Of a DNA stretch of 64,000 nucleotides, positions 1 to 64,000 are shown one piece after another. Below the pieces are notes generated by a model that did not search any database, was not told where the DNA came from, and saw only the letters and a program-made list of their open reading frames with translations. Positions within the stretch are counted from its first letter, which is position 1. Every line of letters starts with the position of its first letter. The position numbers and the translations under genes are program-made. The DNA comes from an uncultured Amphritea sp. (GTDB lineage: Bacteria > Pseudomonadota > Gammaproteobacteria > Pseudomonadales > Balneatricaceae): assembly GCA_965140695.1 (NCBI GenBank), contig OZ223297.1:2218325-2282324 (forward strand), in the 5' to 3' direction.

Positions 1-339
1 CAGTTCAGCAACCCTTGTTTGCAGTGTTGATATTTCCTCCCGCATAACCTCCGCTTCGTTCAGCAGTTTAACCCGCTCATCTTTCAGTGCGCTGATCACC
101 CGCTGTGTCGGCGTCATATCTTCTTTGGGGATGGTTGGCGCAAGGTTGTTGAGGATATCGGCATCGGTCATGCTCGCATCCAGAGGAATCACGAGCTCAC
201 CAAATTGTTCAACTTTTTTGCGGTTTTCTGCCTGCTGAGCGCTGATGGTGGTGTAGATAAAATAACCAGATGCGGCAGCGACAATCAATGCTAGCGGCAC
301 GCCAATCAGCAATGCGAGTTTCAGCCTGCTTAACTGCAT
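1..339 (-). CDS. Hypothetical membrane-anchored protein, runs off the left edge
   Basis: Manual translation from ATG at 339: MQLSRLKLALLIGVPLALIVAAASGYFIYTTISAQQ..., an N-terminal hydrophobic helix; open to base 1; follows prc on the same strand. Confidence 0.65.
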   Translation of the reverse strand, partial: MQLSRLKLALLIGVPLALIVAAASGYFIYTTISAQQAENRKKVEQFGELVIPLDASMTDADILNNLAPTIPKEDMTPTQRVISALKDERVKLLNEAEVMREEISTLQTRVAEL

Positions 340-355
340 TCAATCCATCCTGTCA

Positions 356-2440
356 TCAGTTTTTGACGGCCATATAGTTATGGTTCAGTTCGATCATATC
401 CAGCAGCACATTACCTGTTTCGGTAAGAATGGCTTCTTGTTCCGGACTGATTGTTTTGCCCTGAGCGTCTTTTTCCAACAGGTCATCCAGTTCTGACAGG
501 GCCTTAATGGCGGGTTGGTGCTTGGCCGTGCGACGCTGATTCTCCTGGTCCAGCAACCACTGTTCAGAATCATCACGTTCAGCCTTAAGAGTGGCTTCAT
601 TTAATGACAGCTCTTTATCCTTCTTATTTTCATGCATCCGTTTGATCTGGGCGTTCATGAATAAGAAATCAGGGTTGAACTTTGTCCGTTCAGAGTGACG
701 GCTGTTGAGTTCTGGCAGAATCTTACTGAAGTTGAGATAGCGCTGATGTGGGACTTCATGCACCTTATCCCAGGGGAGTGCGCCTGTCAGAGAGCTCTCA
801 CCGATCTCTTCAGTGTCATACAGGGTTGGCATCATAATATCGGGCACAACCCCTTTATGCTGGGTGCTTTCTCCGGAGATACGGTAGAATTTAGCGTGTG
901 TCAGCTTAATCTGGCCGTGGTGCAGGGGCGAAAGCGTTTGTACTGTGCCTTTGCCAAAGGTGGGGCTGCCAACAATCAGTCCCCGCTGATAATCCTGAAT
1001 TGCTCCGGCGAATATCTCCGAGGCGGAAGCACTCAGACGGTTAACCAGTACGGCCATCGGACCACTGTAGGCAACCCGTGGATCGGCATCGCCCTGAATG
1101 TTGACTCTGCCCTGTGGGTCCCGGATCTGGACCGTCGGTCCACGGCTGATAAACAGGCCGACCAGTTCATTGGCTTCACGTAGTGAGCCGCCGCCATTGT
1201 TTCGCAGATCGATAATCAGGCCGTCGATACCTTTCTTTTTGAGACCCTCAATCAGTTTTGCTGTATCCCGTGTGGTGCTCTTATAGTTTTTGTCGCCGCG
1301 CTGCAGGGCTGCAAAGTCGATATAAAATGCAGGGATGCTGATCACGCCCAGCTTATAGGGTTTACCCTGGTGCTCAACCTCAATGATTTTGCTCTGTGCC
1401 GCTTGTTCTTCAAGCTTTACCTTATTGCGGGTGATCTTAATGATTTTCTGCTGGGTGCCATCGCCATCGGCCGGAATGATATTCAGGCGGACAACGCTGC
1501 CTTTTGGCCCCCGAATCAGCTCAACGACTTCATCAAGGCGCCAGCCGACCACATCTTCTATTTCGCCATCTTCGCCCTGACCGACACCCACGATCAGATC
1601 AGCCGGTTTAAGCTGACCCGCTTTATCGGCAGGCCCGGCAGGTACCAGGCGCACCACTTTGGTATTATCATTTTCACTCTGCAACACCGCACCAATGCCT
1701 TCCAGCGACAAGCTCATATTGATGTTGAAGTTCTCTGACAGACGGGGTGAAAAGTACTGGGTATGGGGGTCAAACTGCATTGTCAGCGCATTGGCAAAGC
1801 TCTGAAAAACATCTTCATTATTGGTTTGCAGCGCCCGGTTTAACTGACTCTTATAGCGTTTTGCCAGGATTTTCTTCGCTTCATCAAGCGGTTTGTCCGC
1901 CAGTTTCAGGCCGAGTAAGGCGCTTTTCAGACGTTTACGCCAAAAATCGTCCATCACCGCTTCACTGCCGGGCCATGCGCTCTCTTTACGGTCAGTGTTG
2001 ATGGTTTCATCACGATTGAAATCGACGCTGAAGCTGGGATCTTCCAGGGTTGCAATCAGCTTTTTCAGCCGTTCCTGAGTGCGCAGCTGGTAGCGGTTGA
2101 AAATCGCGTAGGCGGCTGTCAGATCGCCGCTGCTGATCTCATCATCGATCTGCGAACGGTATTGCTGAAATTCATCAATATCGGATTGATAAAAAAACGC
2201 TTTGGAAGGGTCGAGGTTGTCCAGATACTGGTCGAGCACTTTGCCCGACAGCTCATCATTCAGTACGATACTGTTGTAGTGATCTCTATTGAGTGATGTC
2301 ACAATATCAGTGATTGTCTGGCTGTGAATGGAGTCCGGCTGCAAAACAGTCTGTGTCAGTGCGCTTGCCGGCAGTGCGGTCATCAGGCCTAATACGAGAG
2401 AAGAGGCGGCGACCAATCGACGTAAGTTACGAGAGTACAT
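356..2440 (-). CDS. prc: Carboxy-terminal processing (tail-specific) protease, S41 family
   Basis: Signal peptide, PDZ region (GIGAVL), DLRNNGGG, SASASEIFAGAIQD and TFGKGTVQ motifs; likely start MYSRN at 2440 (ORF extends to 2491). Confidence 0.92.
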   Translation of the reverse strand: MYSRNLRRLVAASSLVLGLMTALPASALTQTVLQPDSIHSQTITDIVTSLNRDHYNSIVLNDELSGKVLDQYLDNLDPSKAFFYQSDIDEFQQYRSQIDDEISSGDLTAAYAIFNRYQLRTQERLKKLIATLEDPSFSVDFNRDETINTDRKESAWPGSEAVMDDFWRKRLKSALLGLKLADKPLDEAKKILAKRYKSQLNRALQTNNEDVFQSFANALTMQFDPHTQYFSPRLSENFNINMSLSLEGIGAVLQSENDNTKVVRLVPAGPADKAGQLKPADLIVGVGQGEDGEIEDVVGWRLDEVVELIRGPKGSVVRLNIIPADGDGTQQKIIKITRNKVKLEEQAAQSKIIEVEHQGKPYKLGVISIPAFYIDFAALQRGDKNYKSTTRDTAKLIEGLKKKGIDGLIIDLRNNGGGSLREANELVGLFISRGPTVQIRDPQGRVNIQGDADPRVAYSGPMAVLVNRLSASASEIFAGAIQDYQRGLIVGSPTFGKGTVQTLSPLHHGQIKLTHAKFYRISGESTQHKGVVPDIMMPTLYDTEEIGESSLTGALPWDKVHEVPHQRYLNFSKILPELNSRHSERTKFNPDFLFMNAQIKRMHENKKDKELSLNEATLKAERDDSEQWLLDQENQRRTAKHQPAIKALSELDDLLEKDAQGKTISPEQEAILTETGNVLLDMIELNHNYMAVKN

Positions 2441-2601
2441 CAAGCTGTTTGTTCCTGTTTTGCTACGACATATTGAATCTGAGACAGACAAATGACCAGC
2501 TTGGTTCCGTAACTCAGAAAATCTGAGTGTAGTCTTGTCGCGTGCTGATGTAAAATCAACGGCTTATCTCATATTTATTAATTGAAGCGGGTATACCTAT
2601 T

Positions 2602-3132
2602 GTGGTTATACGAGTTCTGGGCATTTTGGTTTTGTCGCTGTTAGTTACCATTACCAGCGGTTGTGGAGAAACAGAAGAGGAGAAACGGTTTCATCAGGAG
2701 CTGCTGGATAAAGCGCTTAATGATGATACTAAAAAAGAGGGCACACTGTTTTTGCAAAACAATGCCAAACGCGAAGGTGTCGTGGTGCTGGACTCTGGTC
2801 TGCAATACGAAGTTTTGCAGGCGGCAGACGGGCCCAGACCAGGTATACTCAATCGTGTTCGGGTAAGCTACACTGGCTGGACAGTGGACGGTGAACAGTT
2901 TGAAAGCTCAGCAGGTGCTGCTGAGAATCCTGTTTTTCCCATCAGGAATGTGATTAAAGGGTGGCGTGAAGCGCTGCTCAAAATGTCTCCGGGGGCGCGC
3001 TGGAAAATCTATCTGCCTTCCGAGCTAGGTTATGGTGCGCGAAGCCCCGGGGGCTTGGTGCCTGCGAATTCAGCACTGATTTTTGAAATAGAGTTGTTAG
3101 ACATCCTGCCTGAGGAAAAGGCTGACGAATAA
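2602..3132 (+). CDS. FKBP-type peptidyl-prolyl isomerase, lipoprotein-like N-terminus
   Basis: [33 protein letters not shown] and LIFEIELL motifs. Confidence 0.9.
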
Positions 3133-4427
3133 TGCAAAAACAAGAATTTAATAAGAAACTGTTTGATTTTCTGGCGGCCTCGCCGACCCCGTTTCATGCG
3201 GTCTATGAGATGCGTGCACGGTTGCAGGAAGCTGGTTTTATTGAACTTGAAGAACATAATGCCTGGAATGTCCGGCCGGGGGGGCGTTATTTTATCGTCC
3301 GCAATGAGTCGTCCATTATTGCCTGGACTCTGGCCTCCAGTGCGAATCTTGCCGACACCGGTATCCGCATGGTGGGTGCTCATACCGACAGTCCTTGTCT
3401 GAAAGTAAAGCCGAATCCGGAAACCGTTAGTCAGGGCTGCCTGCGGCTTGGTGTTGAGGTGTATGGTGGAGCGCTGTTAAATCCCTGGTTTGACCGGGAT
3501 CTGTCGCTGGCTGGCCGCGTCAGCTATATCAGTACCGACGGCGGAATGCGCAGCGAGCTGATTAACTTTGAACGCCCGGTGGCGGTAATCCCGAGTCTGG
3601 CTATTCATCTCGACCGCGAAGCCAATCAGGGCCGTAACGTTAATCCACAAACCGAGCTGCCACCGGTGATGGCGCAACTGCAGGGGGATGGCAAAGCGGA
3701 ACTGCGTGATATCCTGAAAAAGGAACTATCGGCCAGGCATATTGATGATGTGGCTGAGATTCTGGATCACGAACTGTATTTCTATGATGTACAGAAGCCT
3801 TCCTATATCGGGCTTAATAATGAGTTTTTCGCATCGGCCCGGCTGGATAATCTGCTGAGCTGTTTTATCGGTATTGAGGCGCTGATCGAATCGAACTCAG
3901 ATGAAAATACGCTGCTGGTGTGTAACGACCATGAAGAGGTTGGGAGCATGAGTGCCGCTGGTGCGCAGGGGCCGATGCTGAAGCAGTTGCTGGAGCGTTT
4001 GGCTCCCGATCCCGAGGCCCGCAACCGGATGATCGCCAACTCGATGATGGTATCAGTAGACAATGCGCATGCAGTGCATCCTAATTTTGCCGATAAACAT
4101 GATGGTAATCATGGTCCACGGATGAATGCCGGTGCGGTGATTAAAATTAATGCCAATCAGCGTTACGCGTCCAATAGTGAAACGTCGTCGTTGTTCCGTC
4201 ACATAGCACAGCAGGAAAATGTAACGCTGCAATCCTTTGTAGTGCGCAGTGACATGGGGTGTGGCAGTACGATCGGCCCGATAACCGCAGCCAATCTCGG
4301 TGTGAAGACCGTTGATATCGGTGTACCGCAGTTAGCGATGCACTCGATACGTGAGCTGGCAGGCAGCGATGACCCGGTCGGGCTGGCTAAGGTGCTCAGC
4401 CGCTTCTATTGTCAGGATAAGGTGTAA
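3132..4427 (+). CDS. apeB: M18 family (aspartyl) aminopeptidase
   Basis: [38 protein letters not shown] and HSIRE motifs. Confidence 0.9.
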
Positions 4428-4485
4428 GGCCGTAGCGTATCCGTCAGTCTCATTTCCGTTCTGTAACTGAGCAGACCTGATTGTT

Positions 4486-4519
4486 GTGGAGGCGATATGA
4501 GGTGTCATATCGCCTCCAC
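4486..4519. repeat. Perfect 15-bp stem hairpin downstream of apeB
   Basis: GTGGAGGCGATATGA-GGTG-TCATATCGCCTCCAC; no U-tract follows. Confidence 0.8.
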
Positions 4520-4551
4520 TCATGTTGGCTTCCGGAGCAGTCTGTTTTTGT

Positions 4552-4929
4552 CTCGTTCCCACGCTCCTGCGTGGGAATGCATATGCCAGGCAAGCTTTAG
4601 ATAACTTAGCTTTTAAATCTCGTTCCCACGCTCCTGCGTGGGAATGCATATGTCAGGCACACTTTGGATAACCTGGCTTTTTATAAAAAACACATAAAAT
4701 GATCAGGGTTATCCCTTCTGGCGGGAAGGCGTTCATCGATAGCTGACTCAAAGTGAGGATATGATGCGGCAAAAGATTATGCCGTAACAGCTGAATTCCT
4801 GAAGGTTTGCCGAGCGTGGTAATAAGGTAGGCATTCCCACGCAGGAGCGTGGGAACGAGTCGAATTCCTGAAGGTTTGTCGAGCGTGGTAATTAAGGTAT
4901 GCATTCCCACGCGGGAGCGTGGGAACGAG
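4552..4929. repeat. REP cluster, 4 copies: 4552-4583 and 4619-4650 (+), 4828-4859 and 4898-4929 (-)
   Basis: CTCGTTCCCACGCTCC(T/C)GCGTGGGAATGCATA palindromic unit; the same unit flanks the RAYT gene at 55.4-55.9 kb. Confidence 0.9.
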
Positions 4930-5095
4930 TAAACTACAGGCTTCAGGATTTTCATAATCGACCGGTGCGATTGTATCGGATGATGAGGGAAGACTGGGCA
5001 TTGCATGCCCTATAGGATCCCATCCCTCCCGTTCTCACATAATCTGAAATAGCCAATATTTCAGTTTTTCTTTGCCAGATCAGCCCCGACATAAC

Positions 5096-5992
5096 TTAAA
5101 TCGAAATTTTACTAACCTGATACAGCCCGCCGAGCACAATATATTCACTCTCACATCTGAATGCGCCGGGCAGCAGGTCGGGGAAGAACAGGATCTTACT
5201 GAAGGGCACCTGGCATTGCAGCAGGGTGTCGCCAAAGCTGTCGCACTGCTCCAGGCTGCTGCTGAAGGAGGTCAGGTTGTTAAGAATCACCGCTGAACGG
5301 GTTTTTGACCCCTGAAACAGGGTGTCGTATTCATCCAGCCGGTTAGTGGCGCGATAGAGTTTGTAATGTCGGCGGTCCGGGAAACGCCGGTGCAGTTCAT
5401 ACTGGCAATAGCTGTACAGCAGATCCAGCTGGCTTTCCAGACTGTTGGTGTTGTACAGACCGGCACTGCGTTCCTGAGTGTAGTTGAAGTAAATCTCTGA
5501 TTCGAAATCCCGAAGCGGGCCTTTGTGATTGCGGGCCAGTAAGCCAAAGCGGGACTCTACCCAGCCTTTCATCACGGCGGCTTCACGGCTGTCAGAATCA
5601 AATAGCCAGCCACGTAATAAGCGCCGGTAATCAGCCTTGTGGCGTGCTTTTTTGTTGTTTTTTCGAACCGCGTTTACTGCCACAGATGCCCGTTCAGTTT
5701 GTTGATAGCCCGCTTCTTCCGGGGCGGAAAGCAGAAACGATGCCTGCATATAGGTTTCAAACGCCATCGCTCTGTCAGCGGGCGCGTCAATCTTATCCAA
5801 ACGGTTAAACAGGGATTGATGAAAGGTTGCCACATTATCGAGAAAGATCGCTTCGGGATAGCGTTGAAATGTCAGGCTGCCCAAGATGATGGCAGGGTAA
5901 TTGCAATGGTTCACCGGCAGGCGTGCGTAAGCGGGCAGTGTCGGTTCACCAGGGGCTATATGATGGATCAGTTCTAAGGGGGAGTCTGCCAT
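5096..5992 (-). CDS. draT: NAD+-dinitrogen reductase ADP-ribosyltransferase
   Basis: ARLPVNHCNYP, RLLRGWLFDSDSREAAVMKGWVESRFGL, LDLLYSYCQYEL, LNNLTSFS and ESEYIVLGG motifs; start 5992 or 6010. Confidence 0.92.
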   Translation of the reverse strand: MADSPLELIHHIAPGEPTLPAYARLPVNHCNYPAIILGSLTFQRYPEAIFLDNVATFHQSLFNRLDKIDAPADRAMAFETYMQASFLLSAPEEAGYQQTERASVAVNAVRKNNKKARHKADYRRLLRGWLFDSDSREAAVMKGWVESRFGLLARNHKGPLRDFESEIYFNYTQERSAGLYNTNSLESQLDLLYSYCQYELHRRFPDRRHYKLYRATNRLDEYDTLFQGSKTRSAVILNNLTSFSSSLEQCDSFGDTLLQCQVPFSKILFFPDLLPGAFRCESEYIVLGGLYQVSKISI

Positions 5993-6079
5993 GCGTTGTA
6001 AAATCTTCATCGACACGTGTCGCACTATTATATGGGCGATGGTCACTTGCCGGGTGATCTGCGTCAATAAGGAGGGAAA

Positions 6080-7009
6080 ATGGTTTCACTCAATGAGCGT
6101 TATCAGGGCTGTCTACTCGGGCTGGCGGTGGGCGATGCGATCGGTACCACGCTGGAGTTTAAGCCTCCCGGTAGTTTTACGCCGATTGACGATATGCTCG
6201 GTGGCGGCCCGTTTTATCTGCAACCGGGGCAGTGGACCGACGATACCTCGATGGCGATCTGTCTGGCGGAGTCACTGCTTGAGTGCAACGGTTTTGATGC
6301 CGGAGATCAGATGCAGCGCTACACTCGCTGGTGGAAGGAGGGGCGACACAGCAGCACCGGACGCTGCTTTGATATTGGCGCCACGGTAGCGAATGCGCTG
6401 CATCTGTTTGAATCTTGTGGTGAACCCTTCAGTGGTGATGATCATCCGCTGTCTGCCGGTAATGGTTCATTGATGCGGCTGGCGCCGGTGGTGCTGTATT
6501 ACAGTGAACACCCGGGGCTGATGGACTTTGTTACAGACGCTTCCCGCACAACCCATGGGGCACCGGAGTGTATTGATGCCTGCTGTTATTTCGCAGCCAT
6601 CATTGCCCGCTGTATCCATGGTGCTAATAAAAATATGCTGATGTCATCTGCAGGCTATCTGCCGCAGAGCAAGAAGGTCAGGCTGATTGCAACCGAGGAG
6701 TTTCTGCAGAAACCGATTACCGAGATCCGCGGCAGTGGCTATGTGATCGATTGCCTTGAGGCGGCGCTGTGGTGTTTTTTCCATACCGAGAGTTTTGATG
6801 ATGCGGTTTTGATGGCGGCTAATCTGGGGGATGATGCCGACACCACGGCGGCAGTGTGTGGCCAGATCGCCGGAGCGTACTACGGAATCAACGGTATCAG
6901 AAGCTCCTGGCTTGATCTGCTGCATGAGAAAATATTTTTGCTGTCGCTGGCGGATCAGCTCTATCTGCAAACAAGCGAAGCCAGGCTGAGCGCTGAGCTG
7001 ATGAGTTAA
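6080..7009 (+). CDS. draG: ADP-ribosylglycohydrolase (dinitrogenase reductase activating)
   Basis: GLAVGDAIG, GQWTDDT, AGNGSLMRLAP and NLGDDADTTAA motifs; AGGAGG RBS; adjacent to draT. It could be a non-nif DraG-family paralogue. Confidence 0.8.
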   Translation: MVSLNERYQGCLLGLAVGDAIGTTLEFKPPGSFTPIDDMLGGGPFYLQPGQWTDDTSMAICLAESLLECNGFDAGDQMQRYTRWWKEGRHSSTGRCFDIGATVANALHLFESCGEPFSGDDHPLSAGNGSLMRLAPVVLYYSEHPGLMDFVTDASRTTHGAPECIDACCYFAAIIARCIHGANKNMLMSSAGYLPQSKKVRLIATEEFLQKPITEIRGSGYVIDCLEAALWCFFHTESFDDAVLMAANLGDDADTTAAVCGQIAGAYYGINGIRSSWLDLLHEKIFLLSLADQLYLQTSEARLSAELMS

Positions 7010-7043
7010 CCATTGATGACTGACGCTGAGTGACGAGAGTGAT

Positions 7044-7160
7044 TGTCATAAACACGACAAACCGGTGGTGTGCCGGATAGCTTTGTTGTTGTAGTGCATC
7101 TGACAAGGCAATGCAGATCAAGCAGTTAACTGCGTTTCTGTTGCTGGCGTAGGTTTTGCA
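7044..7160 (+). promoter_or_regulatory. NifA sites (7044-7059, 7090-7105) and sigma54 promoter (7145-7160)
   Basis: TGT-CATAAACACG-ACA, TGT-AGTGCATCTG-ACA; TGGCGTAGGTTTTGCA has GG-N10-GC. Confidence 0.8.
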
Positions 7161-7196
7161 GTCAGACAATGATCAACTCCTGACAGAAAGCGATCT

Positions 7197-8513
7197 ATGA
7201 AACCGAATTTAGACTGGTCTGACTACGAAAACGCGGGGCTGGGTGACGCCTACGCGGATATCCCCAAAACCGGCGGCAACTTTGCCAAAGCGGTGTCCGT
7301 GTGTATCAACAGCCTGGTGTGCCTCAGGCCAGTGACAAAAAGTGTTATGTGCCCCAGCTTTCGGGTGCGACAGGATGCTGCATTCTCACCCGGTGGCCGT
7401 AGTCGGCTGCTAAAACGGCTGCTGAATGATGAGATTACCGCTGCAGAGAAGCAGCAGTTAGATGAAGCGATGCGTGCCTGTGTCGGCTGTAAGGGGTGTA
7501 AACGGGAGTGCGAAAGTGGCCTGGATCTGGCGGCAATCCGCTCTGAATATCTGGCACAGCCTGACAATCGTAGTCGCTATCAACTGCGTGACCGGTTATT
7601 TGCCAACCTGCCGCTGTTACTCAGGTTCCCCAGTCTGCTGCGTGCAGGCGTTACTTTACGCAACCGCAGTCCGCTCATCAGAGGCTGGCTGGAACGCTAT
7701 CTCGGTATCAGCGCCAGAGTGGCGCTGCCCATGCCCAGTCGCCATCGGTTGACTGAGATGACGCCGGGCAACGTTGTTGAGATTAAAGAGAATACTGTCC
7801 TGATGCTGACAGACAGTTTGTCCAAAGGGTTTTCTCCCGAGATCTTTATCGCCGCCCAGGAGGTGATGGCCAGAGCCGGTTATGATGTGCGCTTTCTAGG
7901 CGCCCGGGGTGGTGTAATGGAAGGGCGTAGCTGGTTTTCATCGGGCAATATTGATCAGGCCCGCCAGCAGGCATCCCGGTTGCTGGATGAGCTCAGCCCG
8001 TATATTGCCAGTCATACGCCGATCATCGGTCTGGAACCCTCATCAGCACTGATGCTGCGGGATGAATACCTGCAGCTGGGTCTGAATGAAAACGCCACCG
8101 CGCTGGCGAAAAATGTTTACCTGTTTGAAGAGTTTATCGCCCGGGAGATCAGCGCCGGACGGTTCAACCTGCCACAGCGTACAACAATTGGGAAAAAGGT
8201 GTTGGTGCATGGTCATTGTCACCAGAAAGCGGTTGGTGCGATGAAGTCCGTGCGCAAAGTCCTGAAACTGATACCGGAGCTTGAGTTTGAGTTTATCGAT
8301 AGCAGTTGTTGCGGCGGTGGCGGTAGCTTTGCCTATGAAAAAGAGCATCAGCAGGATTCTGAAAAGATGTTTAATCTGGCGCTGCAATCGGTGCTGGCAG
8401 CCGAGCCGGACGCGCTGGTGGTCGCCAATGGTTTCTCCTGCCGCTCACAGATCCAGCACTATGCTGAGCGCAAGACACTGCATCTGGCTGAACTGTTACA
8501 GATGACGTTATAG
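7197..8513 (+). CDS. Fe-S oxidoreductase (GlpC-like, 4Fe-4S plus CCG domains)
   Basis: CVGCKGCKREC, LEPSSALMLRDEY, HGHCHQKA, SSCCGGGGSF and ANGFSCRSQI motifs. Confidence 0.85.
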   Translation: MKPNLDWSDYENAGLGDAYADIPKTGGNFAKAVSVCINSLVCLRPVTKSVMCPSFRVRQDAAFSPGGRSRLLKRLLNDEITAAEKQQLDEAMRACVGCKGCKRECESGLDLAAIRSEYLAQPDNRSRYQLRDRLFANLPLLLRFPSLLRAGVTLRNRSPLIRGWLERYLGISARVALPMPSRHRLTEMTPGNVVEIKENTVLMLTDSLSKGFSPEIFIAAQEVMARAGYDVRFLGARGGVMEGRSWFSSGNIDQARQQASRLLDELSPYIASHTPIIGLEPSSALMLRDEYLQLGLNENATALAKNVYLFEEFIAREISAGRFNLPQRTTIGKKVLVHGHCHQKAVGAMKSVRKVLKLIPELEFEFIDSSCCGGGGSFAYEKEHQQDSEKMFNLALQSVLAAEPDALVVANGFSCRSQIQHYAERKTLHLAELLQMTL

Positions 8514-8824
8514 TTGCGGACTTTATAACAGAGACCTCTATCACCCTAATCAGCACGTCTGGCAGGCCGTTAACAGGGCCATCACATACGACCAGATGTT
8601 GCTGATGTTAAACACAGTTTTTGTTTTGGATCGTTTTTCTTTAAGGCCGGCTTTGTTTAAGGCCGCGTTTCTCACCGGCGTCACCGCTGTTTTTCTGCGA
8701 TTCAAGTCAGTCCTCCTGAAGATATTGATGCTGTTACACCATCATATTTTTTCTCCTTCACAACATCCCCGGTTAAACCCGTTTGTTGAGCGCTCATCTC
8801 ACTGGTAGCACACCTTCCTGCTTA

Positions 8825-8927
8825 TGTAGTCTTTCTGACAAAGACTCAGTTTTGTTGTGTGTTGTCGTATGCTGTTTTTTATAACTGTCTGTTTATAAAG
8901 CGGTTCTTACTTGGAATGTAGTTTGCA
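8825..8927 (+). promoter_or_regulatory. NifA site (8825-8840) and sigma54 promoter (8912-8927) for nifV
   Basis: TGT-AGTCTTTCTG-ACA; TGGAATGTAGTTTGCA. Confidence 0.75.
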
Positions 8928-9008
8928 GTATCCCTATGCAATGAAGGCGAATTAACACATTTTCGCTTAGTACGCTCAGTCATACGATAAGGTCCAGTGA
9001 GGTTGCTG

Positions 9009-10175
9009 ATGTCTGCAAACAGAGTAGTGACAATCAACGATACAACGCTCCGTGACGGTGAGCAGACTGCCGGTGTTGCTTTCAATGCGGATGAAAAAAT
9101 TGCCATAGCGCAGGCGCTGCATCAGGCGGGTGTCCCGGAACTGGAGATTGGTATTCCGGCGATGGGCACCGCTGAATGTGAGGTGATCCGCTCGATTGCT
9201 GCGCTGCCTCAGCGTCCGCAGTTGATGGTCTGGTGTCGGATGTGTGACACCGATATTGCAGCGGCTAAAACGACCGGTGTCGATACCCTCAATCTTTCAA
9301 TCGCGGCGTCAGCACAACAGATTCGTTATAAGCTGGGTAAAACTCCAGAGTGGGTGTTGCAGCAGATCGATTACTACGTAAAAAGCGCGGTTGATCTGGG
9401 CTTCAGCGTCAGTGTTGGCTGTGAAGATTCCTCGCGGGCAGAACCTGATTTTCTGAAGACCATGTTTGAAGTGGCGGCCAACGCCGGTGCTAAACGGGTT
9501 CGCTATGCAGATACGCTGGGGTTGATGGAACCCTTCTCTCTGTTCAGCGTTATCAGCGATCTGCGGGCATCGACCGATCTGGAGATCGAGATGCATGCCC
9601 ATGATGATCTGGGTCTGGCGACCGCTAACTCGATGGCAGCGATCTGTGCCGGGGCCACCCATGTGAATACCACGGTGAATGGTCTGGGCGAACGGGCCGG
9701 TAATGCCGCCCTGGAAGAGGTGGTTATCGGCCTGTCGCAGCTTTATGGCATCGATTGTGGTGTTGACTTCACCCGTCTGCCAGGCCTTTCAACCATGGTT
9801 GAGCAGGCATCCGGACGGCTGGTTCACTGTCAGAAAAGTGTGGTTGGCAGTCATGTCTTTACCCATGAGTCCGGCATTCATACCGATGGCTTGTTAAAAG
9901 ATCAGCGCAACTATCAGGGGCTTGACCCGCTTAAGCTGGGTCGCTCACATCAGTTGGTTTTGGGTAAACATTCCGGGGTTAACACGGTTAAACATGTCTA
10001 TCAGGAGCTGGGAATATCACTCAGCCGGGAACAGGCCGGGATTCTTCTGGCCGAGATCCGTCAGCGGGTCACCCTGAATAAACAAAGTCTCTCTCCGATA
10101 GAACTGATCCGCCTTAGTGAAGAACTTTTACCGGTTGCGGGGGAGATCTATGCACCATCTATTGTGGCACTTTGA
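9009..10175 (+). CDS. nifV: Homocitrate synthase
   Basis: INDTTLRDGEQTAGVAF, EMHAHDDLGLATAN, GLGERAGNA and HESGIH motifs; nif context. Confidence 0.93.
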   Translation: MSANRVVTINDTTLRDGEQTAGVAFNADEKIAIAQALHQAGVPELEIGIPAMGTAECEVIRSIAALPQRPQLMVWCRMCDTDIAAAKTTGVDTLNLSIAASAQQIRYKLGKTPEWVLQQIDYYVKSAVDLGFSVSVGCEDSSRAEPDFLKTMFEVAANAGAKRVRYADTLGLMEPFSLFSVISDLRASTDLEIEMHAHDDLGLATANSMAAICAGATHVNTTVNGLGERAGNAALEEVVIGLSQLYGIDCGVDFTRLPGLSTMVEQASGRLVHCQKSVVGSHVFTHESGIHTDGLLKDQRNYQGLDPLKLGRSHQLVLGKHSGVNTVKHVYQELGISLSREQAGILLAEIRQRVTLNKQSLSPIELIRLSEELLPVAGEIYAPSIVAL

Positions 10176-10256
10176 ACCCGCGCTCAATTCTGGCACGCAG
10201 TGCGCTGTAGTTTCAGATGTAGTGGTGACTACAGTGGTTAATGCAGGGGGACGCGG

Positions 10257-11060
10257 ATGAACATGAAACTGGAGGCTATTCCGATGATAACCAGCAGTCC
10301 TGAGGGGCTTTGGGCGACCTGGAAAGAGGATGTGAACTGCGTCTTCGACCGTGATCCTGCGGCGCGTAACTACTTTGAGATTTTGCTGACCTATCCCGGC
10401 GTTCATGCGGTTCTGATGCATCGGCTTGCACATAAGTTATGGAAAGCTAAGTGGCTTTTCAGTGCTCGTTTACTGGCTTATCTGGTGCGCCTGCTGACCA
10501 ACGTCGATATTCATCCCGGTGCCCGTGTCGGTGCCCGGCTGTTTATTGATCACGGTGCCGGTGTTGTTATCGGTGAGACCGCTGAACTGGGTGATGATGT
10601 CACCCTGTATCACGGCGTTACTCTGGGAGGCACCAGCTGGAATAAAGGTAAGCGGCATCCAACCCTGGGAGACCGGGTGCTGATCGGTGCCGGCGCAAAA
10701 ATTCTGGGGCCTATCACCGTTGGTGCAGATGCCAGGGTGGGTGCAAACTCTGTGGTTGTCGGCAATGTACCCGAGGGGGGCACCGTCGTCGGTATTCCGG
10801 GTCGGGTGGTCACTGATCAGAAAGTCAACGCCGGGCCGGGCGGCATCAACCTTAACCATCATATGATTCCCGACCCTGTCGGCCGGGCGATGGCCTGCAT
10901 GCTGGAGCGGATCGATAAGCTGGAAGCGCAACTGGAAAAGCAGGGCGCGCTGGAGGTCGGTTATCAGTTTAAATTTTACAGTCAGTGTGAGCCCAACAGC
11001 GATATTTGTGACAACGAGTGCCCAGACGGCAAGAAATTTGCGCATGCGCATGGAGAGTGA
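10257..11060 (+). CDS. cysE: Serine O-acetyltransferase (nif-associated, nifP-type)
   Basis: [26 protein letters not shown] and hexapeptide repeats. Confidence 0.93.
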
Positions 11061-11062
11061 TT

Positions 11063-11587
11063 ATGGATCTGCACAGTTTTGAAGACGGTGATCTTTATTT
11101 TGAAACGCCTTTAGCGCCAGAGGTAATAGCATTACTGAATCAGGCCGCAGAGGCGTATGCCAATGGCGGGGCTGAATCCTTTCTGATGAAAGCGCGCTTT
11201 ATGGCTCCTGATAACCTGATGGTGCTGGTGGCGTTGTACCGTTTTTATTACTACCAGCATCGTTATATCGAGGCGCTGGGCATTGCTGAGGACGCGCTGG
11301 ATGTTTCCGGGCGGATGTTTGGCTTTGACCTGGGCTGGCGGCGGATGACCTTGCAGCATCTGTCTTTCGGCATGGTTGAGTCATTTGGCATGGTGCGTTT
11401 TTATCTGCTGGCGCTGAAGGGCAGTGGTTATCTGTGCCTGCGTCTGGGAGAGCTTGAAGAGGGGATCGACCGGCTGGAAAAAGTGGTTGAGCTGGATAGC
11501 CCGGACCGCCTGGGCGCCCGGTCGCTATTAGAAGTGGCTTACAACCAGAAAGGGATCTATTCGCTAGATCAACGAATGAGTGCATGA
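11063..11587 (+). CDS. nif-associated hypothetical TPR-like protein (position of the orf between cysE and nifW in Azotobacter)
   Basis: VLVALYRFYYYQHR and LALKGSGYLCLRLGE motifs; synteny. Confidence 0.7.
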   Translation: MDLHSFEDGDLYFETPLAPEVIALLNQAAEAYANGGAESFLMKARFMAPDNLMVLVALYRFYYYQHRYIEALGIAEDALDVSGRMFGFDLGWRRMTLQHLSFGMVESFGMVRFYLLALKGSGYLCLRLGELEEGIDRLEKVVELDSPDRLGARSLLEVAYNQKGIYSLDQRMSA

Positions 11588-11596
11588 GGTGAGACG

Positions 11597-11923
11597 ATGA
11601 GCGATATGACATTTATGGATGACCTGGAAGAACTCAGTTCAGCTGAAGATTTTCTGGAATATTTCGACATTGAGTTCGACAGGAGTGTGGTACAGGTAAA
11701 CCGGTTGCACATTATGCAGCGTTTTCACGATTACCTTAAAGATCTGCCCGACGCTGATCAGGTCGCCGATATGGACGGCTACAAAGCGGCGTATAAAGAG
11801 TATCTGACAAAGGCCTATGAGGATTTTGTCAGCTCCGATGCGCTGACGGAAAAAGTGTTCCGGGTGTTTCATATGAAAGGTCCGCAAACCACTTTTGTAC
11901 CGCTCGATCAGATTCTGGAGTAA
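11597..11923 (+). CDS. nifW: Nitrogenase-stabilising protein NifW
   Basis: LSSAEDFLEYF, VNRLHIMQRF and EKVFRVF motifs. Confidence 0.93.
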   Translation: MSDMTFMDDLEELSSAEDFLEYFDIEFDRSVVQVNRLHIMQRFHDYLKDLPDADQVADMDGYKAAYKEYLTKAYEDFVSSDALTEKVFRVFHMKGPQTTFVPLDQILE

Positions 11924-11929
11924 TACCTT

Positions 11930-12424
11930 ATGCGGCCTAAATATGAATACGGCAGTGAAGTCAGACTCATCCGAAATGTGCGTAATGACGGTACCTATCC
12001 GGGAACAGAGGTGGGTGAGCTGCTGATGCGACGGGGTGAAGTGGGCTGTGTTTACGATGTGGGTACATACCTGCAGGACCAGCTGATCTACCGGGTTCAT
12101 TTTTTAGAGGCCGGGCGCACCGTCGGCTGTCGTGAAGAGGAGTTAATTGCCGCCGATGCTGAATGGATTCAGAACCGTTTTGAGTTCAGGGATCAGGTAC
12201 TGATTCTGTGCGATCTGCGCATGGGTGAACAACTGATTGCCAGCAAAGGCGATCAGGGAGAGATAGAAGGGGTTCTGCGGGAAGACCAGAGCGATATTCA
12301 GTACAACCTGTATATCAATGGTCACAGTATCTGCATTCCTGAACGCGCGTTGGCAGCGGCACCGGCGGCAGATGATTTTGTTGACGCAGCCACCGAAGCG
12401 GCACGAGGAGGAGACTATGGTTAA
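11930..12424 (+). CDS. nifZ: P-cluster maturation protein NifZ
   Basis: RNVRNDGTYPG and VGCREEELI motifs. Confidence 0.92.
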   Translation: MRPKYEYGSEVRLIRNVRNDGTYPGTEVGELLMRRGEVGCVYDVGTYLQDQLIYRVHFLEAGRTVGCREEELIAADAEWIQNRFEFRDQVLILCDLRMGEQLIASKGDQGEIEGVLREDQSDIQYNLYINGHSICIPERALAAAPAADDFVDAATEAARGGDYG

Positions 12425-13295
12425 TTCCGATGCTAAGACCGAAGCAGTTTATGCGCTGTTCAAACTGTCGTGGAGTCAGTTTGAGTGCGCACCTGACCAG
12501 CTGGATGCAAAGCAGAAAAGAGAAGCGGCCGGTCTGATCGCCAACCAGCTGGAGATCGAACGGGCGGTGCTGAGTTCTGAGATGAGCCAGGGGGTAATTA
12601 TCTCCGGGGGCCAAGTGAAGAAGTCGATTGAAGAGATTATGGCACGCTATGAAAGCGAGATCGCCTTCGACCATGCGCTTGAACAGGCGCACCTGACCCT
12701 GGATTTTCTCCGCGAGGGGGTTCGCCGGGACCTTCTGGTCGAGGCGACGCTTGAGCGGGTTTCCGCCAGTGTACCAGAGGTTAGCAACGCTGAAGCCGAG
12801 CTGTTCTATTACTTTCACCCGGACCGGTTTGCCGTCAAAGAGCGACGCACAGTGTACCATATCCTGATTACGGTTAACGATGATTATGCCGAAAACAGTG
12901 CGGATCAGGCGTTTGCCCGGATCTGCGACATTCGTGACCGGGTATTTAAGAAGCGCTCGCGCTTTAAAGAACAGGCGCAAAAACACTCCGAATGCCCGAC
13001 CGCACTGCATGGCGGCAAGATCGGCAATGTTGAACGGGGGCAGCTCTATCCGGAACTGGACGCCGTATTGTTTTCTATGCAGGCAGGTGAGATCAGTGAA
13101 CCGGTACTCTCCTCGATTGGCTACCATCTGCTGTACTGCACAGAGATTGATCAGCCGCGCAAACTCCCTCTTGAAGAGGTCCTTCCTAAGTTAAAAGCCT
13201 CACTGCGTGATCGACAGCAAGCGATCTATCAGCGGCAGTGGATTAAAGAACAACTTACGCATCAGACAGCGATGCCACAGGCGGTGAATTCATGA
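12417..13295 (+). CDS. nifM: NifH maturation PPIase NifM
   Basis: Parvulin domain: [25 protein letters not shown]; start MVNSD at 12417. Confidence 0.9.
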
Positions 13296-14584
13296 GTGAA
13301 AAAGAGAAAATCAAATGTTCTTTTTGTGGTGTACAGCAGTCTGCCGAAGTGCCGCTGATATCGGGTAATGAAGGCTATATCTGTTCTGCCTGTGTTGAAC
13401 TGGCCTATAAAGTCTCCAGCAGTTGGGGACAGAAGGTGCAGCAACATGACCTGTCTGAATCGCTGATGACACCAAAAGAGACCAAAGCGCATCTGGACCA
13501 GTATGTGATCGATCAGGAGGGAGCCAAAGAGATTCTTTCTATCGCCATCTATAACCATTATCAGCGGCTGCTCAATCTGAACAGCAACGACTCGATCACC
13601 GATATTGATGGCGGCGTCGAGCTGGAAAAATCCAACGTGTTGATGGTTGGCCCATCCGGCACCGGTAAAACCCTGTTGGTGAAAAGCCTGGCCCGGGTGA
13701 TTGGTGTGCCCTTTGTCGTGGCCGATGCCACCACTCTGACCCAAGCGGGTTATGTCGGTGAAGATGTTGATGTCATTATGCGCCGTCTGGTGGATGCCGC
13801 CGATGGCGATGTGCAGCGGGCTCAGTGGGGCATTGTTTATATTGATGAGGTCGACAAACTGGCGGACAAGAGCGGTGGCGCTGCCTCCACCCGCGATGTC
13901 TCCGGCGAAGGGGTGCAGCAGGCACTGCTGAAAATGGTCGAAGGCCATGATGTCAAACTGCCGAAAAGCGGTCGTCGCGGTGATAACGGCGATGAGATCA
14001 TCAACACCACCAATATTCTCTTTATTGTGGGTGGTGCGTTCCCCGGTCTGGAAGAGCATGTTAAAGGGCGGTTACGCCCCGATGGTGTAGGTATTGGCTT
14101 TCAGGCGGCATTTGTGGCCGACAAAGAGCACACCCATGATGAACTGCTGGCCGAACTGAAACCGGAAGATCTGCAGAAATTTGGTCTGATCCCTGAATTT
14201 GTCGGGCGTTTCCCGGTGGTCACCTTCCTCCATGAGCTGGATGCCGAAGCGCTGGTGCGGGTGCTGACCGAACCGAAAAACTCGCTGCAGAAACAGTATC
14301 GCCAGCTGTATTCCTATCAGGGGGTTGATCTGGTGTTCACCGATGATGCTCTGACACGGATAGCGGAGCTGGCCTGTGCCCGTGGCAGCGGTGCCCGGGG
14401 GCTGCGTTCAATTATGGAATCGGTGCTGCGTAAAAGCATGTACGAGATGCCATCGAATCCGCAACTGAAACAGGTGATTGTTGACCGTGAAGGGGTTGAT
14501 GATGCCAGTGAACTGATCGTCAGAGAGGTTCTGCTGGACCCTTCTGAAGAGACATTTTCTACTGCTGAAGCTGCGGATGGTTAA
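13292..14584 (+). CDS. clpX: nif-associated ClpX ATPase (ClpX2-type)
   Basis: CSFC/CxxC zinc domain, Walker [19 protein letters not shown] loop, GARGLRS; overlaps nifM stop. Confidence 0.92.
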
Positions 14585-14609
14585 GCGTTGCTGAGTGGCT
14601 ATTAACGAT

Positions 14610-14638
14610 AAAAACGGCTGAAAGTTCAGCCGTTTTTT
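14610..14638. terminator. Intrinsic terminator after clpX
   Basis: AAAAACGGCTGAA-AG-TTCAGCCGTTTTTT. Confidence 0.85.
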
Positions 14639-14679
14639 ATCGCTAACGCAGCGGTTGCCGATGGTTTTGGGAAGGATAG

Positions 14680-15084
14680 ATGATGTCAGAAACAGATCAG
14701 GTTAAGCGGTTATGGGTTGCTAACCGTCAGCAGTTAACAGAGCGTTCATTTATCCTGTTTGACTGTGTTTATGCGGAAACCGTAAGCTCCGTAATTCTGG
14801 TGCGCTCCTCCGGTCAGTGCTACGGCTATCTCAACCGCTGTGTACATATGCCGTTTCGTCTGGATTGTGAAAGCAACGATATTTTCAGGGTCACTGACAA
14901 CCGCATTAAGTGTTCGATGCATGGCATTATATACCATCCTGAAACAGGGGCTTCTCTGAGTCCGACGATGTGTACCGGAGAAACACTAACCCCTGTTCAG
15001 ACAGAGGAAGATGACGAGGGAATCTGGATTGTGGATGAGCGGGTCGAACTGCGCTCTCAGGGAAAAGACTGCGCCGGTAATTGA
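14680..15084 (+). CDS. Small Rieske [2Fe-2S] ferredoxin
   Basis: NRCVH and CSMHG Rieske ligand motifs. Confidence 0.85.
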   Translation: MMSETDQVKRLWVANRQQLTERSFILFDCVYAETVSSVILVRSSGQCYGYLNRCVHMPFRLDCESNDIFRVTDNRIKCSMHGIIYHPETGASLSPTMCTGETLTPVQTEEDDEGIWIVDERVELRSQGKDCAGN

Positions 15085-15142
15085 GATATTCCTGTCTATA
15101 CTAATCTGAGTTCTGGCCGCACACACAGAGGAGTCGTTTAGT

Positions 15143-15544
15143 ATGAACCGTTGGATCTACCCTGGAATCAGCCCCTGGTTAAACCTGTTTAAGTCGCCAC
15201 TCAGTGGTGATGTGACACAGGATATATCGCCAGTGACCAGTTGGTGGTCACCGCAGATTGAACTCAATTTTGCCGGTAACCGGCCTATCGAAAACGCAGT
15301 GGTTCGGGATGTGGCCAGCTATGGTAAGCAGCTGGGCATTATCACCGATGTGTTGTTACAACTGACAAAAGAGGAAACCGGTGAAGCAGTCGACCAGCTG
15401 CGTAAACTCGCCGCCGATGTCGAGGCGATAAAGCAGCAACATCTCGCCGCTAGCATCAGCACACTGAAAACCGGGTTGGTCAAACTCAGGTCGGAAGACC
15501 CTGAGGGGTATAAAAAGCTGATGGATGAGCTGCAGCAGGGATGA
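15143..15544 (+). CDS. Hypothetical protein
   Basis: 133-aa ORF with GAGGAG RBS; contains VASYGKQLGIITDVL; no function recognised. Confidence 0.7.
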   Translation: MNRWIYPGISPWLNLFKSPLSGDVTQDISPVTSWWSPQIELNFAGNRPIENAVVRDVASYGKQLGIITDVLLQLTKEETGEAVDQLRKLAADVEAIKQQHLAASISTLKTGLVKLRSEDPEGYKKLMDELQQG

Positions 15545-15589
15545 ATGGGTATAGATGACGATTCAGTCCTGCGGGCAGTGGTTAACACC

Positions 15590-16456
15590 TCAGTTTTCGG
15601 CGACTGGAAAGTAGGGGATTATCTCCTCCCTGAACGTCAGCGATCCGTTCTTAACCGTCCCTCTGACGACATGGATAACCATAGAGTCGGTGCCGAAATT
15701 CTCGTAATAGAGAAACATATTGGTATCGTTGGGGGTATTACTGCTGGACAGTGATCCATTCTTATACTGAGTGAAGGTGTGCCGGTGGTACAGATCGGTT
15801 GACCGCATAATCGACAATTGATGGGTATGGCCGCAGAAAACATGCTCGATTTTATGCTCTCGTATGAATTCGACAACCATTCTTGAGTTGAACAGCGGAT
15901 CTGAATCAGTATCGAGGATGGAGTAGTGATTCAGCAGTAGTATGCGATCATAACTGGCTTTGCTAATGGCATCAGACAGCGTTCTCAGCATCTCCTTGTC
16001 GACAAAACCGTTGTCGTCATAGAGCGAGTTGGCATCGAGGCAGACCAGCAGAATCGATTCACCGTTGATGCTGATGTTTTTCAGGAAATTGATATCGGTA
16101 AAATGGTCTTTTATGCCATTGGTACTGCCAAGCAGAAAAATATTATTCTTCTTACAATTCTTCCGATTCAGGGGGCGAAGGACATCTACATCGTCGATAT
16201 ACTGACGAAAGTAATCTGCACTGCGCATATTGCGTTTGTCATGATTGCCCGGAATCGAGACGATATGCGGGCAGTTAATCGCCTTTAAAAAATTACCAGC
16301 AGCTTCAAACTCGCTTTCGAGAGCGTCGGTCGTATTATCGCCGGTGTTGATGACAATATCGGCAGCATAGCTGTTCAGTTTTTCCAGCAACAGCTCACTT
16401 TTTCCCAGCCAGTGACGGGGGCCAAAATGCATATCTGAGATGTGTAGTAGATTCAT
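15590..16456 (-). CDS. Metallophosphoesterase (calcineurin-like)
   Basis: HISDMHFG, TGD, PGNHD and CGHTH motifs. Confidence 0.88.
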   Translation of the reverse strand: MNLLHISDMHFGPRHWLGKSELLLEKLNSYAADIVINTGDNTTDALESEFEAAGNFLKAINCPHIVSIPGNHDKRNMRSADYFRQYIDDVDVLRPLNRKNCKKNNIFLLGSTNGIKDHFTDINFLKNISINGESILLVCLDANSLYDDNGFVDKEMLRTLSDAISKASYDRILLLNHYSILDTDSDPLFNSRMVVEFIREHKIEHVFCGHTHQLSIMRSTDLYHRHTFTQYKNGSLSSSNTPNDTNMFLYYENFGTDSMVIHVVRGTVKNGSLTFREEIIPYFPVAEN

Positions 16457-17058
16457 TTTGTGTCGGGTAAACCCTTTGCCAAAGCAGGTGAATTGTGCCA
16501 ATAAAGCAGCATTCAGGCGAGTAATCTGGGTTCAGTTGCACAGAGCTTCCACCAATAGCCCCTGAGTATGTCAACATACTGTGACAAACAACAGCGATAT
16601 AAAAAGCGATTAGGAAATGGGCAGGTTTATTTGATTTTCCTTAGCGGTTTAATCGCTGAATAAGCGATTAAACCGGCAGTTCCATCTTATCGCTGTCAGC
16701 CCGACCCAATAGCGGGTATAGTGTACGAGTTAGTTTCCCCTGCATCGGGCCTACTGGCCAGCACGCCGCTATTCTTCTTATTGTTAGCTTTATTGTTCAA
16801 CACGGCTTTTTCGACTTTTTCCAGAGCTTGTTTCCTTAGCTTTCTTTAAGAGCCTTTTCAAAGCGCATTTTTCGACCCTTTTTCACCTATTTGCCTGTAC
16901 GCAAATAGAGTAGATTTTCGCACCGACTGTCAGTTCTTCTCAGTACCTATGGGAATGGCCCGATTGTTAGCATATCTCTGATGTTGAGCAGCTGCTGCCC
17001 ATGATTTTTCAGCGAGTGATGGTGCGTTGTTGATTTGTCCTTTTCTCTCAGGAGCACC

Positions 17059-17712
17059 ATGACTACCACTACTGAAGACGTTCATGAACTACAACCCGCG
17101 ATTCTTTCCTATGTGAAAGACCTGCCTAATCTCTGCTCACTTGCGGGCCTGGCCTGCACACTGTCTGCGATCTATTTCTGTATTATCGGCGTGTATGAAG
17201 CGGCGATGATCGGCATGATATGGGCCGTTGCCTTTGACTGGGCCGATGGCCTGGTGGCGCGACGCATGAAGGGGCGCACCGGCAATGACCGTATCTTTGG
17301 TGGTCAGCTGGATCTGGTAATAGACATTGTCAGCTATGGCGTCACCCCCGCGATTCTTCTACTGAGTTATGGACAGTTTGATCCTGTCTTTCTGCCTGCC
17401 GCTTTCATTGTCATTGCTGCCAGCGCGATACGTCTGAGTTACTTCAGTACCTATGGTTTGTCAGACCAGTCCAGATATACCGGCCTGGCCATGGATAACA
17501 ACAATATTGTGCTGGTGTTTATCTTCCTCTTAGAGGGCGTTATTCCCCGGGAGATATTCGCTGTGATTTTCTATGTCAGCGCCGTAGGGCTTGCTGTACT
17601 CAATGTTTCTCAAATTAAAACCCCAAAACTGTCTGGCAATCCCAGAAACGTTTTTTTACTGGCGTTTTATACGCTCGGAATCACCAGTATTTACAGTTGG
17701 CAGCTTCTATAA
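17059..17712 (+). CDS. CDP-alcohol phosphatidyltransferase family membrane protein
   Basis: DWADGLVARR...GGQLDLVID signature; hydrophobic. Confidence 0.88.
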   Translation: MTTTTEDVHELQPAILSYVKDLPNLCSLAGLACTLSAIYFCIIGVYEAAMIGMIWAVAFDWADGLVARRMKGRTGNDRIFGGQLDLVIDIVSYGVTPAILLLSYGQFDPVFLPAAFIVIAASAIRLSYFSTYGLSDQSRYTGLAMDNNNIVLVFIFLLEGVIPREIFAVIFYVSAVGLAVLNVSQIKTPKLSGNPRNVFLLAFYTLGITSIYSWQLL

Positions 17713-17784
17713 CTGGTAACAGTACTAGCAACAGTGTCGTTACCAACGGCACTTAAAATAATTTATTGAGGGGATAAACTGCCC

Positions 17785-18231
17785 ATGATTGTATATACCG
17801 TAGGTACGTTTGATTTGTTGCATGTAGGTCACGTTGCGTTACTCGAATACTGTAAGTCATTAGGGGCTGTGCTGGCCGTTGGCGTTGCTTCAGATGAAGT
17901 TGTCCGCTCTTACAAGCCCAATGTTCCTGTTATTCCGCTGGAACAACGGATGGAGATGCTGAGGGCGTTGCGTTGTGTTGATATTGTGCTGCCGTACTAT
18001 GAACTTGAATATGTATCCGGCTGCAAAGAGGTAAGTGCTGATATTTTCGTGATTGGCGAAGACTGGGGAAGCCAACCTCACAATGTCGCGGTAGAAGCGT
18101 ATCTGGAATCGGAAGGCAAGCAGATCAGGCAAGTGGCCTACAACCCGCGCACATCCTCATCGACGATAAAGCAAAATGTGATGACCCAGCCTTACAAATC
18201 AAACGATTCAAATGTGGTTTTTGCGTCCTGA
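17785..18231 (+). CDS. Cytidylyltransferase (TagD-like)
   Basis: GTFDLLHVGH (HxGH), IGEDW and RTSSSTIK motifs. Confidence 0.88.
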   Translation: MIVYTVGTFDLLHVGHVALLEYCKSLGAVLAVGVASDEVVRSYKPNVPVIPLEQRMEMLRALRCVDIVLPYYELEYVSGCKEVSADIFVIGEDWGSQPHNVAVEAYLESEGKQIRQVAYNPRTSSSTIKQNVMTQPYKSNDSNVVFAS

Positions 18232-18492
18232 TATCGCCCTCAGAGAAAAACAGAGGGGGAGTAAAATCCCCGGCTTTGATTGTTTTGAACTCTGTTAACG
18301 ATTGAGTATCCTGCCTGGTTTTTTAAATGCTTATCTCAAAAGCTTATCTAAAGAGCGTATCTGAAAAATAGCTCTCAACCAGAGAGTGCCCCGGTTCTGT
18401 TTTCATCTAGCCATTAATGACAACATAAATGGGCCTCCCTGTTTATGTTTGTGTATTATCTGTGTTTTTACTATCTCTGCAGAAGTGAATTC

Positions 18493-19869
18493 ATGAGCGA
18501 TATCCTCCAACAACTGACTGAAAGCCTCGGCCCCAAAGCGATACTTACCGGTACTTCGATGGGTGACAGATGTAAGACCGACTGGAGTGGCGTTGAGGGG
18601 ATGCTGCCGCTGGCTGTGGTCAGACCTAAGACCACAGCAGAGGTGTCCACCGCTGTTAAGCTGTGTAATGCGGTAGAACAGCGGATTGTTATTCAGGGGG
18701 GCATGACCGGTATTAGTGGCGGTGCTGTTCCACAAGCGCAAGAGATCGCGATATCACTGGAAAGAATGACGGGTGTGATTGAGGTTGATGTGGACTCAAT
18801 GACACTGACCGCTTATGCCGGAACGCCTCTGCAGGTGATTCAGGAAGCCGCCGACGCGGTTGGGCTGTGTTTCCCTTTGGATATGGGCTCACGGGGGAGT
18901 TGTACTATCGGTGGTAATGTCGCCACCAACGCCGGTGGTAATCAGGTTATCCGCTATGGGTCGGCACGTGCCTTAATACTGGGGCTGGAAGCGGTGTTGC
19001 CCGACGGCACCATTATCAGCTCACTCAACAAGATGTTAAAAAATAATGCCGGTTTTGATCTGAAGCAGCTGCTGATTGGCTCCGAAGGAACGCTGGGGAT
19101 CGTGACAAAAGTGGTGTTGCGCCTTTTTCCAAAGATGACATCCGTTCAGACGGCCCTCTGTGCGGCACCGGACTTCCCGACTATTCTGAAACTGCTGAAA
19201 TACACCTATGCATCACTGGGGGAGGGGCTTAGCTCTTTTGAGGTGATGTGGGCGAACTACTATGACGACGTGATAGAAAACGTGGAGCAGGCCCGCAGCC
19301 CTTTTCAGGAAGCCCACCCCTTTTATGTTCTGATTGAATACAGCGGTCAGGATGATCAGCGTGATAGTGAAATGTTTAGCAAAGTGTTATTTCAGACCAT
19401 GGAGCAGGGGATGACCACCGATGTCGTCGTGGCACAATCCGTTGCCGATGCGGACTCTTTCTGGATGATACGCGATAGTATTGGCGAACTGTTATCTGTA
19501 ATGGGGCCGGTTGTTAACACCGATATCAGCGTGCCGATCAATCGAATGCAGGCCTTTATGGAACATTTAGAGCCGATGCTCTATGCCACATTCCCGAAGA
19601 TCAAATTGCGTATTTTTGGCCACATCGGCGACAGTAATCTGCATATCTGTGCCGGTACGGGATCAGCAGACGATTTAGCGGCGATCTCGGCCAGGATGAT
19701 GGCGGTTGTCGGTGAATTTCAGGGCTCGATTTCTGCCGAGCATGGCATCGGTGTGTTAAAGCGAAAGTACTTACATCACTCCAGAACGGAGGAAGAGATC
19801 GCCCTGATGCGCAGACTCAAAGAGACGTTAGATCCTAAAGGGATACTGAACAGTGGCCGGGTTCTATAG
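18493..19869 (+). CDS. FAD-binding 2-hydroxyacid dehydrogenase (GlcD/D-2-hydroxyglutarate dehydrogenase-like)
   Basis: QGGMTG, IGGNVATNAGG, IGSEGTLGIVT, GHIGDSNLH and SAEHGIG motifs. Confidence 0.88.
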   Translation: MSDILQQLTESLGPKAILTGTSMGDRCKTDWSGVEGMLPLAVVRPKTTAEVSTAVKLCNAVEQRIVIQGGMTGISGGAVPQAQEIAISLERMTGVIEVDVDSMTLTAYAGTPLQVIQEAADAVGLCFPLDMGSRGSCTIGGNVATNAGGNQVIRYGSARALILGLEAVLPDGTIISSLNKMLKNNAGFDLKQLLIGSEGTLGIVTKVVLRLFPKMTSVQTALCAAPDFPTILKLLKYTYASLGEGLSSFEVMWANYYDDVIENVEQARSPFQEAHPFYVLIEYSGQDDQRDSEMFSKVLFQTMEQGMTTDVVVAQSVADADSFWMIRDSIGELLSVMGPVVNTDISVPINRMQAFMEHLEPMLYATFPKIKLRIFGHIGDSNLHICAGTGSADDLAAISARMMAVVGEFQGSISAEHGIGVLKRKYLHHSRTEEEIALMRRLKETLDPKGILNSGRVL

Positions 19870-20812
19870 TATCAAGGGTTTCATAGCAGCAAGCGATTAT
19901 CTACCGCCTCTTAATGATGCTGTTCTGATACAGTCAACCGAACACCCGATATTCACTTTCACATTTCAATGGATGCGGAGTCAGACAAGAACAGGACCCT
20001 ACTGGAGGGGGCTGGATCGACGAAATCATAGTAGTGCTCAAGGTTATTCATGATCTGAGGTGATTGGCAATGTGCCAGCTAATGTCTCCGTGATTGGAAT
20101 ACAGGGACGAAACATACACTGCAGAAACAGTATCGTCAGCTATATACCGGTCAGGGGAGCACTTAACCGTGTTGCCGAACCCATCAGGGAAGCGGTGTTC
20201 GTGGTTTGATTATGAGATCGGTGCTGCGAAAAAATATGTAGAGATGCCATCCAATTCTCAGCAGAAGCTGGTGATAGTGGATCATTAAGGGGGTGATGAT
20301 GCCTTGTAATAGATTGTTTGGGCTCCGTTCCCCCCCCCCCCTTCAAGCGTTAAATTCTTCGGTAAAAGTCGCTGCAGGCAGAACCATATAGCATGGGAAA
20401 AGTGAAAAAAAACGGCAGAGTTTTCAGCTGATTTTTTTAGCTTGATCCCTGCAAACTATCGAGATTCTGCTAACAGAGATTACTTTCATCTGAAAAACCG
20501 GCATCGTTTGCTCGGTTCATTTCCTCTCTTTCATCAAAAGTTTTTTTATCCAGTGGTTGCTATCAAAAATATGTACTGATTGTCTCGGGCGTTGGTATTT
20601 TTTAAAACCAAGACGCTAGTAGTAGGGATTTTTTGAGCAAAATTTTAATAGAAATTCATTAAATTGATAAAATATTTATCGTTTTATCGTAAATCTCTTG
20701 ACTGGTCGATATTAATCAATAATGATAAATATCGTATCGATATATCTCTTATGTAGAAAAAAAACAATTCTTACCAGAACGATGACTTAGGTAAGATCCA
20801 AGAGGAAACGTC

Positions 20813-21889
20813 ATGAAACGTATTGCAAAGTCGCTTAAAAATGCATTATCTACCGCCACCGTCGCGTCCCTGTTAGTTGCTGCAACAACATCTGTTGTAC
20901 AGGCAGATGATGAAAAAATTCGCTGGAAAGTACAGGCTGTTTTTGGCACCCATCTTCCTGCTTTGGGAGACCCAATCAAACTGGTCGCTGAGCAGATAAA
21001 AAATGCTTCGGGTGGTGATATTCAGTTTAAGGTGTATGAGCCAGGAAAACTTGTTCCCCCTTTTGGTATCACTGAAGCTATAAAAAATAAGCAGTTAAAT
21101 GCCGGTTATACCTGGTTGGGTTATGACCAGGGTAAGATTCCTGCGGCTGCGTTACTGGCTGCGGTCCCTTTCGGTATGGAACCCTGGGAGTATGCGAGCT
21201 GGTGGTATGAGGGGGAAGGTAAGAAACTTGCTGAAGATCTCTATGCTAAACACAATGTTCATCCGGTGCTGTGTAGTGTCATCGGGCCTGAAACTGCAGG
21301 CTGGTTTAAGAATGAACTGAAAAGCATGGACGATTTCAAAGGGCTGAAGATCCGGTTTGCCGGTCTCGGTGGTAAAGTGCTGCAGAAAGCCGGGGCGTCT
21401 GTCACCGTGTTACCCGGTGGCGAAATCTTCCCTGCCCTGGAAAAGGGGGCCATCGATGCGTCAGAGTTTTCTATGCCTGCAATTGATCAGTTGATGGGCT
21501 TTGACAAAGTTGTTAAGAACAACTACTTCCCAGGCTGGCATCAAACTTTCACGGCGTCACATCTTGTCGTTAATAAAGAGACATGGGATGGGCTGGAGGA
21601 TTCCACAAAAGCCATCATCGATATGGCCTGTACTGCTGGTACTTTCCGCGCGCTGACCCGGGGGGAATCTCTGCAGGGGAAAGTTCTGGCTGGCTTTCCT
21701 GAGAAAGGCGTTACCGCCCGGAGCATGCCTAAAGAGATGCTGAGTGAGCTGAAAAACCTTACCGATGAGGTGATGCAGGAAGTCTCTGCTAAAGATGAAA
21801 ACTTCAAAGTCATCTATGAATCTCAGAAGGCCTTTATGGATGAATATAAAGCTTGGCGTAAGCTCGCTTACCTGCCTAAAGACCTTTAA
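20813..21889 (+). CDS. dctP: TRAP transporter substrate-binding protein
   Basis: Signal peptide; FKGLKIRFAG, LEKGAIDASEF and YFPGWHQ motifs. Confidence 0.9.
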   Translation: MKRIAKSLKNALSTATVASLLVAATTSVVQADDEKIRWKVQAVFGTHLPALGDPIKLVAEQIKNASGGDIQFKVYEPGKLVPPFGITEAIKNKQLNAGYTWLGYDQGKIPAAALLAAVPFGMEPWEYASWWYEGEGKKLAEDLYAKHNVHPVLCSVIGPETAGWFKNELKSMDDFKGLKIRFAGLGGKVLQKAGASVTVLPGGEIFPALEKGAIDASEFSMPAIDQLMGFDKVVKNNYFPGWHQTFTASHLVVNKETWDGLEDSTKAIIDMACTAGTFRALTRGESLQGKVLAGFPEKGVTARSMPKEMLSELKNLTDEVMQEVSAKDENFKVIYESQKAFMDEYKAWRKLAYLPKDL

Positions 21890-22022
21890 CGCATCCAACA
21901 CTCTTAACTCAAATAATCCATACGTTGCCCTGCTGACCTGACCCCAGGTCAGCATTACTCCTGTTCCTTTACGACACAGGCGGGGGGCGTGTGCCTGCAA
22001 GAGTCGTTCAGTGAGGAAAGTA

Positions 22023-22628
22023 ATGAAATCTGAACATATAAATTTACCAATCGATCATGTTGATCTGGACAGGTTGGCACACCATACAGAGTTGCCCCAC
22101 ACCCGGATATCAACCTCGATAGATAAGCTGCTGAACAGTATTGGCCATTTATTCTCATGGACCTGGATCGTGCTGATGGCCGTGATCATTCTCAATGTGT
22201 TTATGCGCTATGCGCTGGATGAGGGTCGCATAGAGCTTGAGGAGTTACAGTGGCATCTGTATGCCCTGGGCTGGCTGATGGGGCTTTCCTACTGTTATGT
22301 GCATGACGACCATGTACGGGTCGATCTGTTTCATGATCGGATGAAACTGAAAACTCAGGCCTGGATTGAACTTCTGGGGATCCTGTTTCTGTTGACGCCG
22401 TTCCTGATCATGGTGATGTGGTACGCGATTCCGTTTATCCGCTACTCCTGGGAGCTGGGAGAGGTTTCTGCAGCACCTGGCGGATTACCCTATCGGTGGG
22501 CAATTAAAGCGATACTGTTTATTTCATTCGCGCTGCTCTCTCTGGCCCTGATCTCGCGTTTGTCCAGAGTACTTAGTCTGCTGTTTATACCAAAAACAGC
22601 AAGCGAAAGCATATTGGTTAGGAGATAG
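22023..22628 (+). CDS. dctQ: TRAP transporter small permease
   Basis: ELQWHLY, HVRVDLF and GGLPYRW motifs; four TM segments. Confidence 0.9.
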   Translation: MKSEHINLPIDHVDLDRLAHHTELPHTRISTSIDKLLNSIGHLFSWTWIVLMAVIILNVFMRYALDEGRIELEELQWHLYALGWLMGLSYCYVHDDHVRVDLFHDRMKLKTQAWIELLGILFLLTPFLIMVMWYAIPFIRYSWELGEVSAAPGGLPYRWAIKAILFISFALLSLALISRLSRVLSLLFIPKTASESILVRR

Positions 22629-22636
22629 GTTACGTT

Positions 22637-23992
22637 ATGGAAATCAATGAAATTCTCGCTCTGACCATGTTTGGATGTTTTATCGTCTTTCTGTTCAGCG
22701 GTTTTCCCGTGGCCTGGGTGTTGGGCGGAGTTGCGCTGCTGTTTTCAGTCATCGCAATGATGGCAGACCAATGGTTTGATGCCTTTATCGGTATTGACTG
22801 GAACTATGTGTCGATTGTTATCCCCCGAATCTGGGCGGTGATGACCAATTGGGTGTTGGTGGCTTTGCCGATGTTTGTGTTTATGGGCCTGATGCTGGAC
22901 CGCTCAGGGGTTGCCGAAGACCTGATGAGTAATCTGGCAAAACTATTTGGCAAGGTGCGTGGCGGTCTGGCCGTTACAGTAACCTTTGTTGGGCTACTGT
23001 TGGCCGCTTCAACCGGTATTATCGGTGCTTCGGTGGTGTTGTTAGCCGTACTGGGTGTGCCACTGATGATGCGGGAAGGTTATAGCAAGGAGCTGGCCTG
23101 CGGTACCGTATGTTCTACTGGTACTCTGGGAATTCTTATCCCTCCCAGCATCATGCTGGTCATGATGGGTGACCGGATTGGAATCTCTGTTGGTGATCTG
23201 TTTTTGGGCGCACTGTTCCCCGGCCTGTTACTGGCTCTGTTGTATGTCAGCTATATCATGATATTTGCCTGGTTGAAGCCTGAATCTGCTCCCGCTCCGC
23301 AGCATTCAGAGCGGGTGTCATTGAAAATTCTCCTGCAGGTACTTTGGTCTGTTTTGCCGACGGCGGGACTGATCTTAGCGGTGCTGGGATCGATCTTCTT
23401 TGGCATAGCGACGCCAACTGAGGCCTCAGGTGTTGGAGCGCTAGGCGCTACTCTGCTGGCTATGAGCAAGAAACGGCTGTCCCTTCAGGTACTGCGGGAA
23501 GTGAGTCATGAAACTACTAAAACGACTGCATTTATTTTTGCTCTGTTACTGGGTGCCACAGCGTTCTCGCTGATATTCCGGGGACTGGGTGGAGATGAAT
23601 TGATTGAAGGAACGTTGACCGGTCTGCCATTTGGTCCGACTGGGATTGTGATCTGTATTTTAACAGTGACCTTTATTCTGGGTTTCTTCCTTGACTGGAT
23701 TGAGTTGACTCTGATTATTTTGCCGCTGGTGGCTCCGGTCGTGGCGGGGCTGGGATTTGATCTGGTCTGGTTCACTGTGTTGTTTGCGGTTTGTTTACAA
23801 ACCTCTTTCCTGACGCCACCGGTTGGCTTTGCGCTGTTTTACATGAAAGGGGTGGCTCCAGAGGGGATCTCGCTGGGGCATATATACAGGGGTGTGATGC
23901 CGTTCATTATCATCCAGCTTATCGGGCTGGTCATTGTTTTCTATTGGCAGGGGATTGTTACCTGGTTACCTGCTATCGCGTATTCACAGTAA
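22637..23992 (+). CDS. dctM: TRAP transporter large permease
   Basis: ALPMFVFMG, GTLGILIPPS, TPTEA and SFLTPPVG motifs. Confidence 0.92.
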   Translation: MEINEILALTMFGCFIVFLFSGFPVAWVLGGVALLFSVIAMMADQWFDAFIGIDWNYVSIVIPRIWAVMTNWVLVALPMFVFMGLMLDRSGVAEDLMSNLAKLFGKVRGGLAVTVTFVGLLLAASTGIIGASVVLLAVLGVPLMMREGYSKELACGTVCSTGTLGILIPPSIMLVMMGDRIGISVGDLFLGALFPGLLLALLYVSYIMIFAWLKPESAPAPQHSERVSLKILLQVLWSVLPTAGLILAVLGSIFFGIATPTEASGVGALGATLLAMSKKRLSLQVLREVSHETTKTTAFIFALLLGATAFSLIFRGLGGDELIEGTLTGLPFGPTGIVICILTVTFILGFFLDWIELTLIILPLVAPVVAGLGFDLVWFTVLFAVCLQTSFLTPPVGFALFYMKGVAPEGISLGHIYRGVMPFIIIQLIGLVIVFYWQGIVTWLPAIAYSQ

Positions 23993-24070
23993 CCCAGAAG
24001 GAGACTGCTAATGAAATGTTCAATATTGCAGTCACTTTTCTCTTTTATGATTGGAACAATAGGTGTTGAT

Positions 24071-25228
24071 ATGTCTACTCAAATAATTCTGCCGCGTATT
24101 ATGCAGGCTGGTGAAAATGCCAGCCATGAACTGCCAAATATCCTAACCAGTCTGGGGTGTAAGAAGCCTCTGATCATTACCGATAAGGTGATGGTGGGGT
24201 TGGGATATATCACCAATATTGAGAATAATCTGGCCAATCACCGGATCTTCTGTGATGTGTTTGATGACACCGTGCCGGAACCGACGGTTAACTCGATTAT
24301 GGCCGGAGTGGAAAAAGTTTATAACGGTGACTACGACTCAATTGTTGCAGTCGGTGGTGGTAGTCCGATTGATAGTGCTAAGGCCATATCGATACTGGGT
24401 AAACTGGGTGGCGAGATGCGGGATTATAAATTCCCCCGTATCGTTAATGAAGCGGGATTGCCCATTATCGCAATTCCCACTACCGCAGGAACTGGCTCCG
24501 AGGTGACTAAGTTCACCATTATCACTGATGAGAGATGTGATGAAAAAATGCTTTGCGTCGGGATTGGGTTTATGCCGGTGGCAGCACTGGTCGATTTCAA
24601 TTTAACCCTGAGTCTGCCTCCTCGTATTACTGCTGATACCGGCATCGATGCGCTGACCCATGCGATGGAAGCCTATGTCAGTCAGAAAGCCAATGACTAC
24701 AGTGACTCGCAGGCATTGGCGGCGATGCGACTGATCGGTCCTAATCTTCGTCGGGCCTATCATGATGGTCAGGATAAAGCGGCCCGGGAAGCAATGATGC
24801 TGGGCTCAACTCTGGCGGGGGTGGCTTTTTCCAACGCCTCTGTAGCATTGGTTCACGGTATGAGTCGTCCGATCGGGGCTTTCTTCCATGTGCCTCATGG
24901 ACTCTCTAACGCCATGTTATTGCCCGCCGTGACCGAGTTCTCAATCCCATCCGCTGCTGAAAGGTATGCTGATTGTGCCCGGGCTATGGGGGTGGCGAGT
25001 GAGCAGGATAGCACTGAAATCGCTAATACGAAGTTACTCGATGAGCTGAATGCGCTGAATAAGGAGCTGGAAGTCCCGACACCGGCACAGTATGGCATTA
25101 AGCGTGAGGAGTTCTTCTCTAAAATGCCGTTAATGGCCGAACAGGCACTGGCATCAGGTTCACCCAATAATAACCCCAAAGTTCCCAGCGCTGACGATAT
25201 CGTGCAACTGTATCAGCAGCTTTGGTAA
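24071..25228 (+). CDS. Iron-containing alcohol dehydrogenase
   Basis: GGGSPIDSAK, PTTAGTGSE, DALTHAMEAY, VHGMS and PHG motifs. Confidence 0.92.
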   Translation: MSTQIILPRIMQAGENASHELPNILTSLGCKKPLIITDKVMVGLGYITNIENNLANHRIFCDVFDDTVPEPTVNSIMAGVEKVYNGDYDSIVAVGGGSPIDSAKAISILGKLGGEMRDYKFPRIVNEAGLPIIAIPTTAGTGSEVTKFTIITDERCDEKMLCVGIGFMPVAALVDFNLTLSLPPRITADTGIDALTHAMEAYVSQKANDYSDSQALAAMRLIGPNLRRAYHDGQDKAAREAMMLGSTLAGVAFSNASVALVHGMSRPIGAFFHVPHGLSNAMLLPAVTEFSIPSAAERYADCARAMGVASEQDSTEIANTKLLDELNALNKELEVPTPAQYGIKREEFFSKMPLMAEQALASGSPNNNPKVPSADDIVQLYQQLW

Positions 25229-25289
25229 ATCCAGGATATTCCTGATTTTTCTAACAATTACTTCATTCCATAAAATAACAGGTAAAAAT

Positions 25290-26786
25290 ATGATGACTAT
25301 CGGACATCTGATCAACGGTGAAACCATACTCGAAGGCGGTCGCAGCCAGGAAGTTTTTAATCCGGCGACTGGTCAGGCTGAAAAACGTGTTGAACTGGCT
25401 TCCGCTGTCACTGTAAAGCAGGCTATCGCCAACGCAGAATCGGCTTATTCAGAATGGCGCAATACGCCACCCATTAAGCGTGCCCGGATAATGTTCAAGT
25501 TTAAAGAGCTGCTTGAGAGTAATGCAGAGCGAATCTGTGAACTGATTGGTGAAGAACACGGTAAGATCAGTCATGATGCCATGGGTGAACTTCAACGGGG
25601 CATAGAGAATGTCGAATATGCTTGCGGTATCCCTGAGTTATTGAAGGGGGAGCACAGTCGGAATGTAGGTCCGGGTATTGATTCCTGGAGTGAGTTTCAG
25701 CCTTTAGGTGTTGTGGCGGGTATTACGCCGTTTAACTTCCCGGCGATGGTACCGATGTGGATGTTTCCTATGGCGATCGCTGCAGGTAATACCTTTGTGC
25801 TTAAACCATCGGAGCGGGATCCATCCTCGACGCTATATATTGCTCAGTTGTTACACGAAGCCGGGCTGCCAGCCGGTGTGCTTAACGTTGTAAATGGTGA
25901 TAAAGAAGCGGTTGATACGCTGCTGAATGATGAGCGGATTAAGGCGGTCAGCTTTGTCGGTTCAACCCCTATCGCTGAATATATCTACAGCACCGCCAGT
26001 GCTAACGGTAAACGCTGTCAGGCGCTGGGTGGGGCGAAAAACCATGCCATCGTGATGCCTGATGCAGATATGGATAATGCTGTGAATCAGTTGTTGGGGG
26101 CAGCGTTCGGATCTTCTGGTGAGCGTTGTATGGCGTTGTCAGTTGCAGTAGCTGTCGGTGATGCTGCAGCGGAGGCGCTGATCGAAAAAATGAGTGAAGC
26201 GATGCAGGGGCTTAGTGTTGGTGCTTATAGTGATAGCAATAATGATTTTGGTCCGGTGATCACTCGCCAGCACCAGCAAAAAGTTAACGGTTATATCGAC
26301 AGTGCGGAAGCCGATGGTGCGACAGTGGTGGTCGATGGACGTGATCCACAGGTGGCCGGTTATGAAAACGGCTTTTTTGTTGGTGCCACTCTGATTGATC
26401 GGGTTACGCCTGAGATGCAAAGCTATCAGGAAGAGATATTCGGGCCAGTGCTTCAAGTGGTACGGGTGAATACCATGGAAGAGGCGATGCAACTTATCAA
26501 TGATCACGAATACGGCAACGGTACCTGCATCTTTACCCGGGACGGTGAAGCTGCACGTTACTTCTCTGATAACATTCTGGTGGGGATGGTTGGAATTAAT
26601 GTACCGCTACCGGTACCCGTAGCTTACCATAGTTTCGGCGGCTGGAAGCGTTCGCTGTTTGGTGATCTGCATGCTTATGGCCCGGATGCGATTCGATTTT
26701 ATACGAAGCGTAAGACGATTACCCAGCGCTGGCCCTCTGCAGGTGTGCGTGAAGGTGTGTCTTTCTCCATGCCTACAATGAAGTAG
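25290..26786 (+). CDS. mmsA: CoA-acylating (methyl)malonate-semialdehyde dehydrogenase
   Basis: ITPFNFPAMVPMWMFP, SFVGSTPI, GAKNH, GERCMA, EEIFGPV and GINVPLPVP motifs. Confidence 0.93.
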   Translation: MMTIGHLINGETILEGGRSQEVFNPATGQAEKRVELASAVTVKQAIANAESAYSEWRNTPPIKRARIMFKFKELLESNAERICELIGEEHGKISHDAMGELQRGIENVEYACGIPELLKGEHSRNVGPGIDSWSEFQPLGVVAGITPFNFPAMVPMWMFPMAIAAGNTFVLKPSERDPSSTLYIAQLLHEAGLPAGVLNVVNGDKEAVDTLLNDERIKAVSFVGSTPIAEYIYSTASANGKRCQALGGAKNHAIVMPDADMDNAVNQLLGAAFGSSGERCMALSVAVAVGDAAAEALIEKMSEAMQGLSVGAYSDSNNDFGPVITRQHQQKVNGYIDSAEADGATVVVDGRDPQVAGYENGFFVGATLIDRVTPEMQSYQEEIFGPVLQVVRVNTMEEAMQLINDHEYGNGTCIFTRDGEAARYFSDNILVGMVGINVPLPVPVAYHSFGGWKRSLFGDLHAYGPDAIRFYTKRKTITQRWPSAGVREGVSFSMPTMK

Positions 26787-26983
26787 TTAGCTTCACATAT
26801 TGACGATAGCTTTGGTCTCAGCTTGTCCCTATGATTCTGAAGCTGTTAACTTGTGAGCACTACCAATGCTGATTTTGCATTGGAATTTTCAGGCTACGTT
26901 ACTGCCGTTGGCAGGCGTGGCCCTTTTTATTTCAGTCATCGCTAATCTATAATGGCGAGTGACTTTTTAAGAGTGAATTTACC

Positions 26984-27763
26984 ATGACTTCTCAGCGAAG
27001 GGATAAAGGCTCTAGTATCTCCCGGGTATTGGAAATAATCGAAGCGGTGGCCAGTACTGAACGTCCGTTAAGTGCTGCTGATCTCGCGTTACAGCTGGAT
27101 ATTCCTAAACCCAGTATGCATCGATTATTGCAGCAACTTGAATCTGAGGGATATCTGCAAACGAATATGCGAGGTTTGCTTGTGCCAGCTAAACGTTTGC
27201 AGAGTATCGCACTGGGAATTCTTTATGCCGGTCAGTTTAAAGCACAGCGTCAGGCAATATTACAAAATCTTGCTGAAAAAATTGGTGAAACCTGCGGTAT
27301 TTCTATTCCTACTGGCACCGAGATGATCTATTACGATCGGGTGCAGACCAACTGGCCTTTGCAGATCCATCTGCCAGTGGGTAGCCATATACCAATATGG
27401 TGTTCTGCCAGTGGCAAACTTTACCTTAGTTCGCTTACCAAAGGCCGGCGTCAACGGATCGTCAATAACTTACCTTTACAAAAACTTGCCCGCAATACAC
27501 AAACGGATCCGGCAACGCTGGAAGAGGAACTGAAAATTATCGCCCAGTCTGAGCTCGGCATAGATAATGAGGAGTTTGTAGATGGCATGGTGGCGATTTC
27601 AGTACCGATAAAGGACCGCCGGGGGCGTTTGTTTGCCTGCCTGTTTACCCATGCACCGGTTTTGCGTAAAAGTCTGAAAGAGTTATTGGAATATGAGCAA
27701 ATTTTACGTCAGGCTGCAGAGGAACTGGGTTGTTTAATTGAAGAGGATGAAGAGATTTTATAG
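26984..27763 (+). CDS. IclR family transcriptional regulator
   Basis: N-terminal HTH (LDIPKPSMHRLL); CSASGK effector domain. Confidence 0.9.
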   Translation: MTSQRRDKGSSISRVLEIIEAVASTERPLSAADLALQLDIPKPSMHRLLQQLESEGYLQTNMRGLLVPAKRLQSIALGILYAGQFKAQRQAILQNLAEKIGETCGISIPTGTEMIYYDRVQTNWPLQIHLPVGSHIPIWCSASGKLYLSSLTKGRRQRIVNNLPLQKLARNTQTDPATLEEELKIIAQSELGIDNEEFVDGMVAISVPIKDRRGRLFACLFTHAPVLRKSLKELLEYEQILRQAAEELGCLIEEDEEIL

Positions 27764-28174
27764 TCGATGATAGGATAGTTGTAACCGTTGTCGACGTTAG
27801 AAAACTTTTATTCAGCAAGGATCGTTAGTATTAATTTTACATATCATGACCTGATCTGATGGTTATACTGCATCACTGAGCCCCGTCTATGGGGGGTGAC
27901 ATGTTCGCGTTCCTTGTGGGGGGAGTTATTAACATGAGGAAGAAAATCTCCGATTTTTAAGTTAAGCAGATACCTTCAGTTAGTATTCACGGCAGGCTAT
28001 GGATGTCTGAGCCCCATTTCTCACTTAGTTTCTCTTTCAATTTCCCCTTTAATTTTACGACGGGACTGGCGCCAGCTGGTCATTTAGTCAAGAATACGCG
28101 TATCTGATCTGGTCGCCTTTGATTGTGGCCATCAACTAAGTTATTCCCGTTCCATATTATTGAGACATCTATCT

Positions 28175-29089
28175 ATGTTGAGTGACACATCGACCCGTTT
28201 AAATAAATATATCAGTGACAGTGGTATCTGCTCCCGCCGGGATGCGGATCGTTTTATTGAACAGGGTAATGTGTTTATCAATGGTAAGCGTGCAGCGATT
28301 GGTGACCGGGTTTTCCCAGGCGATCTGGTGAAGGTGAATGGTCAGGCGATTGATCCGGAAGAAGCGGAAGATCTTGTCTTTATTGCGTTGAATAAACCGG
28401 TGGGCGTTGTCAGCACCACGGAGGGAAGTGAACGCAACAATATCGTCGATTTTGTCAATCACAGTACCCGGATCTTTCCTATCGGCCGGTTGGATAAAGA
28501 CTCTCAGGGGCTTATCTTTCTGACCAATAATGGCGATCTGGTGAATAAGATTCTGCGCGCCGGTAATAAGCATGAGAAAGAGTATCTGGTAACGGTGAAC
28601 AAGCCGATCACCGATGAGTTTATTACCGGAATGAGTGCCGGGGTGCCGATGCTCGGTAAGGTCACCAAAAAATGTAAGATCACCAAAGAGGCACCGAAGG
28701 TGTTTCGTATCACCCTGATCCAGGGTCTTAACCGTCAGATTCGCCGGATGTGTGAGCACTTCAATTATGAAGTCACAAAGCTGGAACGGGTGCGCATTAT
28801 GAATGTCGATCTCAAAGGTTTGCCGGTGGGCGAATGGCGGGATCTGGCAGAGGATGAACTGAAGGAGATTTTAAAAGCGGCGGCGGCCTCTTCATCGGAA
28901 GCACCTGCGGGGCAGAAAAAGCGGTCTGGTGGCGGGCAGAGTAAAAAAGCCGGTGGCCAGACTAAAAAGGCAACGGCACCGCGAAACAAGCAGAAATCCA
29001 GAACAGGTGGTTCGGGGTATTCGCCCAAATCCGGTGAAAGTCCACGGGGTAAATCGGGGCGGACTGCGAGAAAACCGCGACGTCGCTAA
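28175..29089 (+). CDS. rluF: 23S rRNA pseudouridine(2604) synthase
   Basis: RLNKYIS S4 domain, IGRLDKDS and GLNRQIRRM motifs; basic C-terminal tail. Confidence 0.92.
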
Positions 29090-29154
29090 TTTATCAGAAC
29101 CTAATATCAGAACCCCTCAGGCCTCTGAGGGATTCAATCTATCTCTTCAAAAAA

Positions 29155-29370
29155 TTAGCTATTTTCTATCCTGAAGCCAACCTTCAGAGTCACCTGGAAG
29201 TGGCCGACCTCACCATTGACGACATGGCCACGGGTTTCGACCACTTCAAACCAGTCGAGATTCTTGATCGTTTTACTGCACTCAGCCAGAGCATTACGGA
29301 TCGCATCATCTGTACTTTTTGGTGATGAACCAACAATTTCTATTTTTCTGTAGGTATGGTGATCAGACAT
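29155..29370 (-). CDS. Dodecin (flavin-binding)
   Basis: YRKIEIVGSS...WFEVVETRG...FQVTLKVGF. Confidence 0.92.
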   Translation of the reverse strand: MSDHHTYRKIEIVGSSPKSTDDAIRNALAECSKTIKNLDWFEVVETRGHVVNGEVGHFQVTLKVGFRIENS

Positions 29371-29474
29371 TTTTAACTCCTGTGCAGACTGATTGTTTAA
29401 ACTACAGGATAAAGGGTATCTTAAAAATCGCAACCGGGGAGGGGCTGCAGCGACCAGAACAGGTCAGTCCGGCT

Positions 29475-30062
29475 TTATCTGCAGACATCCTGACGGTAGT
29501 GAAGTATGTTGTGAAAGGTTGCCGGTGTCTGTGAATGATTTCGATAGCCATGGGGGGTGTCGCCAGCAAAACGCACCGATGCGCCTTGTGTCAGTTTTAG
29601 CCACTCGCCATCCACCAGTATCTCAATCTCGCCGCTGATAACAATGACATGCTCTGTTACCCCCTCAATATGAGGTTCTGAAAGTCGTTCATAACCGGGC
29701 AGCAGGGTTAATTCAAACATCTCAAAACCAAACTGCTCCTCATAGGGAAAGATGGGAGCTATTGGGGAGCCGTCGTTTGCCAGTATTGTCGATTGTAATG
29801 AGGGCGGGCGAAAAAGGGTGTGTCTGCTGGCGTCGGCCGGAGGCTCTATCAGGCTTGAAAGTGACTGATTAAAGCCCTTGGATATTTTCCATAGCGTGGC
29901 AATGGTCGGGCTTGATTCGCCCCGCTCTATCTGGCCTAGCATCGCTTTACTGACCCCGGTCTGGCGGGCGGCATGGTCAAGGCTCCAGTTTTTCCCCTGG
30001 CGTAGTGCTTTTAAGGTTTTTGCAAGGTACTGATTTATTTCCTGCACAGGGTTTTCCGTCAT
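29475..30062 (-). CDS. XRE HTH-cupin regulator (SutR/YdcN-like)
   Basis: GVSKAMLGQIERGESSPT and EHVIVISG motifs; divergent from benE. Confidence 0.9.
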   Translation of the reverse strand: MTENPVQEINQYLAKTLKALRQGKNWSLDHAARQTGVSKAMLGQIERGESSPTIATLWKISKGFNQSLSSLIEPPADASRHTLFRPPSLQSTILANDGSPIAPIFPYEEQFGFEMFELTLLPGYERLSEPHIEGVTEHVIVISGEIEILVDGEWLKLTQGASVRFAGDTPHGYRNHSQTPATFHNILHYRQDVCR

Positions 30063-30085
30063 AGGTGAAAGGTACATTTTTTATT

Positions 30086-30137
30086 GTGCGTTATAGCGCA
30101 CGATGTTACTCTGCTGGCCTTGACCGTTATAGCGCAC
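30086..30137. promoter_or_regulatory. Probable XRE operator: palindrome plus second partial copy
   Basis: GTGCG-TTATAG-CGCAC at 30086-30101; CGTTATAGCGCAC repeated at 30125-30137 in the divergent intergenic region. Confidence 0.6.
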
Positions 30138-30170
30138 AGCGTGGTTGTCAGAGTGTATGAGGATGTCAGC

Positions 30171-31352
30171 ATGGGATCAACAATGGATCGGCAAAGGATA
30201 AAAAGTTTTTTCAGCCTGTCACATGTTTCAGCGGGTTTTGTTGCGGTGTTAGTCGGCTATACCAGCTCTGCGGTAATAATCTTTCAGGCAGCTGGTGCTG
30301 CGGGTGCCTCTGAAGCAGAAGTGAGTTCCTGGTTGTGGGCACTGGGAATCGGCATGGGGCTGACCAGTATTGGGTTATCTGTCTACTTTCGCACGCCTGT
30401 TTTAACCGCCTGGTCGACACCGGGGGCTGCACTTCTGGTAACGGCACTTTCCGGCATACCAATCAATGAAGCGATCGGTATCTTTCTGTTCAGTTCCGCT
30501 CTGATTCTGCTATGCGGTGTCACCGGCTGGTTTGAAAAAATTATGCACCATGTGCCGATGCCTCTTGCTGGCGCTATGCTTGCTGGCGTTTTGCTGCAGT
30601 TTGGCCTGGATCTGTTTCAGGTAATGGAATCGAACCTGTTGCTGGTCGGGATGATGTTAGCTGCTTTTATCGCCGTAAAAGTCTTCCTGCCACGTTATAC
30701 CATTCCCATTGTTTTGCTGGTGGGCAGTGTGTTGTCATTTTATCAGGGGCAACTGAATATAGACGTGCTCAGCTGGCAGTTATCAGCGCCGGTCTGGGTG
30801 ACTCCGACATTTAACCTGCAAAGTATTATCGGTGTCGGGGTACCACTGTTTATTATCACCATGGCGTCGCAGAATGTACCGGGTGTTGCGGTGTTGCGCG
30901 CTAATGGCTATGAAACGCCGGTGTCGCCGCTGCTGACCTGGACCGGTTTTGCCGGGGTGGTGCTGGCTCCTTTTGGCGGTTTCTCATTCAACCTGGCGGC
31001 GATTACGGCGGCGATCTGCATGGGCGATGAAGCCGGGCAGGATCGGTCTAAACGCTATATGGCGTCAGTGTGGGCCGGGGGTTTTTATCTGTTGACGGGG
31101 TTGTTCGGTTCGACTATCGCCGCATTATTTTCTGCTTTTCCAACGGCACTGGTGATGGCTATTGCGGGACTGGCGCTGCTGAGTACCATCGGTAACAGTT
31201 TGTCGGCGGCACTGGCTGATCCGGGTGACAGAGAAGCGGCGTTGCTGACCTTCTTAGTCACCGCCTCGGGACTAAACCTGCTGGGTATCAGCAGCGCATT
31301 CTGGGGGTTGTGCATCGGCCTGATCGCCTACTATGTGCAGAAAAAAAGTTAA
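30171..31352 (+). CDS. benE: BenE family benzoate/H+ symporter (YdcO-like)
   Basis: AWSTPGAALL, MASQNVPG and NLAAITAAIC motifs. Confidence 0.9.
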   Translation: MGSTMDRQRIKSFFSLSHVSAGFVAVLVGYTSSAVIIFQAAGAAGASEAEVSSWLWALGIGMGLTSIGLSVYFRTPVLTAWSTPGAALLVTALSGIPINEAIGIFLFSSALILLCGVTGWFEKIMHHVPMPLAGAMLAGVLLQFGLDLFQVMESNLLLVGMMLAAFIAVKVFLPRYTIPIVLLVGSVLSFYQGQLNIDVLSWQLSAPVWVTPTFNLQSIIGVGVPLFIITMASQNVPGVAVLRANGYETPVSPLLTWTGFAGVVLAPFGGFSFNLAAITAAICMGDEAGQDRSKRYMASVWAGGFYLLTGLFGSTIAALFSAFPTALVMAIAGLALLSTIGNSLSAALADPGDREAALLTFLVTASGLNLLGISSAFWGLCIGLIAYYVQKKS

Positions 31353-31487
31353 TGATCACAGGCTTTGCCCAAGGTTACTCAATCCGCGTGTAATTGATCT
31401 GTTAACATGGAAAACTGATTCAATGTTTGATATTTATCTTCCGGATTTTCTTATTTAACTCCTCTCTGATTTGTTAAGGAAAACGTC

Positions 31488-31988
31488 GTGAAATTTTGTC
31501 TGAAGCTATTCTCAATAGTGTTAATGCTGGTGCTCTATGGTTGTTCGGCATCGGTGCCAAAACCTGATAAAGGCCCAGTGGCAAATCTGGATGTGGTCGG
31601 TGTGAATTTTTCGCCTGACCGCTCAATCGTGAGCAACATTGAAAATCTATGGGTTGAACTGTCCAGCAATGATGGCACCTGGAGTGGCAATTATGTTTTA
31701 AAGCAGGGAGAGCCTGAAAAAGCATTCGTCATTCCCGCGAACAAAAACGTGAAAATGGTGTTGAATGTGATGCAGGGCGGATATGGTTTCGACAGCAGCT
31801 GTGGTGCTAGTCTGGATATTAAGCCAGAAGAGCATGCAAAGCTGCGGGCAGAGTTCGAATTTTACCGGGAGACTTCGGGAAAAGTGATCACTGGATGTGA
31901 TATCCGCCTGTACTCCGGTTCAAAGCTTGTTGATACCTATAGTGGTGGTGCAAATATCACAAAGTACGTGATTAAATTCTTGTATTAG
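31488..31988 (+). CDS. Hypothetical lipoprotein
   Basis: Lipobox LYGC after a hydrophobic signal. Confidence 0.75.
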   Translation: MKFCLKLFSIVLMLVLYGCSASVPKPDKGPVANLDVVGVNFSPDRSIVSNIENLWVELSSNDGTWSGNYVLKQGEPEKAFVIPANKNVKMVLNVMQGGYGFDSSCGASLDIKPEEHAKLRAEFEFYRETSGKVITGCDIRLYSGSKLVDTYSGGANITKYVIKFLY

Positions 31989-32091
31989 TTGAGAGGGGAG
32001 CGAAGACACGGGTAGTGATCCGTGTGGGCCGAAAAGCAGCCACATCCCCCCTCAAAAGGTAACGAATATAAGGGCTAAAAAGAGAAGGTGA

Positions 32092-32355
32092 TCAGCTGTG
32101 ATTGAGCATATCCGGCTGTCCGCTTTTCAGTTCGCGTAGATTTTCAATCAGCATCTGTTTGTACTGGGTGGTAAGAAAATCGATGGCGGTATTGATATCA
32201 CCGGTATCATCCTGTGACATCAGGTGGAATGCATTAAAACGTGCCGCCGCATGCATTATCGAAGCACTGAGCATCGGCTGAGCCCACTCGTTGCCAAGAT
32301 CATTGGCAAGGTTGATAAACTCATCGGACACTTCAAAAAAGTCTGATTCAAGCAT
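32092..32355 (-). CDS. DUF3144-like small protein (copy 1)
   Basis: FINLAN...SASIMHAAARFN motif; GGAGAG RBS; downstream of clpP. Confidence 0.7.
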   Translation of the reverse strand: MLESDFFEVSDEFINLANDLGNEWAQPMLSASIMHAAARFNAFHLMSQDDTGDINTAIDFLTTQYKQMLIENLRELKSGQPDMLNHS

Positions 32356-32441
32356 AATCGTCTCTCCGGTAATCTTATGTACCTGCTGTTCTGAAACAGG
32401 GCTTCCCCTGACCTCAACACTGAATGGTATGGGGTTCCCCA

Positions 32442-33062
32442 TCAGCCTCGCTGAATCAGCACTTCATCAATCAGACCATAGGCTTTTGCCGTCTCTGCGG
32501 TCATAAAGTTATCCCGGTCGGTATCCCGGTTGATGGTTTCCAGAGGTTGTCCGGTGTGCTTAGCCAGCAGGCTGTTGAGTTTGTGGCGGATACTGAGAAT
32601 CTCTTTGGTATGGATCTCAATATCCGAGGCCTGCCCCTGATAGCCGCCCAACGGCTGATGGATCATCACCCGGGCGTTAGGCAGTGCAAAGCGCTTACCC
32701 TGGTTGCCTCCGGCGAGTAGAAACGCGCCCATGCTGGCGGCCTGACCCATACACATGGTGCTGACATCCGGTTTAATAAACTGCATGGTGTCATAAATAG
32801 ACATCCCGGCGGTGACAGAGCCGCCCGGTGAGTTGATGTAGAGATGGATATCTTTGGCCGGGTTTTCCGCTTCCAGAAACAGCAGCTGGGCGACCACCAG
32901 GTTGGCCATGTGGTCTTCGACCGGGCCGATCAGAAAAATGACCCGCTCCTTTAATAATCGCGAATAGATATCATAGGCTCGCTCGCCCTTGGCGGATTGC
33001 TCTACCACCATCGGGACAAGTGCATTGAGTATGTCAGTTCCGGAACCGTTGGGATTGATCAT
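32442..33062 (-). CDS. clpP: ATP-dependent Clp protease proteolytic subunit
   Basis: [28 protein letters not shown] (Ser), MIHQP (His) and TDRDNF (Asp) motifs. Confidence 0.95.
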
Positions 33063-33112
33063 CGCAATACCTCACATGAACACGCCAGCCAGCGCAACAG
33101 GCTGTCTGCCAG

Positions 33113-33140
33113 AAAAAAAGCGTAGCCCTGAGAGCTACGC
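33113..33140 (-). terminator. Intrinsic terminator between nifF and clpP
   Basis: Minus strand reads GCGTAGC-TCTCAGG-GCTACGC-TTTTTTT. Confidence 0.7.
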
Positions 33141-33206
33141 ATAAAAGGCGTACGGCAGGGAATACCGTAACTAATAGGAAAACGTAATGAAAAATCAGAT
33201 CGGCAC

Positions 33207-33818
<612 letters not shown>

Positions 33819-33841
33819 TTAAAAGTGCGTACAGGCAATAT

Positions 33842-33987
33842 TGCAGTTAACGTACCATGATTGTTAAAAATATAAGCTGTTGAAAAATATGATTAAAAAA
33901 ATATTCAAATTGAATAAATGCTGCGCTTGTCAGAAACGCGACAAAAGCTGGAATCAGCCGTTCAGAGTCGTTGTTGGTTTTGCTACA
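33842..33987 (-). promoter_or_regulatory. sigma54 promoter (33842-33857) and NifA sites (33928-33943, 33972-33987) for nifF
   Basis: Minus strand TGGTACGTTAACTGCA; TGT-CAGAAACGCG-ACA; TGT-TGGTTTTGCT-ACA. Confidence 0.8.
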
Positions 33988-34214
33988 AGGTAAAAAACGT
34001 GAGTTGCTAGACGTGGCTGCGCCACTTGCCAGAGGTTAGAAAAAGCGAAAGCCCGGTAGTGATACTGAGCTTTCTGGTATCTAATGCATTCTTAAAGGCA
34101 ATAATCCGGCAGGCTTTTTGCTGTTCCGAGCGACGAACAACGAGCCACGGCTTTTATCTGGCAAGCGACGCAGTCGCGTCTAACGACTAGCAGGAAACGA
34201 AGTTTCCGTTCTAA

Positions 34215-35087
34215 CTACTCTCGCGCTTTGTGCGAGCCCAAAGCCAAAACCTTATCAATATCGTCGGCGGAGTGACGTTCGCGCAGTTTTTCCCACGCCT
34301 CCCCCGAGGACTTGTTAACGATGCGGCCACGTTTGACGCCTTCGCGTTGTTCCAGCATCTGTGCCCATCGTAGAACGTGACTGTAGCTTTCAACCTGCAG
34401 AAACTCTGCTGCATCATATAAACGCCCCAGAACCAGGTTGCCATACCAGGGCCAGATGGCGATATCCGCGATGCTGTATTCATCGCCTGCCACATAGGGA
34501 TGTTTTGCCAGCTGTTTATCTAACACGTCCAGCTGGCGCTTAGTTTCCATGGCATAGCGATTGATGGGGTATTCCTGTTTTTCATCAGCATAGGCGTAGA
34601 AATGACCAAAGCCGCCACCGAGAAAGGGAGCAGAACCCTGGGCCCAGAACAACCAGTTGAATACCTCTGTCCGGCTGGGGCCGCTTTGTGGCAGGAACTG
34701 ATCAAACTTCTCAGCTAAATGAACCAGAATCGATGCCGATTCGAAGACATTAACATCCTCTTCCCCCGATCTGTCGACCAGTGCGGGAATCTTGGAGTTT
34801 GGATTGACGCCGACAAACCCGGACGAAAACTGTTCCGACTTGCCAATATTAATCAGATAGGCATCGTATTCAGCCTCTTTAATGCCAAGCAACAGCAGCT
34901 CTTCGAGCATAATCGTGACTTTCTGACCATTGGGGGTGGCAAGTGAGTAAAGCTGTAACGCGTGATTACCCGCCGGCAGGTCCTGTTCGTAGCGTGCGCC
35001 AGATACCGGGCTATTGATGTTCGCCCATTCGTTGCCTCCCGCAGTATCATCTACCCAGACTGCAGGGGGGATGTATTGTTCACTCAT
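34215..35087 (-). CDS. yghU: Glutathione-dependent disulfide-bond oxidoreductase
   Basis: LYSLATPNGQKV, NPNSKIPAL, FESASIL and SIADIAIWPW motifs. Confidence 0.92.
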   Translation of the reverse strand: MSEQYIPPAVWVDDTAGGNEWANINSPVSGARYEQDLPAGNHALQLYSLATPNGQKVTIMLEELLLLGIKEAEYDAYLINIGKSEQFSSGFVGVNPNSKIPALVDRSGEEDVNVFESASILVHLAEKFDQFLPQSGPSRTEVFNWLFWAQGSAPFLGGGFGHFYAYADEKQEYPINRYAMETKRQLDVLDKQLAKHPYVAGDEYSIADIAIWPWYGNLVLGRLYDAAEFLQVESYSHVLRWAQMLEQREGVKRGRIVNKSSGEAWEKLRERHSADDIDKVLALGSHKARE

Positions 35088-35567
35088 AGGGCCTCCTTGA
35101 TCGTGATGTTATTAACGTAGTTGGTGCTGCAGGTGATGTCCGAGTGTGCTTTATCTTAATGAGGAAAACAAATAATACTCTGGATGAAAGGTTCCACTAA
35201 CGGATATTCCGTGTACCCCCGTTGTTGATTCTCTTAGATGATGAGACACGGGCCGGATGGCAGGAGAGAGTGGGGTTGTTTACTCGTTCAACTCTCTGGC
35301 TTCAACTATCCAGTTGCAAACAGGGTTAGCTACTGGAATAAGGGATAAAAGTGGTGCATTATCAGGCTGATAGGGAAATGGCGGGTGACAAAGGGTGCCA
35401 TCACAACATAGCAAAGCGTGCTTGCGTGTATTCAGGGGATGAAACTGGCTTTTTTCAGAATTACTTTTTCAATATCAAATAGATACAGTGTCCTCCATCA
35501 CCGTCTAGCGGTGTCAAAATACGCCAGCACATTATTATAATGTCAGAACAAACAAGGGATAAATATC

Positions 35568-35963
35568 GTGCCAAGAAGGCTAACTCAAACTAAACCCGGG
35601 ACACACCAAGCACTTAAAAACACATCTTACGAAAGCATGGTCGTAAGTTGGCTTATGCAAGATGGTTGGCAAGTGTTTTTACCCATCTTAGATCATGGGC
35701 ATCAGACAGATATCCTTATATCAGATGGGCCTAGCTACTACAGAATCCAAGTCAAAACTGTAGAAGCAAGTGGTGAAGACCACATAGTTCATAATGCCTG
35801 GGAAGGAAGTAATGTAGATGTTGTCATTTTCTTTGCTAGAAATTCCAATTGGGGGGTCATCGCTCCAGCATTTACAGAAAAGAAACGGGCATTGAATCAC
35901 GAAGGTCATCGTAAGTTTACTCAGGACAGAAAAGAGTTCTTACGTGAATTTCATCAACTCTAA
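35568..35963 (+). CDS. Cassette 1: small PD-(D/E)XK nuclease
   Basis: E...TDILI...RIQVKT catalytic pattern; TAA stop lies inside the attC inverse core. Confidence 0.75.
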   Translation: MPRRLTQTKPGTHQALKNTSYESMVVSWLMQDGWQVFLPILDHGHQTDILISDGPSYYRIQVKTVEASGEDHIVHNAWEGSNVDVVIFFARNSNWGVIAPAFTEKKRALNHEGHRKFTQDRKEFLREFHQL

Positions 35964-36007
35964 CAAGAGAAACCACCCGACGCATACTGCGTGGCTGCTT
36001 TAAGCGT

Positions 36008-36740
36008 GTGTGCCGGACTTGGCACTTAACTAGCGAGGTGAAAGTCCTCTTACTAGGTATTCGCAGAATCGAAGGTTAGCCAAAGGGCAAGGTTAGTTCC
36101 GCGAGGGATTGGCTGGGGGAATCTCAAGGCGCAATCGCGGGGCGATGAACAAGAACCGGATATGAGGTGTGACATAAGGGGGGGCTAACAGGCACGTGAC
36201 TGCTAAGCTCTTCATCTGGCTTATGTTATATTGAATTAAAGAATACGGGATTTACTGTCAGTCCCCGATGCGGCAACAGAATCAAAGTGGCCGACAAGGC
36301 GCTGGTGAAGCTAAAGCTGCGGGTACAGGAACTGAGCCGTCGAACGAGAGGCCATCAACTGTTACATGTCATCGCAGACTTAAGGAAATACCTGCTTGGT
36401 TGGAAAGAGTACTTCGGCGTAGCCGAGGTGCAGAGCCCGCTGCGTGACATCGACAAATGGATCAGACGGAAGTTGCGGTGTTATATCTGGAAGCAATGGG
36501 GCCCTAGTGGTTATCGTCAACTGCGCCGATGGGGAGTAGATCTCTGGACGGCTTGGAATACGGCGAAATCGGCTCATGGGCTTTGGCGTTTAAGCAAAAG
36601 TCCTGCACTCTATAGAGCATTGCCAAACATATATTTTAAAGGCTTGTGGCTGTCATCACTGGCAGCGTGATAATAGATGAGGCTGTGGTACGTGACCCGT
36701 ATGCCCGGTAGTGTGGGAGGAGGGGCACCCCTATCCCGAT
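36008..36740 (+). mobile_element. Internally deleted class C group II intron (733 nt)
   Basis: 5' end GTGTGCCGGACTTGGCAC...GGTGAAAGTCC; degenerate DV TGTGGTACGTGACCCGTATGCCCGG; DVI with bulged A ending CCTATCCCGAT; RT domain absent. Confidence 0.85.
36245..36670 (+). pseudogene. ltrA: Remnant of intron-encoded protein: maturase/domain X only
   Basis: GFTV...NRIKVADKAL...LLGWKEYF...DKWIRRKLRCYIWKQWG...AKSAHGLWRLS; no YADD RT core. Confidence 0.85.
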
Positions 36741-36773
36741 TAGATTTCATAAGCGTTTTTCACGGTACTCTTA

Positions 36774-37697
36774 ATGGATGATGAATTAACCAGCGTCTAT
36801 GAACGCATTGATCGAATACTCAACCCACATCGAAGGTGGCAAAAGCGAATAGATCGAATTCTGGAACCTCAGCGTAGGCTTCAGGAGCCGATGGAGAAGT
36901 ATCTTGAACCGCAACGCCGACTTCAGGAGCAGATGGAGAAGTATCTTGAACCGCAACGCCGACTTCAGGAGCAGATGGAGAAGTATCTTGAACCGCAACG
37001 CCGGCTTCAGGAGCAGATGGAAAAGTATCTTGAACCGCAGAGACGGCTTCAAGAGCAACTAAACAAGATACTTGAGCCCCAGCGATTGCTTCACGACCAA
37101 ATCAACAAGTATCTTAATCCATTAAACGATTATCTTTCTAGCCCTCTAATGGATCTCATCGCGATTGGAAGCGATGGCGTAATCTCTGTATCAGAGGAAA
37201 TCGTTGATATCCAGGAGATAAATGACAGCGTTGAAAGCATATCTAAAGATTATTTAAGTGCTGAGGAATTTTTAGAGCAATTATTTCATATCCTGGAAAA
37301 ACTAGGTAACGGTGCGCGCATAGTCGTTATTTATTTAATTTTGCCATATTTTCTGGCAATCATTGCCAATTTAACAACACCAATTTATGAAGAATGGTGG
37401 AAGGAATATGCAGATTACGACCAGCGAGAAGCAAAAAAAGAGATTATTCGTGAAGCACTCGACCTATACAGCATAGAACAATTATTCGAATATCGTTTTG
37501 TTTATGCATCAACACTTAATGTCCGAGAATCTGGGAGTATTAAGTCTAAAATTACTGGCGTGCTGCACCTTGGAAAAGCGGTAAAACTTATTAATAAGGT
37601 GAAAAGCTGGTCCTTTATCGAATATCAAGACTCCTTGACTAACGAGATTAAGCAAGGCTGGGTGTTTTCAAGATATTTACAGAAATTTGAAAAATGA
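36774..37697 (+). CDS. Cassette 2: tandem-repeat protein with C-terminal bacterial SH3-like domain
   Basis: About 7 x 14-aa repeats, a hydrophobic segment (IVVIYLILPYFLAIIANL), then LNVRE...G...W SH3-like motif. Confidence 0.8.
   Translation: MDDELTSVYERIDRILNPHRRWQKRIDRILEPQRRLQEPMEKYLEPQRRLQEQMEKYLEPQRRLQEQMEKYLEPQRRLQEQMEKYLEPQRRLQEQLNKILEPQRLLHDQINKYLNPLNDYLSSPLMDLIAIGSDGVISVSEEIVDIQEINDSVESISKDYLSAEEFLEQLFHILEKLGNGARIVVIYLILPYFLAIIANLTTPIYEEWWKEYADYDQREAKKEIIREALDLYSIEQLFEYRFVYASTLNVRESGSIKSKITGVLHLGKAVKLINKVKSWSFIEYQDSLTNEIKQGWVFSRYLQKFEK
36816..37109 (+). repeat. 42-bp in-frame tandem repeat, about 7 units
   Basis: Core unit CTTGAACCGCAACGCCGACTTCAGGAGCAGATGGAGAAGTAT; central copies near-identical. 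Confidence 0.92.
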
Positions 37698-37698
37698 A

Positions 37699-37770
37699 AT
37701 CTAACAAGGCGCTCGTTTGGAAGCTAATTACGCTGCTCTTCGTTCGCTCCGCACAGTTTGGTCGTTAAGT
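37699..37770 (+). repeat. attC site 2 (degenerate)
   Basis: ATCTAAC at 37699 directly after the stop; GTTAAGT at 37764; interior AAGGCGCTCG...TACGCTGC...CGCACAG resembles gammaproteobacterial attC. Confidence 0.7.
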
Positions 37771-37778
37771 GAACGCTG

Positions 37779-38084
37779 ATGATGGAAGACTGGCCACAAT
37801 TTATCGGACTGACCTTAGGGTTGCTAATCGCTATCCCGATCGGTATTCATATGTTTCGTGAGTGCTTCAGGAGCTATAACCAGTTCCAGAAAGAGATGAA
37901 GGAGACCGGAGGGAGTGAAGAAAGAAAACTATATGATGGAGAGTTCAAAAAAGCTGTCAATCATCAGTTTATTGAATTCAAAGCCGGTTTTGCGTTGGTT
38001 TTCCCAATCATTATTTTTTTGATTACCTACTTCCTTACGTCCTCAATTGCAGAAACTGCGTTTAATCTTTATCGGGGGTCTTAA
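37779..38084 (+). CDS. Cassette 3: small two-TM membrane protein
   Basis: Two hydrophobic helices; starts 9 nt after the attC2 core. Confidence 0.7.
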   Translation: MMEDWPQFIGLTLGLLIAIPIGIHMFRECFRSYNQFQKEMKETGGSEERKLYDGEFKKAVNHQFIEFKAGFALVFPIIIFLITYFLTSSIAETAFNLYRGS

Positions 38085-38145
38085 ATTGCCGTATGTGCCG
38101 GGAGACACGTAGCAGTAGCGGATCATCGCTACGCTCATACACTGT

Positions 38146-38525
38146 CTCGTTCCCACGCTCCCGCGTGGGAATGCATACCGAACTTTAGCAACCACACTTC
38201 GCACCTTGGCGGTGTAGCACTTTATTCCGGTGTTTATACGCCCGGAAACAGCCAATACTCTGTTCGATGTCCTGCACTTTTTTAAGCAAAGATCTTATAA
38301 GAAGGTGGTTATAAAACTACTGTCACTTTGAGATGATAAGTAAGTCTATGAATTAATTAGTTTTTTATACAAGCCCTATAAGAGTGATCGACTTTATCAA
38401 TTTTTACCGAAAGACGTGTATTCAGTGCTGATCTAAAGTGAGGGTATGATGCGTTAAAACATGACTAATTTACTAAAATCCGCTCAGGCGAGGTATGCAT
38501 TCCCACGCGGGAGCGTGGGAACGAG
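38146..38525. repeat. Inverted REP pair: 38146-38177 (+) and 38494-38525 (-)
   Basis: Same 32-nt REP, enclosing about 316 bp of AT-rich non-coding DNA. Confidence 0.9.
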
Positions 38526-38590
38526 TAAAAATCTCTCCAGATTCTTTTCTCTGTGCCCTCTGTGGTAAAACGCCCTGATCCCTTTAGGAA

Positions 38591-38854
38591 TTAATCATCG
38601 TCGTCATCATCATCGTCGTCAGGAACGCGGATGATTTTGCGATAGATCTCAATCCGGTCGCCCTCCTCAAGAGCAGCGTTCAGCCGTGTGAGTTTGCCGA
38701 AGATACCGATCTTCTGGGTTTTCAGGTTGATCTCCGGGCATTGCTCCAGAATCTGGGATGCTTCGATGGCGGTTTCTACCGTCGCACTGTCATCGATCTC
38801 GATATCGGACCAGAGTTGTTTTTTTTCACCGGCGTAAGCGATTGATACTTTCAT
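38591..38854 (-). CDS. rnfH: RnfH (ubiquitin-like)
   Basis: GIFGKL...LEEGDRIEIYR; acidic tail. Confidence 0.92.
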   Translation of the reverse strand: MKVSIAYAGEKKQLWSDIEIDDSATVETAIEASQILEQCPEINLKTQKIGIFGKLTRLNAALEEGDRIEIYRKIIRVPDDDDDDDDD

Positions 38855-39537
38855 GCAGACTCCTCCTGCAAGTGTCCCTGAATGGCGTTTCTGCGAGCCT
38901 CCAGTTTACGGTCGGTAACCCGTTTACCGGCCAGAATCAGACCCAGACAGATAAAGCCTCCCGGGGGGAGTATCAGTAACAGTGTGCCGCCGTAATCGGG
39001 AAAAATGGTCAGCTCAATAAAGGAGAAGCTTTCTCCCAGCAGTAGTGATGCATCCGCGAACAGGGTGCCACTGCCAAACAGTTCCCGCATGCCGCCCAGC
39101 AGCACCAGCACCCAGGTAAAGCCGATTCCCATTGCCAGTCCATCGATCATTGAGGGACCGACATTGTTTTTTGAGGCAAAACTTTCCACCCGGCCAAGGA
39201 TGGCGCAGTTGGTGACGATCAGGGGAATAAACAGACCCAGTACCTGATAGAGTTCATGCATCCAGGCGTTAAGGAACATATCCACCAGGGTCACCATCGC
39301 GGCGATCAGCAGGATAAAGACCGGTATCCGTACCTGCGGGGTGATAATCCCTCTGATCATCGACACCAGCATGTTCGAAGCGAGCATCACCGCCAGGGTG
39401 GCGATACCCATGCCCAGGCCATTACTGGCGGTGGTGGTGACGGCCATCAGTGGACACAACGCCAGCATCTGCCCGAGTACGACGTTATTGTTCCACAGTC
39501 CGTCAGCCCAGATCTCTGCGTAGGATTGCTGTGTCAT
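38851..39537 (-). CDS. rnfE: Rnf complex subunit E
   Basis: LALCPLMAVT, LIVTNCAILGR and LPPGGF motifs. Confidence 0.93.
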   Translation of the reverse strand: MTQQSYAEIWADGLWNNNVVLGQMLALCPLMAVTTTASNGLGMGIATLAVMLASNMLVSMIRGIITPQVRIPVFILLIAAMVTLVDMFLNAWMHELYQVLGLFIPLIVTNCAILGRVESFASKNNVGPSMIDGLAMGIGFTWVLVLLGGMRELFGSGTLFADASLLLGESFSFIELTIFPDYGGTLLLILPPGGFICLGLILAGKRVTDRKLEARRNAIQGHLQEESA

Positions 39538-40205
39538 TGTGAACTCTCCTGCCCGGATGCAACCGGAGTACTTAGCTTTGACTCGATGTTGGCGCGTTGC
39601 TGGTCGAAATGTATCAGACCGGTTTTCACCGCTTTAACAACCGCTCTGGGGGTAATGGTGGCACCGGTAAACTGGTCAAAATCACCGCCATCTTTTTTTA
39701 CCTGCCATTGAGTTGCCGAGTGGTTTTCCAGCGAATAGCCATTAAAAGAGGTGATCCAGTCGTTCTTTTTAATCTCTATTTTATCCCCCAGCCCGGGGGT
39801 TTCTGCGTGGCTGATGGTACGTACGCCGGTAATTTCGCCTTTCTCATTTATACCCAGAAGCAAGACGATATCGCCGCTATAACCTTTACCGACCACCTCC
39901 ATAGCGAGGCCGGAGAACTGTCCATTCCGGGTTGCAAGATAGGCAACGTCATGGCCAGGAAAGGGACTGTCTTTCAGTGTATAGCGCAACTCCAGCGGAT
40001 TATTGTCGTAAAGATCTGCGGGCAGCACCTGATCCAGCATGACCCGGGTGTCCTCTTCCAGTCGTAAACGGATATCGTCCCGGGTACTCTGATCACCCAT
40101 GATCAGCAGCAGGCTGATGATGGTTGCCATACCGCCGAGCAAACCGGCCTGATAACCGATGCGGTGAGTGAAGCTGGGGATTGCAATCGCTCTGGTGGGC
40201 TTCAT
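39534..40205 (-). CDS. rnfG: Rnf complex subunit G
   Basis: GYSGDI, HAETPGLG and FTGATITP (FMN attachment) motifs. Confidence 0.93.
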   Translation of the reverse strand: MKPTRAIAIPSFTHRIGYQAGLLGGMATIISLLLIMGDQSTRDDIRLRLEEDTRVMLDQVLPADLYDNNPLELRYTLKDSPFPGHDVAYLATRNGQFSGLAMEVVGKGYSGDIVLLLGINEKGEITGVRTISHAETPGLGDKIEIKKNDWITSFNGYSLENHSATQWQVKKDGGDFDQFTGATITPRAVVKAVKTGLIHFDQQRANIESKLSTPVASGQESSQ

Positions 40206-40224
40206 TGTTTACTCCTCTTTATCA

Positions 40225-41298
40225 CTACTCTTTAGCCGCTTTCAGGGGCGCGCCCTTGTAGTCGTAGCCATAGATTCTTGGACGGAAGTAGCGATCGATT
40301 ATCGGTGTCAGTGCATTCATAAACAGCACCGCGAAGCCGATCGCCTCTGGGAAGGAGCCCCAGGTGCGAATGGTGAAGGTGACCAGACCGATACCCATGC
40401 CGTAGATCAGCTGACCTTTGATGTTTGAGGGGGATGTCACCGGATCGGTGGCGATAAAGAAGGCCCCAAACATCAGTGCGCCTGACAAAAGATGATAGAT
40501 CGGTGGGGCGTATCGCTGAGGGTCAATACTGTTAAAGATAAGTGCCATCAGCGCCACTGTCAGTATCAGGGCGACGGGGATATACCACTGAATCACTCTT
40601 TTCCAGATCAGGAAAATGCCGCCAGCCAGCATCAGAAGAGCGGAGGTTTCACCCAGACTACCGCGGGTAAAACCGGTCAGGGCATCGTTAAGACTGAAGA
40701 TCTCTCCGACCGAAACCGTGGCGGGGATAGCGGCGGTCAGCGCTGTTTTGACATGTCCCAGGGCGGTAGCGCCGGTGAGCGCATCGCTCAGGGGCGCTGC
40801 CAGAAAGGTGATCTCCAGGCCTTCAATAAAACCGGGCGCGGCGGCATCCGTTATTGGGATAACATTGGCCCAGGTTGTCATCTCCAGCGGGAACGAGATC
40901 AGCAGTCCAACCCGGGTTAACATGGCGGGATTAAACAGATTTTGTCCCAGTCCTCCGTAGAGATGTTTACCGATGACAATGGCGAACAGCGTGCCGGTAA
41001 CGGCCAGCCACCAGGGGCCCCAGGGAGGGAGAGTCATGGCAATGATCCAGCCGGTTAATATGGCAGAACCATCCAGAGCAAAACTCAGGCGTTTACCTGC
41101 CAGTGACAGACAAAACAGTTCTCCCGCCACAGCTGAGCCGACACAGAGAAACCAGATGTTTATCGCGGGCCAGCCAAACAGATAGAACCCCAGCAATGTC
41201 GCGGGGAGTAGCGCAAAGCAGACCAGATACATTGTCCTTTCGACAGAGCTGCGATCATGCGCATGGGGGGATGAGATCATCATATTACTCACAGTCAT
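40225..41298 (-). CDS. rnfD: Rnf complex subunit D
   Basis: SSPH, GGLGQNLFNPA, TGAT, GSLGETS and ATDPVTSP motifs. Confidence 0.93.
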   Translation of the reverse strand: MTVSNMMISSPHAHDRSSVERTMYLVCFALLPATLLGFYLFGWPAINIWFLCVGSAVAGELFCLSLAGKRLSFALDGSAILTGWIIAMTLPPWGPWWLAVTGTLFAIVIGKHLYGGLGQNLFNPAMLTRVGLLISFPLEMTTWANVIPITDAAAPGFIEGLEITFLAAPLSDALTGATALGHVKTALTAAIPATVSVGEIFSLNDALTGFTRGSLGETSALLMLAGGIFLIWKRVIQWYIPVALILTVALMALIFNSIDPQRYAPPIYHLLSGALMFGAFFIATDPVTSPSNIKGQLIYGMGIGLVTFTIRTWGSFPEAIGFAVLFMNALTPIIDRYFRPRIYGYDYKGAPLKAAKE

Positions 41299-41303
41299 AG
41301 TGC

Positions 41304-42776
41304 TCAGACCTTCTCAATTTGACTTTTAGCTTTCTTGCGGGCTGCTGCTTTCGCTGCCTTTTCCGCTTTAGCAGCGGCTTTCGCTGCGGCCTCTTTTTCC
41401 TGACGTGCCATGCGTGCCTCAGAAAGCGATTTGGTGAGTTCCCCTTTTCTGGCCTGAATCTGATTCTCACGATGCTTGCCTTTGGCAAACTGGAAGTAGT
41501 GCACCAGAGGGATATGAGAGGGGCACACATAGGCGCATGAACCACACAGAATGCAATCTTTCAGGCCGAATTCGTTGGCTCCGTCGTAGTCGTCTGCCCG
41601 GGAGTGGCGAGCCATCTCCAGCGGTAACAGGCCCATGGGGCAAGCCTGAACACAGCTACCGCAGCGAATACAGGGAGAGACATCCGCAGAGTTAATCTCC
41701 TCCTCTGTGAGTGCCAGTATTGCGCTGGCGCCTTTCGTTATCGGCACCCCGGTATTGGGAAGAATCTGGCCCATCATCGGCCCACCCATCAGCATCCGGG
41801 CAGGTGTTGAGGCCAGCCCACCGCTCTGTTCCAGCACCCACTGTACCGGCGTGCCAATCAGTACTTCGACATTCTGAGGTGTTTCAAGAGACTGTCCTGA
41901 AAGTGTTACCACCCGGGATATCAGCGGGCGTGACTGATAGATGGCCTGATGCACCGCAAATGAGGTGGCGACGTTGTGAACCAGCACGCCGATATCGGAA
42001 CTGCGACCGCCGGTCGGCACTTCCTGGCCGGTAATGATTTTGATCAGTTGCTTGGCGGAGCCCATCGGATAACGGGTTGGAATCACGCGGATCTCTACAT
42101 TGTCATACGCCTGGGCGGCATCCTGCATCGCTCTGATCGCTTGAGGTTTGTTGTCTTCTATACCGGCGATAATTTTTTCCGCATTAATCGCTCTCAGGAT
42201 AAGCCGGGCACCACTGATGATCTCGACTGCACGTTCACACATCAGCATATCGTCACAGGTGAGATAAGGCTCACATTCGCTGCCGTTCAGGATCAGGGTA
42301 TGAACATTTTGCCGGGAACCCGCTTTCAGTTTCAGGGCGGCGGGATAGGTGGCGCCACCCAGTCCGACAATACCGGCGCTATCTACCAGATCAGCGATCG
42401 CTTCAGCGCTCAGATGGTCTGGATCAAGCCTGTTTTCCGGGAGATAAGCGGTATCCAGTCCATCGGGTTCAATATGAATCGCATCGTAGCTCAGAAGAGA
42501 GGGGTGGGGGGCCTGAATCTGACCAATACCCAGAACCTTTCCTGATGTTGGCGCATGGATAGAGGCGGAGCGGTCACCGGCGTTGCTACCGATCAGCTCA
42601 CCTTTTAAGACATGCTGGCCCGCTTCAACCACGGGGATGGCCGGTGAACCCGCATGCTGACTGAGCGGAATCGACAGCAGGGGGGGGATGCCCAATACCC
42701 GGATCGGTTTGTCGGTACTCTGCTCTTTACGCTCATCGGCGTGAACGCCGCCCCGGACTTTAAATTTCATCAACAT
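41304..42776 (-). CDS. rnfC: Rnf complex subunit C
   Basis: GIVGLGGATYP, NGSECEPY, CIRCGSCVQACP and CILCGSCAYVCP motifs. Confidence 0.94.
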   Translation of the reverse strand: MLMKFKVRGGVHADERKEQSTDKPIRVLGIPPLLSIPLSQHAGSPAIPVVEAGQHVLKGELIGSNAGDRSASIHAPTSGKVLGIGQIQAPHPSLLSYDAIHIEPDGLDTAYLPENRLDPDHLSAEAIADLVDSAGIVGLGGATYPAALKLKAGSRQNVHTLILNGSECEPYLTCDDMLMCERAVEIISGARLILRAINAEKIIAGIEDNKPQAIRAMQDAAQAYDNVEIRVIPTRYPMGSAKQLIKIITGQEVPTGGRSSDIGVLVHNVATSFAVHQAIYQSRPLISRVVTLSGQSLETPQNVEVLIGTPVQWVLEQSGGLASTPARMLMGGPMMGQILPNTGVPITKGASAILALTEEEINSADVSPCIRCGSCVQACPMGLLPLEMARHSRADDYDGANEFGLKDCILCGSCAYVCPSHIPLVHYFQFAKGKHRENQIQARKGELTKSLSEARMARQEKEAAAKAAAKAEKAAKAAARKKAKSQIEKV

Positions 42777-42780
42777 CGTT

Positions 42781-43305
42781 TTATACCACGGCAGGTTTAG
42801 GCCAGTGCCAGTTACTCAGCGTTTCCTCTTCCTGATGCAGTGATATGCAGTCTTCAGGGCAGGCAGTAACGCATTTTCCGCAGCCGGTACAGGCTTCCTT
42901 AAATACGTAATGAAGCTGCTTATTAGCACCCACGATGGCATCGGTAGGACAAACTCTGAAGCAACGGCAGCAACCTGTGCAGAGAGATTCCTGAACAGAA
43001 GCGGTCAGGGGGACTGAAGAAAGGTCGCTCAGATCCGCAGTGACACCCAGCTTCGCGGCAAGGCTTTTGGCCAGTACCTGTCCACCGGGAGGGCAGCAGG
43101 TGACTTCCGCTTCACCATTGACCATCGCTTCTGCTGCACCACCGCAGCCCGTAAATCCACACTGGCCACAGTGTGTGCCGGGCAACATGGATTCGACATC
43201 TTTAATAAGCGGGTCTTCCTCGACGGCAAACACCTTGTCGGCATAACCCAGAATAAAACCCAGTATTAATCCCAGGGAGGTCAGTACTGCGATAGTCAGA
43301 AACAT
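42781..43305 (-). CDS. rnfB: Rnf complex subunit B
   Basis: LPGTHCGQCGFTGC plus two ferredoxin motifs. Confidence 0.93.
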   Translation of the reverse strand: MFLTIAVLTSLGLILGFILGYADKVFAVEEDPLIKDVESMLPGTHCGQCGFTGCGGAAEAMVNGEAEVTCCPPGGQVLAKSLAAKLGVTADLSDLSSVPLTASVQESLCTGCCRCFRVCPTDAIVGANKQLHYVFKEACTGCGKCVTACPEDCISLHQEEETLSNWHWPKPAVV

Positions 43306-43383
43306 AATATTTACCCTTCTAAGCTATGGTTAAAAACGACGATTCTCATTGCGTTAATCGCTGTCAGTTCAGGGGTGGCGGGT

Positions 43384-43959
43384 TTATACCAAGCCGCCAA
43401 ACCCCATAAAAATCATTGAAAGAATGCCCGCGGTGACTAATGCAACCGGGGTGCCTGCAAACGTTGCCGGGACTTCCGACAACGCCAGACGTTCCCGCAG
43501 TCCGGCAAACATAATCAGCACCAGTGAGAAACCGATGGAGGCGCCGATGCCGTAGGTCATGCTCTCGATAAAGCTGAACCCTTCACTGATATTGATCAGC
43601 GCGACACCCAGTACGGCACAGTTGGTGGTGATCAGTGGCAGGAATATGCCCAGCGTCCGGTGTAACAGAGGACTGCTCTTTTTGATCATCATTTCGGTGA
43701 ACTGGACGACCGCGGCGACTACCAGAATGAAACAGATGATTCTCAGGAACTGAAGGTTGAGGGGTTCAAGCACATAGTGTTCGATTAGCCAGCCGGACAT
43801 ACATGACAGTGTCAGGACAAACGTTGTGGCAACTCCCATACCGGTTGCGGTGCTGAATTTATTGGATACACCCATCAGAGGACATAGCCCCAGAAACTTC
43901 ACCAGGACAACGTTGTTTACCAGTACCGTACCGATCAGCAGTGTGATTAATTCCATCAT
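43384..43959 (-). CDS. rnfA: Rnf complex subunit A
   Basis: FLGLCP and [12 protein letters not shown] motifs. Confidence 0.94.
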
Positions 43960-43992
43960 TTAACCTCAACAAAAATACGCTGATATGTCGGC

Positions 43993-44235
43993 TGCATTAA
44001 CTATGCCATTATTAAGTTACTGATTTATATAGATTTGATTGAATGTCAGACTGTGCGAATCGCAACAATGTTGAAAACATGACATCGGTTTTGTCGGCTG
44101 AGGCTGATGTAAGGTTTACGACAAAAATGCTTATAGTCTGACCAGTAATGGTGCAATTTTTGTAGGGTTATTGAGGCGCTTCTGGCTTCAGACTGCGCTA
44201 TATCAGCAAACCCCGGTCATGGCTTGGTTATTGCA
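43993..44235. promoter_or_regulatory. Divergent rnf/nifL control region: sigma54 sites 43993-44008 (-) and 44220-44235 (+); NifA sites 44052-44067, 44069-44084, 44108-44123
   Basis: TGGCATAGTTAATGCA (-), TGGCTTGGTTATTGCA (+), three TGT-N10-ACA. Confidence 0.85.
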
Positions 44236-44256
44236 AAACAGGTTTAAGCGGTTTGA

Positions 44257-45864
<1,608 letters not shown>

Positions 45865-45870
45865 TGGGGA

Positions 45871-47496
45871 GTGATGATGTTGAATAGTGCCGCCACCCGA
45901 ACAGAACTATTTGAGCGCCAGCTGTGTGTGCTGGATAAAATTTGCTGGGCGTTAACCCGTTCATTAGACCTGAACCCCAGTTTAGATGAAGTATTGAAAA
46001 TCCTGCATAACGAAGCAGAGATGAAAAACGGCCTGATCGCACTTAAAGATTATGAGATGGAGAATCTTTTTATCAGTGCAGTACACAGTGATTCTGATGA
46101 TGTACAGCGAGCTAAAGAAGCCGCTCGTTATCAGCAGGGAGAGGGGCTGGTTGGCTCAATCCTGAAAACCCAAAGTTCACTGGTATTGCCCAATCTGGCC
46201 AATGAACAGCGCTTTCTGGACCGGCTGGAGCTGTTTGAACTGAGTCTGCCCTTTATCGGCGTACCGGTTAAAGACCATAAGGGTGAGGTGGTAGGGGTGC
46301 TGGCTGCACAGCCAACCTCAGACCCGCAACGTTTTCTTGCCGAAGAGTGTCGCTTTCTCAACATGATCGCCAACTTGCTGGCGCAGTTACTGCGTCTGCT
46401 GGGCGAGGTGGAAAACCAGCAGCAGCAACTCACCGATGAACGTGACGAACTCAGGCGGCGAGTCCGGGGTAAATTTGGCTTTGAGAACCTGATGGTGGGG
46501 CATACACCGACCATGGTGCGGATGTTTGAACAGATCCGTCGGGTGTCCAAATGGGATACCACCGTGCTGCTGCGGGGTGAGTCGGGTACCGGTAAAGAGT
46601 TAGTGGCCAGCGCGATTCACTATAACTCGCCCCGGGCGCACAATAGTTTTATCCGTCTGAACTGTGCCACCCTGCCTGAAAACCTGCTGGAATCTGAACT
46701 CTTCGGTCACGAGAAGGGCGCATTTACCGGCGCCACCCGTACCCGTCAGGGACGTTTTGAACAGGCTGATAAAGGCACGTTGTTTCTCGATGAAATTGGT
46801 GAGATCTCACCGATGTTTCAGGCCAAACTACTGCGCGTATTGCAGGAGGGGGAGTTTGAACGGGTCGGTGGTAATAAAACCATCTCCGTGCAGGTGCGCA
46901 TTGTTGCGGCGACCAACCGCAATCTGGAACAGGAGGTGCGGGATGGTAATTTCCGCGAAGACCTCTATTACCGGCTGAATATTATGCCGATCAATCTGCC
47001 ACCACTGCGGGAGCGGATTGAAGATGTTCCCGAGTTGGTGAACTTTTTGCTGGATAAAATTAGTAAATCTCAGGGGCGACCGCTGGATATCAGCAAAAAT
47101 GCGGTACGCAAACTGATGACACACGCCTGGCCGGGTAACGTCCGGGAACTGGAAAATACCCTGGAGCGTGCCTCGATTATGGCGGAAGAGGGGGTCATTG
47201 AAGAGAATGATTTCTCCTTTAACAGTGCCGAACTGATGGGTGGCAACTACACACCAATCGCCTCTCAGGTGGCACCACAGATTGTCCCGCCTACAGCGCA
47301 TCTGCCAAAAGAGGAGTCTTCCACTGAGTTCACCGACTCAGGGGGTGATCCAGATATGGATGAGCGCCGCCAGGTGATTGCTGCGCTGGAGCAAGCGGGT
47401 TGGGTGCAGGCAAAAGCCGCCCGGTTGCTGAATATGACGCCGCGTCAGATCGCCTATCGGATTCAGACCATGAATATTGAGGTGAGAAAGCTTTAG
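45871..47496 (+). CDS. nifA: nif-specific sigma54 activator NifA
   Basis: GAF domain, GESGTGKE, GAFTGA, and C-terminal HTH WVQAKAARLLNMTPRQIAYRI. Confidence 0.96.
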   Translation: MMMLNSAATRTELFERQLCVLDKICWALTRSLDLNPSLDEVLKILHNEAEMKNGLIALKDYEMENLFISAVHSDSDDVQRAKEAARYQQGEGLVGSILKTQSSLVLPNLANEQRFLDRLELFELSLPFIGVPVKDHKGEVVGVLAAQPTSDPQRFLAEECRFLNMIANLLAQLLRLLGEVENQQQQLTDERDELRRRVRGKFGFENLMVGHTPTMVRMFEQIRRVSKWDTTVLLRGESGTGKELVASAIHYNSPRAHNSFIRLNCATLPENLLESELFGHEKGAFTGATRTRQGRFEQADKGTLFLDEIGEISPMFQAKLLRVLQEGEFERVGGNKTISVQVRIVAATNRNLEQEVRDGNFREDLYYRLNIMPINLPPLRERIEDVPELVNFLLDKISKSQGRPLDISKNAVRKLMTHAWPGNVRELENTLERASIMAEEGVIEENDFSFNSAELMGGNYTPIASQVAPQIVPPTAHLPKEESSTEFTDSGGDPDMDERRQVIAALEQAGWVQAKAARLLNMTPRQIAYRIQTMNIEVRKL

Positions 47497-47854
47497 CATA
47501 TAGCGGGTTGCGCAGCTTTCTATGCGATGTATGAAGCTTTGGCTTGCCTGCCAAAGCTCTCATACTCTCATCTGTAACCATTATGGGATATGCAATCTAA
47601 CCTTCCTCTTTTTACTACAGGTAAAATCCACATTTACAGGTATTCTGTGAGTCGCTGTAATCGATCTCTGAAAGTTATGTTTTTGCTTATTATATTCGCC
47701 GGCAAGGTCTCTGTATGCCTGGAAGAACAGGCTTTGATAGTGGCTGTTAAATCATGAAGGTTATCGCGAGCGTATATTTCATATCGTTATGCCATTTGAA
47801 ACGGTAGCGATGTGCTACCAGGCTTAATGTTGAACGTATTAAAAGGTGATCTGA

Positions 47855-48622
47855 ATGGCAGAACAGCCGCAAACCTGTGAGCGAAAATCCTGCAGCCAAT
47901 GTGCCGATGAACACTGCCTGGACTTTGATTTCACCATGGCGTTTCAGCCGATAGTCAATTGTAGTGATCAGAGTATTTATGGCTACGAGGCGTTAGTACG
48001 TGGTCTGAATAATGAATCAGCCTACTCCATTATATCCCGGGTAAATAATGATAATCGCTATATCTTTGACCAGCTTTGCCGGGTAAAGGCGATCGCCCTG
48101 GCAGCAAAGCTGAACATTCGTTCGGTGCTGAGTATCAACTTTCTGCCCAATGCTATCTATCAGCCAGAACGCTGTATTCGCACGACATTTGAAGCCGCCA
48201 AAAAATATAATTTTCCCACTGAACGGATTATGTTTGAGTTCACCGAAGTGGAGAAGATTGAAGATAGTAATCATATTAAGCGAATTGTTGAGTGCTATCA
48301 TTCGCTTGGCTTCAAAACTGCGACGGATGATTTTGGTTCAGGGCATTCCGGGCTTAACTTATTAGCCGACTTTCAGACCGATATTGTTAAGCTGGATATG
48401 GCACTGATCCGGGATATCGACACCGATAAAGTCCGACGGACGATTGTTACCCACTGTTTACATATCTTCCGCGATCTGAATATCACGCCCCTGGCCGAGG
48501 GTATTGAAACGGTTGCCGAATACCGTTGGTTAAGGGATGCCGGGGTGATATTAATGCAGGGCTATCTGTTTGCCAGACCTGGCTTTGAAAGCTTGCCGGC
48601 TGTTCATTTTGAAGGGTTCTAG
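47855..48622 (+). CDS. Stand-alone EAL c-di-GMP phosphodiesterase
   Basis: YEAL, SINF, EFTE, DDFGSG, VKLD and AEGIET motifs; Cys-rich N-terminus. Confidence 0.9.
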   Translation: MAEQPQTCERKSCSQCADEHCLDFDFTMAFQPIVNCSDQSIYGYEALVRGLNNESAYSIISRVNNDNRYIFDQLCRVKAIALAAKLNIRSVLSINFLPNAIYQPERCIRTTFEAAKKYNFPTERIMFEFTEVEKIEDSNHIKRIVECYHSLGFKTATDDFGSGHSGLNLLADFQTDIVKLDMALIRDIDTDKVRRTIVTHCLHIFRDLNITPLAEGIETVAEYRWLRDAGVILMQGYLFARPGFESLPAVHFEGF

Positions 48623-48757
48623 TCGAGTGAAAAAAAGCGGTTTAAGCGGTTCTGAAATAGTTTTTTTACCCCTGAAGGGGCGGTTTGGCATAAAGATCCC
48701 CTGAATAGGCGAAAGAATGTTATAATGCTCCGCCACTACTCAAATGGAGCTATTCTT

Positions 48758-48934
48758 ATGGCAGTAAAATCTAAAAAAGCAGCGGCAAGCCAGACTCATG
48801 ATTCGATCGCTGAACAGACTGCCGCTTTTCTTAAAGCGGGTGGTGAGATTCAGAAAATCGATAAAGGGGTGTCTGGCCGTGAGAATAACGGTGGCCCACG
48901 GCATATCGTATTAGGCAAGCCCCAGGCCAGATAA
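48758..48934 (+). CDS. Small hypothetical protein
   Basis: 58 aa with GGAG RBS; AAFLKAGGEIQ..GVSG pattern. Confidence 0.65.
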   Translation: MAVKSKKAAASQTHDSIAEQTAAFLKAGGEIQKIDKGVSGRENNGGPRHIVLGKPQAR

Positions 48935-49147
48935 CAATATCAGCAGATGACATTTATTGCGCTCAGTAAAACAGAGCGCCGTCATTTTATAAATATCCTG
49001 CTAATTTCGTTCGTAGTTTAACCTGACCCTATCTGTCCCTCCTTCTCCCTGGGCGACGGCTGCTTGCCGACTGCTGATATTTTCGGCGGTGTAAGGCAAT
49101 TTTTTATACACTCAATCGTACTCACCCACACACTGGATATTTTATTA

Positions 49148-49357
49148 ATGACGACTAAAGCGTTTACCCTGCAGCGAATATGTAACTTTGCGGGCAAAGA
49201 GTTTGATCCCGGTTCCGACCAACAGGTGAATGAAGTTCTGCGTAATAAGTTCAACATATCACTTCCCCAGCGCCGCACCATGAATGATGCGATGGAAGCC
49301 GTCTGCAGTGACCATGATATTATCGCCCTGATTTTGCAGTACCGGACAATGGCGTGA
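49148..49357 (+). CDS. Small protein resembling the DNA polymerase I thumb subdomain
   Basis: AGKEFDPGSDQQV..VL...HDIIALILQYR versus PolA AG.EFN..SPKQL..IL...HP...LILEYR (pattern recalled, not searched). Confidence 0.5.
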   Translation: MTTKAFTLQRICNFAGKEFDPGSDQQVNEVLRNKFNISLPQRRTMNDAMEAVCSDHDIIALILQYRTMA

Positions 49358-49618
49358 TTTAAGCTAAAACGTCACTGCAGATGATTTTCTTACCCCTGGC
49401 TGCATTGCTGCCAGAAAGCTATTTTCTGATTGTTGCTCAGGATTATGATCTGTGTATCCGTTGAATGATCTCTTCTTTATCGACGCGATAGTTCTGCTGC
49501 TGGCCTGTTCGCCCATCCCTGACCTCCCGGGTCTTTGCGTATTCACCAGTAACGATAAGCAGCGAAAGAATCCTCCGCGGCCCTCTTTTTATTTGCGTGT
49601 CCTGCCTGTCTGAGTGAA

Positions 49619-49733
49619 TGTAGCAGACCTGACAATCCGCTCTCATCTGTTCATATTATGACAAAAAAATCTCCTTTGGTTTTTACTAAATTCTTTTAAA
49701 TTCAACGATATAGTTAATGGCGCGCGGTTTGCA
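49619..49733 (+). promoter_or_regulatory. NifA sites (49619-49634, 49648-49663) and sigma54 promoter (49718-49733) for nifB
   Basis: TGT-AGCAGACCTG-ACA, TGT-TCATATTATG-ACA, TGGCGCGCGGTTTGCA. Confidence 0.85.
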
Positions 49734-49795
49734 AAGGTTTCTCCATAGTAACTGAATCTGATTGATAGCCCTGGGGCTGCAGAGGAGAAACACTG

Positions 49796-51304
49796 ATGGA
49801 ATTGAACGTCTTAAATGCTGATCAGGCTGCGGCCTCCGCCGAAGGTTGTAGCGCCAGTGCCTGTGGCAGCAGCAATGATCAAATGAGTCACCTGCCTGAT
49901 TCAATCCGTGAGAAGGTGCAGAATCATCCCTGCTATTCAGAGGAAGCCCATCACTACTTTGCCCGTATGCATGTGGCGGTGGCGCCCGCCTGTAATATTC
50001 AGTGTCACTACTGTAACCGCAAATACGATTGTGCCAATGAGTCCCGTCCCGGCGTGGTATCTGAACTGTTAACCCCGGATCAGGCGGTGAAGAAAACCAA
50101 AGCGGTGGCGGCCAATATTCCGCAGATGACAGTGCTGGGCATTGCTGGCCCCGGTGATCCGCTGGCGAACCCTGAGCGCACCTTTGAGACCTTCCGTCGA
50201 CTGAGTGCGGAAGCGCCGGATATCAAACTCTGTGTCTCGACTAATGGTCTGACACTGCCGATGCATGTAGAAGAACTCTCCAGACATAACATCGATCACG
50301 TCACCATCACCATCAACTGCATCGACCCGGACGTCGGGGCAAAAATCTATCCCTGGATCTATTGGAACAACCGTCGGGTACGGGGTAAAGCCGCTGCCAA
50401 AATTCTTATTCAACAGCAGCAGAAAGGTCTGGAAATGCTGGTGGCCAAAGGGATTCTGGTCAAGGTGAACTCGGTGCTGATCCCCGGGGTAAACGATGAA
50501 CACCTGAAAGTGGTGAGTAAGATTGTTAAAGAGAAAGGCGCCTTCCTGCACAACGTGATGCCGCTGATCGCTGAAGAGGAACATGGCACCTTTTATGGTG
50601 TGATGGGACAGCGCGGGCCTTCTGATGAAGAGCTGCAGGACCTGCAGGATGCCTGTTCCGGCGATATGAATATGATGCGTCACTGCCGTCAGTGCCGTGC
50701 CGATGCGGTGGGCATGCTGGGAGAGGACCGGGGTTCTGAGTTTACCCTGGACAAGATCGAAACGATGGATATCGATTACGATGCCGCCATGAAAACCCGC
50801 GCGATTGTGCATAAAGGTATTGAAGCTGAGCTGGCTGAGAAGCAGCAGAAGCGGGCACGGCTGGCGGGTGTAAAAGTGCCATCGGGTCCGGTGGCGCTCA
50901 ACAAGAGTTTTCGTCCGGTACTGATGGCCGTAGCGACCAGTGGTGGTGGGGTGATTAACCAGCATTTTGGTCATGCGACTGAGTTTCTTGTCTACGAAGC
51001 GTCTGGTAACGGGGTGCGTTTTATCGGTCACCGTAAGGTAGATCAGTACTGTATCGGCAACGATACCTGTGGTGAGAAAGAGAGCGCGCTGGCGGGCAGC
51101 ATCCGGGCGCTGTCCGGCTGTGAAGCGGTACTCTGTTCTAAGATCGGTTATGAACCATGGGGTCTGCTGGAGGACGCCGGTATTGCACCGAACGGTGAGT
51201 ACGCCATGGAACCGATTGAAGAGGCGGTGATGTCGGTGTATCAGGAGATGATCACCGCAGGCAAGCTGGACGATAAAACCGGGCTGAAACGGGCAGAAGT
51301 GTAA
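49796..51304 (+). CDS. nifB: FeMo-cofactor biosynthesis radical SAM protein with NifX-like C-terminal domain
   Basis: HPCYS, CNIQCHYCNR, AGPGDPLAN, MRHCRQCRADA and NQHFGHA motifs. Confidence 0.97.
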   Translation: MELNVLNADQAAASAEGCSASACGSSNDQMSHLPDSIREKVQNHPCYSEEAHHYFARMHVAVAPACNIQCHYCNRKYDCANESRPGVVSELLTPDQAVKKTKAVAANIPQMTVLGIAGPGDPLANPERTFETFRRLSAEAPDIKLCVSTNGLTLPMHVEELSRHNIDHVTITINCIDPDVGAKIYPWIYWNNRRVRGKAAAKILIQQQQKGLEMLVAKGILVKVNSVLIPGVNDEHLKVVSKIVKEKGAFLHNVMPLIAEEEHGTFYGVMGQRGPSDEELQDLQDACSGDMNMMRHCRQCRADAVGMLGEDRGSEFTLDKIETMDIDYDAAMKTRAIVHKGIEAELAEKQQKRARLAGVKVPSGPVALNKSFRPVLMAVATSGGGVINQHFGHATEFLVYEASGNGVRFIGHRKVDQYCIGNDTCGEKESALAGSIRALSGCEAVLCSKIGYEPWGLLEDAGIAPNGEYAMEPIEEAVMSVYQEMITAGKLDDKTGLKRAEV

Positions 51305-51314
51305 GGAGATTACG

Positions 51315-51593
51315 ATGGCTTTAAGTATTGTAGCAAGCTGTGTTAACTGCTGGGCCTGTCTTGATGTCTGCCCCAGTGATGCGATCGTCAGTGCTGAACC
51401 GCACTTCCTGATCGAGAGTAAGAACTGCACCGAATGTGACGGTGATTATGCCGATCCGCAATGTGCCAGTATCTGTCCGATTGAGGGGGCGATTCTCAAC
51501 TCTTTTGGCGACCCGATCAACCCGGAAGGTTCTCTGACCGGTATTAAGCCAGAGCTGAAGGAGGATGCGCTGAAAGAGATTCAGGCGCGTTAA
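51315..51593 (+). CDS. fdxN: nif 2[4Fe-4S] ferredoxin
   Basis: CVNCWACLDVCP and CTECDG..PQCASICP motifs. Confidence 0.9.
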   Translation: MALSIVASCVNCWACLDVCPSDAIVSAEPHFLIESKNCTECDGDYADPQCASICPIEGAILNSFGDPINPEGSLTGIKPELKEDALKEIQAR

Positions 51594-51597
51594 CGCT

Positions 51598-52011
51598 ATG
51601 GCAACGGTGATCTTCTACGAAAAGCCGGGCTGTATTAACAACACCCGGCAGAAAAAATTGTTGCAGACTGCCGGGCATCAGGTGGATGAGCGCAATCTGT
51701 TAACGCACCCCTGGGACACAGTCAGTCTGAGCCGTTTTTTGCACCCTGAAACTCGGGATAGCTGGCTGAACAGCACCCATCCGGGTCTGAAATCAGGCGA
51801 TCTGGAGCTGGATCTGAACCGGCCCGAAGAGGTGCTGGCAGCGATGTGTCACGACCCGTTGCTGATTCGGCGACCGCTGATGGAGATTGATGGCCACTGT
51901 TTGCAGGGGTTTGATGCAGCGCTGCTGGATCAGTTGATCGGTTTAAGCGTAATGCCCGATGGGGATATCGAAACCTGTCCCCGCAGTCAGCACGCCACAG
52001 CGTGTCAATAG
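51598..52011 (+). CDS. nifO: ArsC-family nitrogenase-associated protein
   Basis: FYEKPGCINN..QK and PLLIRRPL motifs; synteny nifB-fdxN-nifO-nifQ. Confidence 0.85.
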   Translation: MATVIFYEKPGCINNTRQKKLLQTAGHQVDERNLLTHPWDTVSLSRFLHPETRDSWLNSTHPGLKSGDLELDLNRPEEVLAAMCHDPLLIRRPLMEIDGHCLQGFDAALLDQLIGLSVMPDGDIETCPRSQHATACQ

Positions 52012-52062
52012 GGCGAGTAAAAAGGACGTGTAAATTAGCCGGGGTAAGAAGAAAGGTGCGAT

Positions 52063-52668
52063 ATGTTAATGCAAGCAGCCCAACCTCAGCTGCCTGAGGA
52101 ACACTATACAGCGCTGTTGGACGTTATTGGCAGTGCAGAGGCAGATCGATATCTGATCCGCCTGATTCTGGCCGCCCGGGAGGGGCGAGGTTGTCTGCCG
52201 TTGCATCTGGGTCTGGGAGAGCGCAGTTTTGAGGCATTGATCGACCGTTCGTTTTCAGAGATGCAGCGCTGGTTTATTCTGCATATCCGGGTACCGGTGG
52301 CGGTGATTGAACGCAGCGAAACCCGCAATGAACTGCTGAGTTTACGCCAGGATGAGCAGCAGGAACTAACCGCGCTGCTTGAACAGTATCGCAATCCGGA
52401 GGTTGATCCGGTGCTGTCTGTGATTATCGCGACTGGCTGTCTGGGAGGCGATCACCTCTGGCGCGACCTGGGTTTTGACAACCGGGACTGGCTGTCGGAG
52501 ATGATGGCAGTGGCTTATCCAGAGCTGAAAGCAAAAAATTCAAAGGATATGAAGTGGAAACGGTTTCTCTATAAACAGCTATGTGAAACCGGTGGCCACT
52601 ATGTCTGTCGCGCACCCAGCTGTGAAGAGTGCGCCACCTATGCGGACTGTTTCGGGCCAGAGGTCTGA
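52063..52668 (+). CDS. nifQ: Molybdenum donor NifQ
   Basis: HLWRDLG, MKWKRFLYKQLC and CRAPSCEECATYADCFG motifs. Confidence 0.95.
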   Translation: MLMQAAQPQLPEEHYTALLDVIGSAEADRYLIRLILAAREGRGCLPLHLGLGERSFEALIDRSFSEMQRWFILHIRVPVAVIERSETRNELLSLRQDEQQELTALLEQYRNPEVDPVLSVIIATGCLGGDHLWRDLGFDNRDWLSEMMAVAYPELKAKNSKDMKWKRFLYKQLCETGGHYVCRAPSCEECATYADCFGPEV

Positions 52669-52671
52669 ACA

Positions 52672-53108
52672 GTGGACAGCCTGATGCAGGGCGGTGCCGG
52701 CATACAGCAAGATGATCTTTTAGATGATCTGTTAGAACCCCTGCTGGCCTACCATCAGCTATCGAAACATCACCTGCGGTGGATATTCCGATCCCCCGTA
52801 GCTTGTTATCACCGCTCTGCGGACTTAACCGGCCGGAATATGCGGAGGTCGAGCAGGAATATCCTCAATGGGTATGTCAGCTTCACTTCAGCTATTCAGA
52901 AAACGCTAAGGCCGATCTTCATTCCACCGCTCAGGGCTATAGCGGTACCGGCATCGGGTGTTTTTACGATGACGCTATCTATGAACTGACCGGGCTGAAA
53001 AGCCAAAGCTTACAGGCGCTATATGGCTTTGCGGTGGGTGAGCCGCTACGCGATGAGCGGATCACCCAATTAACCGGTTATTACCATCTGCGGGAGCGAT
53101 TTGTATGA
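52672..53108 (+). pseudogene. Deleted remnant of a SagB/nitroreductase-family gene
   Basis: N-terminal YHQLSKHHL in one frame and C-terminal GTGIGCFYDD..L.GL...QALY.FAVG in another; only 437 bp in total. Confidence 0.6.
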
Positions 53109-53419
53109 CACAGGTGCAACAGATTTCAATTCAGCAAGCTGAAGCGCTGCTGGCAAGTGAGGATGTGCTGCTACTGGATTCAAGAGACCAGCGGGATTAC
53201 ATGAGCAGCCACCATCCGAAAGCGATGCTACTGGGTGAGCATAATCAGGAATATCTGCTGATGAAGACACCGAAAGAGCGTCCGGTGATGGTCTATTGCT
53301 ATCTCGGTCATGCCAGCATTGAGACAGCGAAGATGTTTGCTGATTTCGGTTTTCAGCAGTGCTACAGCGTCGAGGGTGGATTCACCGCCTGGAAAAAGCA
53401 GCTCACGGCTGAGGTTTAA
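53105..53419 (+). CDS. Single-domain rhodanese (GlpE-like; RhdN position)
   Basis: LLDSRD, VYCYLGHAS and SVEGGFTAW motifs. Confidence 0.88.
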   Translation: MTQVQQISIQQAEALLASEDVLLLDSRDQRDYMSSHHPKAMLLGEHNQEYLLMKTPKERPVMVYCYLGHASIETAKMFADFGFQQCYSVEGGFTAWKKQLTAEV

Positions 53420-53474
53420 AAAGACTATCTGACCAGGAGCACCTGACCAGAAGCATCTGAACAGGAGAGGGACG

Positions 53475-53687
53475 ATGAACGAACTAGCCGTAAATTTTCA
53501 AACGCGTAATACCTACCCCCGCAGTCAGCAAACCCTGCTGATGCAGGCTGCCCGTTATGGCGATCTGGTTGAGATGTTGTTAAACGCCGGTGCTGATACC
53601 TCACTGATGACACCGGATGACGTCACCGCATTGGAGCTGGTCGCTAATCGGAAGATCATGCGCTTGTTGCGTCACCATCAATCCTGA
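53475..53687 (+). CDS. Short ankyrin-repeat protein, possibly truncated
   Basis: TLLMQAARYG..VEMLLNAGAD...DDVTALEL; about 1.5 repeats. Confidence 0.6.
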   Translation: MNELAVNFQTRNTYPRSQQTLLMQAARYGDLVEMLLNAGADTSLMTPDDVTALELVANRKIMRLLRHHQS

Positions 53688-53725
53688 AAATGATTTTTGA
53701 CTACGAGTAAGAGGAAGATAAGCCG

Positions 53726-54046
53726 ATGAATACTGAAGATAAAATTCGTAAACAGCTAGCCGAGAATCCGGTTTTAATCTATATGAAGGGCACCCCGAAA
53801 GAGCCAAAATGCGGTTTTTCCCGCAATGCGGTGAATGCTCTGGCAGAGCTGGGTGCAACCTATAGTTATATCAATGTTCTGGAATCACCCTTTATCCGCG
53901 AAAAACTGCCCTCTGTTTCCGACTGGCCGACCTTTCCACAACTGTTCATCAAGGGTGAACTGGTGGGCGGTTCTGATGTGGTTTGTGAAATGGTCGCGGA
54001 TGGCAGCCTGAAGCAGATGCTTGATCAGGTCGGGGAACTGGCATGA
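53726..54046 (+). CDS. grxD: Monothiol glutaredoxin (CGFS; Grx5nif position)
   Basis: MKGTP..PKCGFS and WPTFPQLFIKGELVGG motifs. Confidence 0.92.
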   Translation: MNTEDKIRKQLAENPVLIYMKGTPKEPKCGFSRNAVNALAELGATYSYINVLESPFIREKLPSVSDWPTFPQLFIKGELVGGSDVVCEMVADGSLKQMLDQVGELA

Positions 54047-54315
54047 TCAGCAAAGAACAGGTCAGCCAGATTGTCATGGCTGAGTTTCCCGATTCCGAAC
54101 TGGATATTAGCGGCGAAGAGTGTGATCTGACCCTGCGGGTGATTAGTGAATCCTTTGCCGGCGTGTCTCCGGTTGAGCGACAGAAGTGGGTGTTAAACCT
54201 GTTTCAACAGCAACTGAAAAGCGGCGCACTGCATGCGTTAACCGTTAAAGCTTACACCCTGCAGCAGTTCACTGACCTGCAGAACCAGTTTCTGGTGCAG
54301 CTGGAAAACGACTGA
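54043..54315 (+). CDS. BolA family protein
   Basis: VISESFAGVSPVERQ and LHALTVKA motifs; overlaps the grx stop. Confidence 0.85.
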   Translation: MISKEQVSQIVMAEFPDSELDISGEECDLTLRVISESFAGVSPVERQKWVLNLFQQQLKSGALHALTVKAYTLQQFTDLQNQFLVQLEND

Positions 54316-54328
54316 GGAGTATTATGGT

Positions 54329-54649
54329 ATGAATGATGAAAACCTGTTTGATGAGCAGTTTCTGGATGTCACCAATAAACTGATTGAGATCGCCAATGAG
54401 ATGGGCGAAAAATATGGCGAACATAAAGCCAGTGTGGCCTTTATCTATGCGGCGGCCCGTTACAATGGTTACATTGCTGCCAGCAGTGTCACCAGCGCTG
54501 AAGAGTTAGAATCCAAACGCGAAAAAGCGGTAGAGTATTTCACCGACCGGTTCCGGCAGCTCTACGATGGCAACCTGCAGGAGTATGTTGCTAACTTTGA
54601 TGAATATATGGGAAAGGCGAAAGAGGGCTCCTCTGCAGCCAATGGCTGA
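54329..54649 (+). CDS. DUF3144-like protein (copy 2)
   Basis: LIEIAN...SVAFIYAAARYN motif shared with 32092-32355. Confidence 0.7.
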   Translation: MNDENLFDEQFLDVTNKLIEIANEMGEKYGEHKASVAFIYAAARYNGYIAASSVTSAEELESKREKAVEYFTDRFRQLYDGNLQEYVANFDEYMGKAKEGSSAANG

Positions 54650-54651
54650 TC

Positions 54652-54800
54652 TGTCCGTTGTCCTACATTCAGCGTCAGTCAACCTCTGACGCTGAAGTTA
54701 CTTCTGCTACAAAAAACTTTGTCACAAATCCCTCAATTTCAGATTCTTAAAGCGTTAACTCTTTAAAATCAATCGCTTAATCAGTGGTTCGTTTCTTGCT
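54652..54800 (+). promoter_or_regulatory. NifA-like site (54652-54667), hairpin (54668-54696) and sigma54 promoter (54785-54800) for fesII
   Basis: TGT-CCGTTGTCCT-ACA; TTCAGCGTCAG/CTGACGCTGAA stem; TGGTTCGTTTCTTGCT. Confidence 0.65.
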
Positions 54801-54841
54801 GTATACCAGACTCCATTAATATATATGTGAGGGGCTATCTA

Positions 54842-55210
54842 ATGGCCAATGTTTATTTTTCATCACCTATCATGTCGAAAAATATGAAGGTAGAAGCGGT
54901 TGCCGGTAAGCGTAACACCCTGCTGGGTCTTGCGAAGGAACACAATGTCAAAATTCCACGGGAGTGCGAAGATGGCCAGTGTGGTTCATGCCTGGTTAAA
55001 GTGACCCACCTTGATGGTTTTCGCGTGAAAGGGATGATGCTGACTGACAAAGAGAAAAACGTGCTGAAATCGATCGGTAAACTACCTAAATCTGAACAGG
55101 AGCGGGCCGAGGTGAAAGACCTGCCTCCAACTTATCGCCTGGCCTGCCAGACCATCGTCACCGATGAAGACCTGCTGGTAGAGTTTACCGGCGAGCCCGG
55201 CGGCGCTTAA
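54842..55210 (+). CDS. fesII: Shethna protein II, [2Fe-2S] nitrogenase oxygen-protection protein
   Basis: Near-collinear with recalled A. vinelandii FeSII: YFSSP..AVAGKR.TLLG...CGSCLVK.THLDG...[29 protein letters not shown]. Confidence 0.93.
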
Positions 55211-55266
55211 TCCCGCGCTTGTTGGGCTCTAAGAAAATCGGAAGGAGGCATTCTTCCGATTTTTCA

Positions 55267-56189
55267 CTCGTTCCCACGCTCCCGCGTGGAAATGCAGATC
55301 TGGTTATCAGGTTTGATACACTTTTTGAGCTCGTTCCCACGCTCCTGCGTGGGAACGTATACCTTGCTACCATGCCCGACAAATTTCTAATAATCCAGCA
55401 GCACCAGCGTAATCTTTTGCGCTGGAGTAACGCCAATGCTCGGCTTCATCCACATAACCTCGCTTTACCAGATTCTGGTGAATATATTCGATCTTTTGTA
55501 GCATCATATCCTCACTTAGAATCAGCTCTGGATGTACGCCTTCCTGCCAGAATTGATAAGCCCGGTCAGTTTTATGGGCTTTTTTATAAAAAGCCAGTTG
55601 ATCCAGAATTTGCCTGATATTGCGTTCTGCGAGATATTGAATCAGTTGTTTCGCTGTCCATGACTTGAGTCGTGCTATGTCATGATCCAGTGCATTGCTT
55701 TGCAGAACAAGGTGACAGTGGTTTTCTAAAATCACCCAGGCATAAACTTTGAGGCCATCTTTGCTTAAAAAGCGCAGGGCATCGAGAAGAACATTGACGG
55801 TGTCAGGGCGTGTGAACACCGGAATCCAGTGCAACACCGTCAGGGTGACGAAGTGTAGTTGCTGAGGTTCGGTTATTTTGTAACGGCTTCGACCCATTAT
55901 GCATGTTCCTTATGCATTCCCACGCGGGAGCATGGGAACGAGACAACGAGAAATCTGTATCCCTGGTCAGGCGGGTGACTGTTCAGTAGTCTATTGATCA
56001 TTACACAGATCGACATAACTGAAAAGTTAAGAGTAGGGCTGTTCTGTGTACTTAAAGCTCTGCAAGGAAGGATGAAAAAAAGAGCTCTTTCTATCACTCG
56101 TTCCCACGCTCCCGCGTGGGAATGGGCTCTCGTAGGGGGTGCAGGTGAACAGCAGGGCTCGTTCCCACGCTCCCGCGTGGGAATGCATA
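55267..56189. mobile_element. REPtron: RAYT gene with 5 REPs (55267, 55330, 56097, 56158 on +; 55911-55942 on -)
   Basis: REP copies on both sides of the transposase. Confidence 0.88.
55367..55897 (-). CDS. REP-associated tyrosine transposase (RAYT, Y1 HUH family)
   Basis: HFVTLT, VILENHCHLVL (HUH), FWQEG.H, IEYIHQNLV (catalytic Tyr) and HWRYSSA motifs. Confidence 0.9.
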   Translation of the reverse strand: MGRSRYKITEPQQLHFVTLTVLHWIPVFTRPDTVNVLLDALRFLSKDGLKVYAWVILENHCHLVLQSNALDHDIARLKSWTAKQLIQYLAERNIRQILDQLAFYKKAHKTDRAYQFWQEGVHPELILSEDMMLQKIEYIHQNLVKRGYVDEAEHWRYSSAKDYAGAAGLLEICRAW

Positions 56190-56234
56190 CAAGTAATTTT
56201 TTCATCGGGTTACTTATTGAATACTCCATTTTCG

Positions 56235-57356
56235 TTATGCACTCAGAATGTTGTTTAACAGCGGTTTTATGCTGTTAATGACATCTTGTTGATGGGGCAT
56301 GATCTCCTGCTGACCCCATTGCGCAATCTCTTCACCAATCAGGTCTTTGATACCACTGCGGGTGTCGCTTAGCGCTTCAATTGTCGCCAGGCCACAGTAA
56401 GGAACATAGGTCTCTGAATAGCCCCCTTCATGGGTGAAGACCAGACGATCTGCGCATAGCTCTTTTGCACAATCCATCAGTGATTGGGTCATCACGCGAT
56501 AAGATTCGCTGTTGAGTATCATAGGCCCCAGAGGGTCGAGTGCTGAAGCATCAAAGCCACAGGCGACAATGATCAGATCGGGTTTAAAGTTGCGAAGCGC
56601 TGGAATTACAAGCTGTTCGATAACGCCCTGATAGGCTCCCGTTCCGCTACCTGCAGGCAGTGGAATATTCAGATTGTATCCAGTCCCTTTGCCTTTGCCC
56701 TGTTCTGCTACGGAACCTGAGTTTAGTGGGTAGTTGTTTTCGTGATGGATAGAGATAGTTAACACATCATCACGATCATAAAAGGCTTCCTGGGTACCAT
56801 TGCCATGGTGAACATCCCAATCCACAACCGCGACCCGGTTAACCAGCCCCTTATCCATTGCAGACAGGACAGCGATTGGGATATTGCCCAACAGACAGAA
56901 ACCACAGCCTTTGTCGCTTGAGGCATGATGTCCCGGTGGACGAGTGAGTACATAGGCGTTTTTTAACGTTCCTGTCAGCACCGCTTCGACAGCGTCAATC
57001 GCCATGCCCGCGGAAAGACAAGCGATCTCATAGGCACCTTTTGCGAAGGTAGCGCAGTCGCCAGCTTCTCCCGGCCCCTGAGAACTTGCAACCTCCAGCT
57101 GGTTGATATAGTTCTCCGTATGAAAACGCAGCAGGTCAGGTTTTAGTGCTTTTTCGGCCGACCTTCTGTCGAGCTGGTCTGAAATTCCACTGACGTCAAG
57201 CAGGTTTTTCAATCTGCGTTTTGTCTCTGCATTTTCATAGGCCGTCGCGGGCTGAAAATTTAACCCCATTGAATCAAACATGGAGTGGCTGCCAGGGTCA
57301 TGCCACATACATAGTTCGTGGTAATAGAAACCGGTTTTTTTAGTCTGATGGGTCAT
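56235..57356 (-). CDS. Class II histone deacetylase-family (acetylpolyamine amidohydrolase-like) enzyme
   Basis: RPPGHHA, GFCL, VDWDVHHGNGTQ, GFDA..DPLG and HEGGY motifs. Confidence 0.92.
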   Translation of the reverse strand: MTHQTKKTGFYYHELCMWHDPGSHSMFDSMGLNFQPATAYENAETKRRLKNLLDVSGISDQLDRRSAEKALKPDLLRFHTENYINQLEVASSQGPGEAGDCATFAKGAYEIACLSAGMAIDAVEAVLTGTLKNAYVLTRPPGHHASSDKGCGFCLLGNIPIAVLSAMDKGLVNRVAVVDWDVHHGNGTQEAFYDRDDVLTISIHHENNYPLNSGSVAEQGKGKGTGYNLNIPLPAGSGTGAYQGVIEQLVIPALRNFKPDLIIVACGFDASALDPLGPMILNSESYRVMTQSLMDCAKELCADRLVFTHEGGYSETYVPYCGLATIEALSDTRSGIKDLIGEEIAQWGQQEIMPHQQDVINSIKPLLNNILSA

Positions 57357-57936
57357 TAGATATTCCTGCATAAGTAACACATAAAATTCGATTAAGAGAA
57401 TTAACCTTCAGGGGACAATGTTGAGATAATATAATCTGAGATTAATGGTTTTTATTAATTGTTTAGTAAGCTGAGTGTTTTTAATAAATGGAGTTAAAAG
57501 TTTTTAATTTTTTATTCAGAGAGTAAAAGTATTTAGTCCGGTTTTTTATTTAAATTTAATGTTTTTAAATGATTGCTGCTGCACTAACAGGGTCGAATCC
57601 GAAAGGAAAAGAGTCATACCTTATCAGTGACGGGTAGGTACTTAAAAGGCTATAGAGACTGAGCAATACCCCGGTATCTGTTATCACGGGTTAATGATAT
57701 ATTTGCGCCGGGGTCTGCATTTTCAGGAAGTGTTGTTGCCAATAAATAATTGATCGTTATCGATTTTATTGTGCTCTTCATCTTGTAAACTCTCTTATCC
57801 TGTTGTAACTCCATCTTTGCAGAATTATCAGGATTAGAAAATACCTCAATTTCATTACTAAACTAAAAAAACAGTAGAAAATAGTTTGATTTAAAACGAT
57901 TATGTTCATTAGAAAGATTAATCAGGAGAGCGTGTA

Positions 57937-58728
57937 ATGCTTCAGATACCAGATGACTGGCATAGACATGCTGCAGACGTTGTAACGGCCATTGGTAGCA
58001 ATAGCTTTCCTCAGAAAGTCATTGACGCTATTAACGTTGTTGTCCCTTATAATCAGATTGTTATCATCTCAATTCCTAAATCCCAGTCACCAACATTCTG
58101 GATTTCGCAGGTACCTGAGGGAAGAGAAAAGGCCGTTGTAGACCAGTATCTGAACGGCTGCTACCTGCTTGACCCCTGGTATCATGCTTTTCAGAAAGGC
58201 CTTGAATCGGGTGTCTATTTTCTTGAGGATATTGCCCCCGATGACTTTTACAACAGTGCATACTACTGGCAGTACTTCAAAGCGATAGAGATTGAAAATG
58301 AGGCGGTTATCGCTGTTAATCTGGATACTGAAATACAGATTCAGATCTCAATGGGGATTCTTGAAAAGGTGGCCAGTCAGGAAACGCGCAACAAGCTGGC
58401 ACTGATCACCCCCTTTATCATTGCGGCATCTAAAAAGCACTGGAACGATCTCAACTACTTCCCTGAAACCTTTATTGAGAAGGACAGAGTGATACATAAT
58501 CATGTTACCGGTGTCCTGAATAATTTTGGCAGCGGTCAGTTAACCAATCGTGAAAGAGAGATCGCCATTCTGATAATCAGAGGCTATTCCCTCAGAGCGA
58601 TGTCTGACATGCTGGGGATCGCAATGGGTACCATTAAGGTTCACTGTAAGAACCTGTACAAAAAACTTGATATAAGCTCACAATCTGAGTTATTCGCTAT
58701 CTTTCTCGAAGAGATCAGCAGTCCCTGA
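57937..58728 (+). CDS. LuxR-type HTH regulator
   Basis: LTNRERE..G.....GTIKVHCKNLYKKL; divergent from the deacetylase. Confidence 0.9.
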   Translation: MLQIPDDWHRHAADVVTAIGSNSFPQKVIDAINVVVPYNQIVIISIPKSQSPTFWISQVPEGREKAVVDQYLNGCYLLDPWYHAFQKGLESGVYFLEDIAPDDFYNSAYYWQYFKAIEIENEAVIAVNLDTEIQIQISMGILEKVASQETRNKLALITPFIIAASKKHWNDLNYFPETFIEKDRVIHNHVTGVLNNFGSGQLTNREREIAILIIRGYSLRAMSDMLGIAMGTIKVHCKNLYKKLDISSQSELFAIFLEEISSP

Positions 58729-58924
58729 GTGAAGAGTAGGGCAGAGTCAGCAATATCAACCCACTGCTCCCTCCTGCTATGACTTCCGGGTTCGAGGCAA
58801 GTTGCTTCCTGCAATGCTGAACGCAGTGTTCAGAAATCATCGCCAGGTTTATCTGAGCCGTTGTCTGTTCGGTTTAAGAGAGCTGTTAGAGGCTTCGCTT
58901 GCCAGAAAAAGCGGAAGAGCGTCA

Positions 58925-58956
58925 CTCGTTCCCATGCTCCAGCGTGGGAATGCAGA
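58925..58956 (+). repeat. Solo degenerate REP
   Basis: CTCGTTCCCATGCTCCAGCGTGGGAATGCAGA. Confidence 0.85.
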
Positions 58957-59147
58957 TATCGCTCCCGATCAAAGGGTCAGAGTCAATGATCCAGAATCTA
59001 CAATGATGAGCCATTTATGGATTGGGCCTGGACTTTGTAAATGGACATCTCACCGGCAAAATTGTTATAAACTGTGGCAGAATGATTTTACTTTAACCTC
59101 AAATCGGTTATCTTCTTCACTCCTCAAAAATCACCCTCACAAGGACA

Positions 59148-61043
59148 GTGAGTATGTTACACCCTATGGACAGGGCTCGGTTATGTAGTGGCAGCGATCT
59201 GACTGCCGAAAAACTTCCCTATGTTCTCCGACCACAGAATGCTCTGAATACTGCCCAACGAATGTGGGCCAATGAGTTTGAACGCTCCAGACTTGTTCGT
59301 TTTGACCCTGTATCCCGGCATACCCGCCACAACAGACGCTTGCCTTTCCCTTCTTCCTTGCAAAACGCTATCCGTACCGGCCAGTTGATACTGCTGCTGG
59401 ATGATGCCCGCATGATTACGGCACCGGTTGTCAGTCAGCGAAATGGTGAGCTGCAAACATCCGGGTTAGAACGGGAATCACTGATGTTTCGCACCACCAT
59501 CGAACGGGCGATGAAACGCAGTAGTTTCAGCAGTGGCCGCGTAGGTCGCGCAGATATAATCCCAGAAGTTCCGATGAGTTTTGCCGATAGCATCGACGTC
59601 AACAACAGATATCTGCTGGGCGAAGACAAGCAAGCCAAAGAGAAGCAGTACTGCGTAGACCTTCAGTGTGTCTGGGATAATGGCGAGTCAGTAGGAGAGA
59701 TTCCGCTGCTACTAACGTTTGATACTGGAGAAGTGCAGCGACATATACTGCCAGCCAATGGTCATCTGGTCGTAGAGGGGGCACCCTCCGCCAGTTATAA
59801 AGCACAGCTCAAACCTGATGAGGATGACACATCAGCACTTCGTATCTCGATTCAGGAAACCTTAGCTGCCATCATTGAGAAAGAAAAAGCCGAAGCGGCA
59901 ATGCATCAGTCATTGCAAGATCAGATGGATGTTGTTGACAATGTTGTGGTGCATACCGGTGCTGTGATGTGGGGTGTGTGGAGCTGGGCAAAAGATACGG
60001 TCGAAGCACTTAATGCTACGGCCAGACTAGTCACACCCGCTGGGAACTTAAGCAGAGCATTGCAAGCATCCTATGCTGCCAGCCAGGCCGGACCTGAATC
60101 CACATGGCAGGAAACGTTTCTTAAAAGCTATAGTGACCAGCAACACGAAGATTTTCTAAAAGCCTTAGGTTTTGATCCTTTACAAATTACTAAAGCACAG
60201 CTGGCAGAAGCTTATGAAATAGCCAATTTCGTGTATGAGGATGCCCCTACGCGAGCAGCTCTGACCAAGTTTTCAGAAGACTACGTTAAAGCTCAGGATA
60301 GTGTTGAGCTTGCCGAGTCGCTGGCTCCTGCGGTATTAGATATCATTCTGACGGTTGTACTGACAGCGACAACCGCCGTTGGAGGGACTGTTATTGTTGC
60401 CAGGGCGGGTCAATCGCTTTTCAGACAACTGGGTAGATTATTAGTCAGTCTTGGTAAGGCGTTGAAAAAGTCTGAACTTTCAAAACGCATCGTCAGCAAG
60501 CTGAGTAACAAGCCTGAGAGATTCGAAATACGGCGTCCCCAAGCCCAGAAATTGTCAGAGCCTAAGCGGGTTGAGGGGAATGGTAATAATGGTACGATGG
60601 GAGGGCAGAGTGTTGTTCCAGGTACTGAGCTACTGAGGGTAAAACCGGGTACCTTAAGAGGTGAGCCTGAATTGCCTCATCCAAACGCGAATGCTGATAT
60701 GGTGCGTTCTCTAAATAGGCAAAATGAATCAGCAGAAATTTTGTCGAATCGAGGATTTGATGTAACGCATTTACCGAATACGGGACGGAAAGGAGGTAAC
60801 CCTGATTTAGATATCAATGGGAGGGCAGCAGATGTGTATTCTCCGAAGTCTAAAAACCCGAATACTATTAGGGATAATATGATTCATAAGGTTGAGCACC
60901 AAGCACCTGACATAGTTTTGAATATTACTGATTCTCCTTTGTCTGTAGAAGACATGTTGAGGTTTTTAGATCAAAAGCCGGTGAGCGGTTTACAAAACCT
61001 ATATCTGATTGATGGTGAAAACGTTTTGTTGAGGAAGTTTTAA
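59148..61043 (+). CDS. Putative polymorphic toxin with C-terminal CdiA-CT-like PD-(D/E)XK nuclease
   Basis: C-terminus RQNESAEIL...NPDLDINGRAADVYSP...HQA..IVLN; hydrophobic DIILTVVLTATTAVGG; FIX-like segment near aa 170-225. Confidence 0.7.
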   Translation: MSMLHPMDRARLCSGSDLTAEKLPYVLRPQNALNTAQRMWANEFERSRLVRFDPVSRHTRHNRRLPFPSSLQNAIRTGQLILLLDDARMITAPVVSQRNGELQTSGLERESLMFRTTIERAMKRSSFSSGRVGRADIIPEVPMSFADSIDVNNRYLLGEDKQAKEKQYCVDLQCVWDNGESVGEIPLLLTFDTGEVQRHILPANGHLVVEGAPSASYKAQLKPDEDDTSALRISIQETLAAIIEKEKAEAAMHQSLQDQMDVVDNVVVHTGAVMWGVWSWAKDTVEALNATARLVTPAGNLSRALQASYAASQAGPESTWQETFLKSYSDQQHEDFLKALGFDPLQITKAQLAEAYEIANFVYEDAPTRAALTKFSEDYVKAQDSVELAESLAPAVLDIILTVVLTATTAVGGTVIVARAGQSLFRQLGRLLVSLGKALKKSELSKRIVSKLSNKPERFEIRRPQAQKLSEPKRVEGNGNNGTMGGQSVVPGTELLRVKPGTLRGEPELPHPNANADMVRSLNRQNESAEILSNRGFDVTHLPNTGRKGGNPDLDINGRAADVYSPKSKNPNTIRDNMIHKVEHQAPDIVLNITDSPLSVEDMLRFLDQKPVSGLQNLYLIDGENVLLRKF

Positions 61044-61044
61044 A

Positions 61045-61434
61045 ATGACAATGACTCTTAATTTAGAAGTTGCTCAGGGCGTTAGGCTTGAAGATATAAA
61101 AGATTCTTTAGCTGGTGTTGAGTTTTCTAACTTATCTGAGGTGGAAGATGGGTTTTCTGTCATATTGCCCAATACACATGTGTTGATGTCGGTTAAAACG
61201 AACCTTGAAGATTCTCATGTATTAACCGAAGACTTGGAGGATGTTGGCTGGTCGGTAGGGTTGAGAGCATATTTTGACGTTGATCCCACTTTGCCTAATC
61301 CATTTGATGATGTGAAGAAGATTATTCGGAATTTGGAAGAACAAACTTCATTTGAATTTGCGTTGTCATTTCAATACGAATCTCTCTATGCACATAAAGG
61401 TCTTAACGGTCTCGAATTGAGTGATGACTTTTAA
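61045..61434 (+). CDS. Putative cognate immunity protein
   Basis: 129-aa highly acidic ORF starting 2 nt after the toxin stop. Confidence 0.65.
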   Translation: MTMTLNLEVAQGVRLEDIKDSLAGVEFSNLSEVEDGFSVILPNTHVLMSVKTNLEDSHVLTEDLEDVGWSVGLRAYFDVDPTLPNPFDDVKKIIRNLEEQTSFEFALSFQYESLYAHKGLNGLELSDDF

Positions 61435-61469
61435 CAAAGCATTTAACTGTGAATTTGGGCCACCCGCCG

Positions 61470-61604
61470 TGTAAGAATAGTTGTCGTGTGAATTGATCAG
61501 ACTAGTTTTGTTCGGTGGGCAGAAGTGAGAACTGTGTGGCGCGTTATTCAAAAGAGCACCGGGAGTGGGTATTAAGGCAGATGATGCCGCCCTTGAAATT
61601 GTGA
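61470..61604 (+). mobile_element. Possible IS3-family left-end remnant
   Basis: TGTAAGAATAGTTGTCG terminus-like sequence at 61470; GTG at 61536 reads VARYSKEHREWVLRQMMPP, resembling IS3 OrfA starts, then stops. Confidence 0.4.
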
Positions 61605-61747
61605 ATAAGTTCCTCATGTACTAATTCAGACTTTATCTCTCTGCCCTCAGTGTCCTCTGTGGTGAGCTTTTATATGCACGAAGCAGATTTGCACAGAGAA
61701 CACTGAAGTTGGTCACACAGATTTATTTACCGGGTTGGGATCATCTG

Positions 61748-62596
61748 TCAGGCCAGTTCAGTTTCGCCCATCGCGGCTTCAAGAAAGCTTTCCCAGGGCT
61801 GTTCGATAATCTGGATCTTTTTCAGTTTGCAAAAACGACGCTCTTTGTCGGTTGGCTCTTCTATAAAGACCCAGCCTGCGACTTCGCTGTCGGCGGCATA
61901 GATGATGTCACCCATCACCATGCGTTCGGTATCCCGGGTGAAGCGCATGCCGAGAAACAGGTACTGTTTGTTCTGACGGTAGAGCTTAATAAATTCTGGT
62001 ACGGCGAAACCACCCATCAGTTCGGTAATGTAATCAACAAAGTCGGCATCGGAGGCGATGAAGTTGGCTTCGGGCACCGGACAGCCCAGCGGTTTAAAGA
62101 GAATGGGCAGACCCGCCATCACTTTGCTCTGATCGATCCCGGTATATGTCTCACCATCAAAGTTAAATATCTTATAGCGGTAGTCTGTGCCTGCAACCCG
62201 GGAGAGGCCCTGTATCAGAATGTGCGGGCGGTTTTGATAGAGATCGATTAACTGGGTGTCCCGGTTTATATCCACCACCCAGCCTGGGTTTATATCAGCC
62301 AGCCATTGATGGAGTCTGGCGGTGGTCCATTGCTTATTCAGGTAGGTGTCATTAAAAAAGCGGGTGATAAAACTGCGGCCCTTTTTGTTCTCAAGGTTCA
62401 TCGCTGCGCGTGGAAATTCATACATCAGACGCGGGGCCATTGGCTGGCCACCGTTCATCGCCAGAATAAGACTGTCACTGTCGGCAGGCATCGGTGTGTG
62501 GTCTTCGACATTCGTTACATCTGCAAGCGCGCCCGCACCGAGGTAGGGGACAATCTTTCCCGATTTAAGTCCGTCTATTAATTCACTGTACATCAT
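61748..62596 (-). CDS. SIR2-like (SIR2_2) domain protein, nif-associated
   Basis: VPYLGAG, VVDINRD, LFKPLGCP..FIASDADFVDY and YLFLGMRF motifs; divergent from nifH. Confidence 0.8.
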   Translation of the reverse strand: MMYSELIDGLKSGKIVPYLGAGALADVTNVEDHTPMPADSDSLILAMNGGQPMAPRLMYEFPRAAMNLENKKGRSFITRFFNDTYLNKQWTTARLHQWLADINPGWVVDINRDTQLIDLYQNRPHILIQGLSRVAGTDYRYKIFNFDGETYTGIDQSKVMAGLPILFKPLGCPVPEANFIASDADFVDYITELMGGFAVPEFIKLYRQNKQYLFLGMRFTRDTERMVMGDIIYAADSEVAGWVFIEEPTDKERRFCKLKKIQIIEQPWESFLEAAMGETELA

Positions 62597-62694
62597 GTTC
62601 ACCCGTGGCTGATTAATTGGAGTATTTGGCTCTGTATCTCTGTGTGCAACAGACACTGAGCCTTATTAAGATAAATTGAGTTAACCAGAGCTAC

Positions 62695-63034
62695 TGCAAT
62701 TGTCAGGCCATTTGGAAATCAGCGAGTTTTCAGGTAACGAGAAACCTGTTGTTCGGGTGTTGTTTTTACGCTGTCGGCAGGCAACCGGGCGTTTCATAGC
62801 GTTATAGCCATTGTTGTTTCTTTTATCTGAGTGTTTGTCGTTTGTGAATGTTTTAAATCTGACACAACAGAATCTGACAAAACCCTGTTTTTATTGTTGG
62901 CATTACAACAGTAAACCCGCCAATTGTTGCTACCTACACAGTAATCGGACCAGGAATGTCGTACCTGAAAATTAATTAAGTATTTAAAAATCAATAAATT
63001 AGATGATTTTTGTGCGGTTGGTACAAGTTTCGCA
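62695..63034. promoter_or_regulatory. Divergent SIR2/nifH control region: sigma54 sites 62695-62710 (-) and 63019-63034 (+); NifA sites 62895-62910 and 62925-62940
   Basis: TGGCCTGACAATTGCA (-), TGGTACAAGTTTCGCA (+), TGT-TGGCATTACA-ACA, TGT-TGCTACCTAC-ACA. Confidence 0.85.
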
Positions 63035-63089
63035 ACGATAGATGTGAGTTTTCGGGTCAGATCAATGGCATCTGGCTCAGGCAATCTAA

Positions 63090-63986
<897 letters not shown>

Positions 63987-64000
63987 TTCACTCTTCTGAG

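What the first reader, a model, noticed from the sequence alone, without database searches (positions are those of the whole stretch)
35501..38145. Integrase-less integron cassette array (CALIN) lodged inside a nitrogen-fixation region
Seen: three co-oriented, visibly AT-richer ORFs, each starting shortly after a GTTRRRY-like core (GTCAGAA 35542, GT|TAGAT, GTTAAGT 37764) and ending at or next to a matching inverse core (CTCTAAC, ATCTAAC, degenerate TCTTAAA at 38079). I see no intI upstream between 35087 and 35500. The array sits between the nifF/yghU block and the rnf operon. Inference: a decaying integron fragment was captured between nif modules. 35501-35548 (ending ACATTATTATAATGTCAGAA) may be a relic attI.
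Basis: partly seen in the sequence, partly recalled or inferred. Interest (0 to 1): 0.7.

Follow-up and report, generated by a model that had tools for sequence, protein, structure and literature searches.

The report
Decayed integron cassette array with intron
A 3-kb strain-variable block between a glutathione-transferase gene and the rnf/nif genes of an Amphritea-like marine bacterium is a small, integrase-less and largely disabled integron cassette array, whose first recombination site is split by the remnant of a group II intron of a lineage also found in clinical resistance integrons; this is a known kind of element.

Summary

- ORF1 (35568-35963) and ORF2 (36774-37697) are genuine cassettes. 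Their homologues sit in arrays with canonical attC sites elsewhere. Nucleotide homology starts and stops at the G|TTRRRY and RYYYAAC cores.
It splits attC1 at GT|TAGAT, the same point where full-length relatives split aadA1 and aacA4 attC sites on plasmids pR148 and pPp47.
- With the intron removed, attC1 is a 55-nt hairpin and the best attC-profile hit in the window (E 0.0014).
- attC2 (37699-37770) is second best (E 0.07; covariance model 13 bits, E about 1). It has lost its stem, so it is a decayed copy of an attC family also seen on other contigs of the same samples.
- ORF3 has no attC, and the 'relic attI' is unsupported.
- No intI lies in the 64 kb.
- The whole block 35189-38144 is one allele. 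An Amphritea MAG and a co-occurring strain carry about 1.06 kb of different content between the same junctions.

The result is ordinary in kind and modestly interesting in detail.

The parts
35189..38144 (+). The variable block (allele A), 2956 nt, replaced as a unit in relatives.
   Evidence: Homology with the Amphritea MAG L007 stops at 35188 and resumes at 38558. In samples X1 and X2 a second contig follows 35188 with L007-like sequence and ends in the REP at 38145.
35189..35533 (.). Leader of unknown origin. It is not part of the ORF1 cassette.
   Evidence: No ORF of note, no Rfam hit, no attC hit and no IntI remnant. It is conserved next to ORF1 in a roughly 93%-identical organism in run X3.
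35511..35538 (+). Sigma-70-like site (GTGTCA-16-TATTAT) just upstream of the first cassette; a possible promoter.
   Evidence: It is a consensus match only; such sites are not enriched in the region (2 found against 6.2 expected).
35534..35548 (+). 5' junction of cassette 1: a relic R' core, GTCAGAA (GTT changed to GTC).
   Evidence: Nucleotide homology with the ORF1 cassette of array L097 starts here. It aligns with L097's AATCGTTAGAGCAAT.
35568..35963 (+). ORF1, cassette 1 cargo: a 131-aa protein with a PD-(D/E)XK nuclease fold (like Hjc and I-Ssp6803I).
   Evidence: 561 homologues at 70-89% identity, patchily spread over Gammaproteobacteria and Verrucomicrobia. It is a cassette in the array L096-L098. 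AlphaFold pLDDT is 80; best PDB matches are Hjc (1gef) and I-Ssp6803I (2ost), with TM about 0.5.
35958..36007 (+). attC1, 5' part: R'' CTCTAAC (overlapping the stop codon), the stem, and the first two letters (GT) of R'.
   Evidence: Joined to 36741-36745 it gives a 55-nt single hairpin on the bottom strand (-13.2 kcal/mol) with a TCTAAC/GTTAGA R box. The nhmmer attC profile gives E 0.0014.
36008..36740 (+). Group II intron remnant (GUGUG...GAU), in the same orientation as the cassettes. It lacks the RT region and about half of the 5' ribozyme.
   Evidence: Rfam RF02001 hit at 36095-36270, 45 bits. The ORF at 36287-36670 carries a GIIM domain only. It is 72-82% identical to the 1840-nt introns of pPp47 and pR148, with a roughly 1.1-kb internal deletion. 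The insertion point is the same as in those plasmids.
36741..36745 (+). attC1, 3' part (TAGAT of R'), which is also the first bases of cassette 2.
   Evidence: Homology with the ORF2 cassettes of L092 and L093 begins exactly at GTTAGATTT.
36774..37697 (+). ORF2, cassette 2 cargo: 307 aa with six 14-aa tandem repeats (DNA 36860-37115), a hydrophobic stretch that looks like a membrane helix, and a C-terminal SH3_3 domain.
   Evidence: Pfam SH3_3; tandem repeats. The homologue in Vibrio navarrensis L093 is flanked by canonical attC sites. It is 78% identical at nucleotide level to the Corallincola copy over 36740-37710.
37699..37770 (+). attC2: a decayed attC. R'' ATCTAAC and R' GTTAAGT are intact, but the stem is lost.
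   Evidence: It is the best covariance-model hit in the window, but only 13.2 bits, E about 1. nhmmer gives E 0.07. Folding energy is -2.9 kcal/mol, equal to the background median. Positions 37701-37756 are about 86% identical to attC-like sites on other contigs of X1 and X2.
37779..38084 (+). ORF3: a 101-aa protein with two hydrophobic stretches that look like membrane helices. Its cassette status is unproven.
   Evidence: Homologues occur only in Amphritea and Neptuniibacter, at other loci; only the coding sequence is conserved. No attC lies downstream.
38102..38148 (.). Hairpin at the right end of the block; not attC-like.
   Evidence: z about -2.2. No R box and no model hit.
38150..38521 (.). 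Inverted pair of REP elements (38150-38171 and 38500-38521). They belong to the host genome's repeat family, not to the array.
   Evidence: 12 REP loci in the window against 0 expected. A variant lacking 38178-38490 exists in X1 and X2.

Best explanation
The block 35189-38144 is a small, degenerate cluster of integron gene cassettes without an integrase (a CALIN). It lies in the intergenic gap between a yghU-type GST gene and rnfH in an Amphritea-like diazotroph.

Shown:
- Cassette 1 is ORF1 plus attC1, and cassette 2 is ORF2 plus attC2. Both were made and moved by an integron integrase at some time, because the same units occur in real arrays elsewhere with the same core-site boundaries.
- A group II intron of a lineage that reverse-splices into the top strand of attC sites at GT|TRRRY entered attC1. 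The same lineage sits in the aadA1 and aacA4 attC sites of class 1 integrons on pR148 and pPp47.
- That intron later lost about 1.1 kb, comprising the reverse-transcriptase region and part of the ribozyme.

Inferred:
- The remnant can neither move nor splice by itself. It keeps the two halves of attC1 733 nt apart.
- attC2 has lost its stem. Neither site should therefore fold into the hairpin that IntI needs, so the cassettes are frozen in place.
- ORF3 is either a last cassette whose attC is gone or an unrelated small gene.
- If expressed, the three co-oriented genes are read from a promoter in the 345-nt leader.
- The block spreads or is replaced as a whole by homologous recombination in the conserved flanks, which would explain the alternative allele at the same junctions.
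For: Cassette 1:
- Nucleotide homology with the array L097 spans window 35534-35965. It runs from the R' core to the R'' core, which overlaps the stop codon.

Cassette 2:
- Homology with Corallincola L092 spans 36740-37710.
- A three-way alignment with the Vibrio navarrensis cassette starts at GTTAGATTT and ends after TGAAATCTAACAA.
- The V. navarrensis copy is followed by a canonical 60-nt attC.

attC1:
- After intron excision it is a 55-nt single hairpin at -13.2 kcal/mol.
- Only about 3 non-attC loci in 1.64 Mb reach this for lengths up to 70 nt.
- It is the top nhmmer hit of the window, E 0.0014.

attC2:
- It is the second nhmmer hit (E 0.07) and the top covariance-model hit (13.2 bits).
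- It carries one of only two strict core pairs in 64 kb.
- There are no profile hits at 8.8 bits or more outside integron-bearing loci in 1.72 Mb.
- About 86%-identical attC-like paralogues lie on other contigs of X1 and X2.

Intron:
-.
- The junctions are identical: ...AAGCGT|GTGTG...CCCGAT|TAGAT.

Other:
- No IntI in the window.
- Two alleles share the same junctions.
Against: - attC2 does not fold (z +1.7) and scores far below real attC sites in the covariance model (13 bits against 18-53).
- The split attC1 is not detected by the covariance model, and the restored site could not be given to that tool.
- The bulges of attC1 are not the textbook extrahelical G and T.
- ORF3 lacks any attC.
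- The 5' core reads GTC, not GTT.
- The origin of the 345-nt leader is unknown.
- No empty site and no intI of this genome were seen, so how the array arrived is not shown.
- Allele B (L007-like) has no detectable attC. The locus as such is therefore not proven to be an integron landing site.
Confidence: 0.8

Rival explanations
1. The block is an ordinary strain-specific islet of unrelated accessory genes, brought in by homologous or illegitimate recombination. The core-like heptamers are chance, and there is no integron history.
For: - No integrase.
- attC2 does not fold.
- ORF3 and the leader have no integron features.
- ORF1 and ORF2 homologues also occur outside arrays: next to SIR2 in Vibrio mangrovi, in a prophage-like region in V. 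europaeus, and between metabolic operons in Corallincola and Thiomicrorhabdus.
Against: - Homology with cassettes in real arrays begins and ends exactly at the core sites.
- The restored attC1 is a significant profile hit and a proper hairpin.
- An attC-specific intron lineage sits at its usual target position.
- The profile has no false positive at these scores in about 1.5 Mb.
Confidence: 0.05
2. The array is a detached piece of the host's own large chromosomal integron, moved by rearrangement, rather than cassettes inserted one by one at a secondary (attG-like) site by an integrase acting in trans.
For: - attC2-like sequences (about 86% identity over 43-56 nt) with proper RYYYAAC/GTTRRRY ends lie on other contigs of the same samples. 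This suggests a resident attC family.
- Homology with L097 extends 8-9 nt upstream of the first core into what would be the preceding attC.
- The block behaves as one unit.
Against: - Those other contigs have very different depths (52x and 866x against 18x), so they may belong to other replicons or organisms.
- The 345-nt leader is not attC-like.
- The rest of the genome was not available.
Confidence: 0.45
3. The hairpin after ORF1 is merely its intrinsic terminator, and a class C intron inserted behind it as class C introns generally do. No attC is involved.
For: - The inner stem CCACCCGACGCA-TAC-TGCGTGGCTG followed by TTT looks like a terminator.
- Group IIC introns are known to insert after palindromes (PMC3001079).
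Against: - The exons rejoin to give a perfect TCTAAC/GTTAGA R box around that stem.
- The insertion point is letter-for-letter that of the relatives in the aadA1 and aacA4 attC sites.
- The 3' exon is the conserved start of the ORF2 cassette.
- The ORF1 homologue in L097 is followed by an attC that starts with the same CTCTAAC.
Confidence: 0.07

Closest known systems
CALIN (cluster of attC sites lacking an integron-integrase), as defined for IntegronFinder. The term is used in PMC7923331; the definition given here is from my own knowledge.
   Same: It has co-oriented small cassettes with attC sites, no intI nearby, AT-richer cargo of unknown function, and signs of decay.
   Different: Only two attC sites are present. 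One is split by an intron remnant, so a standard scan would miss it, and the other has lost its stem. A default run might therefore call nothing here.
Group II introns inside the aadA1 attC of pR148 (Aeromonas hydrophila) and the aacA4 attC of pPp47 (Proteus penneri).
   Same: They share 72-82% nucleotide identity, the same 5' GTGTG and 3' CCCGAT ends, the same insertion point (GCGT|TAGAT in the R' core of the top strand), and the same orientation as the cassettes.
   Different: The plasmid copies are 1838-1840 nt long with an intact ltrA. The window copy is 733 nt, lacks the RT region and about 210 nt of the 5' ribozyme, and has a 12-nt deletion in domain VI. It is chromosomal, in a marine diazotroph.
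[quoted passage not shown] 2012, as described in PMC7923331).
   Same: [quoted passage not shown]
   Different: The paper is not held, and no sequence relationship was tested here.
Group IIC-attC introns such as S.ma.I2 (PMC3001079).
   Same: Both are group II introns that use an attC hairpin as target and split a cassette gene from or within its attC.
   Different: IIC-attC introns enter the bottom strand at R'' (TTGT/T) and lie opposite to cassette transcription. This one lies in the top strand at R', co-oriented with the cassettes.
Fused gene cassettes formed by partial loss of an attC (PMC4670013, PMC8876359).
   Same: ORF2 and ORF3 are joined by an attC that keeps its ends but not its structure, so they can no longer be separated by IntI.
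   Different: Whether ORF3 was ever a cassette is not shown.

Membership tests
CALIN / integron cassette array | attC site 1: RYYYAAC...GTTRRRY cores pairing as an R box around an imperfect single hairpin (bottom strand). | tested here: met
   After removing 36008-36740, the site is 55 nt at -13.2 kcal/mol, with an R box of 6/7 pairs, an unpaired spacer and a bulged stem. nhmmer gives E 0.0014, the best hit in the window. The extrahelical-base pattern is not textbook.
CALIN / integron cassette array | A second attC site within a few kb. | tested here: inconclusive
   37699-37770 has strict cores. It is the top covariance-model hit, but at 13.2 bits and E about 1. nhmmer gives E 0.07 with no false positives at that score in calibration. 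There is no stem: -2.9 kcal/mol, equal to the background median.
CALIN / integron cassette array | Units of one ORF plus attC that occur as units in other arrays, with boundaries at G|TT. | tested here: met
   ORF1 matches the array L096-L098. ORF2 matches V. navarrensis L093 and Corallincola L092. Homology limits fall at the cores.
CALIN / integron cassette array | No integron integrase nearby. | tested here: met
   tblastn with a real IntI (from L001) against the whole window gives a best E of 0.96.
CALIN / integron cassette array | The third cassette (ORF3) is followed by an attC. | tested here: not met
   There is no covariance-model or HMM hit after 38084. TCTTAAA lacks the AAC, and the following hairpin has no R box.
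Complete integron | intI gene with its IntI-specific segment, attI and a Pc promoter next to the first cassette. | tested here: not met
   There is no intI. 35189-35533 has no recognisable feature except one sigma-70-like match. attI has no general sequence model, so 'relic attI' is not testable.
Group II intron | Ribozyme domains, with 5' GUGYG and 3' AY ends. | tested here: met
   RF02001 (D1-D4) scores 45 bits, E 6e-6. The ends GUGUG...GAU align with full-length relatives. Rfam's domain V/VI family gave no hit, and about half of the 5' ribozyme is deleted.
Group II intron | Intron-encoded protein with reverse-transcriptase and maturase domains. | tested here: not met
   Only the maturase (GIIM) part remains, in a 127-aa ORF. 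About 296 codons are deleted relative to pPp47 ltrA.
Group IIC-attC introns (S.ma.I2 type) | Insertion in the bottom strand of attC at R'' (TTGT/T), opposite to the cassettes. | tested here: not met
   It is inserted in the top strand at R' (GCGT/TAGAT), co-oriented with the cassettes. The definition is taken from PMC3001079 and PMC7923331.
Group IIC-attC introns (S.ma.I2 type) | The IEP falls in the monophyletic IIC-attC clade. | not tested
   No phylogeny was made, and the RT domain is missing here.
PD-(D/E)XK nucleases (ORF1) | Restriction-endonuclease-like fold with an acidic/lysine catalytic motif. | tested here: inconclusive
   The fold matches Hjc and I-Ssp6803I at TM about 0.5, E 2e-3. 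Pfam PDDEXK_5 is below threshold. Invariant residues are E22, D42, D48, D53, Q61 and K63, so the motif reads D...QxK rather than (D/E)xK.

The most novel reading that the evidence does not exclude
The yghU-rnfH gap of these Oceanospirillaceae may be a recurrent landing pad. Cassette genes and group II introns would arrive there together without a local integrase. Both alleles carry a different intron remnant next to different small genes. The top-strand attC-targeting intron lineage known from clinical class 1 integrons would then have its natural reservoir in marine bacteria. It might take part in fixing or moving cassettes, in the sense of the intron-based cassette-formation idea. This reading is not excluded, but nothing here shows it.
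Probability: 0.1. Interest if true: 0.6.

Novelty: new member of a known kind. Interest (0 to 1): 0.35.

Why it matters
- It shows how a chromosomal cassette array dies. One attC is split by an intron that has itself decayed, and another has eroded. Standard integron finders would probably miss the array for these reasons.
- It places a relative of the attC-invading introns of clinical resistance plasmids in an environmental nitrogen-fixing bacterium.
- It marks a strain-variable hotspot right next to the rnf/nif genes.
- None of this changes what is known about integrons.

Tried and rejected
- Folding 37695-37775, 38075-38150 and 35500-35550 as attC or attI gave no attC-like hairpin.
- Rfam at E up to 5 over 35000-39000 found only the intron D1-D4 hit and no domain V/VI hit.
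- An exact-protein look-up of the GST and of P0130 found nothing on record.
- My first regex-plus-energy attC filter missed the long attC sites of L001. Its sensitivity is low, so it serves only as a specificity check.
- RNAalifold found no consensus on the attC alignment, so I supplied a hand-derived structure.
- I first read the X1 joint 35188->38145 as an empty site. One search showed it is the two ends of a 1129-nt contig that carries the alternative L007-like allele. No empty site was found.
- The L007 element after the GFA gene (ACATAAC...ATTATGT) looked attC-like by eye, but it does not fold and gets no model hit.
- PADLOC gave no defence-system assignment for the three ORFs, only coiled-coil noise.
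- RNA-seq runs hold too little of the region to test expression.
- The paper PMC3256610 is not held.
- I did not test whether the plasmid introns are the published Kl.pn.I3.
Full report
**What is at the coordinates**

The three + strand ORFs are 35568-35963 (131 aa), 36774-37697 (307 aa) and 37779-38084 (101 aa). The ORFs have GC 0.35-0.43, against 0.50-0.58 in the flanks.

- To the left lie ClpP, a flavodoxin and a YghU-type GST (34215-35087, - strand).
- To the right lie rnfH to rnfA (38591-43959, - strand), nifL, nifA, nifB, nifQ and, at the end of the window, nifH.
- The closest genome found is an uncultured Amphritea MAG (L007). Its GST is 95% identical in protein and its rnf operon 84% identical in DNA.

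Between ORF1 and ORF2 lies a degenerate group II intron.

- Rfam's D1-D4 family RF02001 hits 36095-36270 (45 bits, E 6e-6).
- The ORF at 36287-36670 is only the maturase (GIIM) part of an intron protein.
- A blastn search of plasmids found full-length relatives (72-82% identity), annotated ltrA, inside class 1 integron arrays. One is in pR148 (blaOXA-10, aadA1, intron, qacEdelta1-sul1). The other is in pPp47 (blaIMP-4, qacG2, aacA4, intron).
- The junction sequences are:
  - pR148: ...CTCAAGCGT|GTGTGTCGGG...CCCGAT|TAGATGCAC
  - pPp47: ...GTCAAACGT|GTGTGCCGGG...CCCGAT|TAGATGC
  - window: ...CTTTAAGCGT|GTGTGCCGGA...CCCGAT|TAGATTTC
- The intron remnant is therefore 36008-36740. It sits at GT|TAGAT in the R' core, in the same orientation as the cassettes, exactly like its plasmid relatives.
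- Against the 1840-nt pPp47 copy, the window keeps the first 211 nt and the last 507 nt or so. It lacks about 1.1 kb, comprising the rest of D1-D3 and roughly 296 ltrA codons, plus 12 nt of domain VI.
- Published IIC-attC introns enter the bottom strand at R'' (TTGT/T) and lie opposite to the cassettes (PMC3001079, PMC7923331). Top-strand, co-oriented cases are described as unusual (E. cloacae, cited in PMC7923331).
- Depth spikes and contigs of 1.4-1.9 kb in runs X1 and X3 show that full-length copies of this intron exist in the same samples.

**attC1**

- With the intron removed, the exons give CTCTAACAAGAGAAACCACCCGACGCATACTGCGTGGCTGCTTTAAGCGTTAGAT.
- Its bottom strand folds as one hairpin, with a TCTAAC/GTTAGA R box, an unpaired spacer and a bulged stem (-13.2 to -13.9 kcal/mol).
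- In 1.64 Mb of fetched loci, only seven strand-hits (five sites) of 70 nt or less reach this energy. Two of those sites are genuine attC sites.
- It closely resembles a 55-nt attC of a Parashewanella array (L035 16646-16700).
- A sequence profile (nhmmer) built from 23 genuine attC sites ranks it first in the intron-excised window (E 0.0014).
- In 1.72 Mb of loci, that profile hits at 8.8 bits or more only in integron-bearing loci (39 hits, none elsewhere).

**attC2 (37699-37770)**

- It has strict cores, one of only two strict pairs in 64 kb.
- It spans exactly the gap from the ORF2 stop codon to 8 nt before the ORF3 start.
- It does not fold: MFE -5.4 kcal/mol with z +1.7 unconstrained, and -2.9 kcal/mol with the R box enforced, which is the background median.
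- My covariance model (23 attC sites, 15 pairs) makes it the best hit of the window, but at 13.2 bits and E about 1.
- Training sites score 30-53 bits. Independent genuine sites score 18-33 bits: L081 next to an IntI gene, L030, and the blaIMP-4 attC.
- nhmmer ranks it second in the window (E 0.07).
- Positions 37701-37756 match two other contigs of run X1 and one of X2 at about 86% identity. Each match is preceded by an ORF end with RYYYAAC and followed by ...AGCTTAACGTTAGGG or ...CTTTAACGTTATGT.
- The window copy reads TTTGGTC where a paralogue reads CTTTAAC, which removes the AAGCT/AGCTT pairing.
- I read attC2 as a decayed member of a real attC family.

**The cargo genes are cassettes**

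ORF1:
- It has 561 homologues at 70-89% identity scattered over Gammaproteobacteria and Verrucomicrobia.
- In the metagenomic array L096-L098 it is one of more than 12 co-oriented small genes separated by canonical attC sites.
- Nucleotide homology runs from window 35534 to 35965. It goes from L097's R' (AATCGTTAGAGCAAT, against window ATAATGTCAGAACAAA) to the CTCTAAC that overlaps the stop codon.

ORF2:
- It has 80 homologues in Corallincola, Vibrio, Aeromonas, Photobacterium, Woeseia and others.
- In V. navarrensis (L093) it lies between a canonical upstream attC ending GCGTTAGAT and a canonical 60-nt downstream attC.
- A three-way alignment shows similarity starting at GTTAGATTT and ending after TGAAATCTAACAA.
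- blastn against Corallincola spans 36740-37710.
- Elsewhere both genes also occur outside arrays. They are not a fixed operon.

ORF3:
- It has ten homologues, in Amphritea and Neptuniibacter only, at other loci.
- Only the coding sequence is conserved, and no attC follows it.

**No integrase; the block is an allele**

- tblastn with the IntI of a real integron (L001, Marinobacterium) finds nothing in the window (best E 0.96).
- Homology with L007 ends at 35188 and resumes near 38558.
- In the same orientation, L007 carries a mini group II intron remnant with a canonical domain V, a GFA-family gene, a 63-aa membrane protein, a partial duplicate of the rnfH 3' end, a REP and an IS110 transposase.
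- In runs X1 and X2 the assembly forks at 35188. One contig is identical to the window (depth about 15). The other (1129 nt, depth about 20) continues with L007-like sequence and ends in the REP at 38145.
- Two alleles thus share the junctions 35188|35189 and 38144|38145. No empty site was seen.
- Allele B has no detectable attC.

**How it most likely works**

The cassettes were assembled by integron recombination elsewhere. The array, or a piece of a larger one, came to lie in this gap. The intron retrohomed into attC1 and then decayed, and attC2 eroded.

These last points are inference:
- With attC1 split by 733 nt and attC2 unstructured, IntI can probably no longer excise either cassette.
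- The array is now a fixed three-gene accessory module. It may be transcribed from the leader; a sigma-70-like site lies at 35511-35538.
- The module is exchanged as a whole through its conserved flanks.

**Cargo functions**

- ORF1 has a PD-(D/E)XK nuclease fold. The model has pLDDT 80, and the best PDB matches are Hjc and I-Ssp6803I.
- ORF2 has six 14-aa repeats, a hydrophobic stretch that looks like a membrane helix, and an SH3b domain.
- ORF3 is a small protein with two hydrophobic stretches that look like membrane helices.
- None matches a known defence system.

**Verdict**

It is incomplete because the intron was missed, and over-extended for the third attC and the relic attI. The element is a new member of a known kind.

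Noticed in passing
window 59148-61043 (+): A 631-aa ORF with a C-terminal CdiA_C toxin domain lies among the nif genes. L007 holds an 85%-identical stretch (L007 17058-18586).
   Followed up: no
window 4556-4925, 38150-38521, 55271-56183, 58929: A 22-nt palindromic REP family (TTCCCACGCTCCCGCGTGGGAA) occurs at 12 loci in clusters, against 0 expected by chance. Runs X1 and X2 contain a variant lacking 38178-38490 between two inverted REPs.
   Followed up: partly
L007 7257-8840: In the sister MAG an IS110-family transposase sits just after rnfH. It is accompanied by a partial duplicate of the rnfH 3' end (L007 8711-8840 against window 38671-38529).
   Followed up: no
L007 about 9640-9790 (- strand): A roughly 170-nt mini group II intron remnant with a canonical domain V (GAGCCGGATGCGGTAATTCCGCACGTCCGGATC) lies upstream of a GFA-family gene. 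It belongs to a different intron lineage from the one in the window.
   Followed up: partly
L001 3276-4233: The integron of Marinobacterium stanieri has a frameshifted intI. Its ORF1 homologue lies on the far side of intI, directly after an acetyltransferase gene and not in the array.
   Followed up: partly
window 36860-37115: ORF2 holds a 42-nt tandem repeat (about 6 copies, 85-94% alike). Most homologues are 335 aa against 307 aa here, so the repeat number probably varies.
   Followed up: no
window 35568-35963 and proteins P0001-P0120: The ORF1 family is unusually conserved (70-89% identity, 45 invariant residues) across distant phyla for a protein of unknown function. Its motif is D...QxK in a PD-(D/E)XK fold.
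   Followed up: partly
runs X1 and X2, contigs matching window 37702-37744: An attC2-like site sits on a 7.7-kb contig at about 866x depth in X1 (396x in X2), far above the host's 18-30x. It may be a high-copy plasmid or an abundant other organism carrying related cassettes.
   Followed up: no
L091 8001-12000 (Neptuniibacter sp. QD37_6): The ORF3 homologue there is followed by a run of co-oriented small ORFs (45-232 aa, one an ABM domain) that looks array-like. Neither attC model hits it.
   Followed up: partly
L081 870-3248 (Endozoicomonas sp. ISHI1): An IntI homologue (45% identical to L001 IntI) has two attC hits beside it, near a yghU-type GST gene. It served as an independent positive control.
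   Followed up: partly

What the first reader, a model, noticed from the sequence alone, without database searches (positions are those of the whole stretch)
35958..36745. Miniature group IIC intron inserted in the cassette-sense strand of an attC core site
Seen: a 733-nt element with both class C intron ends, retaining only the maturase tail. Removing it rejoins GCGT|TAGAT into a GTTRRRY core. That core is the exact complement of the downstream cassette's inverse core ATCTAAC (37699). Known: described IIC-attC introns (S.ma.I2, N.e.I1) target the bottom strand at TTGT|TA, antisense to the cassettes. Here the intron is sense to the cassettes, one base from the G|TT crossover point. Inference: it destroys that recombination site, locks cassettes 1 and 2 together and places intron RNA inside the cassette transcript. 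The DV triad looks mutated (GAGGCTG rather than GAACCGC), so it may be splicing-dead. A candidate EBS1 (CTAACAG, 36185-36191) fits TTGT better than GCGT, suggesting an ectopic insertion.
Basis: partly seen in the sequence, partly recalled or inferred. Interest (0 to 1): 0.8.

Follow-up and report, generated by a model that had tools for sequence, protein, structure and literature searches.

The report
Decayed group IIC intron splitting attC
A broken 733-base leftover of a mobile group II intron sits inside the recombination site between two integron gene cassettes, but its position and orientation are normal for its intron lineage, so it is an ordinary fossil and not a new kind of insertion.

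Summary
Bases 36008-36740 (+) are a 733-nt derivative of a class C group II intron. It is inserted at GCGT|TAGAT in the R' core of an attC site, on the strand that carries the cassette ORFs.

The novelty reading does not hold.
- 33 of 36 related intron copies end their 5' exon in CGT, and none ends in TTGT.
- All share an invariant loop, GCACGUGA, whose ACGU pairs with that exon end.
- Upstream ORFs and hairpin bulge asymmetry show that the lineage normally enters the attC top strand, sense to the cassettes.
- The same junction and orientation occur in clinical class 1 integrons: aadA1 attC in pR148 and seven more plasmids, and aacA4 attC in pPp47.
- One such case was published in 2012.

The copy is dead. 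A 1.09-kb deletion removed the 3' part of domain I, domains II-III and the reverse transcriptase. Ten bases are missing at the base of domain V and twelve from domain VI.

It sits in a small cassette island of an Amphritea-like chromosome, with no integrase found among the ten ORFs tested. Interest is low.

The parts
35568..35963 (+). Cassette 1 ORF (131 aa). Its stop codon overlaps R'' of attC1.
   Evidence: ORF list. Only a weak, sub-threshold PD-(D/E)XK match.
35958..36007 (+). attC1, 5' part on the top strand: R'' CTCTAAC (35958-35964), both arms of the hairpin, and the first two bases (GT) of R'. This is the intron's 5' exon, ending in IBS1 GCGT.
   Evidence: Sequence. The rejoined bottom strand folds at -13.2 kcal/mol, z = -5.1, with the extra bases on its 3' arm. 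It closely resembles the aadA1 attC.
36008..36232 (+). Retained 5' part of intron domain I. It starts GTGTGCCGG.
   Evidence: 87% identical to L001 positions 1-232. RF02001 hit. Alignment.
36192..36199 (+). EBS1 loop GCACGTGA. ACGT at 36194-36197 pairs with IBS1 GCGT.
   Evidence: The loop is invariant or nearly so in about 37 related copies, and the flanking stem covaries.
36233..36246 (+). Joint of the 1.09-kb internal deletion, about 14 nt of filler. Lost: the 3' strands of domain I, domains II-III, the 5' arm of domain IV, and IEP residues about 1-304 (the RT domain).
   Evidence: Window 36005-36231 matches L001 1-232 and 36247-36728 matches L001 1326-1817. The intact relative L002 has RF01998 (57 bits) in the lost part.
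36247..36670 (+). Remnant of the intron-encoded protein (X/maturase tail). An ORF is open from GTG 36287 to the stop at 36670.
   Evidence: GIIM, E = 1.6e-13. Equals residues 305-444 of the pR148 intron protein at 71% identity. 87% identity to L001.
36681..36712 (+). Domain V remnant. A 10-nt deletion at 36682|36683 removed the base of the helix and the first base of the CGC triad. There is also a C>T change, and a G>A change in the 3' strand.
   Evidence: Alignment with 69 related 3' ends, family consensus GAACCGCCGUG(G)UACG...CGUAUGCCCGGUGGU. No RF00029 hit at E <= 10, against 27 bits in L002.
36715..36740 (+). Domain VI remnant and 3' end. A 12-nt deletion at 36728|36729 removed the distal stem and loop. 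The basal stem, the bulged A (36733) and the terminal GAT are kept.
   Evidence: Alignments.
36741..36745 (+). attC1 R', 3' part (TAGAT). These are the first bases of cassette 2 and the intron's 3' exon (IBS3 = T).
   Evidence: Sequence. All related 3' exons start with T.
36774..37697 (+). Cassette 2 ORF (307 aa; C-terminal SH3_3 domain; internal 42-nt tandem repeats).
37699..37770 (+). attC2-like site: R'' ATCTAAC, complementary to the rejoined R' of attC1, and a possible R' GTTAAGT. There is no convincing hairpin.
   Evidence: Sequence. Folds at -3.5 kcal/mol, z = +2.2. Similar sequences occur in two other contigs of run X1.

Best explanation
The element is the non-functional relic of a group IIC (class C) intron. 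It belongs to a lineage whose normal target is the top strand of integron attC sites, directly after the hairpin, inside the R' core (RCGT|TRRRY).

**How it arrived (inferred from the anatomy)**
- A full-length copy of about 1.84 kb retrohomed into the attC of cassette 1.
- It recognised the attC top-strand stem-loop as a IIC intron recognises a terminator hairpin.
- EBS1 (ACGU, in the loop GCACGUGA) paired with IBS1 (GCGU). EBS3 paired with the first T of the 3' exon.
- This put it in the same orientation as the cassette genes, one base 3' of the integrase crossover point.

**How it decayed (shown)**
- A 1.09-kb deletion removed the 3' strands of domain I, domains II-III, and the reverse transcriptase.
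- A 10-nt deletion removed the base of domain V.
- A 12-nt deletion removed the distal part of domain VI.

**What it does now (inferred)**
- It can neither splice nor move.
- It is co-transcribed as a 733-nt unspliceable spacer between the two cassette ORFs.
- It leaves only 2 of the 7 bases of the R' box next to the hairpin, so attC1 should no longer be recombined by an integron integrase.
For: **Intron homology**
- RF02001 hit and GIIM hit.
- 87-90% nucleotide identity to the full-length Amphritea pacifica copy L001 on both sides of the deletion.

**Lost parts**
- The intact relative L002 gives RF02001 at 126 bits, RF01998 at 57 bits and RF00029 at 27 bits.
- The window gives only RF02001, at 45 bits.
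- The deletions are mapped.
- Other deleted copies (L044, L052, L056, L057) have different end points, which points to independent decay.

**Target rule of the lineage**
- 5' exons end in ACGT in 20 copies, GCGT in 10, TCGT in 2, and something else in 3. None ends in TTGT.
- The EBS1 loop is invariant and its stem covaries.

**Strand**
- In the window, ORFs are on the + strand.
- The bottom-strand fold has its extra bases on the 3' arm, like the aadA1 control.
- R' is complementary to the next cassette's R''.
- In relatives, a co-oriented ORF ends within 170 nt upstream in 21 clear cases, against 5 opposite.
- The 5' arm carries more unpaired bases in 20 of 27 hairpins.
- In L002, four upstream ORFs are co-oriented with the intron.

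**Same junction in annotated class 1 integrons, with the intron gene sense to the cassettes**
- pR148: aadA1 attC ...CTCAAGCGT|GTGTG...CCCGAT|TAGATGC.
- pPp47: aacA4 attC ...CAAACGT|GTGTG...CCCGAT|TAGATGC.
- Nine plasmids in all carry these introns.

**Literature**
- A top-strand, sense-oriented IIC intron in an Enterobacter cloacae integron is cited in PMC7923331.
Against: - No transcript or splicing data exist for this organism, so 'cannot splice' rests on the missing domains.
- The EBS1-IBS1 pairing is supported by invariance and complementarity. It is not supported by compensatory change: the five 5' exons that do not end in RCGT keep essentially the same loop (L060 has one substitution outside ACGU).
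- The attC was not scored with IntegronFinder's covariance model.
- Its bulged bases are not the canonical G and T.
- The window was not exhaustively searched for an integrase. Only ten ORFs of about 290-380 aa were tested.
- The 127-codon maturase remnant is still an open frame, which leaves room for residual function.
Confidence: 0.85

Rival explanations
1. It is a streamlined, non-autonomous 'mini-intron' that still splices or moves using a maturase/RT supplied in trans by full-length copies in the genome.
For: - Both intron ends, the EBS1 loop, the basal stem of domain VI and the branch A are kept.
- Full-length relatives, about 95% identical, occur in the same sequencing samples.
- Several other short derivatives exist in other genomes.
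Against: - The 3' closing strands of domain I, all of domains II and III with the J2/3 linker, and the base of domain V are gone. These form the catalytic core, which a protein cannot replace (general knowledge of group II ribozymes).
- The other short derivatives have different deletion end points.
- There is no second copy in the window.
- There is no exact match in 185,579 representative genomes.
Confidence: 0.04
2. It is a classical IIC-attC intron in the bottom strand of an inverted cassette, so nothing about the strand is unusual.
For: - attC sites are near-palindromic. Both strands read RYYYAAC...GTTRRRY, so the sequence boxes alone cannot tell the strands apart.
- Five of about 28 relatives have an opposite-strand ORF upstream.
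Against: - IBS1 is GCGT, not TTGT.
- The extra unpaired bases lie on the arm expected for a + top strand.
- All three island ORFs are on the + strand.
- TAGAT after the intron matches the R'' of the next + strand cassette.
- In two annotated class 1 integrons the same junction is unambiguously top strand.
Confidence: 0.03
3. The hairpin is an ordinary terminator-like palindrome, not an attC, and the locus is not integron-derived.
For: - IIC introns usually insert after terminators (PMC4424553).
- No integrase was found among the ORFs tested.
- The second 'attC' does not fold.
- The island sits between housekeeping genes.
Against: - The rejoined site has both core boxes, a 6-bp R box, an asymmetric unpaired spacer (4 versus 5 nt) and a bulge on the expected arm.
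- There is no T-run after the hairpin.
- It closely resembles the aadA1 attC: TCTAACAA...CCGACGC...AAGCGTTAGAT.
- Its R' matches the next cassette's R''.
Confidence: 0.05
4. The relic has been exapted. Either the 127-aa maturase-tail ORF makes a protein, or the insertion is retained because it stabilises the two-cassette unit.
For: The ORF 36287-36670 is uninterrupted and 87% identical to the functional relative.
Against: - Amino-acid identity (87%) is lower than nucleotide identity (90%) over the same stretch, so there is no clear sign of purifying selection.
- No homologous stand-alone gene was seen.
- Everything around the ORF is decaying.
Confidence: 0.03

Closest known systems
Group IIC introns inserted in the attC top strand of class 1 integrons: the pR148-type intron at aadA1 attC, the pPp47 intron at aacA4 attC, and the 'unusual' Enterobacter cloacae intron of Rodriguez-Martinez et al. 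2012 (J Bacteriol 194:150, as cited in PMC7923331)
   Same: - Same junction, RCGT|TAGAT inside R'.
- Same orientation as the cassettes.
- Same 5' end, GTGTG(C/T)CGGGC.
- Same EBS1 loop, and the same domain V/VI consensus.
- The protein tail is 71% identical to the pR148 intron protein.
   Different: - The window copy is 733 nt instead of about 1,840 nt and lacks the catalytic core and the RT.
- It lies in a chromosomal cassette island of an Amphritea-like bacterium, not in a mobile class 1 integron.
- I could not read the 2012 paper or its sequence, so identity of that intron with the plasmid introns is assumed, not shown.
Group IIC-attC introns (S.ma.I2, E.c.I7, Kl.pn.I1, N.e.I1, G.s.I1, Sh.ba.I2)
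   Same: - Class C introns that use a folded attC strand as the stem-loop in place of IBS2.
- They insert at GT|T just 3' of the hairpin, and so split a core box of the recombination site.
   Different: - They enter the bottom strand at R'' with IBS1/IBS3 TTGT/T.
- They lie antisense to the cassettes, block Pc transcription and carry outward promoters (PMC3001079, PMC7923331).
- The window's lineage enters the top strand at R' with RCGT/T and lies sense to the cassettes.
Generic class C introns after intrinsic terminators (for example B.h.I1, O.i.I1)
   Same: - Stem-loop plus a 3-4-nt IBS1 as the target.
- No endonuclease domain in the protein: RVT_1 plus GIIM only in the relatives.
- Insertion downstream of, and co-oriented with, the preceding gene (orientation from my own knowledge of Robart et al. 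2007, cited in PMC4424553).
   Different: Here the hairpin is an integron recombination site, not a terminator.
Truncated introns in cassette arrays and CALINs (UHB.F1, H.ha.F1, H.ha.F2; PMC7923331)
   Same: Degenerate intron fragments left inside cassette arrays that lack a nearby integrase.
   Different: Those are a 5'-truncated bottom-strand IIC-attC intron and class E/IIB fragments. This one keeps both ends and has internal deletions.

Membership tests
Group II intron, class C (functional member) | 5' GUGYG and 3' AY boundaries | tested here: met
   GUGUG at 36008 and ...CCCGAU at 36740, in register with more than 35 relatives.
Group II intron, class C (functional member) | Complete domain I | tested here: not met
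   RF02001 scores 45 bits, against 126 bits in the intact L002. The 3' closing strands, from intron nt 226 onward, are deleted.
Group II intron, class C (functional member) | Domains II-III and the J2/3 linker | tested here: not met
   RF01998 hit in L002 (57 bits) but none in the window. The region lies inside the 1.09-kb deletion.
Group II intron, class C (functional member) | Domain V helix with catalytic triad (CGC in this family) | tested here: not met
   A 10-nt deletion removes the helix base, so the triad reads GGC and its partners are mismatched. No RF00029 hit at E <= 10.
Group II intron, class C (functional member) | Domain VI with bulged branch-point A | tested here: inconclusive
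   The basal stem and A36733 are kept. The distal 12 nt are deleted.
Group II intron, class C (functional member) | Intron-encoded RT + X protein without an endonuclease domain | tested here: not met
   Only the X tail remains (GIIM; residues 305-444 equivalent). Relatives have RVT_1 plus GIIM.
Group II intron, class C (descent from a member) | Sequence homology to full-length class C introns over both retained parts | tested here: met
   87-90% nucleotide identity to L001 and homology to 78 loci.
Group IIC-attC lineage (S.ma.I2 type) | Insertion into the attC bottom strand at R'' | tested here: not met
   Inserted in the top strand at R'.
Group IIC-attC lineage (S.ma.I2 type) | IBS1/IBS3 consensus TTGT/T | tested here: not met
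   GCGT/T here. Of 36 relatives, 33 end in CGT/T and none in TTGT.
Group IIC-attC lineage (S.ma.I2 type) | Orientation opposite to cassette transcription | tested here: not met
   Same strand as the cassette ORFs here, and in pR148 and pPp47.
Group IIC-attC lineage (S.ma.I2 type) | IEP falls in the monophyletic S.ma.I2 clade | not tested
   No S.ma.I2-type sequence could be retrieved. PMC7923331 calls the published top-strand intron 'not a IIC-attC'.
Top-strand attC-targeting IIC introns (pR148 / pPp47 / E. cloacae type) | Insertion at GT|T of R' on the top strand, sense to the cassettes | tested here: met
   AAGCGT|TAGAT, identical to the pR148 aadA1 junction.
Top-strand attC-targeting IIC introns (pR148 / pPp47 / E. 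cloacae type) | Shared RNA and protein sequence family | tested here: met
   Shared 5' end, EBS1 loop and domain V/VI consensus. 71% amino-acid identity in the tail.
attC recombination site | R'' RYYYAAC and R' GTTRRRY boxes | tested here: met
   CTCTAAC (first base C, not R) and GTTAGAT after excision.
attC recombination site | Bottom-strand hairpin with R box, unpaired spacer, L box, and extra bases on the R''/L'' arm | tested here: met
   -13.2 kcal/mol, z = -5.1. 6-bp R box, spacer of 4 versus 5 nt, one bulge on the 3' arm. The bulged base is C, not the canonical G or T.
attC recombination site | Last six bases of R' belong to the next cassette and match that cassette's own R'' | tested here: met
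   TTAGAT at 36740-36745 against ATCTAA(C) at 37699-37705.
attC recombination site | Score with the IntegronFinder attC covariance model; recombination by IntI | not testable with these tools
   The model is not available, and the rejoined sequence cannot be given to the model-search tool.
Integron / CALIN | Integrase gene next to the array (integron), or at least two attC sites without one (CALIN) | tested here: inconclusive
   None of ten ORFs of 290-381 aa tested is an integrase. There is only one well-folding attC. The second site has the boxes but no hairpin.

The most novel reading that the evidence does not exclude
The relic itself is ordinary, but it points to a large, coherent lineage of class C introns that specialises on the top strand of attC sites.

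- It is found in Gamma- and Betaproteobacteria, with several copies each in some genomes.
- Its target is the R' core, with IBS1 RCGU matched by an invariant ACGU-bearing EBS1 loop.
- It mirrors the well-known bottom-strand IIC-attC lineage (R'' core, TTGU).

If this lineage has not been described as such, then four nucleotides of EBS1 may decide which strand of the same DNA hairpin is invaded. That in turn would decide whether the intron rides inside the cassette transcript or blocks it.
Probability: 0.3. Interest if true: 0.5.

Novelty: new member of a known kind. Interest (0 to 1): 0.22.

Why it matters
For this locus it matters little. It is a dead intron copy that has probably frozen one attC site in a small cassette island with no integrase identified in the window.

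The wider point is a correction. The textbook rule 'introns in attC sites are bottom-strand and antisense' holds for one lineage only.

A second lineage routinely enters the top strand at R', in the sense orientation. It is already present in clinical class 1 integrons next to aadA1 and aacA4/blaIMP-4 arrays.

For functional copies this orientation means the intron is transcribed from the integron promoter. It could then splice out of the cassette mRNA, while still disabling the attC at the DNA level. This is relevant to cassette fusion and to how such arrays should be annotated.

Tried and rejected
- **Home-made attC scanner** (AAC...GTT with a forced R box plus MFE) over the whole window. 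It gave dozens of hits inside ordinary genes on both strands, so it was too unspecific to map the array. Targeted folds were used instead.
- **Exact-word scans of representative genomes.** The intron 5' end and the attC2 5' half each gave no match.
- **Exact-protein look-up** of the neighbouring GST-like gene: not on record.
- **Papers not held.** Leon & Roy 2009 (two papers) and Rodriguez-Martinez 2012 could not be read, so their content is cited only through PMC3001079 and PMC7923331.
- **Retrieving a classical S.ma.I2-type intron** for a direct EBS1 and IEP comparison. The distant DNA search found only the same nine plasmids. A 48%-identical E. coli plasmid hit was not in an integron.
- **RNA-seq evidence:** no RNA runs were found.
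- **'Empty-site' joint 35188>38145 in run X1.** Rejected as an empty site. The right-hand side is only 34 nt of a repeated REP-like element, and the related Amphritea genome has different content there.
- **Second intron 5' end at 38093-38112.** It resembles the first 20 nt of the family (1-12 of 500 shuffles score as well against two of four references) but nothing follows it. Left unresolved.
Full report

Yes. Rfam's group II model RF02001 (D1-D4-3) matches 36095-36270 on the + strand at 45.4 bits, above its gathering score of 32. The ORF 36287-36670 carries the maturase-specific domain GIIM, E = 1.6e-13.

A search with that protein tail found 78 related loci in representative genomes. The closest are Amphritea pacifica, Marinobacterium litorale and Nitrincola.

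Alignment with these loci fixes the ends:
- 5' end: GCGT|GTGTGCCGG, at 36007|36008.
- 3' end: ...CTATCCCGAT|TAGAT, at 36740|36741.

Excision rejoins GTTAGAT. ATCTAAC at 37699-37705, directly after the next ORF's stop codon, is its exact complement. Contigs of an independent public run match with no differences across both junctions, so this is not an assembly artefact.

**2. What is left of the intron?**

Three deletions separate this copy from full-length relatives of about 1,840 nt.

(a) Window 36005-36231 aligns to L001 1-232, and 36247-36728 aligns to L001 1326-1817. So 1,093 nt are replaced by about 14 nt of filler.
- In the intact relative L002 the lost stretch holds the 3' closing strands of domain I and the RF01998 match (57 bits), which covers domains II-III.
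- It also holds the first roughly 300 codons of the protein, which is the whole RVT_1 domain.
- What remains of the protein equals residues 305-444 of the pR148 intron protein, at 71% identity.

(b) Domain V. The family consensus is GAACCGCCGUG(G)UACG-loop-CGUAUGCCCGGUGGU.
- The window reads GAUGAGG|CUGUGGUACG..., which lacks AGAUGAACCG.
- It also has a C>U change, and a G>A change in the 3' strand.
- The base of the helix and the first base of the CGC triad are lost.
- RF00029 scores 27 bits in L002 and gives no hit in the window even at E <= 10.

(c) Domain VI lacks 12 nt (UGUGAGGUGCCU) of its distal part. The basal stem and the bulged A are kept.

A ribozyme without the closing strands of domain I, without domains II-III and the J2/3 linker, and with a damaged domain V cannot catalyse splicing. 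A maturase supplied in trans would not help (inference from established group II biochemistry).

Four other shortened copies (L044, L052, L056, L057) have different deletion end points. These are independent decays, not a propagating mini-element.

**3. Is the insertion ectopic?**

No. Among 36 related 5' junctions, the 5' exon ends as follows:

| 5' exon end | copies |
|---|---|
| ACGT | 20 |
| GCGT | 10 |
| TCGT | 2 |
| CGT (contig cut short) | 1 |
| other | 3 |
| TTGT | 0 |

Every 3' exon starts with T.

About 185 nt into the intron, all copies carry the loop G-C-A-C-G-U-G-A. It is closed by a short stem that covaries: GCGG/CUGC, GUCG/CGAU, GUGG/CCAC, GCGG/CCGC, and CAG/CUG in the window. 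ACGU in this loop is complementary to RCGU.

This is the EBS1-IBS1 pair; in the window, ACGT lies at 36194-36197.

One caveat applies. The few atypical 5' exons are not compensated in the loop, so the assignment rests on invariance and complementarity.

**4. Which strand, and is that unusual?**

In the window the + strand is the attC top strand.
- The cassette ORFs are on the + strand.
- The complement of the rejoined site folds into an attC-type hairpin: -13.2 kcal/mol, z = -5.1.
- That hairpin has a 6-bp R box, a spacer of 4 versus 5 nt, and a bulge on its 3' arm. The aadA1 attC bottom strand, folded as a control, shows the same arrangement.
- The bases after the intron match the R'' of the next cassette.

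But this is the lineage's rule.
- Upstream of the related introns, a co-oriented ORF ends within 170 nt in 21 clear cases, against 5 opposite.
- The hairpin's 5' arm carries the extra unpaired bases in 20 of 27 relatives. They typically lie in a CGGAC/CCGAC motif like that of aadA1.
- L002 lies behind four co-oriented small ORFs and ahead of a toxin-antitoxin pair, a typical cassette array.

Two annotated class 1 integrons settle the matter.
- In pR148 the order is intI1(-), qacL, blaOXA-10, aadA1, intron ltrA(+), qacEdelta1. The junctions are ...GGCTTAACTCAAGCGT|GTGTGTCGGGC and CCCGAT|TAGATGCACTAAG. This is the same AAGCGT|TAGAT site as in the window.
- In pPp47 the order is blaIMP-4, qacG2, aacA4, intron(+), qacG2, qacEdelta1. 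The junctions are ...CATGTCAAACGT|GTGTGCCGGGC and CCCGAT|TAGATGC.
- Nine plasmids from seven genera carry these introns.

**5. Literature**

Group IIC-attC introns (S.ma.I2 and relatives) are described as follows (PMC3001079; PMC7923331):
- They insert into the attC bottom strand at R'', with consensus TTGT/T.
- They lie opposite to cassette transcription.
- They carry outward-facing promoters.

[quoted passage not shown] It is inserted in the top strand, in the cassette orientation (Rodriguez-Martinez et al. 2012). I could not read that paper.

A second, top-strand kind is already on record and is common among this element's relatives.

**6. Context**

The window comes from an Amphritea-like, nitrogen-fixing gammaproteobacterium.
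- The GST-like neighbour is 95% identical to that of an Amphritea MAG.
- draT/draG, rnf and nifH are in the window.

The island 35189-38558 lies between that GST-like gene and rnfH. In the related genome it is replaced by different DNA with an IS110-type transposase.

None of ten ORFs of about 290-380 aa tested in the window is an integrase.

The only well-formed attC is the interrupted one. The site after cassette 2 (37699-37770) has both boxes but no hairpin (-3.5 kcal/mol, z = +2.2), and nothing convincing follows the third ORF.

So 'locking cassettes 1 and 2 together' is mechanistically reasonable. In the bottom strand the R' box becomes ATCTA-[733 nt]-AC, which leaves 2 of its 7 bases beside the hairpin. 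But the island shows no other sign of being recombination-competent.

**7. Most likely history and present effect**

1. A full-length intron retrohomed into the single-stranded or extruded top strand of attC1. It used the hairpin plus the 4-bp EBS1-IBS1 and 1-bp EBS3-IBS3 contacts (inferred).
2. This is the usual class C habit of landing behind the hairpin that follows a gene, co-oriented with that gene.
3. In that orientation a live intron would be transcribed with the cassettes and could splice out (inferred).
4. This copy then lost its core.
5. Today it is an unspliceable 733-nt spacer in any cassette transcript and a permanent disruption of attC1.

**8. Verdict**

The element is an ordinary decayed member of a known kind.

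What deserves a specialist's attention is not this copy. It is the breadth and uniformity of the top-strand lineage, which the accessible literature treats as a single oddity.

Noticed in passing
window 38142-38170 and 38494-38522: An inverted pair of a REP-like palindrome (GTTCCCACGCTCCCGCGTGGGAATGCAT) flanks about 320 nt. The element shows very high depth in public runs, and similar pieces occur at the same locus in a related Amphritea genome.
   Followed up: partly
window 38093-38112: TGTGCCGGGAGACACGTA resembles the first 20 nt of this intron family, GTGTGCCGGGCATGGCACGTA. In shuffle tests, 1-12 of 500 shuffles score as well against two references. No further intron sequence follows. It may be a stump of a second insertion or chance.
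   Followed up: partly
window 37699-37770: The attC2-like site has R''/R' boxes but no hairpin. In run X1 two other contigs, at much higher depth, carry similar sequences (6-7 differences) that end in ...GCTTAACGTTAGGG or ...CTTTAACGTTATGTG. This suggests a shared repeat family of unclear structure.
   Followed up: partly
window 36860-37115: The cassette 2 ORF contains 4-6 tandem 42-nt repeats, encoding (E/N)KYLEPQRRLQEQM units, ahead of a putative membrane segment and a C-terminal SH3_3 domain.
   Followed up: partly
window 35189-38558 versus L081 3183-5900: The whole island between the GST-like gene and rnfH is replaced in a related Amphritea MAG by unrelated DNA carrying an IS110-family transposase. 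This intergenic site is a variable hotspot.
   Followed up: partly
L029, L031, L051, L054 (Parashewanella MAG); L033, L035, L036, L038 (betaproteobacterial MAG); L028, L030 (Noviherbaspirillum): Several genomes hold two to four or more copies of this intron lineage at different attC-like sites, so the lineage is actively proliferating in some hosts.
   Followed up: no
L005 2914-4476 and 6975-7746; L060 5833-5877 (-): One Sansalvadorimonas locus holds a full-length and a shortened copy 2.5 kb apart. A Microbulbifer locus holds an inverted partial 3' end next to a full copy. Both are signs of repeated invasion and decay within arrays.
   Followed up: no
window 5096-7009 and 63114-63986: DraT and DraG homologues (nitrogenase ADP-ribosylation switch) and NifH lie in the window, together with rnf genes at 38591-42776. 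The host is a diazotroph.
   Followed up: no
runs X1 and X3: Full-length relatives of the intron, with 1,112 nt between window positions 36218 and 36247, are present in the same samples as the relic. Whether they are in the same genome is unknown.
   Followed up: partly

Follow-up and report, generated by a model that had tools for sequence, protein, structure and literature searches.

Marker domains of the MIX, FIX, RIX, PIX and WHIX classes have been the chief route to orphan T6SS effectors, and each has revealed new toxins. The FIX marker is ~80 aa long, includes a hydrophobic helix and is known in addition from fusions with VgrG, PAAR and Rhs, with about 70 % of FIX genes situated directly downstream of a T6SS gene (PMC6688995). 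RIX and PIX are T6SS delivery domains at the N-terminus of orphan effectors, each restricted in lineage (PMC10435454; bioRxiv 10.1101/2023.07.16.549128). RIX is Arg-rich and spans 55 aa, whilst PIX spans 140 aa (amino acids 1–140 of Pse3) and is reported only in Enterobacterales; each is sufficient alone. TTR-like domains have been implicated in contacts between VgrG and effectors (PMC13324451). On the toxin side, the CdiA-CT of Burkholderia pseudomallei 1026b has active-site residues E187, D214, D223 and K242 (PMC9086364).

Here we analysed a gene pair in a 64-kb stretch of Amphritea DNA (hereafter the window), a preliminary description of which had proposed a toxin and immunity gene with a FIX-like delivery region. 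Our analysis indicates that the pair is probably an orphan polymorphic T6SS cargo effector, in the sense of not being linked to a secretion cluster, together with its immunity protein, and that it carries an apparently undescribed delivery domain.

Results

A predicted CdiA_C-type nuclease and its putative immunity gene

The polymorphic toxin gene occupies 59154..61043 on the plus strand of the window and encodes 629 aa from an ATG whose N-terminal product, MLHPMDRA, is kept in four homologues. An alternative GTG start at 59148, two codons ahead, gives the 631-aa version of the ORF described previously. The putative cognate immunity gene (61045..61434, plus strand) begins 1 base past the toxin stop codon, consistent with translational coupling, and encodes an acidic protein of 129 aa (25 D/E vs 8 K/R) that had no match in Pfam, NCBIfam or PDB. 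The ORF list thus contained both members of the pair as first described. A promoter/terminator scan returned no promoter-like site; the one terminator-like hairpin it gave, a weak one on the minus strand, lies at the start of the gene.

The C-terminal region (60621..61040, plus strand) is predicted to be a PD-(D/E)XK tRNase domain of the CdiA-CT(Bp1026b) type. Residues 551–622 matched the Pfam CdiA_C model PF18451 with an E value of 2.7e-13 and 50.3 bits, above the curated cut-off of 26.6 bits, and residues 478–623 aligned with the 1026b CdiA-CT (PDB 4g6v_A) with an E value of 6e-15. The CdiA_C search proposed in the preliminary description was positive, and its assignment of the C-terminal domain to the CdiA-CT tRNase family held. 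Residues D553, D562 and K581 align with D214, D223 and K242 of the 1026b toxin at identical 9- and 19-residue spacing, whilst E187 aligns with Gln525 and a Glu (E527) is present two residues on. Judged by these alignments, the C-terminus is a CdiA-CT(Bp1026b)-like PD-(D/E)XK nuclease that keeps three of the four catalytic residues in register, and the sequence data support a toxin–immunity pair with a CdiA-CT-type tRNase warhead.

Other hallmarks of large polymorphic toxins were sought in the toxin protein. VENN, PAAR and YD motifs were absent by motif search, and Pfam returned no RHS, TPS or haemagglutinin matches, in keeping with the earlier statement that RHS, PAAR, VENN and haemagglutinin repeats were lacking. 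Membership of the CDI (CdiB/CdiA, T5SS) class was rejected for want of TPS and haemagglutinin/FHA domains, a VENN motif and an adjacent cdiB, no cdiB-like gene being found near the locus. Membership of the Rhs toxins was likewise rejected, there being no RHS Pfam match and no YD..G repeats; some distant relatives have Rhs after the shared domain described below.

Signs of cassette exchange on a conserved carrier

The first ~488 residues are conserved among Amphritea paralogues, and protein alignments diverge past an ...SVVP junction (60609..60620, plus strand) that separates conserved carrier from variable warhead and represents a candidate recombination point. Six Amphritea homologues, 65–97 % identical across the N-terminus, carry C-termini of the Endonuclea_NS_2 (also written Endonuclease_NS_2), CdiA_C, Peptidase_C39-like, EndoU or RNase A-like types or unrecognised ones, and two A. 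pacifica strains have different C-termini at the same locus. Arrays of orphan toxin/immunity cassettes lie downstream in the loci of relatives, where orphan fragments retain conserved residues ~362–488. One A. pacifica orphan CdiA_C fragment begins at VVP and is 99 % identical to the window toxin; the ORF that follows it is 95 % identical to the window 129-aa protein. The alignments thus show, at the level of sequence, a conserved ~488-aa carrier joined at SVVP to an exchangeable C-terminal toxin, and a 129-aa gene that moves with the toxin as one cassette. Conserved N-terminus, variable C-termini, adjacent immunity gene and orphan cassettes, the properties expected of polymorphic toxins, were all found, including the C-terminal polymorphism among homologues that the preliminary description had asked for. 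Its label of 'orphan' does not apply in the polymorphic-toxin sense, because the window gene is a full-length copy and true orphan cassettes sit in the loci of relatives; neither a second copy of the toxin gene nor orphan cassettes were found in the window.

At the DNA level, the match with the orphan cassette of A. pacifica begins at GTGTTGTTCCAGG. The mobile unit comprising warhead and immunity gene (60610..61664, plus strand) is 97.6 % identical to positions 12334–13388 of A. pacifica L002, vs 78 % for the carrier and 83–89 % for the flanks. This disparity provides signs of recent exchange of the warhead cassette. In sequencing run X1, which holds the window locus at ~98.6 % identity, depth over the cassette was half that over the flanking DNA.

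Upstream of the toxin gene, a REP-type palindrome (TTCCCAyGCTCCnGCGTGGGAA; 58918..58967, no strand assigned) belongs to a repeat family (D1/D2) with five to six copies between 55.2 and 59.0 kb, so the REP reported beside the pair is real. The possible IS3 end also reported there, at 61.4–61.7 kb, was rejected, as the cassette tail (to 61664) and a conserved SIR2–nifH flank (61636–64000; 89 % identity) together account for all of the DNA between 61434 and 61748. The SIR2-like gene is kept beside nifH whatever the cassette content. The locus represents a predicted competition-toxin hotspot set between nif gene modules, and its warhead cassette is almost the same in species that share no more than 78–89 % identity in the DNA around it.

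A carrier of two candidate modules

The carrier begins with an Arg-rich extension of ~160 aa (59154..59630, plus strand), a candidate loading module with 14 Arg in its first 100 aa. In a profile search of 1.84 billion proteins, profile positions 1–120 had a sole match, the Amphritea-like fragment P0007, and likeness to the N-extensions of other subgroups was weak (hhalign probability 34 %). These searches suggest that the extension in its window form is found only in Amphritea. Confident relatives of these ~160 residues are lacking, so any loading step assigned to them is a guess.

Residues ~162–470 (59631..60557, plus strand) form a shared domain of ~310 aa, a candidate T6SS delivery or translocation domain that is covered by no Pfam model. 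An AF2 model of the domain alone, built on a 110-sequence alignment, reached pLDDT 79.6 and pTM 0.78, whilst the model of the full-length toxin protein was poor (pLDDT 48.8). The domain comprises a beta-sandwich, a helical part, a hydrophobic TGG helix and a basic helix. The beta-sandwich (residues 168–221; 59649..59810, plus strand; pLDDT above 90) is CnaB/transthyretin-like, with Foldseek matches to BcpA, SdrD-B and CnaB2 at probability 1.0 and rmsd ~2 Å over ~58 residues. Weak CarboxypepD_reg matches were seen in 4 of 21 members, and the helical part had no Foldseek match in PDB. The hydrophobic helix (60315..60404, plus strand) has the consensus FEIVLxALLxxxTGGxGxAA, in which T250, G252 and G254 (numbering of alignment A4) show little or no variation. 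It corresponds to the single, strongly hydrophobic Kyte–Doolittle peak of the protein (residues ~388–419). The first ~380 residues contain no hydrophobic stretch by the same measure and hence no Sec-type signal peptide. The hydrophobic hairpin previously placed before the toxin is a roughly fair account of this region, where AF2 has a hydrophobic helix joined by a loop to a basic one.

The FIX-like segment of the preliminary description, residues 170–225, is a real conserved block, but corresponds to the beta-sandwich by AF2 and Foldseek, and every FIX test was negative. A profile of five FIX sequences (L007, L102–L105) gave hhalign probabilities of 0.2–0.4 %, under the 1 % mark, the FIX HMM had 0 matches among 236 family members, and a regular expression for the FIX motif GDF..Q..IP..D.RD with a TM helix found none in the window protein. 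The portions of the FIX paper's supplementary tables that were consulted held no entries for Amphritea, Thalassolituus or Marinimicrobium. The MIX motifs hRxGhhYhh and shhPhR, sought by regular expression rather than profile at the suggestion of the same description, were not found either. RIX was rejected at an hhalign probability of 0.1 % against one representative, V. campbellii WP_005534959.1, and WHIX by absence of the WHxxxH motif from the window protein, again by regular expression rather than profile.

Association of the shared domain with T6SS

The profile search recovered the ~310-aa domain in 260 protein clusters (E<=1e-3), carried by Pseudomonas and many marine gammaproteobacteria. 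Among 18 long members, five contain VgrG (P0012, P0032, P0052, P0082 and P0094), one contains PAAR (P0139) and eight combine DUF6531 with RHS; T5SS and T7SS domains are absent from all 18. The domain lies directly behind VgrG or PAAR and in front of Rhs shells. Across 110 scanned representatives the only delivery-related domains were VgrG, PAAR and Rhs/DUF6531, with no TPS, LXG or MuF. In the 92 stand-alone members, all recognised toxins act in the cytoplasm (nucleases, deaminases, NADases and ARTs), and about two thirds of C-termini have no Pfam match. A Photobacterium homologue adjoins tssM/L/K/J, fha and ppkA at the edge of a T6SS cluster. Most members occupy orphan loci, and no T6SS genes lay within ±10 kb of the Amphritea, Pseudomonas and Sessilibacter members among the matches listed.

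The window itself contained no T6SS genes when queried with VgrG, PAAR, TssJ/K/L/M and Fha, which agrees with the initial reading that secretion genes are absent from it. By homology, then, the domain is fused to T6SS spike proteins and found once beside core genes, the window locus being without these. The T6SS link proposed earlier is probably right, albeit for a different reason, because the domain holding residues 170–225 is fused to VgrG, PAAR and Rhs elsewhere; the FIX route to it failed. At the genus level, TssF is encoded in all four public Amphritea genomes that carry the toxin family (species collection). One A. atlantica record has a full T6SS cluster, with TssC/E/F/G, ClpV, VgrG, DUF4123, PAAR and Hcp, and contains an orphan fragment of the toxin family as well. 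Run X1 includes a 10-kb contig collinear with the TssF region of A. pacifica (~83 % identity) at a depth similar to that of the locus; the run consists of many contigs, and the two are linked by depth and divergence alone. A literature search on the Amphritea T6SS returned nothing useful.

The orphan setting of most family members, the unique N-terminal extension of the Amphritea proteins and the sharing of CdiA_C and other warheads between T5SS, T6SS and T7SS toxins (PMC6688995) would also fit export by an extracellular contractile injection system, outer-membrane vesicles or an unknown system, with the fused domain serving as a general pre-toxin or translocation module. We consider such a route unlikely, given that the scanned representatives have no delivery-related domains other than VgrG, PAAR and Rhs/DUF6531, that the window protein lacks a signal peptide and that TssF occurs in all four carrier genomes. 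More improbable still is a soluble bacteriocin resembling colicins or S-pyocins, which would bind a receptor through its N-terminus, be translocated by Tol/Ton and be released as an immunity complex by lysis or leakage. The 629-aa length, three-part layout, nuclease warhead and coupled acidic immunity gene do fit colicin E and pyocin S operons, no secretion genes adjoin the pair, and colicin-DNase warheads are present in the wider family. However, Pfam and NCBIfam identified no Pyocin_S, colicin translocation or receptor domain, and the ORF list shows neither a lysis gene nor any small ORF beginning like a lipoprotein downstream of the immunity gene. Moreover, the shared domain is unlike soluble bacteriocins in being fused to VgrG, PAAR and Rhs and occurring in a T6SS cluster, and arrays of orphan cassettes are typical of contact-dependent systems. 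An intracellular toxin–antitoxin or abortive-infection module, never exported and with the long N-terminus as sensor or regulator, is highly improbable despite the coupling of a toxin gene to a small neutralising gene and the presence next door of a SIR2-like gene, whose domain is frequent in defence systems. Against this reading, polymorphic C-termini on a conserved N-terminus, with orphan arrays, are the mark of competition toxins that are exported, the shared domain occurs in fusions with secreted spike proteins, and the SIR2-like gene keeps its place beside nifH whichever cassettes are present.

Discussion

If the pair is a T6SS cargo effector with its immunity protein, as we favour, residues ~162–470 may constitute a widespread, unnamed T6SS delivery domain defining a new class of polymorphic effectors restricted to cytoplasm-acting toxins, possibly one that carries toxins across the target inner membrane, to which Amphritea adds a genus-specific N-terminal loading module. 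We put forward this two-module carrier only tentatively. The N-terminal extension, the TTR-like beta-sandwich or both would load the carrier onto a VgrG spike, and the carrier would then be fired into an adjacent cell. There, the hydrophobic TGG helix, together with the basic helix, might aid passage of the warhead through the inner membrane, a role for the hydrophobic helix that we infer by analogy and from the toxin repertoire. The nuclease would then cut tRNA and so stop translation, and the acidic 129-aa protein would bind and block it in the producer and its kin. Recombination, either at the SVVP junction or inside conserved residues ~362–488, could bring in new warheads.

The ~310-aa domain would serve as a handle for toxin discovery across at least 260 clusters, because so many of the stand-alone C-termini lack a Pfam match. 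That the domain is found strictly with cytoplasm-acting warheads and conserves a hydrophobic TGG helix also makes the passage of T6SS nucleases through the inner membrane of the target a testable question.

Compared with known systems, the warhead is homologous to CdiA-CT(II) of B. pseudomallei 1026b (CdiA-CT(II)/CdiI; PDB 4G6V), with the PD-(D/E)XK core and the D, D and K residues in register, although the equivalent of Glu187 is displaced by two residues. Both have a small specific immunity gene, putative here, immediately downstream of the toxin, yet the 129-aa protein is unrelated in sequence to every solved CdiI. Unlike the 1026b CdiA/T5SS filament, the window toxin is without a TPS domain, FHA repeats, a VENN/ELYN junction and a cdiB gene. 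FIX effectors (V. parahaemolyticus V12_14465/VP1415; Jana et al. 2019, PMC6688995) follow the same logic, in that an N-terminal marker precedes interchangeable toxins that are cytoplasm-acting and mostly nucleases. In contrast to FIX, the window domain is ~310 aa long, starts with a beta-sandwich and has no sequence relationship to it, and most genes of the window family are orphans whereas FIX genes mostly lie beside a T6SS gene.

The window family resembles the RIX and PIX classes in the orphan position of its loci, in its polymorphic C-termini and in having an N-terminal module confined to one lineage, which in this case is Arg-rich and ~160 aa long. Unlike these short domains, its N-terminal module is followed by a second, widely shared domain of 310 aa; PIX was set apart on its description. 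The delivery region matches no described family, in line with the earlier suggestion that the architecture may be undescribed. The C-terminal TTR adaptor domains of VgrG and PAAR offer a last parallel, as fused relatives have a prealbumin/CnaB-type sandwich directly after the VgrG spike. The likeness to the window sandwich is at fold level only, over ~58 residues, and, unlike TTR adaptors, the window sandwich belongs to the effector proper, with a helical/hydrophobic module invariably after it.

The toxin gene, its warhead and the putative immunity gene

The toxin ORF lies on the + strand from 59148 (GTG) or 59154 (ATG) to 61043; translation probably begins with the ATG at 59154, since every full-length homologue has the N-terminus MLHPMDRA. 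Residues are numbered here in the 631-aa form. A putative immunity ORF of 129 aa (61045-61434, +) begins one base past the toxin stop codon. The toxin C-terminus scored over the gathering cut-off for Pfam CdiA_C (PF18451; E 2.7e-13) and matched 4g6v_A, the CdiA-CT structure from Burkholderia pseudomallei 1026b (E 6e-15), upholding the preliminary description of a CdiA-CT-like tRNase domain coupled to an acidic 129-aa ORF. The 1026b domain is a Mg-dependent PD-(D/E)XK tRNase that cuts tRNA-Ala, with E187, D214, D223 and K242 as its active site (PMC9086364). D553, D562 and K581 of the window toxin align with D214, D223 and K242 at identical 9- and 19-residue spacing, whereas the position of E187 is occupied by Q525, with a Glu two residues further on. 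The 129-aa protein is acidic (25 D/E vs 8 K/R) and had no relative in Pfam, NCBIfam or PDB searches, as is usual for immunity proteins.

C-terminal polymorphism and cassette exchange

Six proteins were found with residues 1-470 as query, five from named Amphritea and one from a metagenome (P0002). Their N-termini were 65-97 % identical, with an alignment that was unbroken to GNxNxGTMxGxSVVP (residue ~491) and unalignable beyond it. The C-termini comprised Endonuclea_NS_2, CdiA_C, C39-like peptidase, EndoU, RNase A-like and unrecognised types, and differed at one locus between two A. pacifica strains. The expected homologues with a common N-terminus and variable C-termini therefore exist, and the sequence identifies the protein as a polymorphic toxin. 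On A. pacifica contig 11 (L005 9682-9966, L018), gene P0006 as called is missing ~110 N-terminal residues. Because tblastn still matched residues 1-488 and a 94-aa ORF immediately precedes the gene, this copy is probably frameshifted or miscalled.

The syntenic order in A. pacifica is nifB...ferredoxin, toxin, SIR2-like gene and nifHDK. The site carries a full-length EndoU toxin and its immunity gene, followed by an orphan CdiA_C fragment with VVPGTE as its first residues and 99 % identity to the window warhead, its 129-aa partner (95 % identical to the window immunity protein) and two further cassettes. The remaining orphan fragments all begin at residue ~362 and retain ~130 carrier residues. 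By analogy with cdiA and rhs orphans, which are known for the same feature, this arrangement would let recombination install a new warhead. The fourth cassette of this locus (L002 14861-15678) had no Pfam match and opens with a YD-repeat-like stretch (TTYYDEFGRRRKVTDYTDH), from which it looks Rhs-derived; orphans from different carrier families may thus share one array. A sequence of ~35-58 nt 3' of the window immunity gene (61631-61687) occurs once in the window and in five copies between the A. pacifica cassettes (L002 9665, 13635, 15709, 16049 and 16434), and may mark cassette boundaries or take part in recombination.

The cassette (60610-61664) shared 97.6 % DNA identity with the A. pacifica copy, against 78 % for the carrier and 83-89 % for the flanking nif and SIR2 DNA, indicative of recent cassette movement between lineages. 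In X1, a sequencing run with many contigs, the locus was found at ~98.6 % identity and a depth of 26-31. The contig carrying the cassette (window 60592-61675) was 100 % identical at a depth of 13.4, about half that of the flanks, suggesting that the warhead varies within the population. Depth was highest, at 94, across the conserved stretch of the carrier at 60276-60509, and the overall pattern fits several paralogues or alleles in the sample.

The SIR2_2-like gene (61748-62656, -), just under the Pfam threshold, lies between the toxin island and nifH and is kept at the A. pacifica site at 89 % DNA identity regardless of cassette content. Between the toxin gene and the nif ferredoxin block, the window has an extra insert (55264-58965) that comprises REP clusters, a histone-deacetylase-like gene (56235-57380, -) and a LuxR-type regulator (57937-58728); none of these features had a counterpart at the A. 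pacifica syntenic site.

The carrier domain

A profile of residues 1-488 matched 260 clusters among 1.84 billion representative proteins (E<=1e-3). The part common to these clusters spans residues ~162-470, and a typical member consists of ~40 aa, the shared domain and ~150 aa of toxin. The Arg-rich N-terminal stretch of ~160 residues had matches in Amphritea-like sequences only; several other subgroups have ~150-aa extensions of their own, with at most weak likeness to it (hhalign probability 34 %). The shared domain has no model in Pfam or NCBIfam. Its AF2 model, built with 110 sequences, was confident (pLDDT 79.6, pTM 0.78) and placed a five-stranded beta-sandwich at residues 168-221 (pLDDT above 90). 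The other elements are long helices, the conserved block ALGFDP..I..E.LAEAYE.A.F..DD, a hydrophobic helix bearing an invariant TGG motif, a basic helix and a beta-hairpin that closes the domain. Foldseek against the PDB matched the sandwich alone, to CnaB-type domains of BcpA, SdrD-B and CnaB2 (probability 1.0, rmsd ~2 A, ~58 residues), with no match for the helical part.

Residues ~170-225 had previously been likened to the FIX marker, a reading that did not hold. As reference we used Rahnella WP_013578034.1, which Jana et al. 2019 include among the FIX-containing proteins of their Supplementary Data 2 and which, like the prototype V12_14465, is predicted to have a TM helix near residue 100. 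A FIX profile was built from it and four relatives from plasmid records, one encoded directly 3' of a VgrG gene; a TM helix preceded by the motif GDF..Q..IP..D.RD is common to all five. Against the family profiles it gave hhalign probabilities of 0.2-0.4 %, the FIX HMM had no hit in the window protein or among 236 family proteins, and a search for the motif was negative. RIX was likewise rejected (0.1 % against one confirmed RIX effector), as were WHIX and MIX at motif level, the WHxxxH and MIX motifs being absent.

Association with type VI secretion

VgrG domains directly preceded the shared domain in five of 18 long representatives (Phage_GPD in all five, with Phage_base_V and Gp5_trimer_C in four) and PAAR in one, while DUF6531 and RHS repeats followed it in eight. 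No representative scanned carried T5SS or T7SS delivery domains. Every Pfam-recognised warhead among 92 stand-alone representatives was cytoplasm-acting, namely nuclease types (Ntox15, Colicin-DNase, WHH, GH-E, Tox-REase-5/7/9, Endonuclea_NS_2, CdiA_C), deaminases, TNT, RES, ADP-ribosyl cyclase and Scabin-like ART; lipases and cell-wall hydrolases did not occur among them. As read from these architectures, the carrier domain has repeatedly been attached in evolution to T6SS spike proteins and cytoplasm-acting toxins.

The Photobacterium alginatilyticum homologue directly follows ppkA at the edge of a tssM-tssL-tssK-tssJ-fha cluster and is itself followed by orphan cassettes. Past this effector, an immunity/orphan array within the T6SS cluster (L010 9754-13476) contains a 220-aa ORF in triplicate, with a short ORF (97, 81 and 184 aa) in front of each. 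In Neptuniibacter sp. PT8_73 (L046 1-4135), a two-partner secretion pair of TPS-domain exoprotein and ShlB/FhaC-type transporter adjoins a T6SS fha-vgrG-DUF4123 module.

Type VI systems occur in Amphritea. Named VgrG proteins are known from A. japonica, A. atlantica and MAGs. The A. atlantica chromosome encodes TssC, TssE, TssF, TssG, ClpV, VgrG, DUF4123, PAAR and Hcp together, and the same record an orphan fragment of the toxin family. The four genomes of the species-representative collection that carry the family (A. pacifica, A. atlantica and two MAGs) all have TssF. A contig of 10 kb in run X1 aligned collinearly with the TssF region of A. pacifica (~83 % identity) and had a depth comparable to the window locus; its co-occurrence with the ~98.6 %-identical locus is suggestive, not proof, of a T6SS in the window's lineage.

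Export of the Amphritea branch by another machine, to which its unique N-terminal extension and the orphan state of all its loci could point, is unlikely. We consider it more improbable still that the protein is a soluble colicin- or pyocin-like bacteriocin: the operon shape fits, but the VgrG, PAAR and Rhs fusions and the orphan arrays do not, and translocation and lysis modules are missing. An intracellular toxin-antitoxin or defence role is the least credible, with very little probability.

Proposed mechanism and comparison with known systems

The probable T6SS effector-immunity pair is modular, comprising carrier, junction, warhead and immunity gene, with an exchanged cassette. The carrier would be loaded on VgrG via the TTR-like sandwich, the N-terminal extension or both; TTR-like domains have been implicated in contacts between VgrG and effectors (PMC13324451), and PIX and WHIX bind VgrG directly. 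The loaded effector would be fired into a neighbouring cell. The hydrophobic TGG helix may assist the warhead in crossing the inner membrane, by analogy with the hydrophobic N-terminal elements of other T6SS nuclease effectors. The warhead is predicted to cleave tRNA, and the 129-aa protein would neutralise it in kin.

The warhead and the general logic of the system are already known. The carrier domain appears undescribed: no paper describing it was found in open-access text, it falls outside Pfam and NCBIfam models, it is unrelated to FIX and RIX, and it lacks the WHIX and MIX motifs. It would define another class of polymorphic T6SS effectors by delivery domain.
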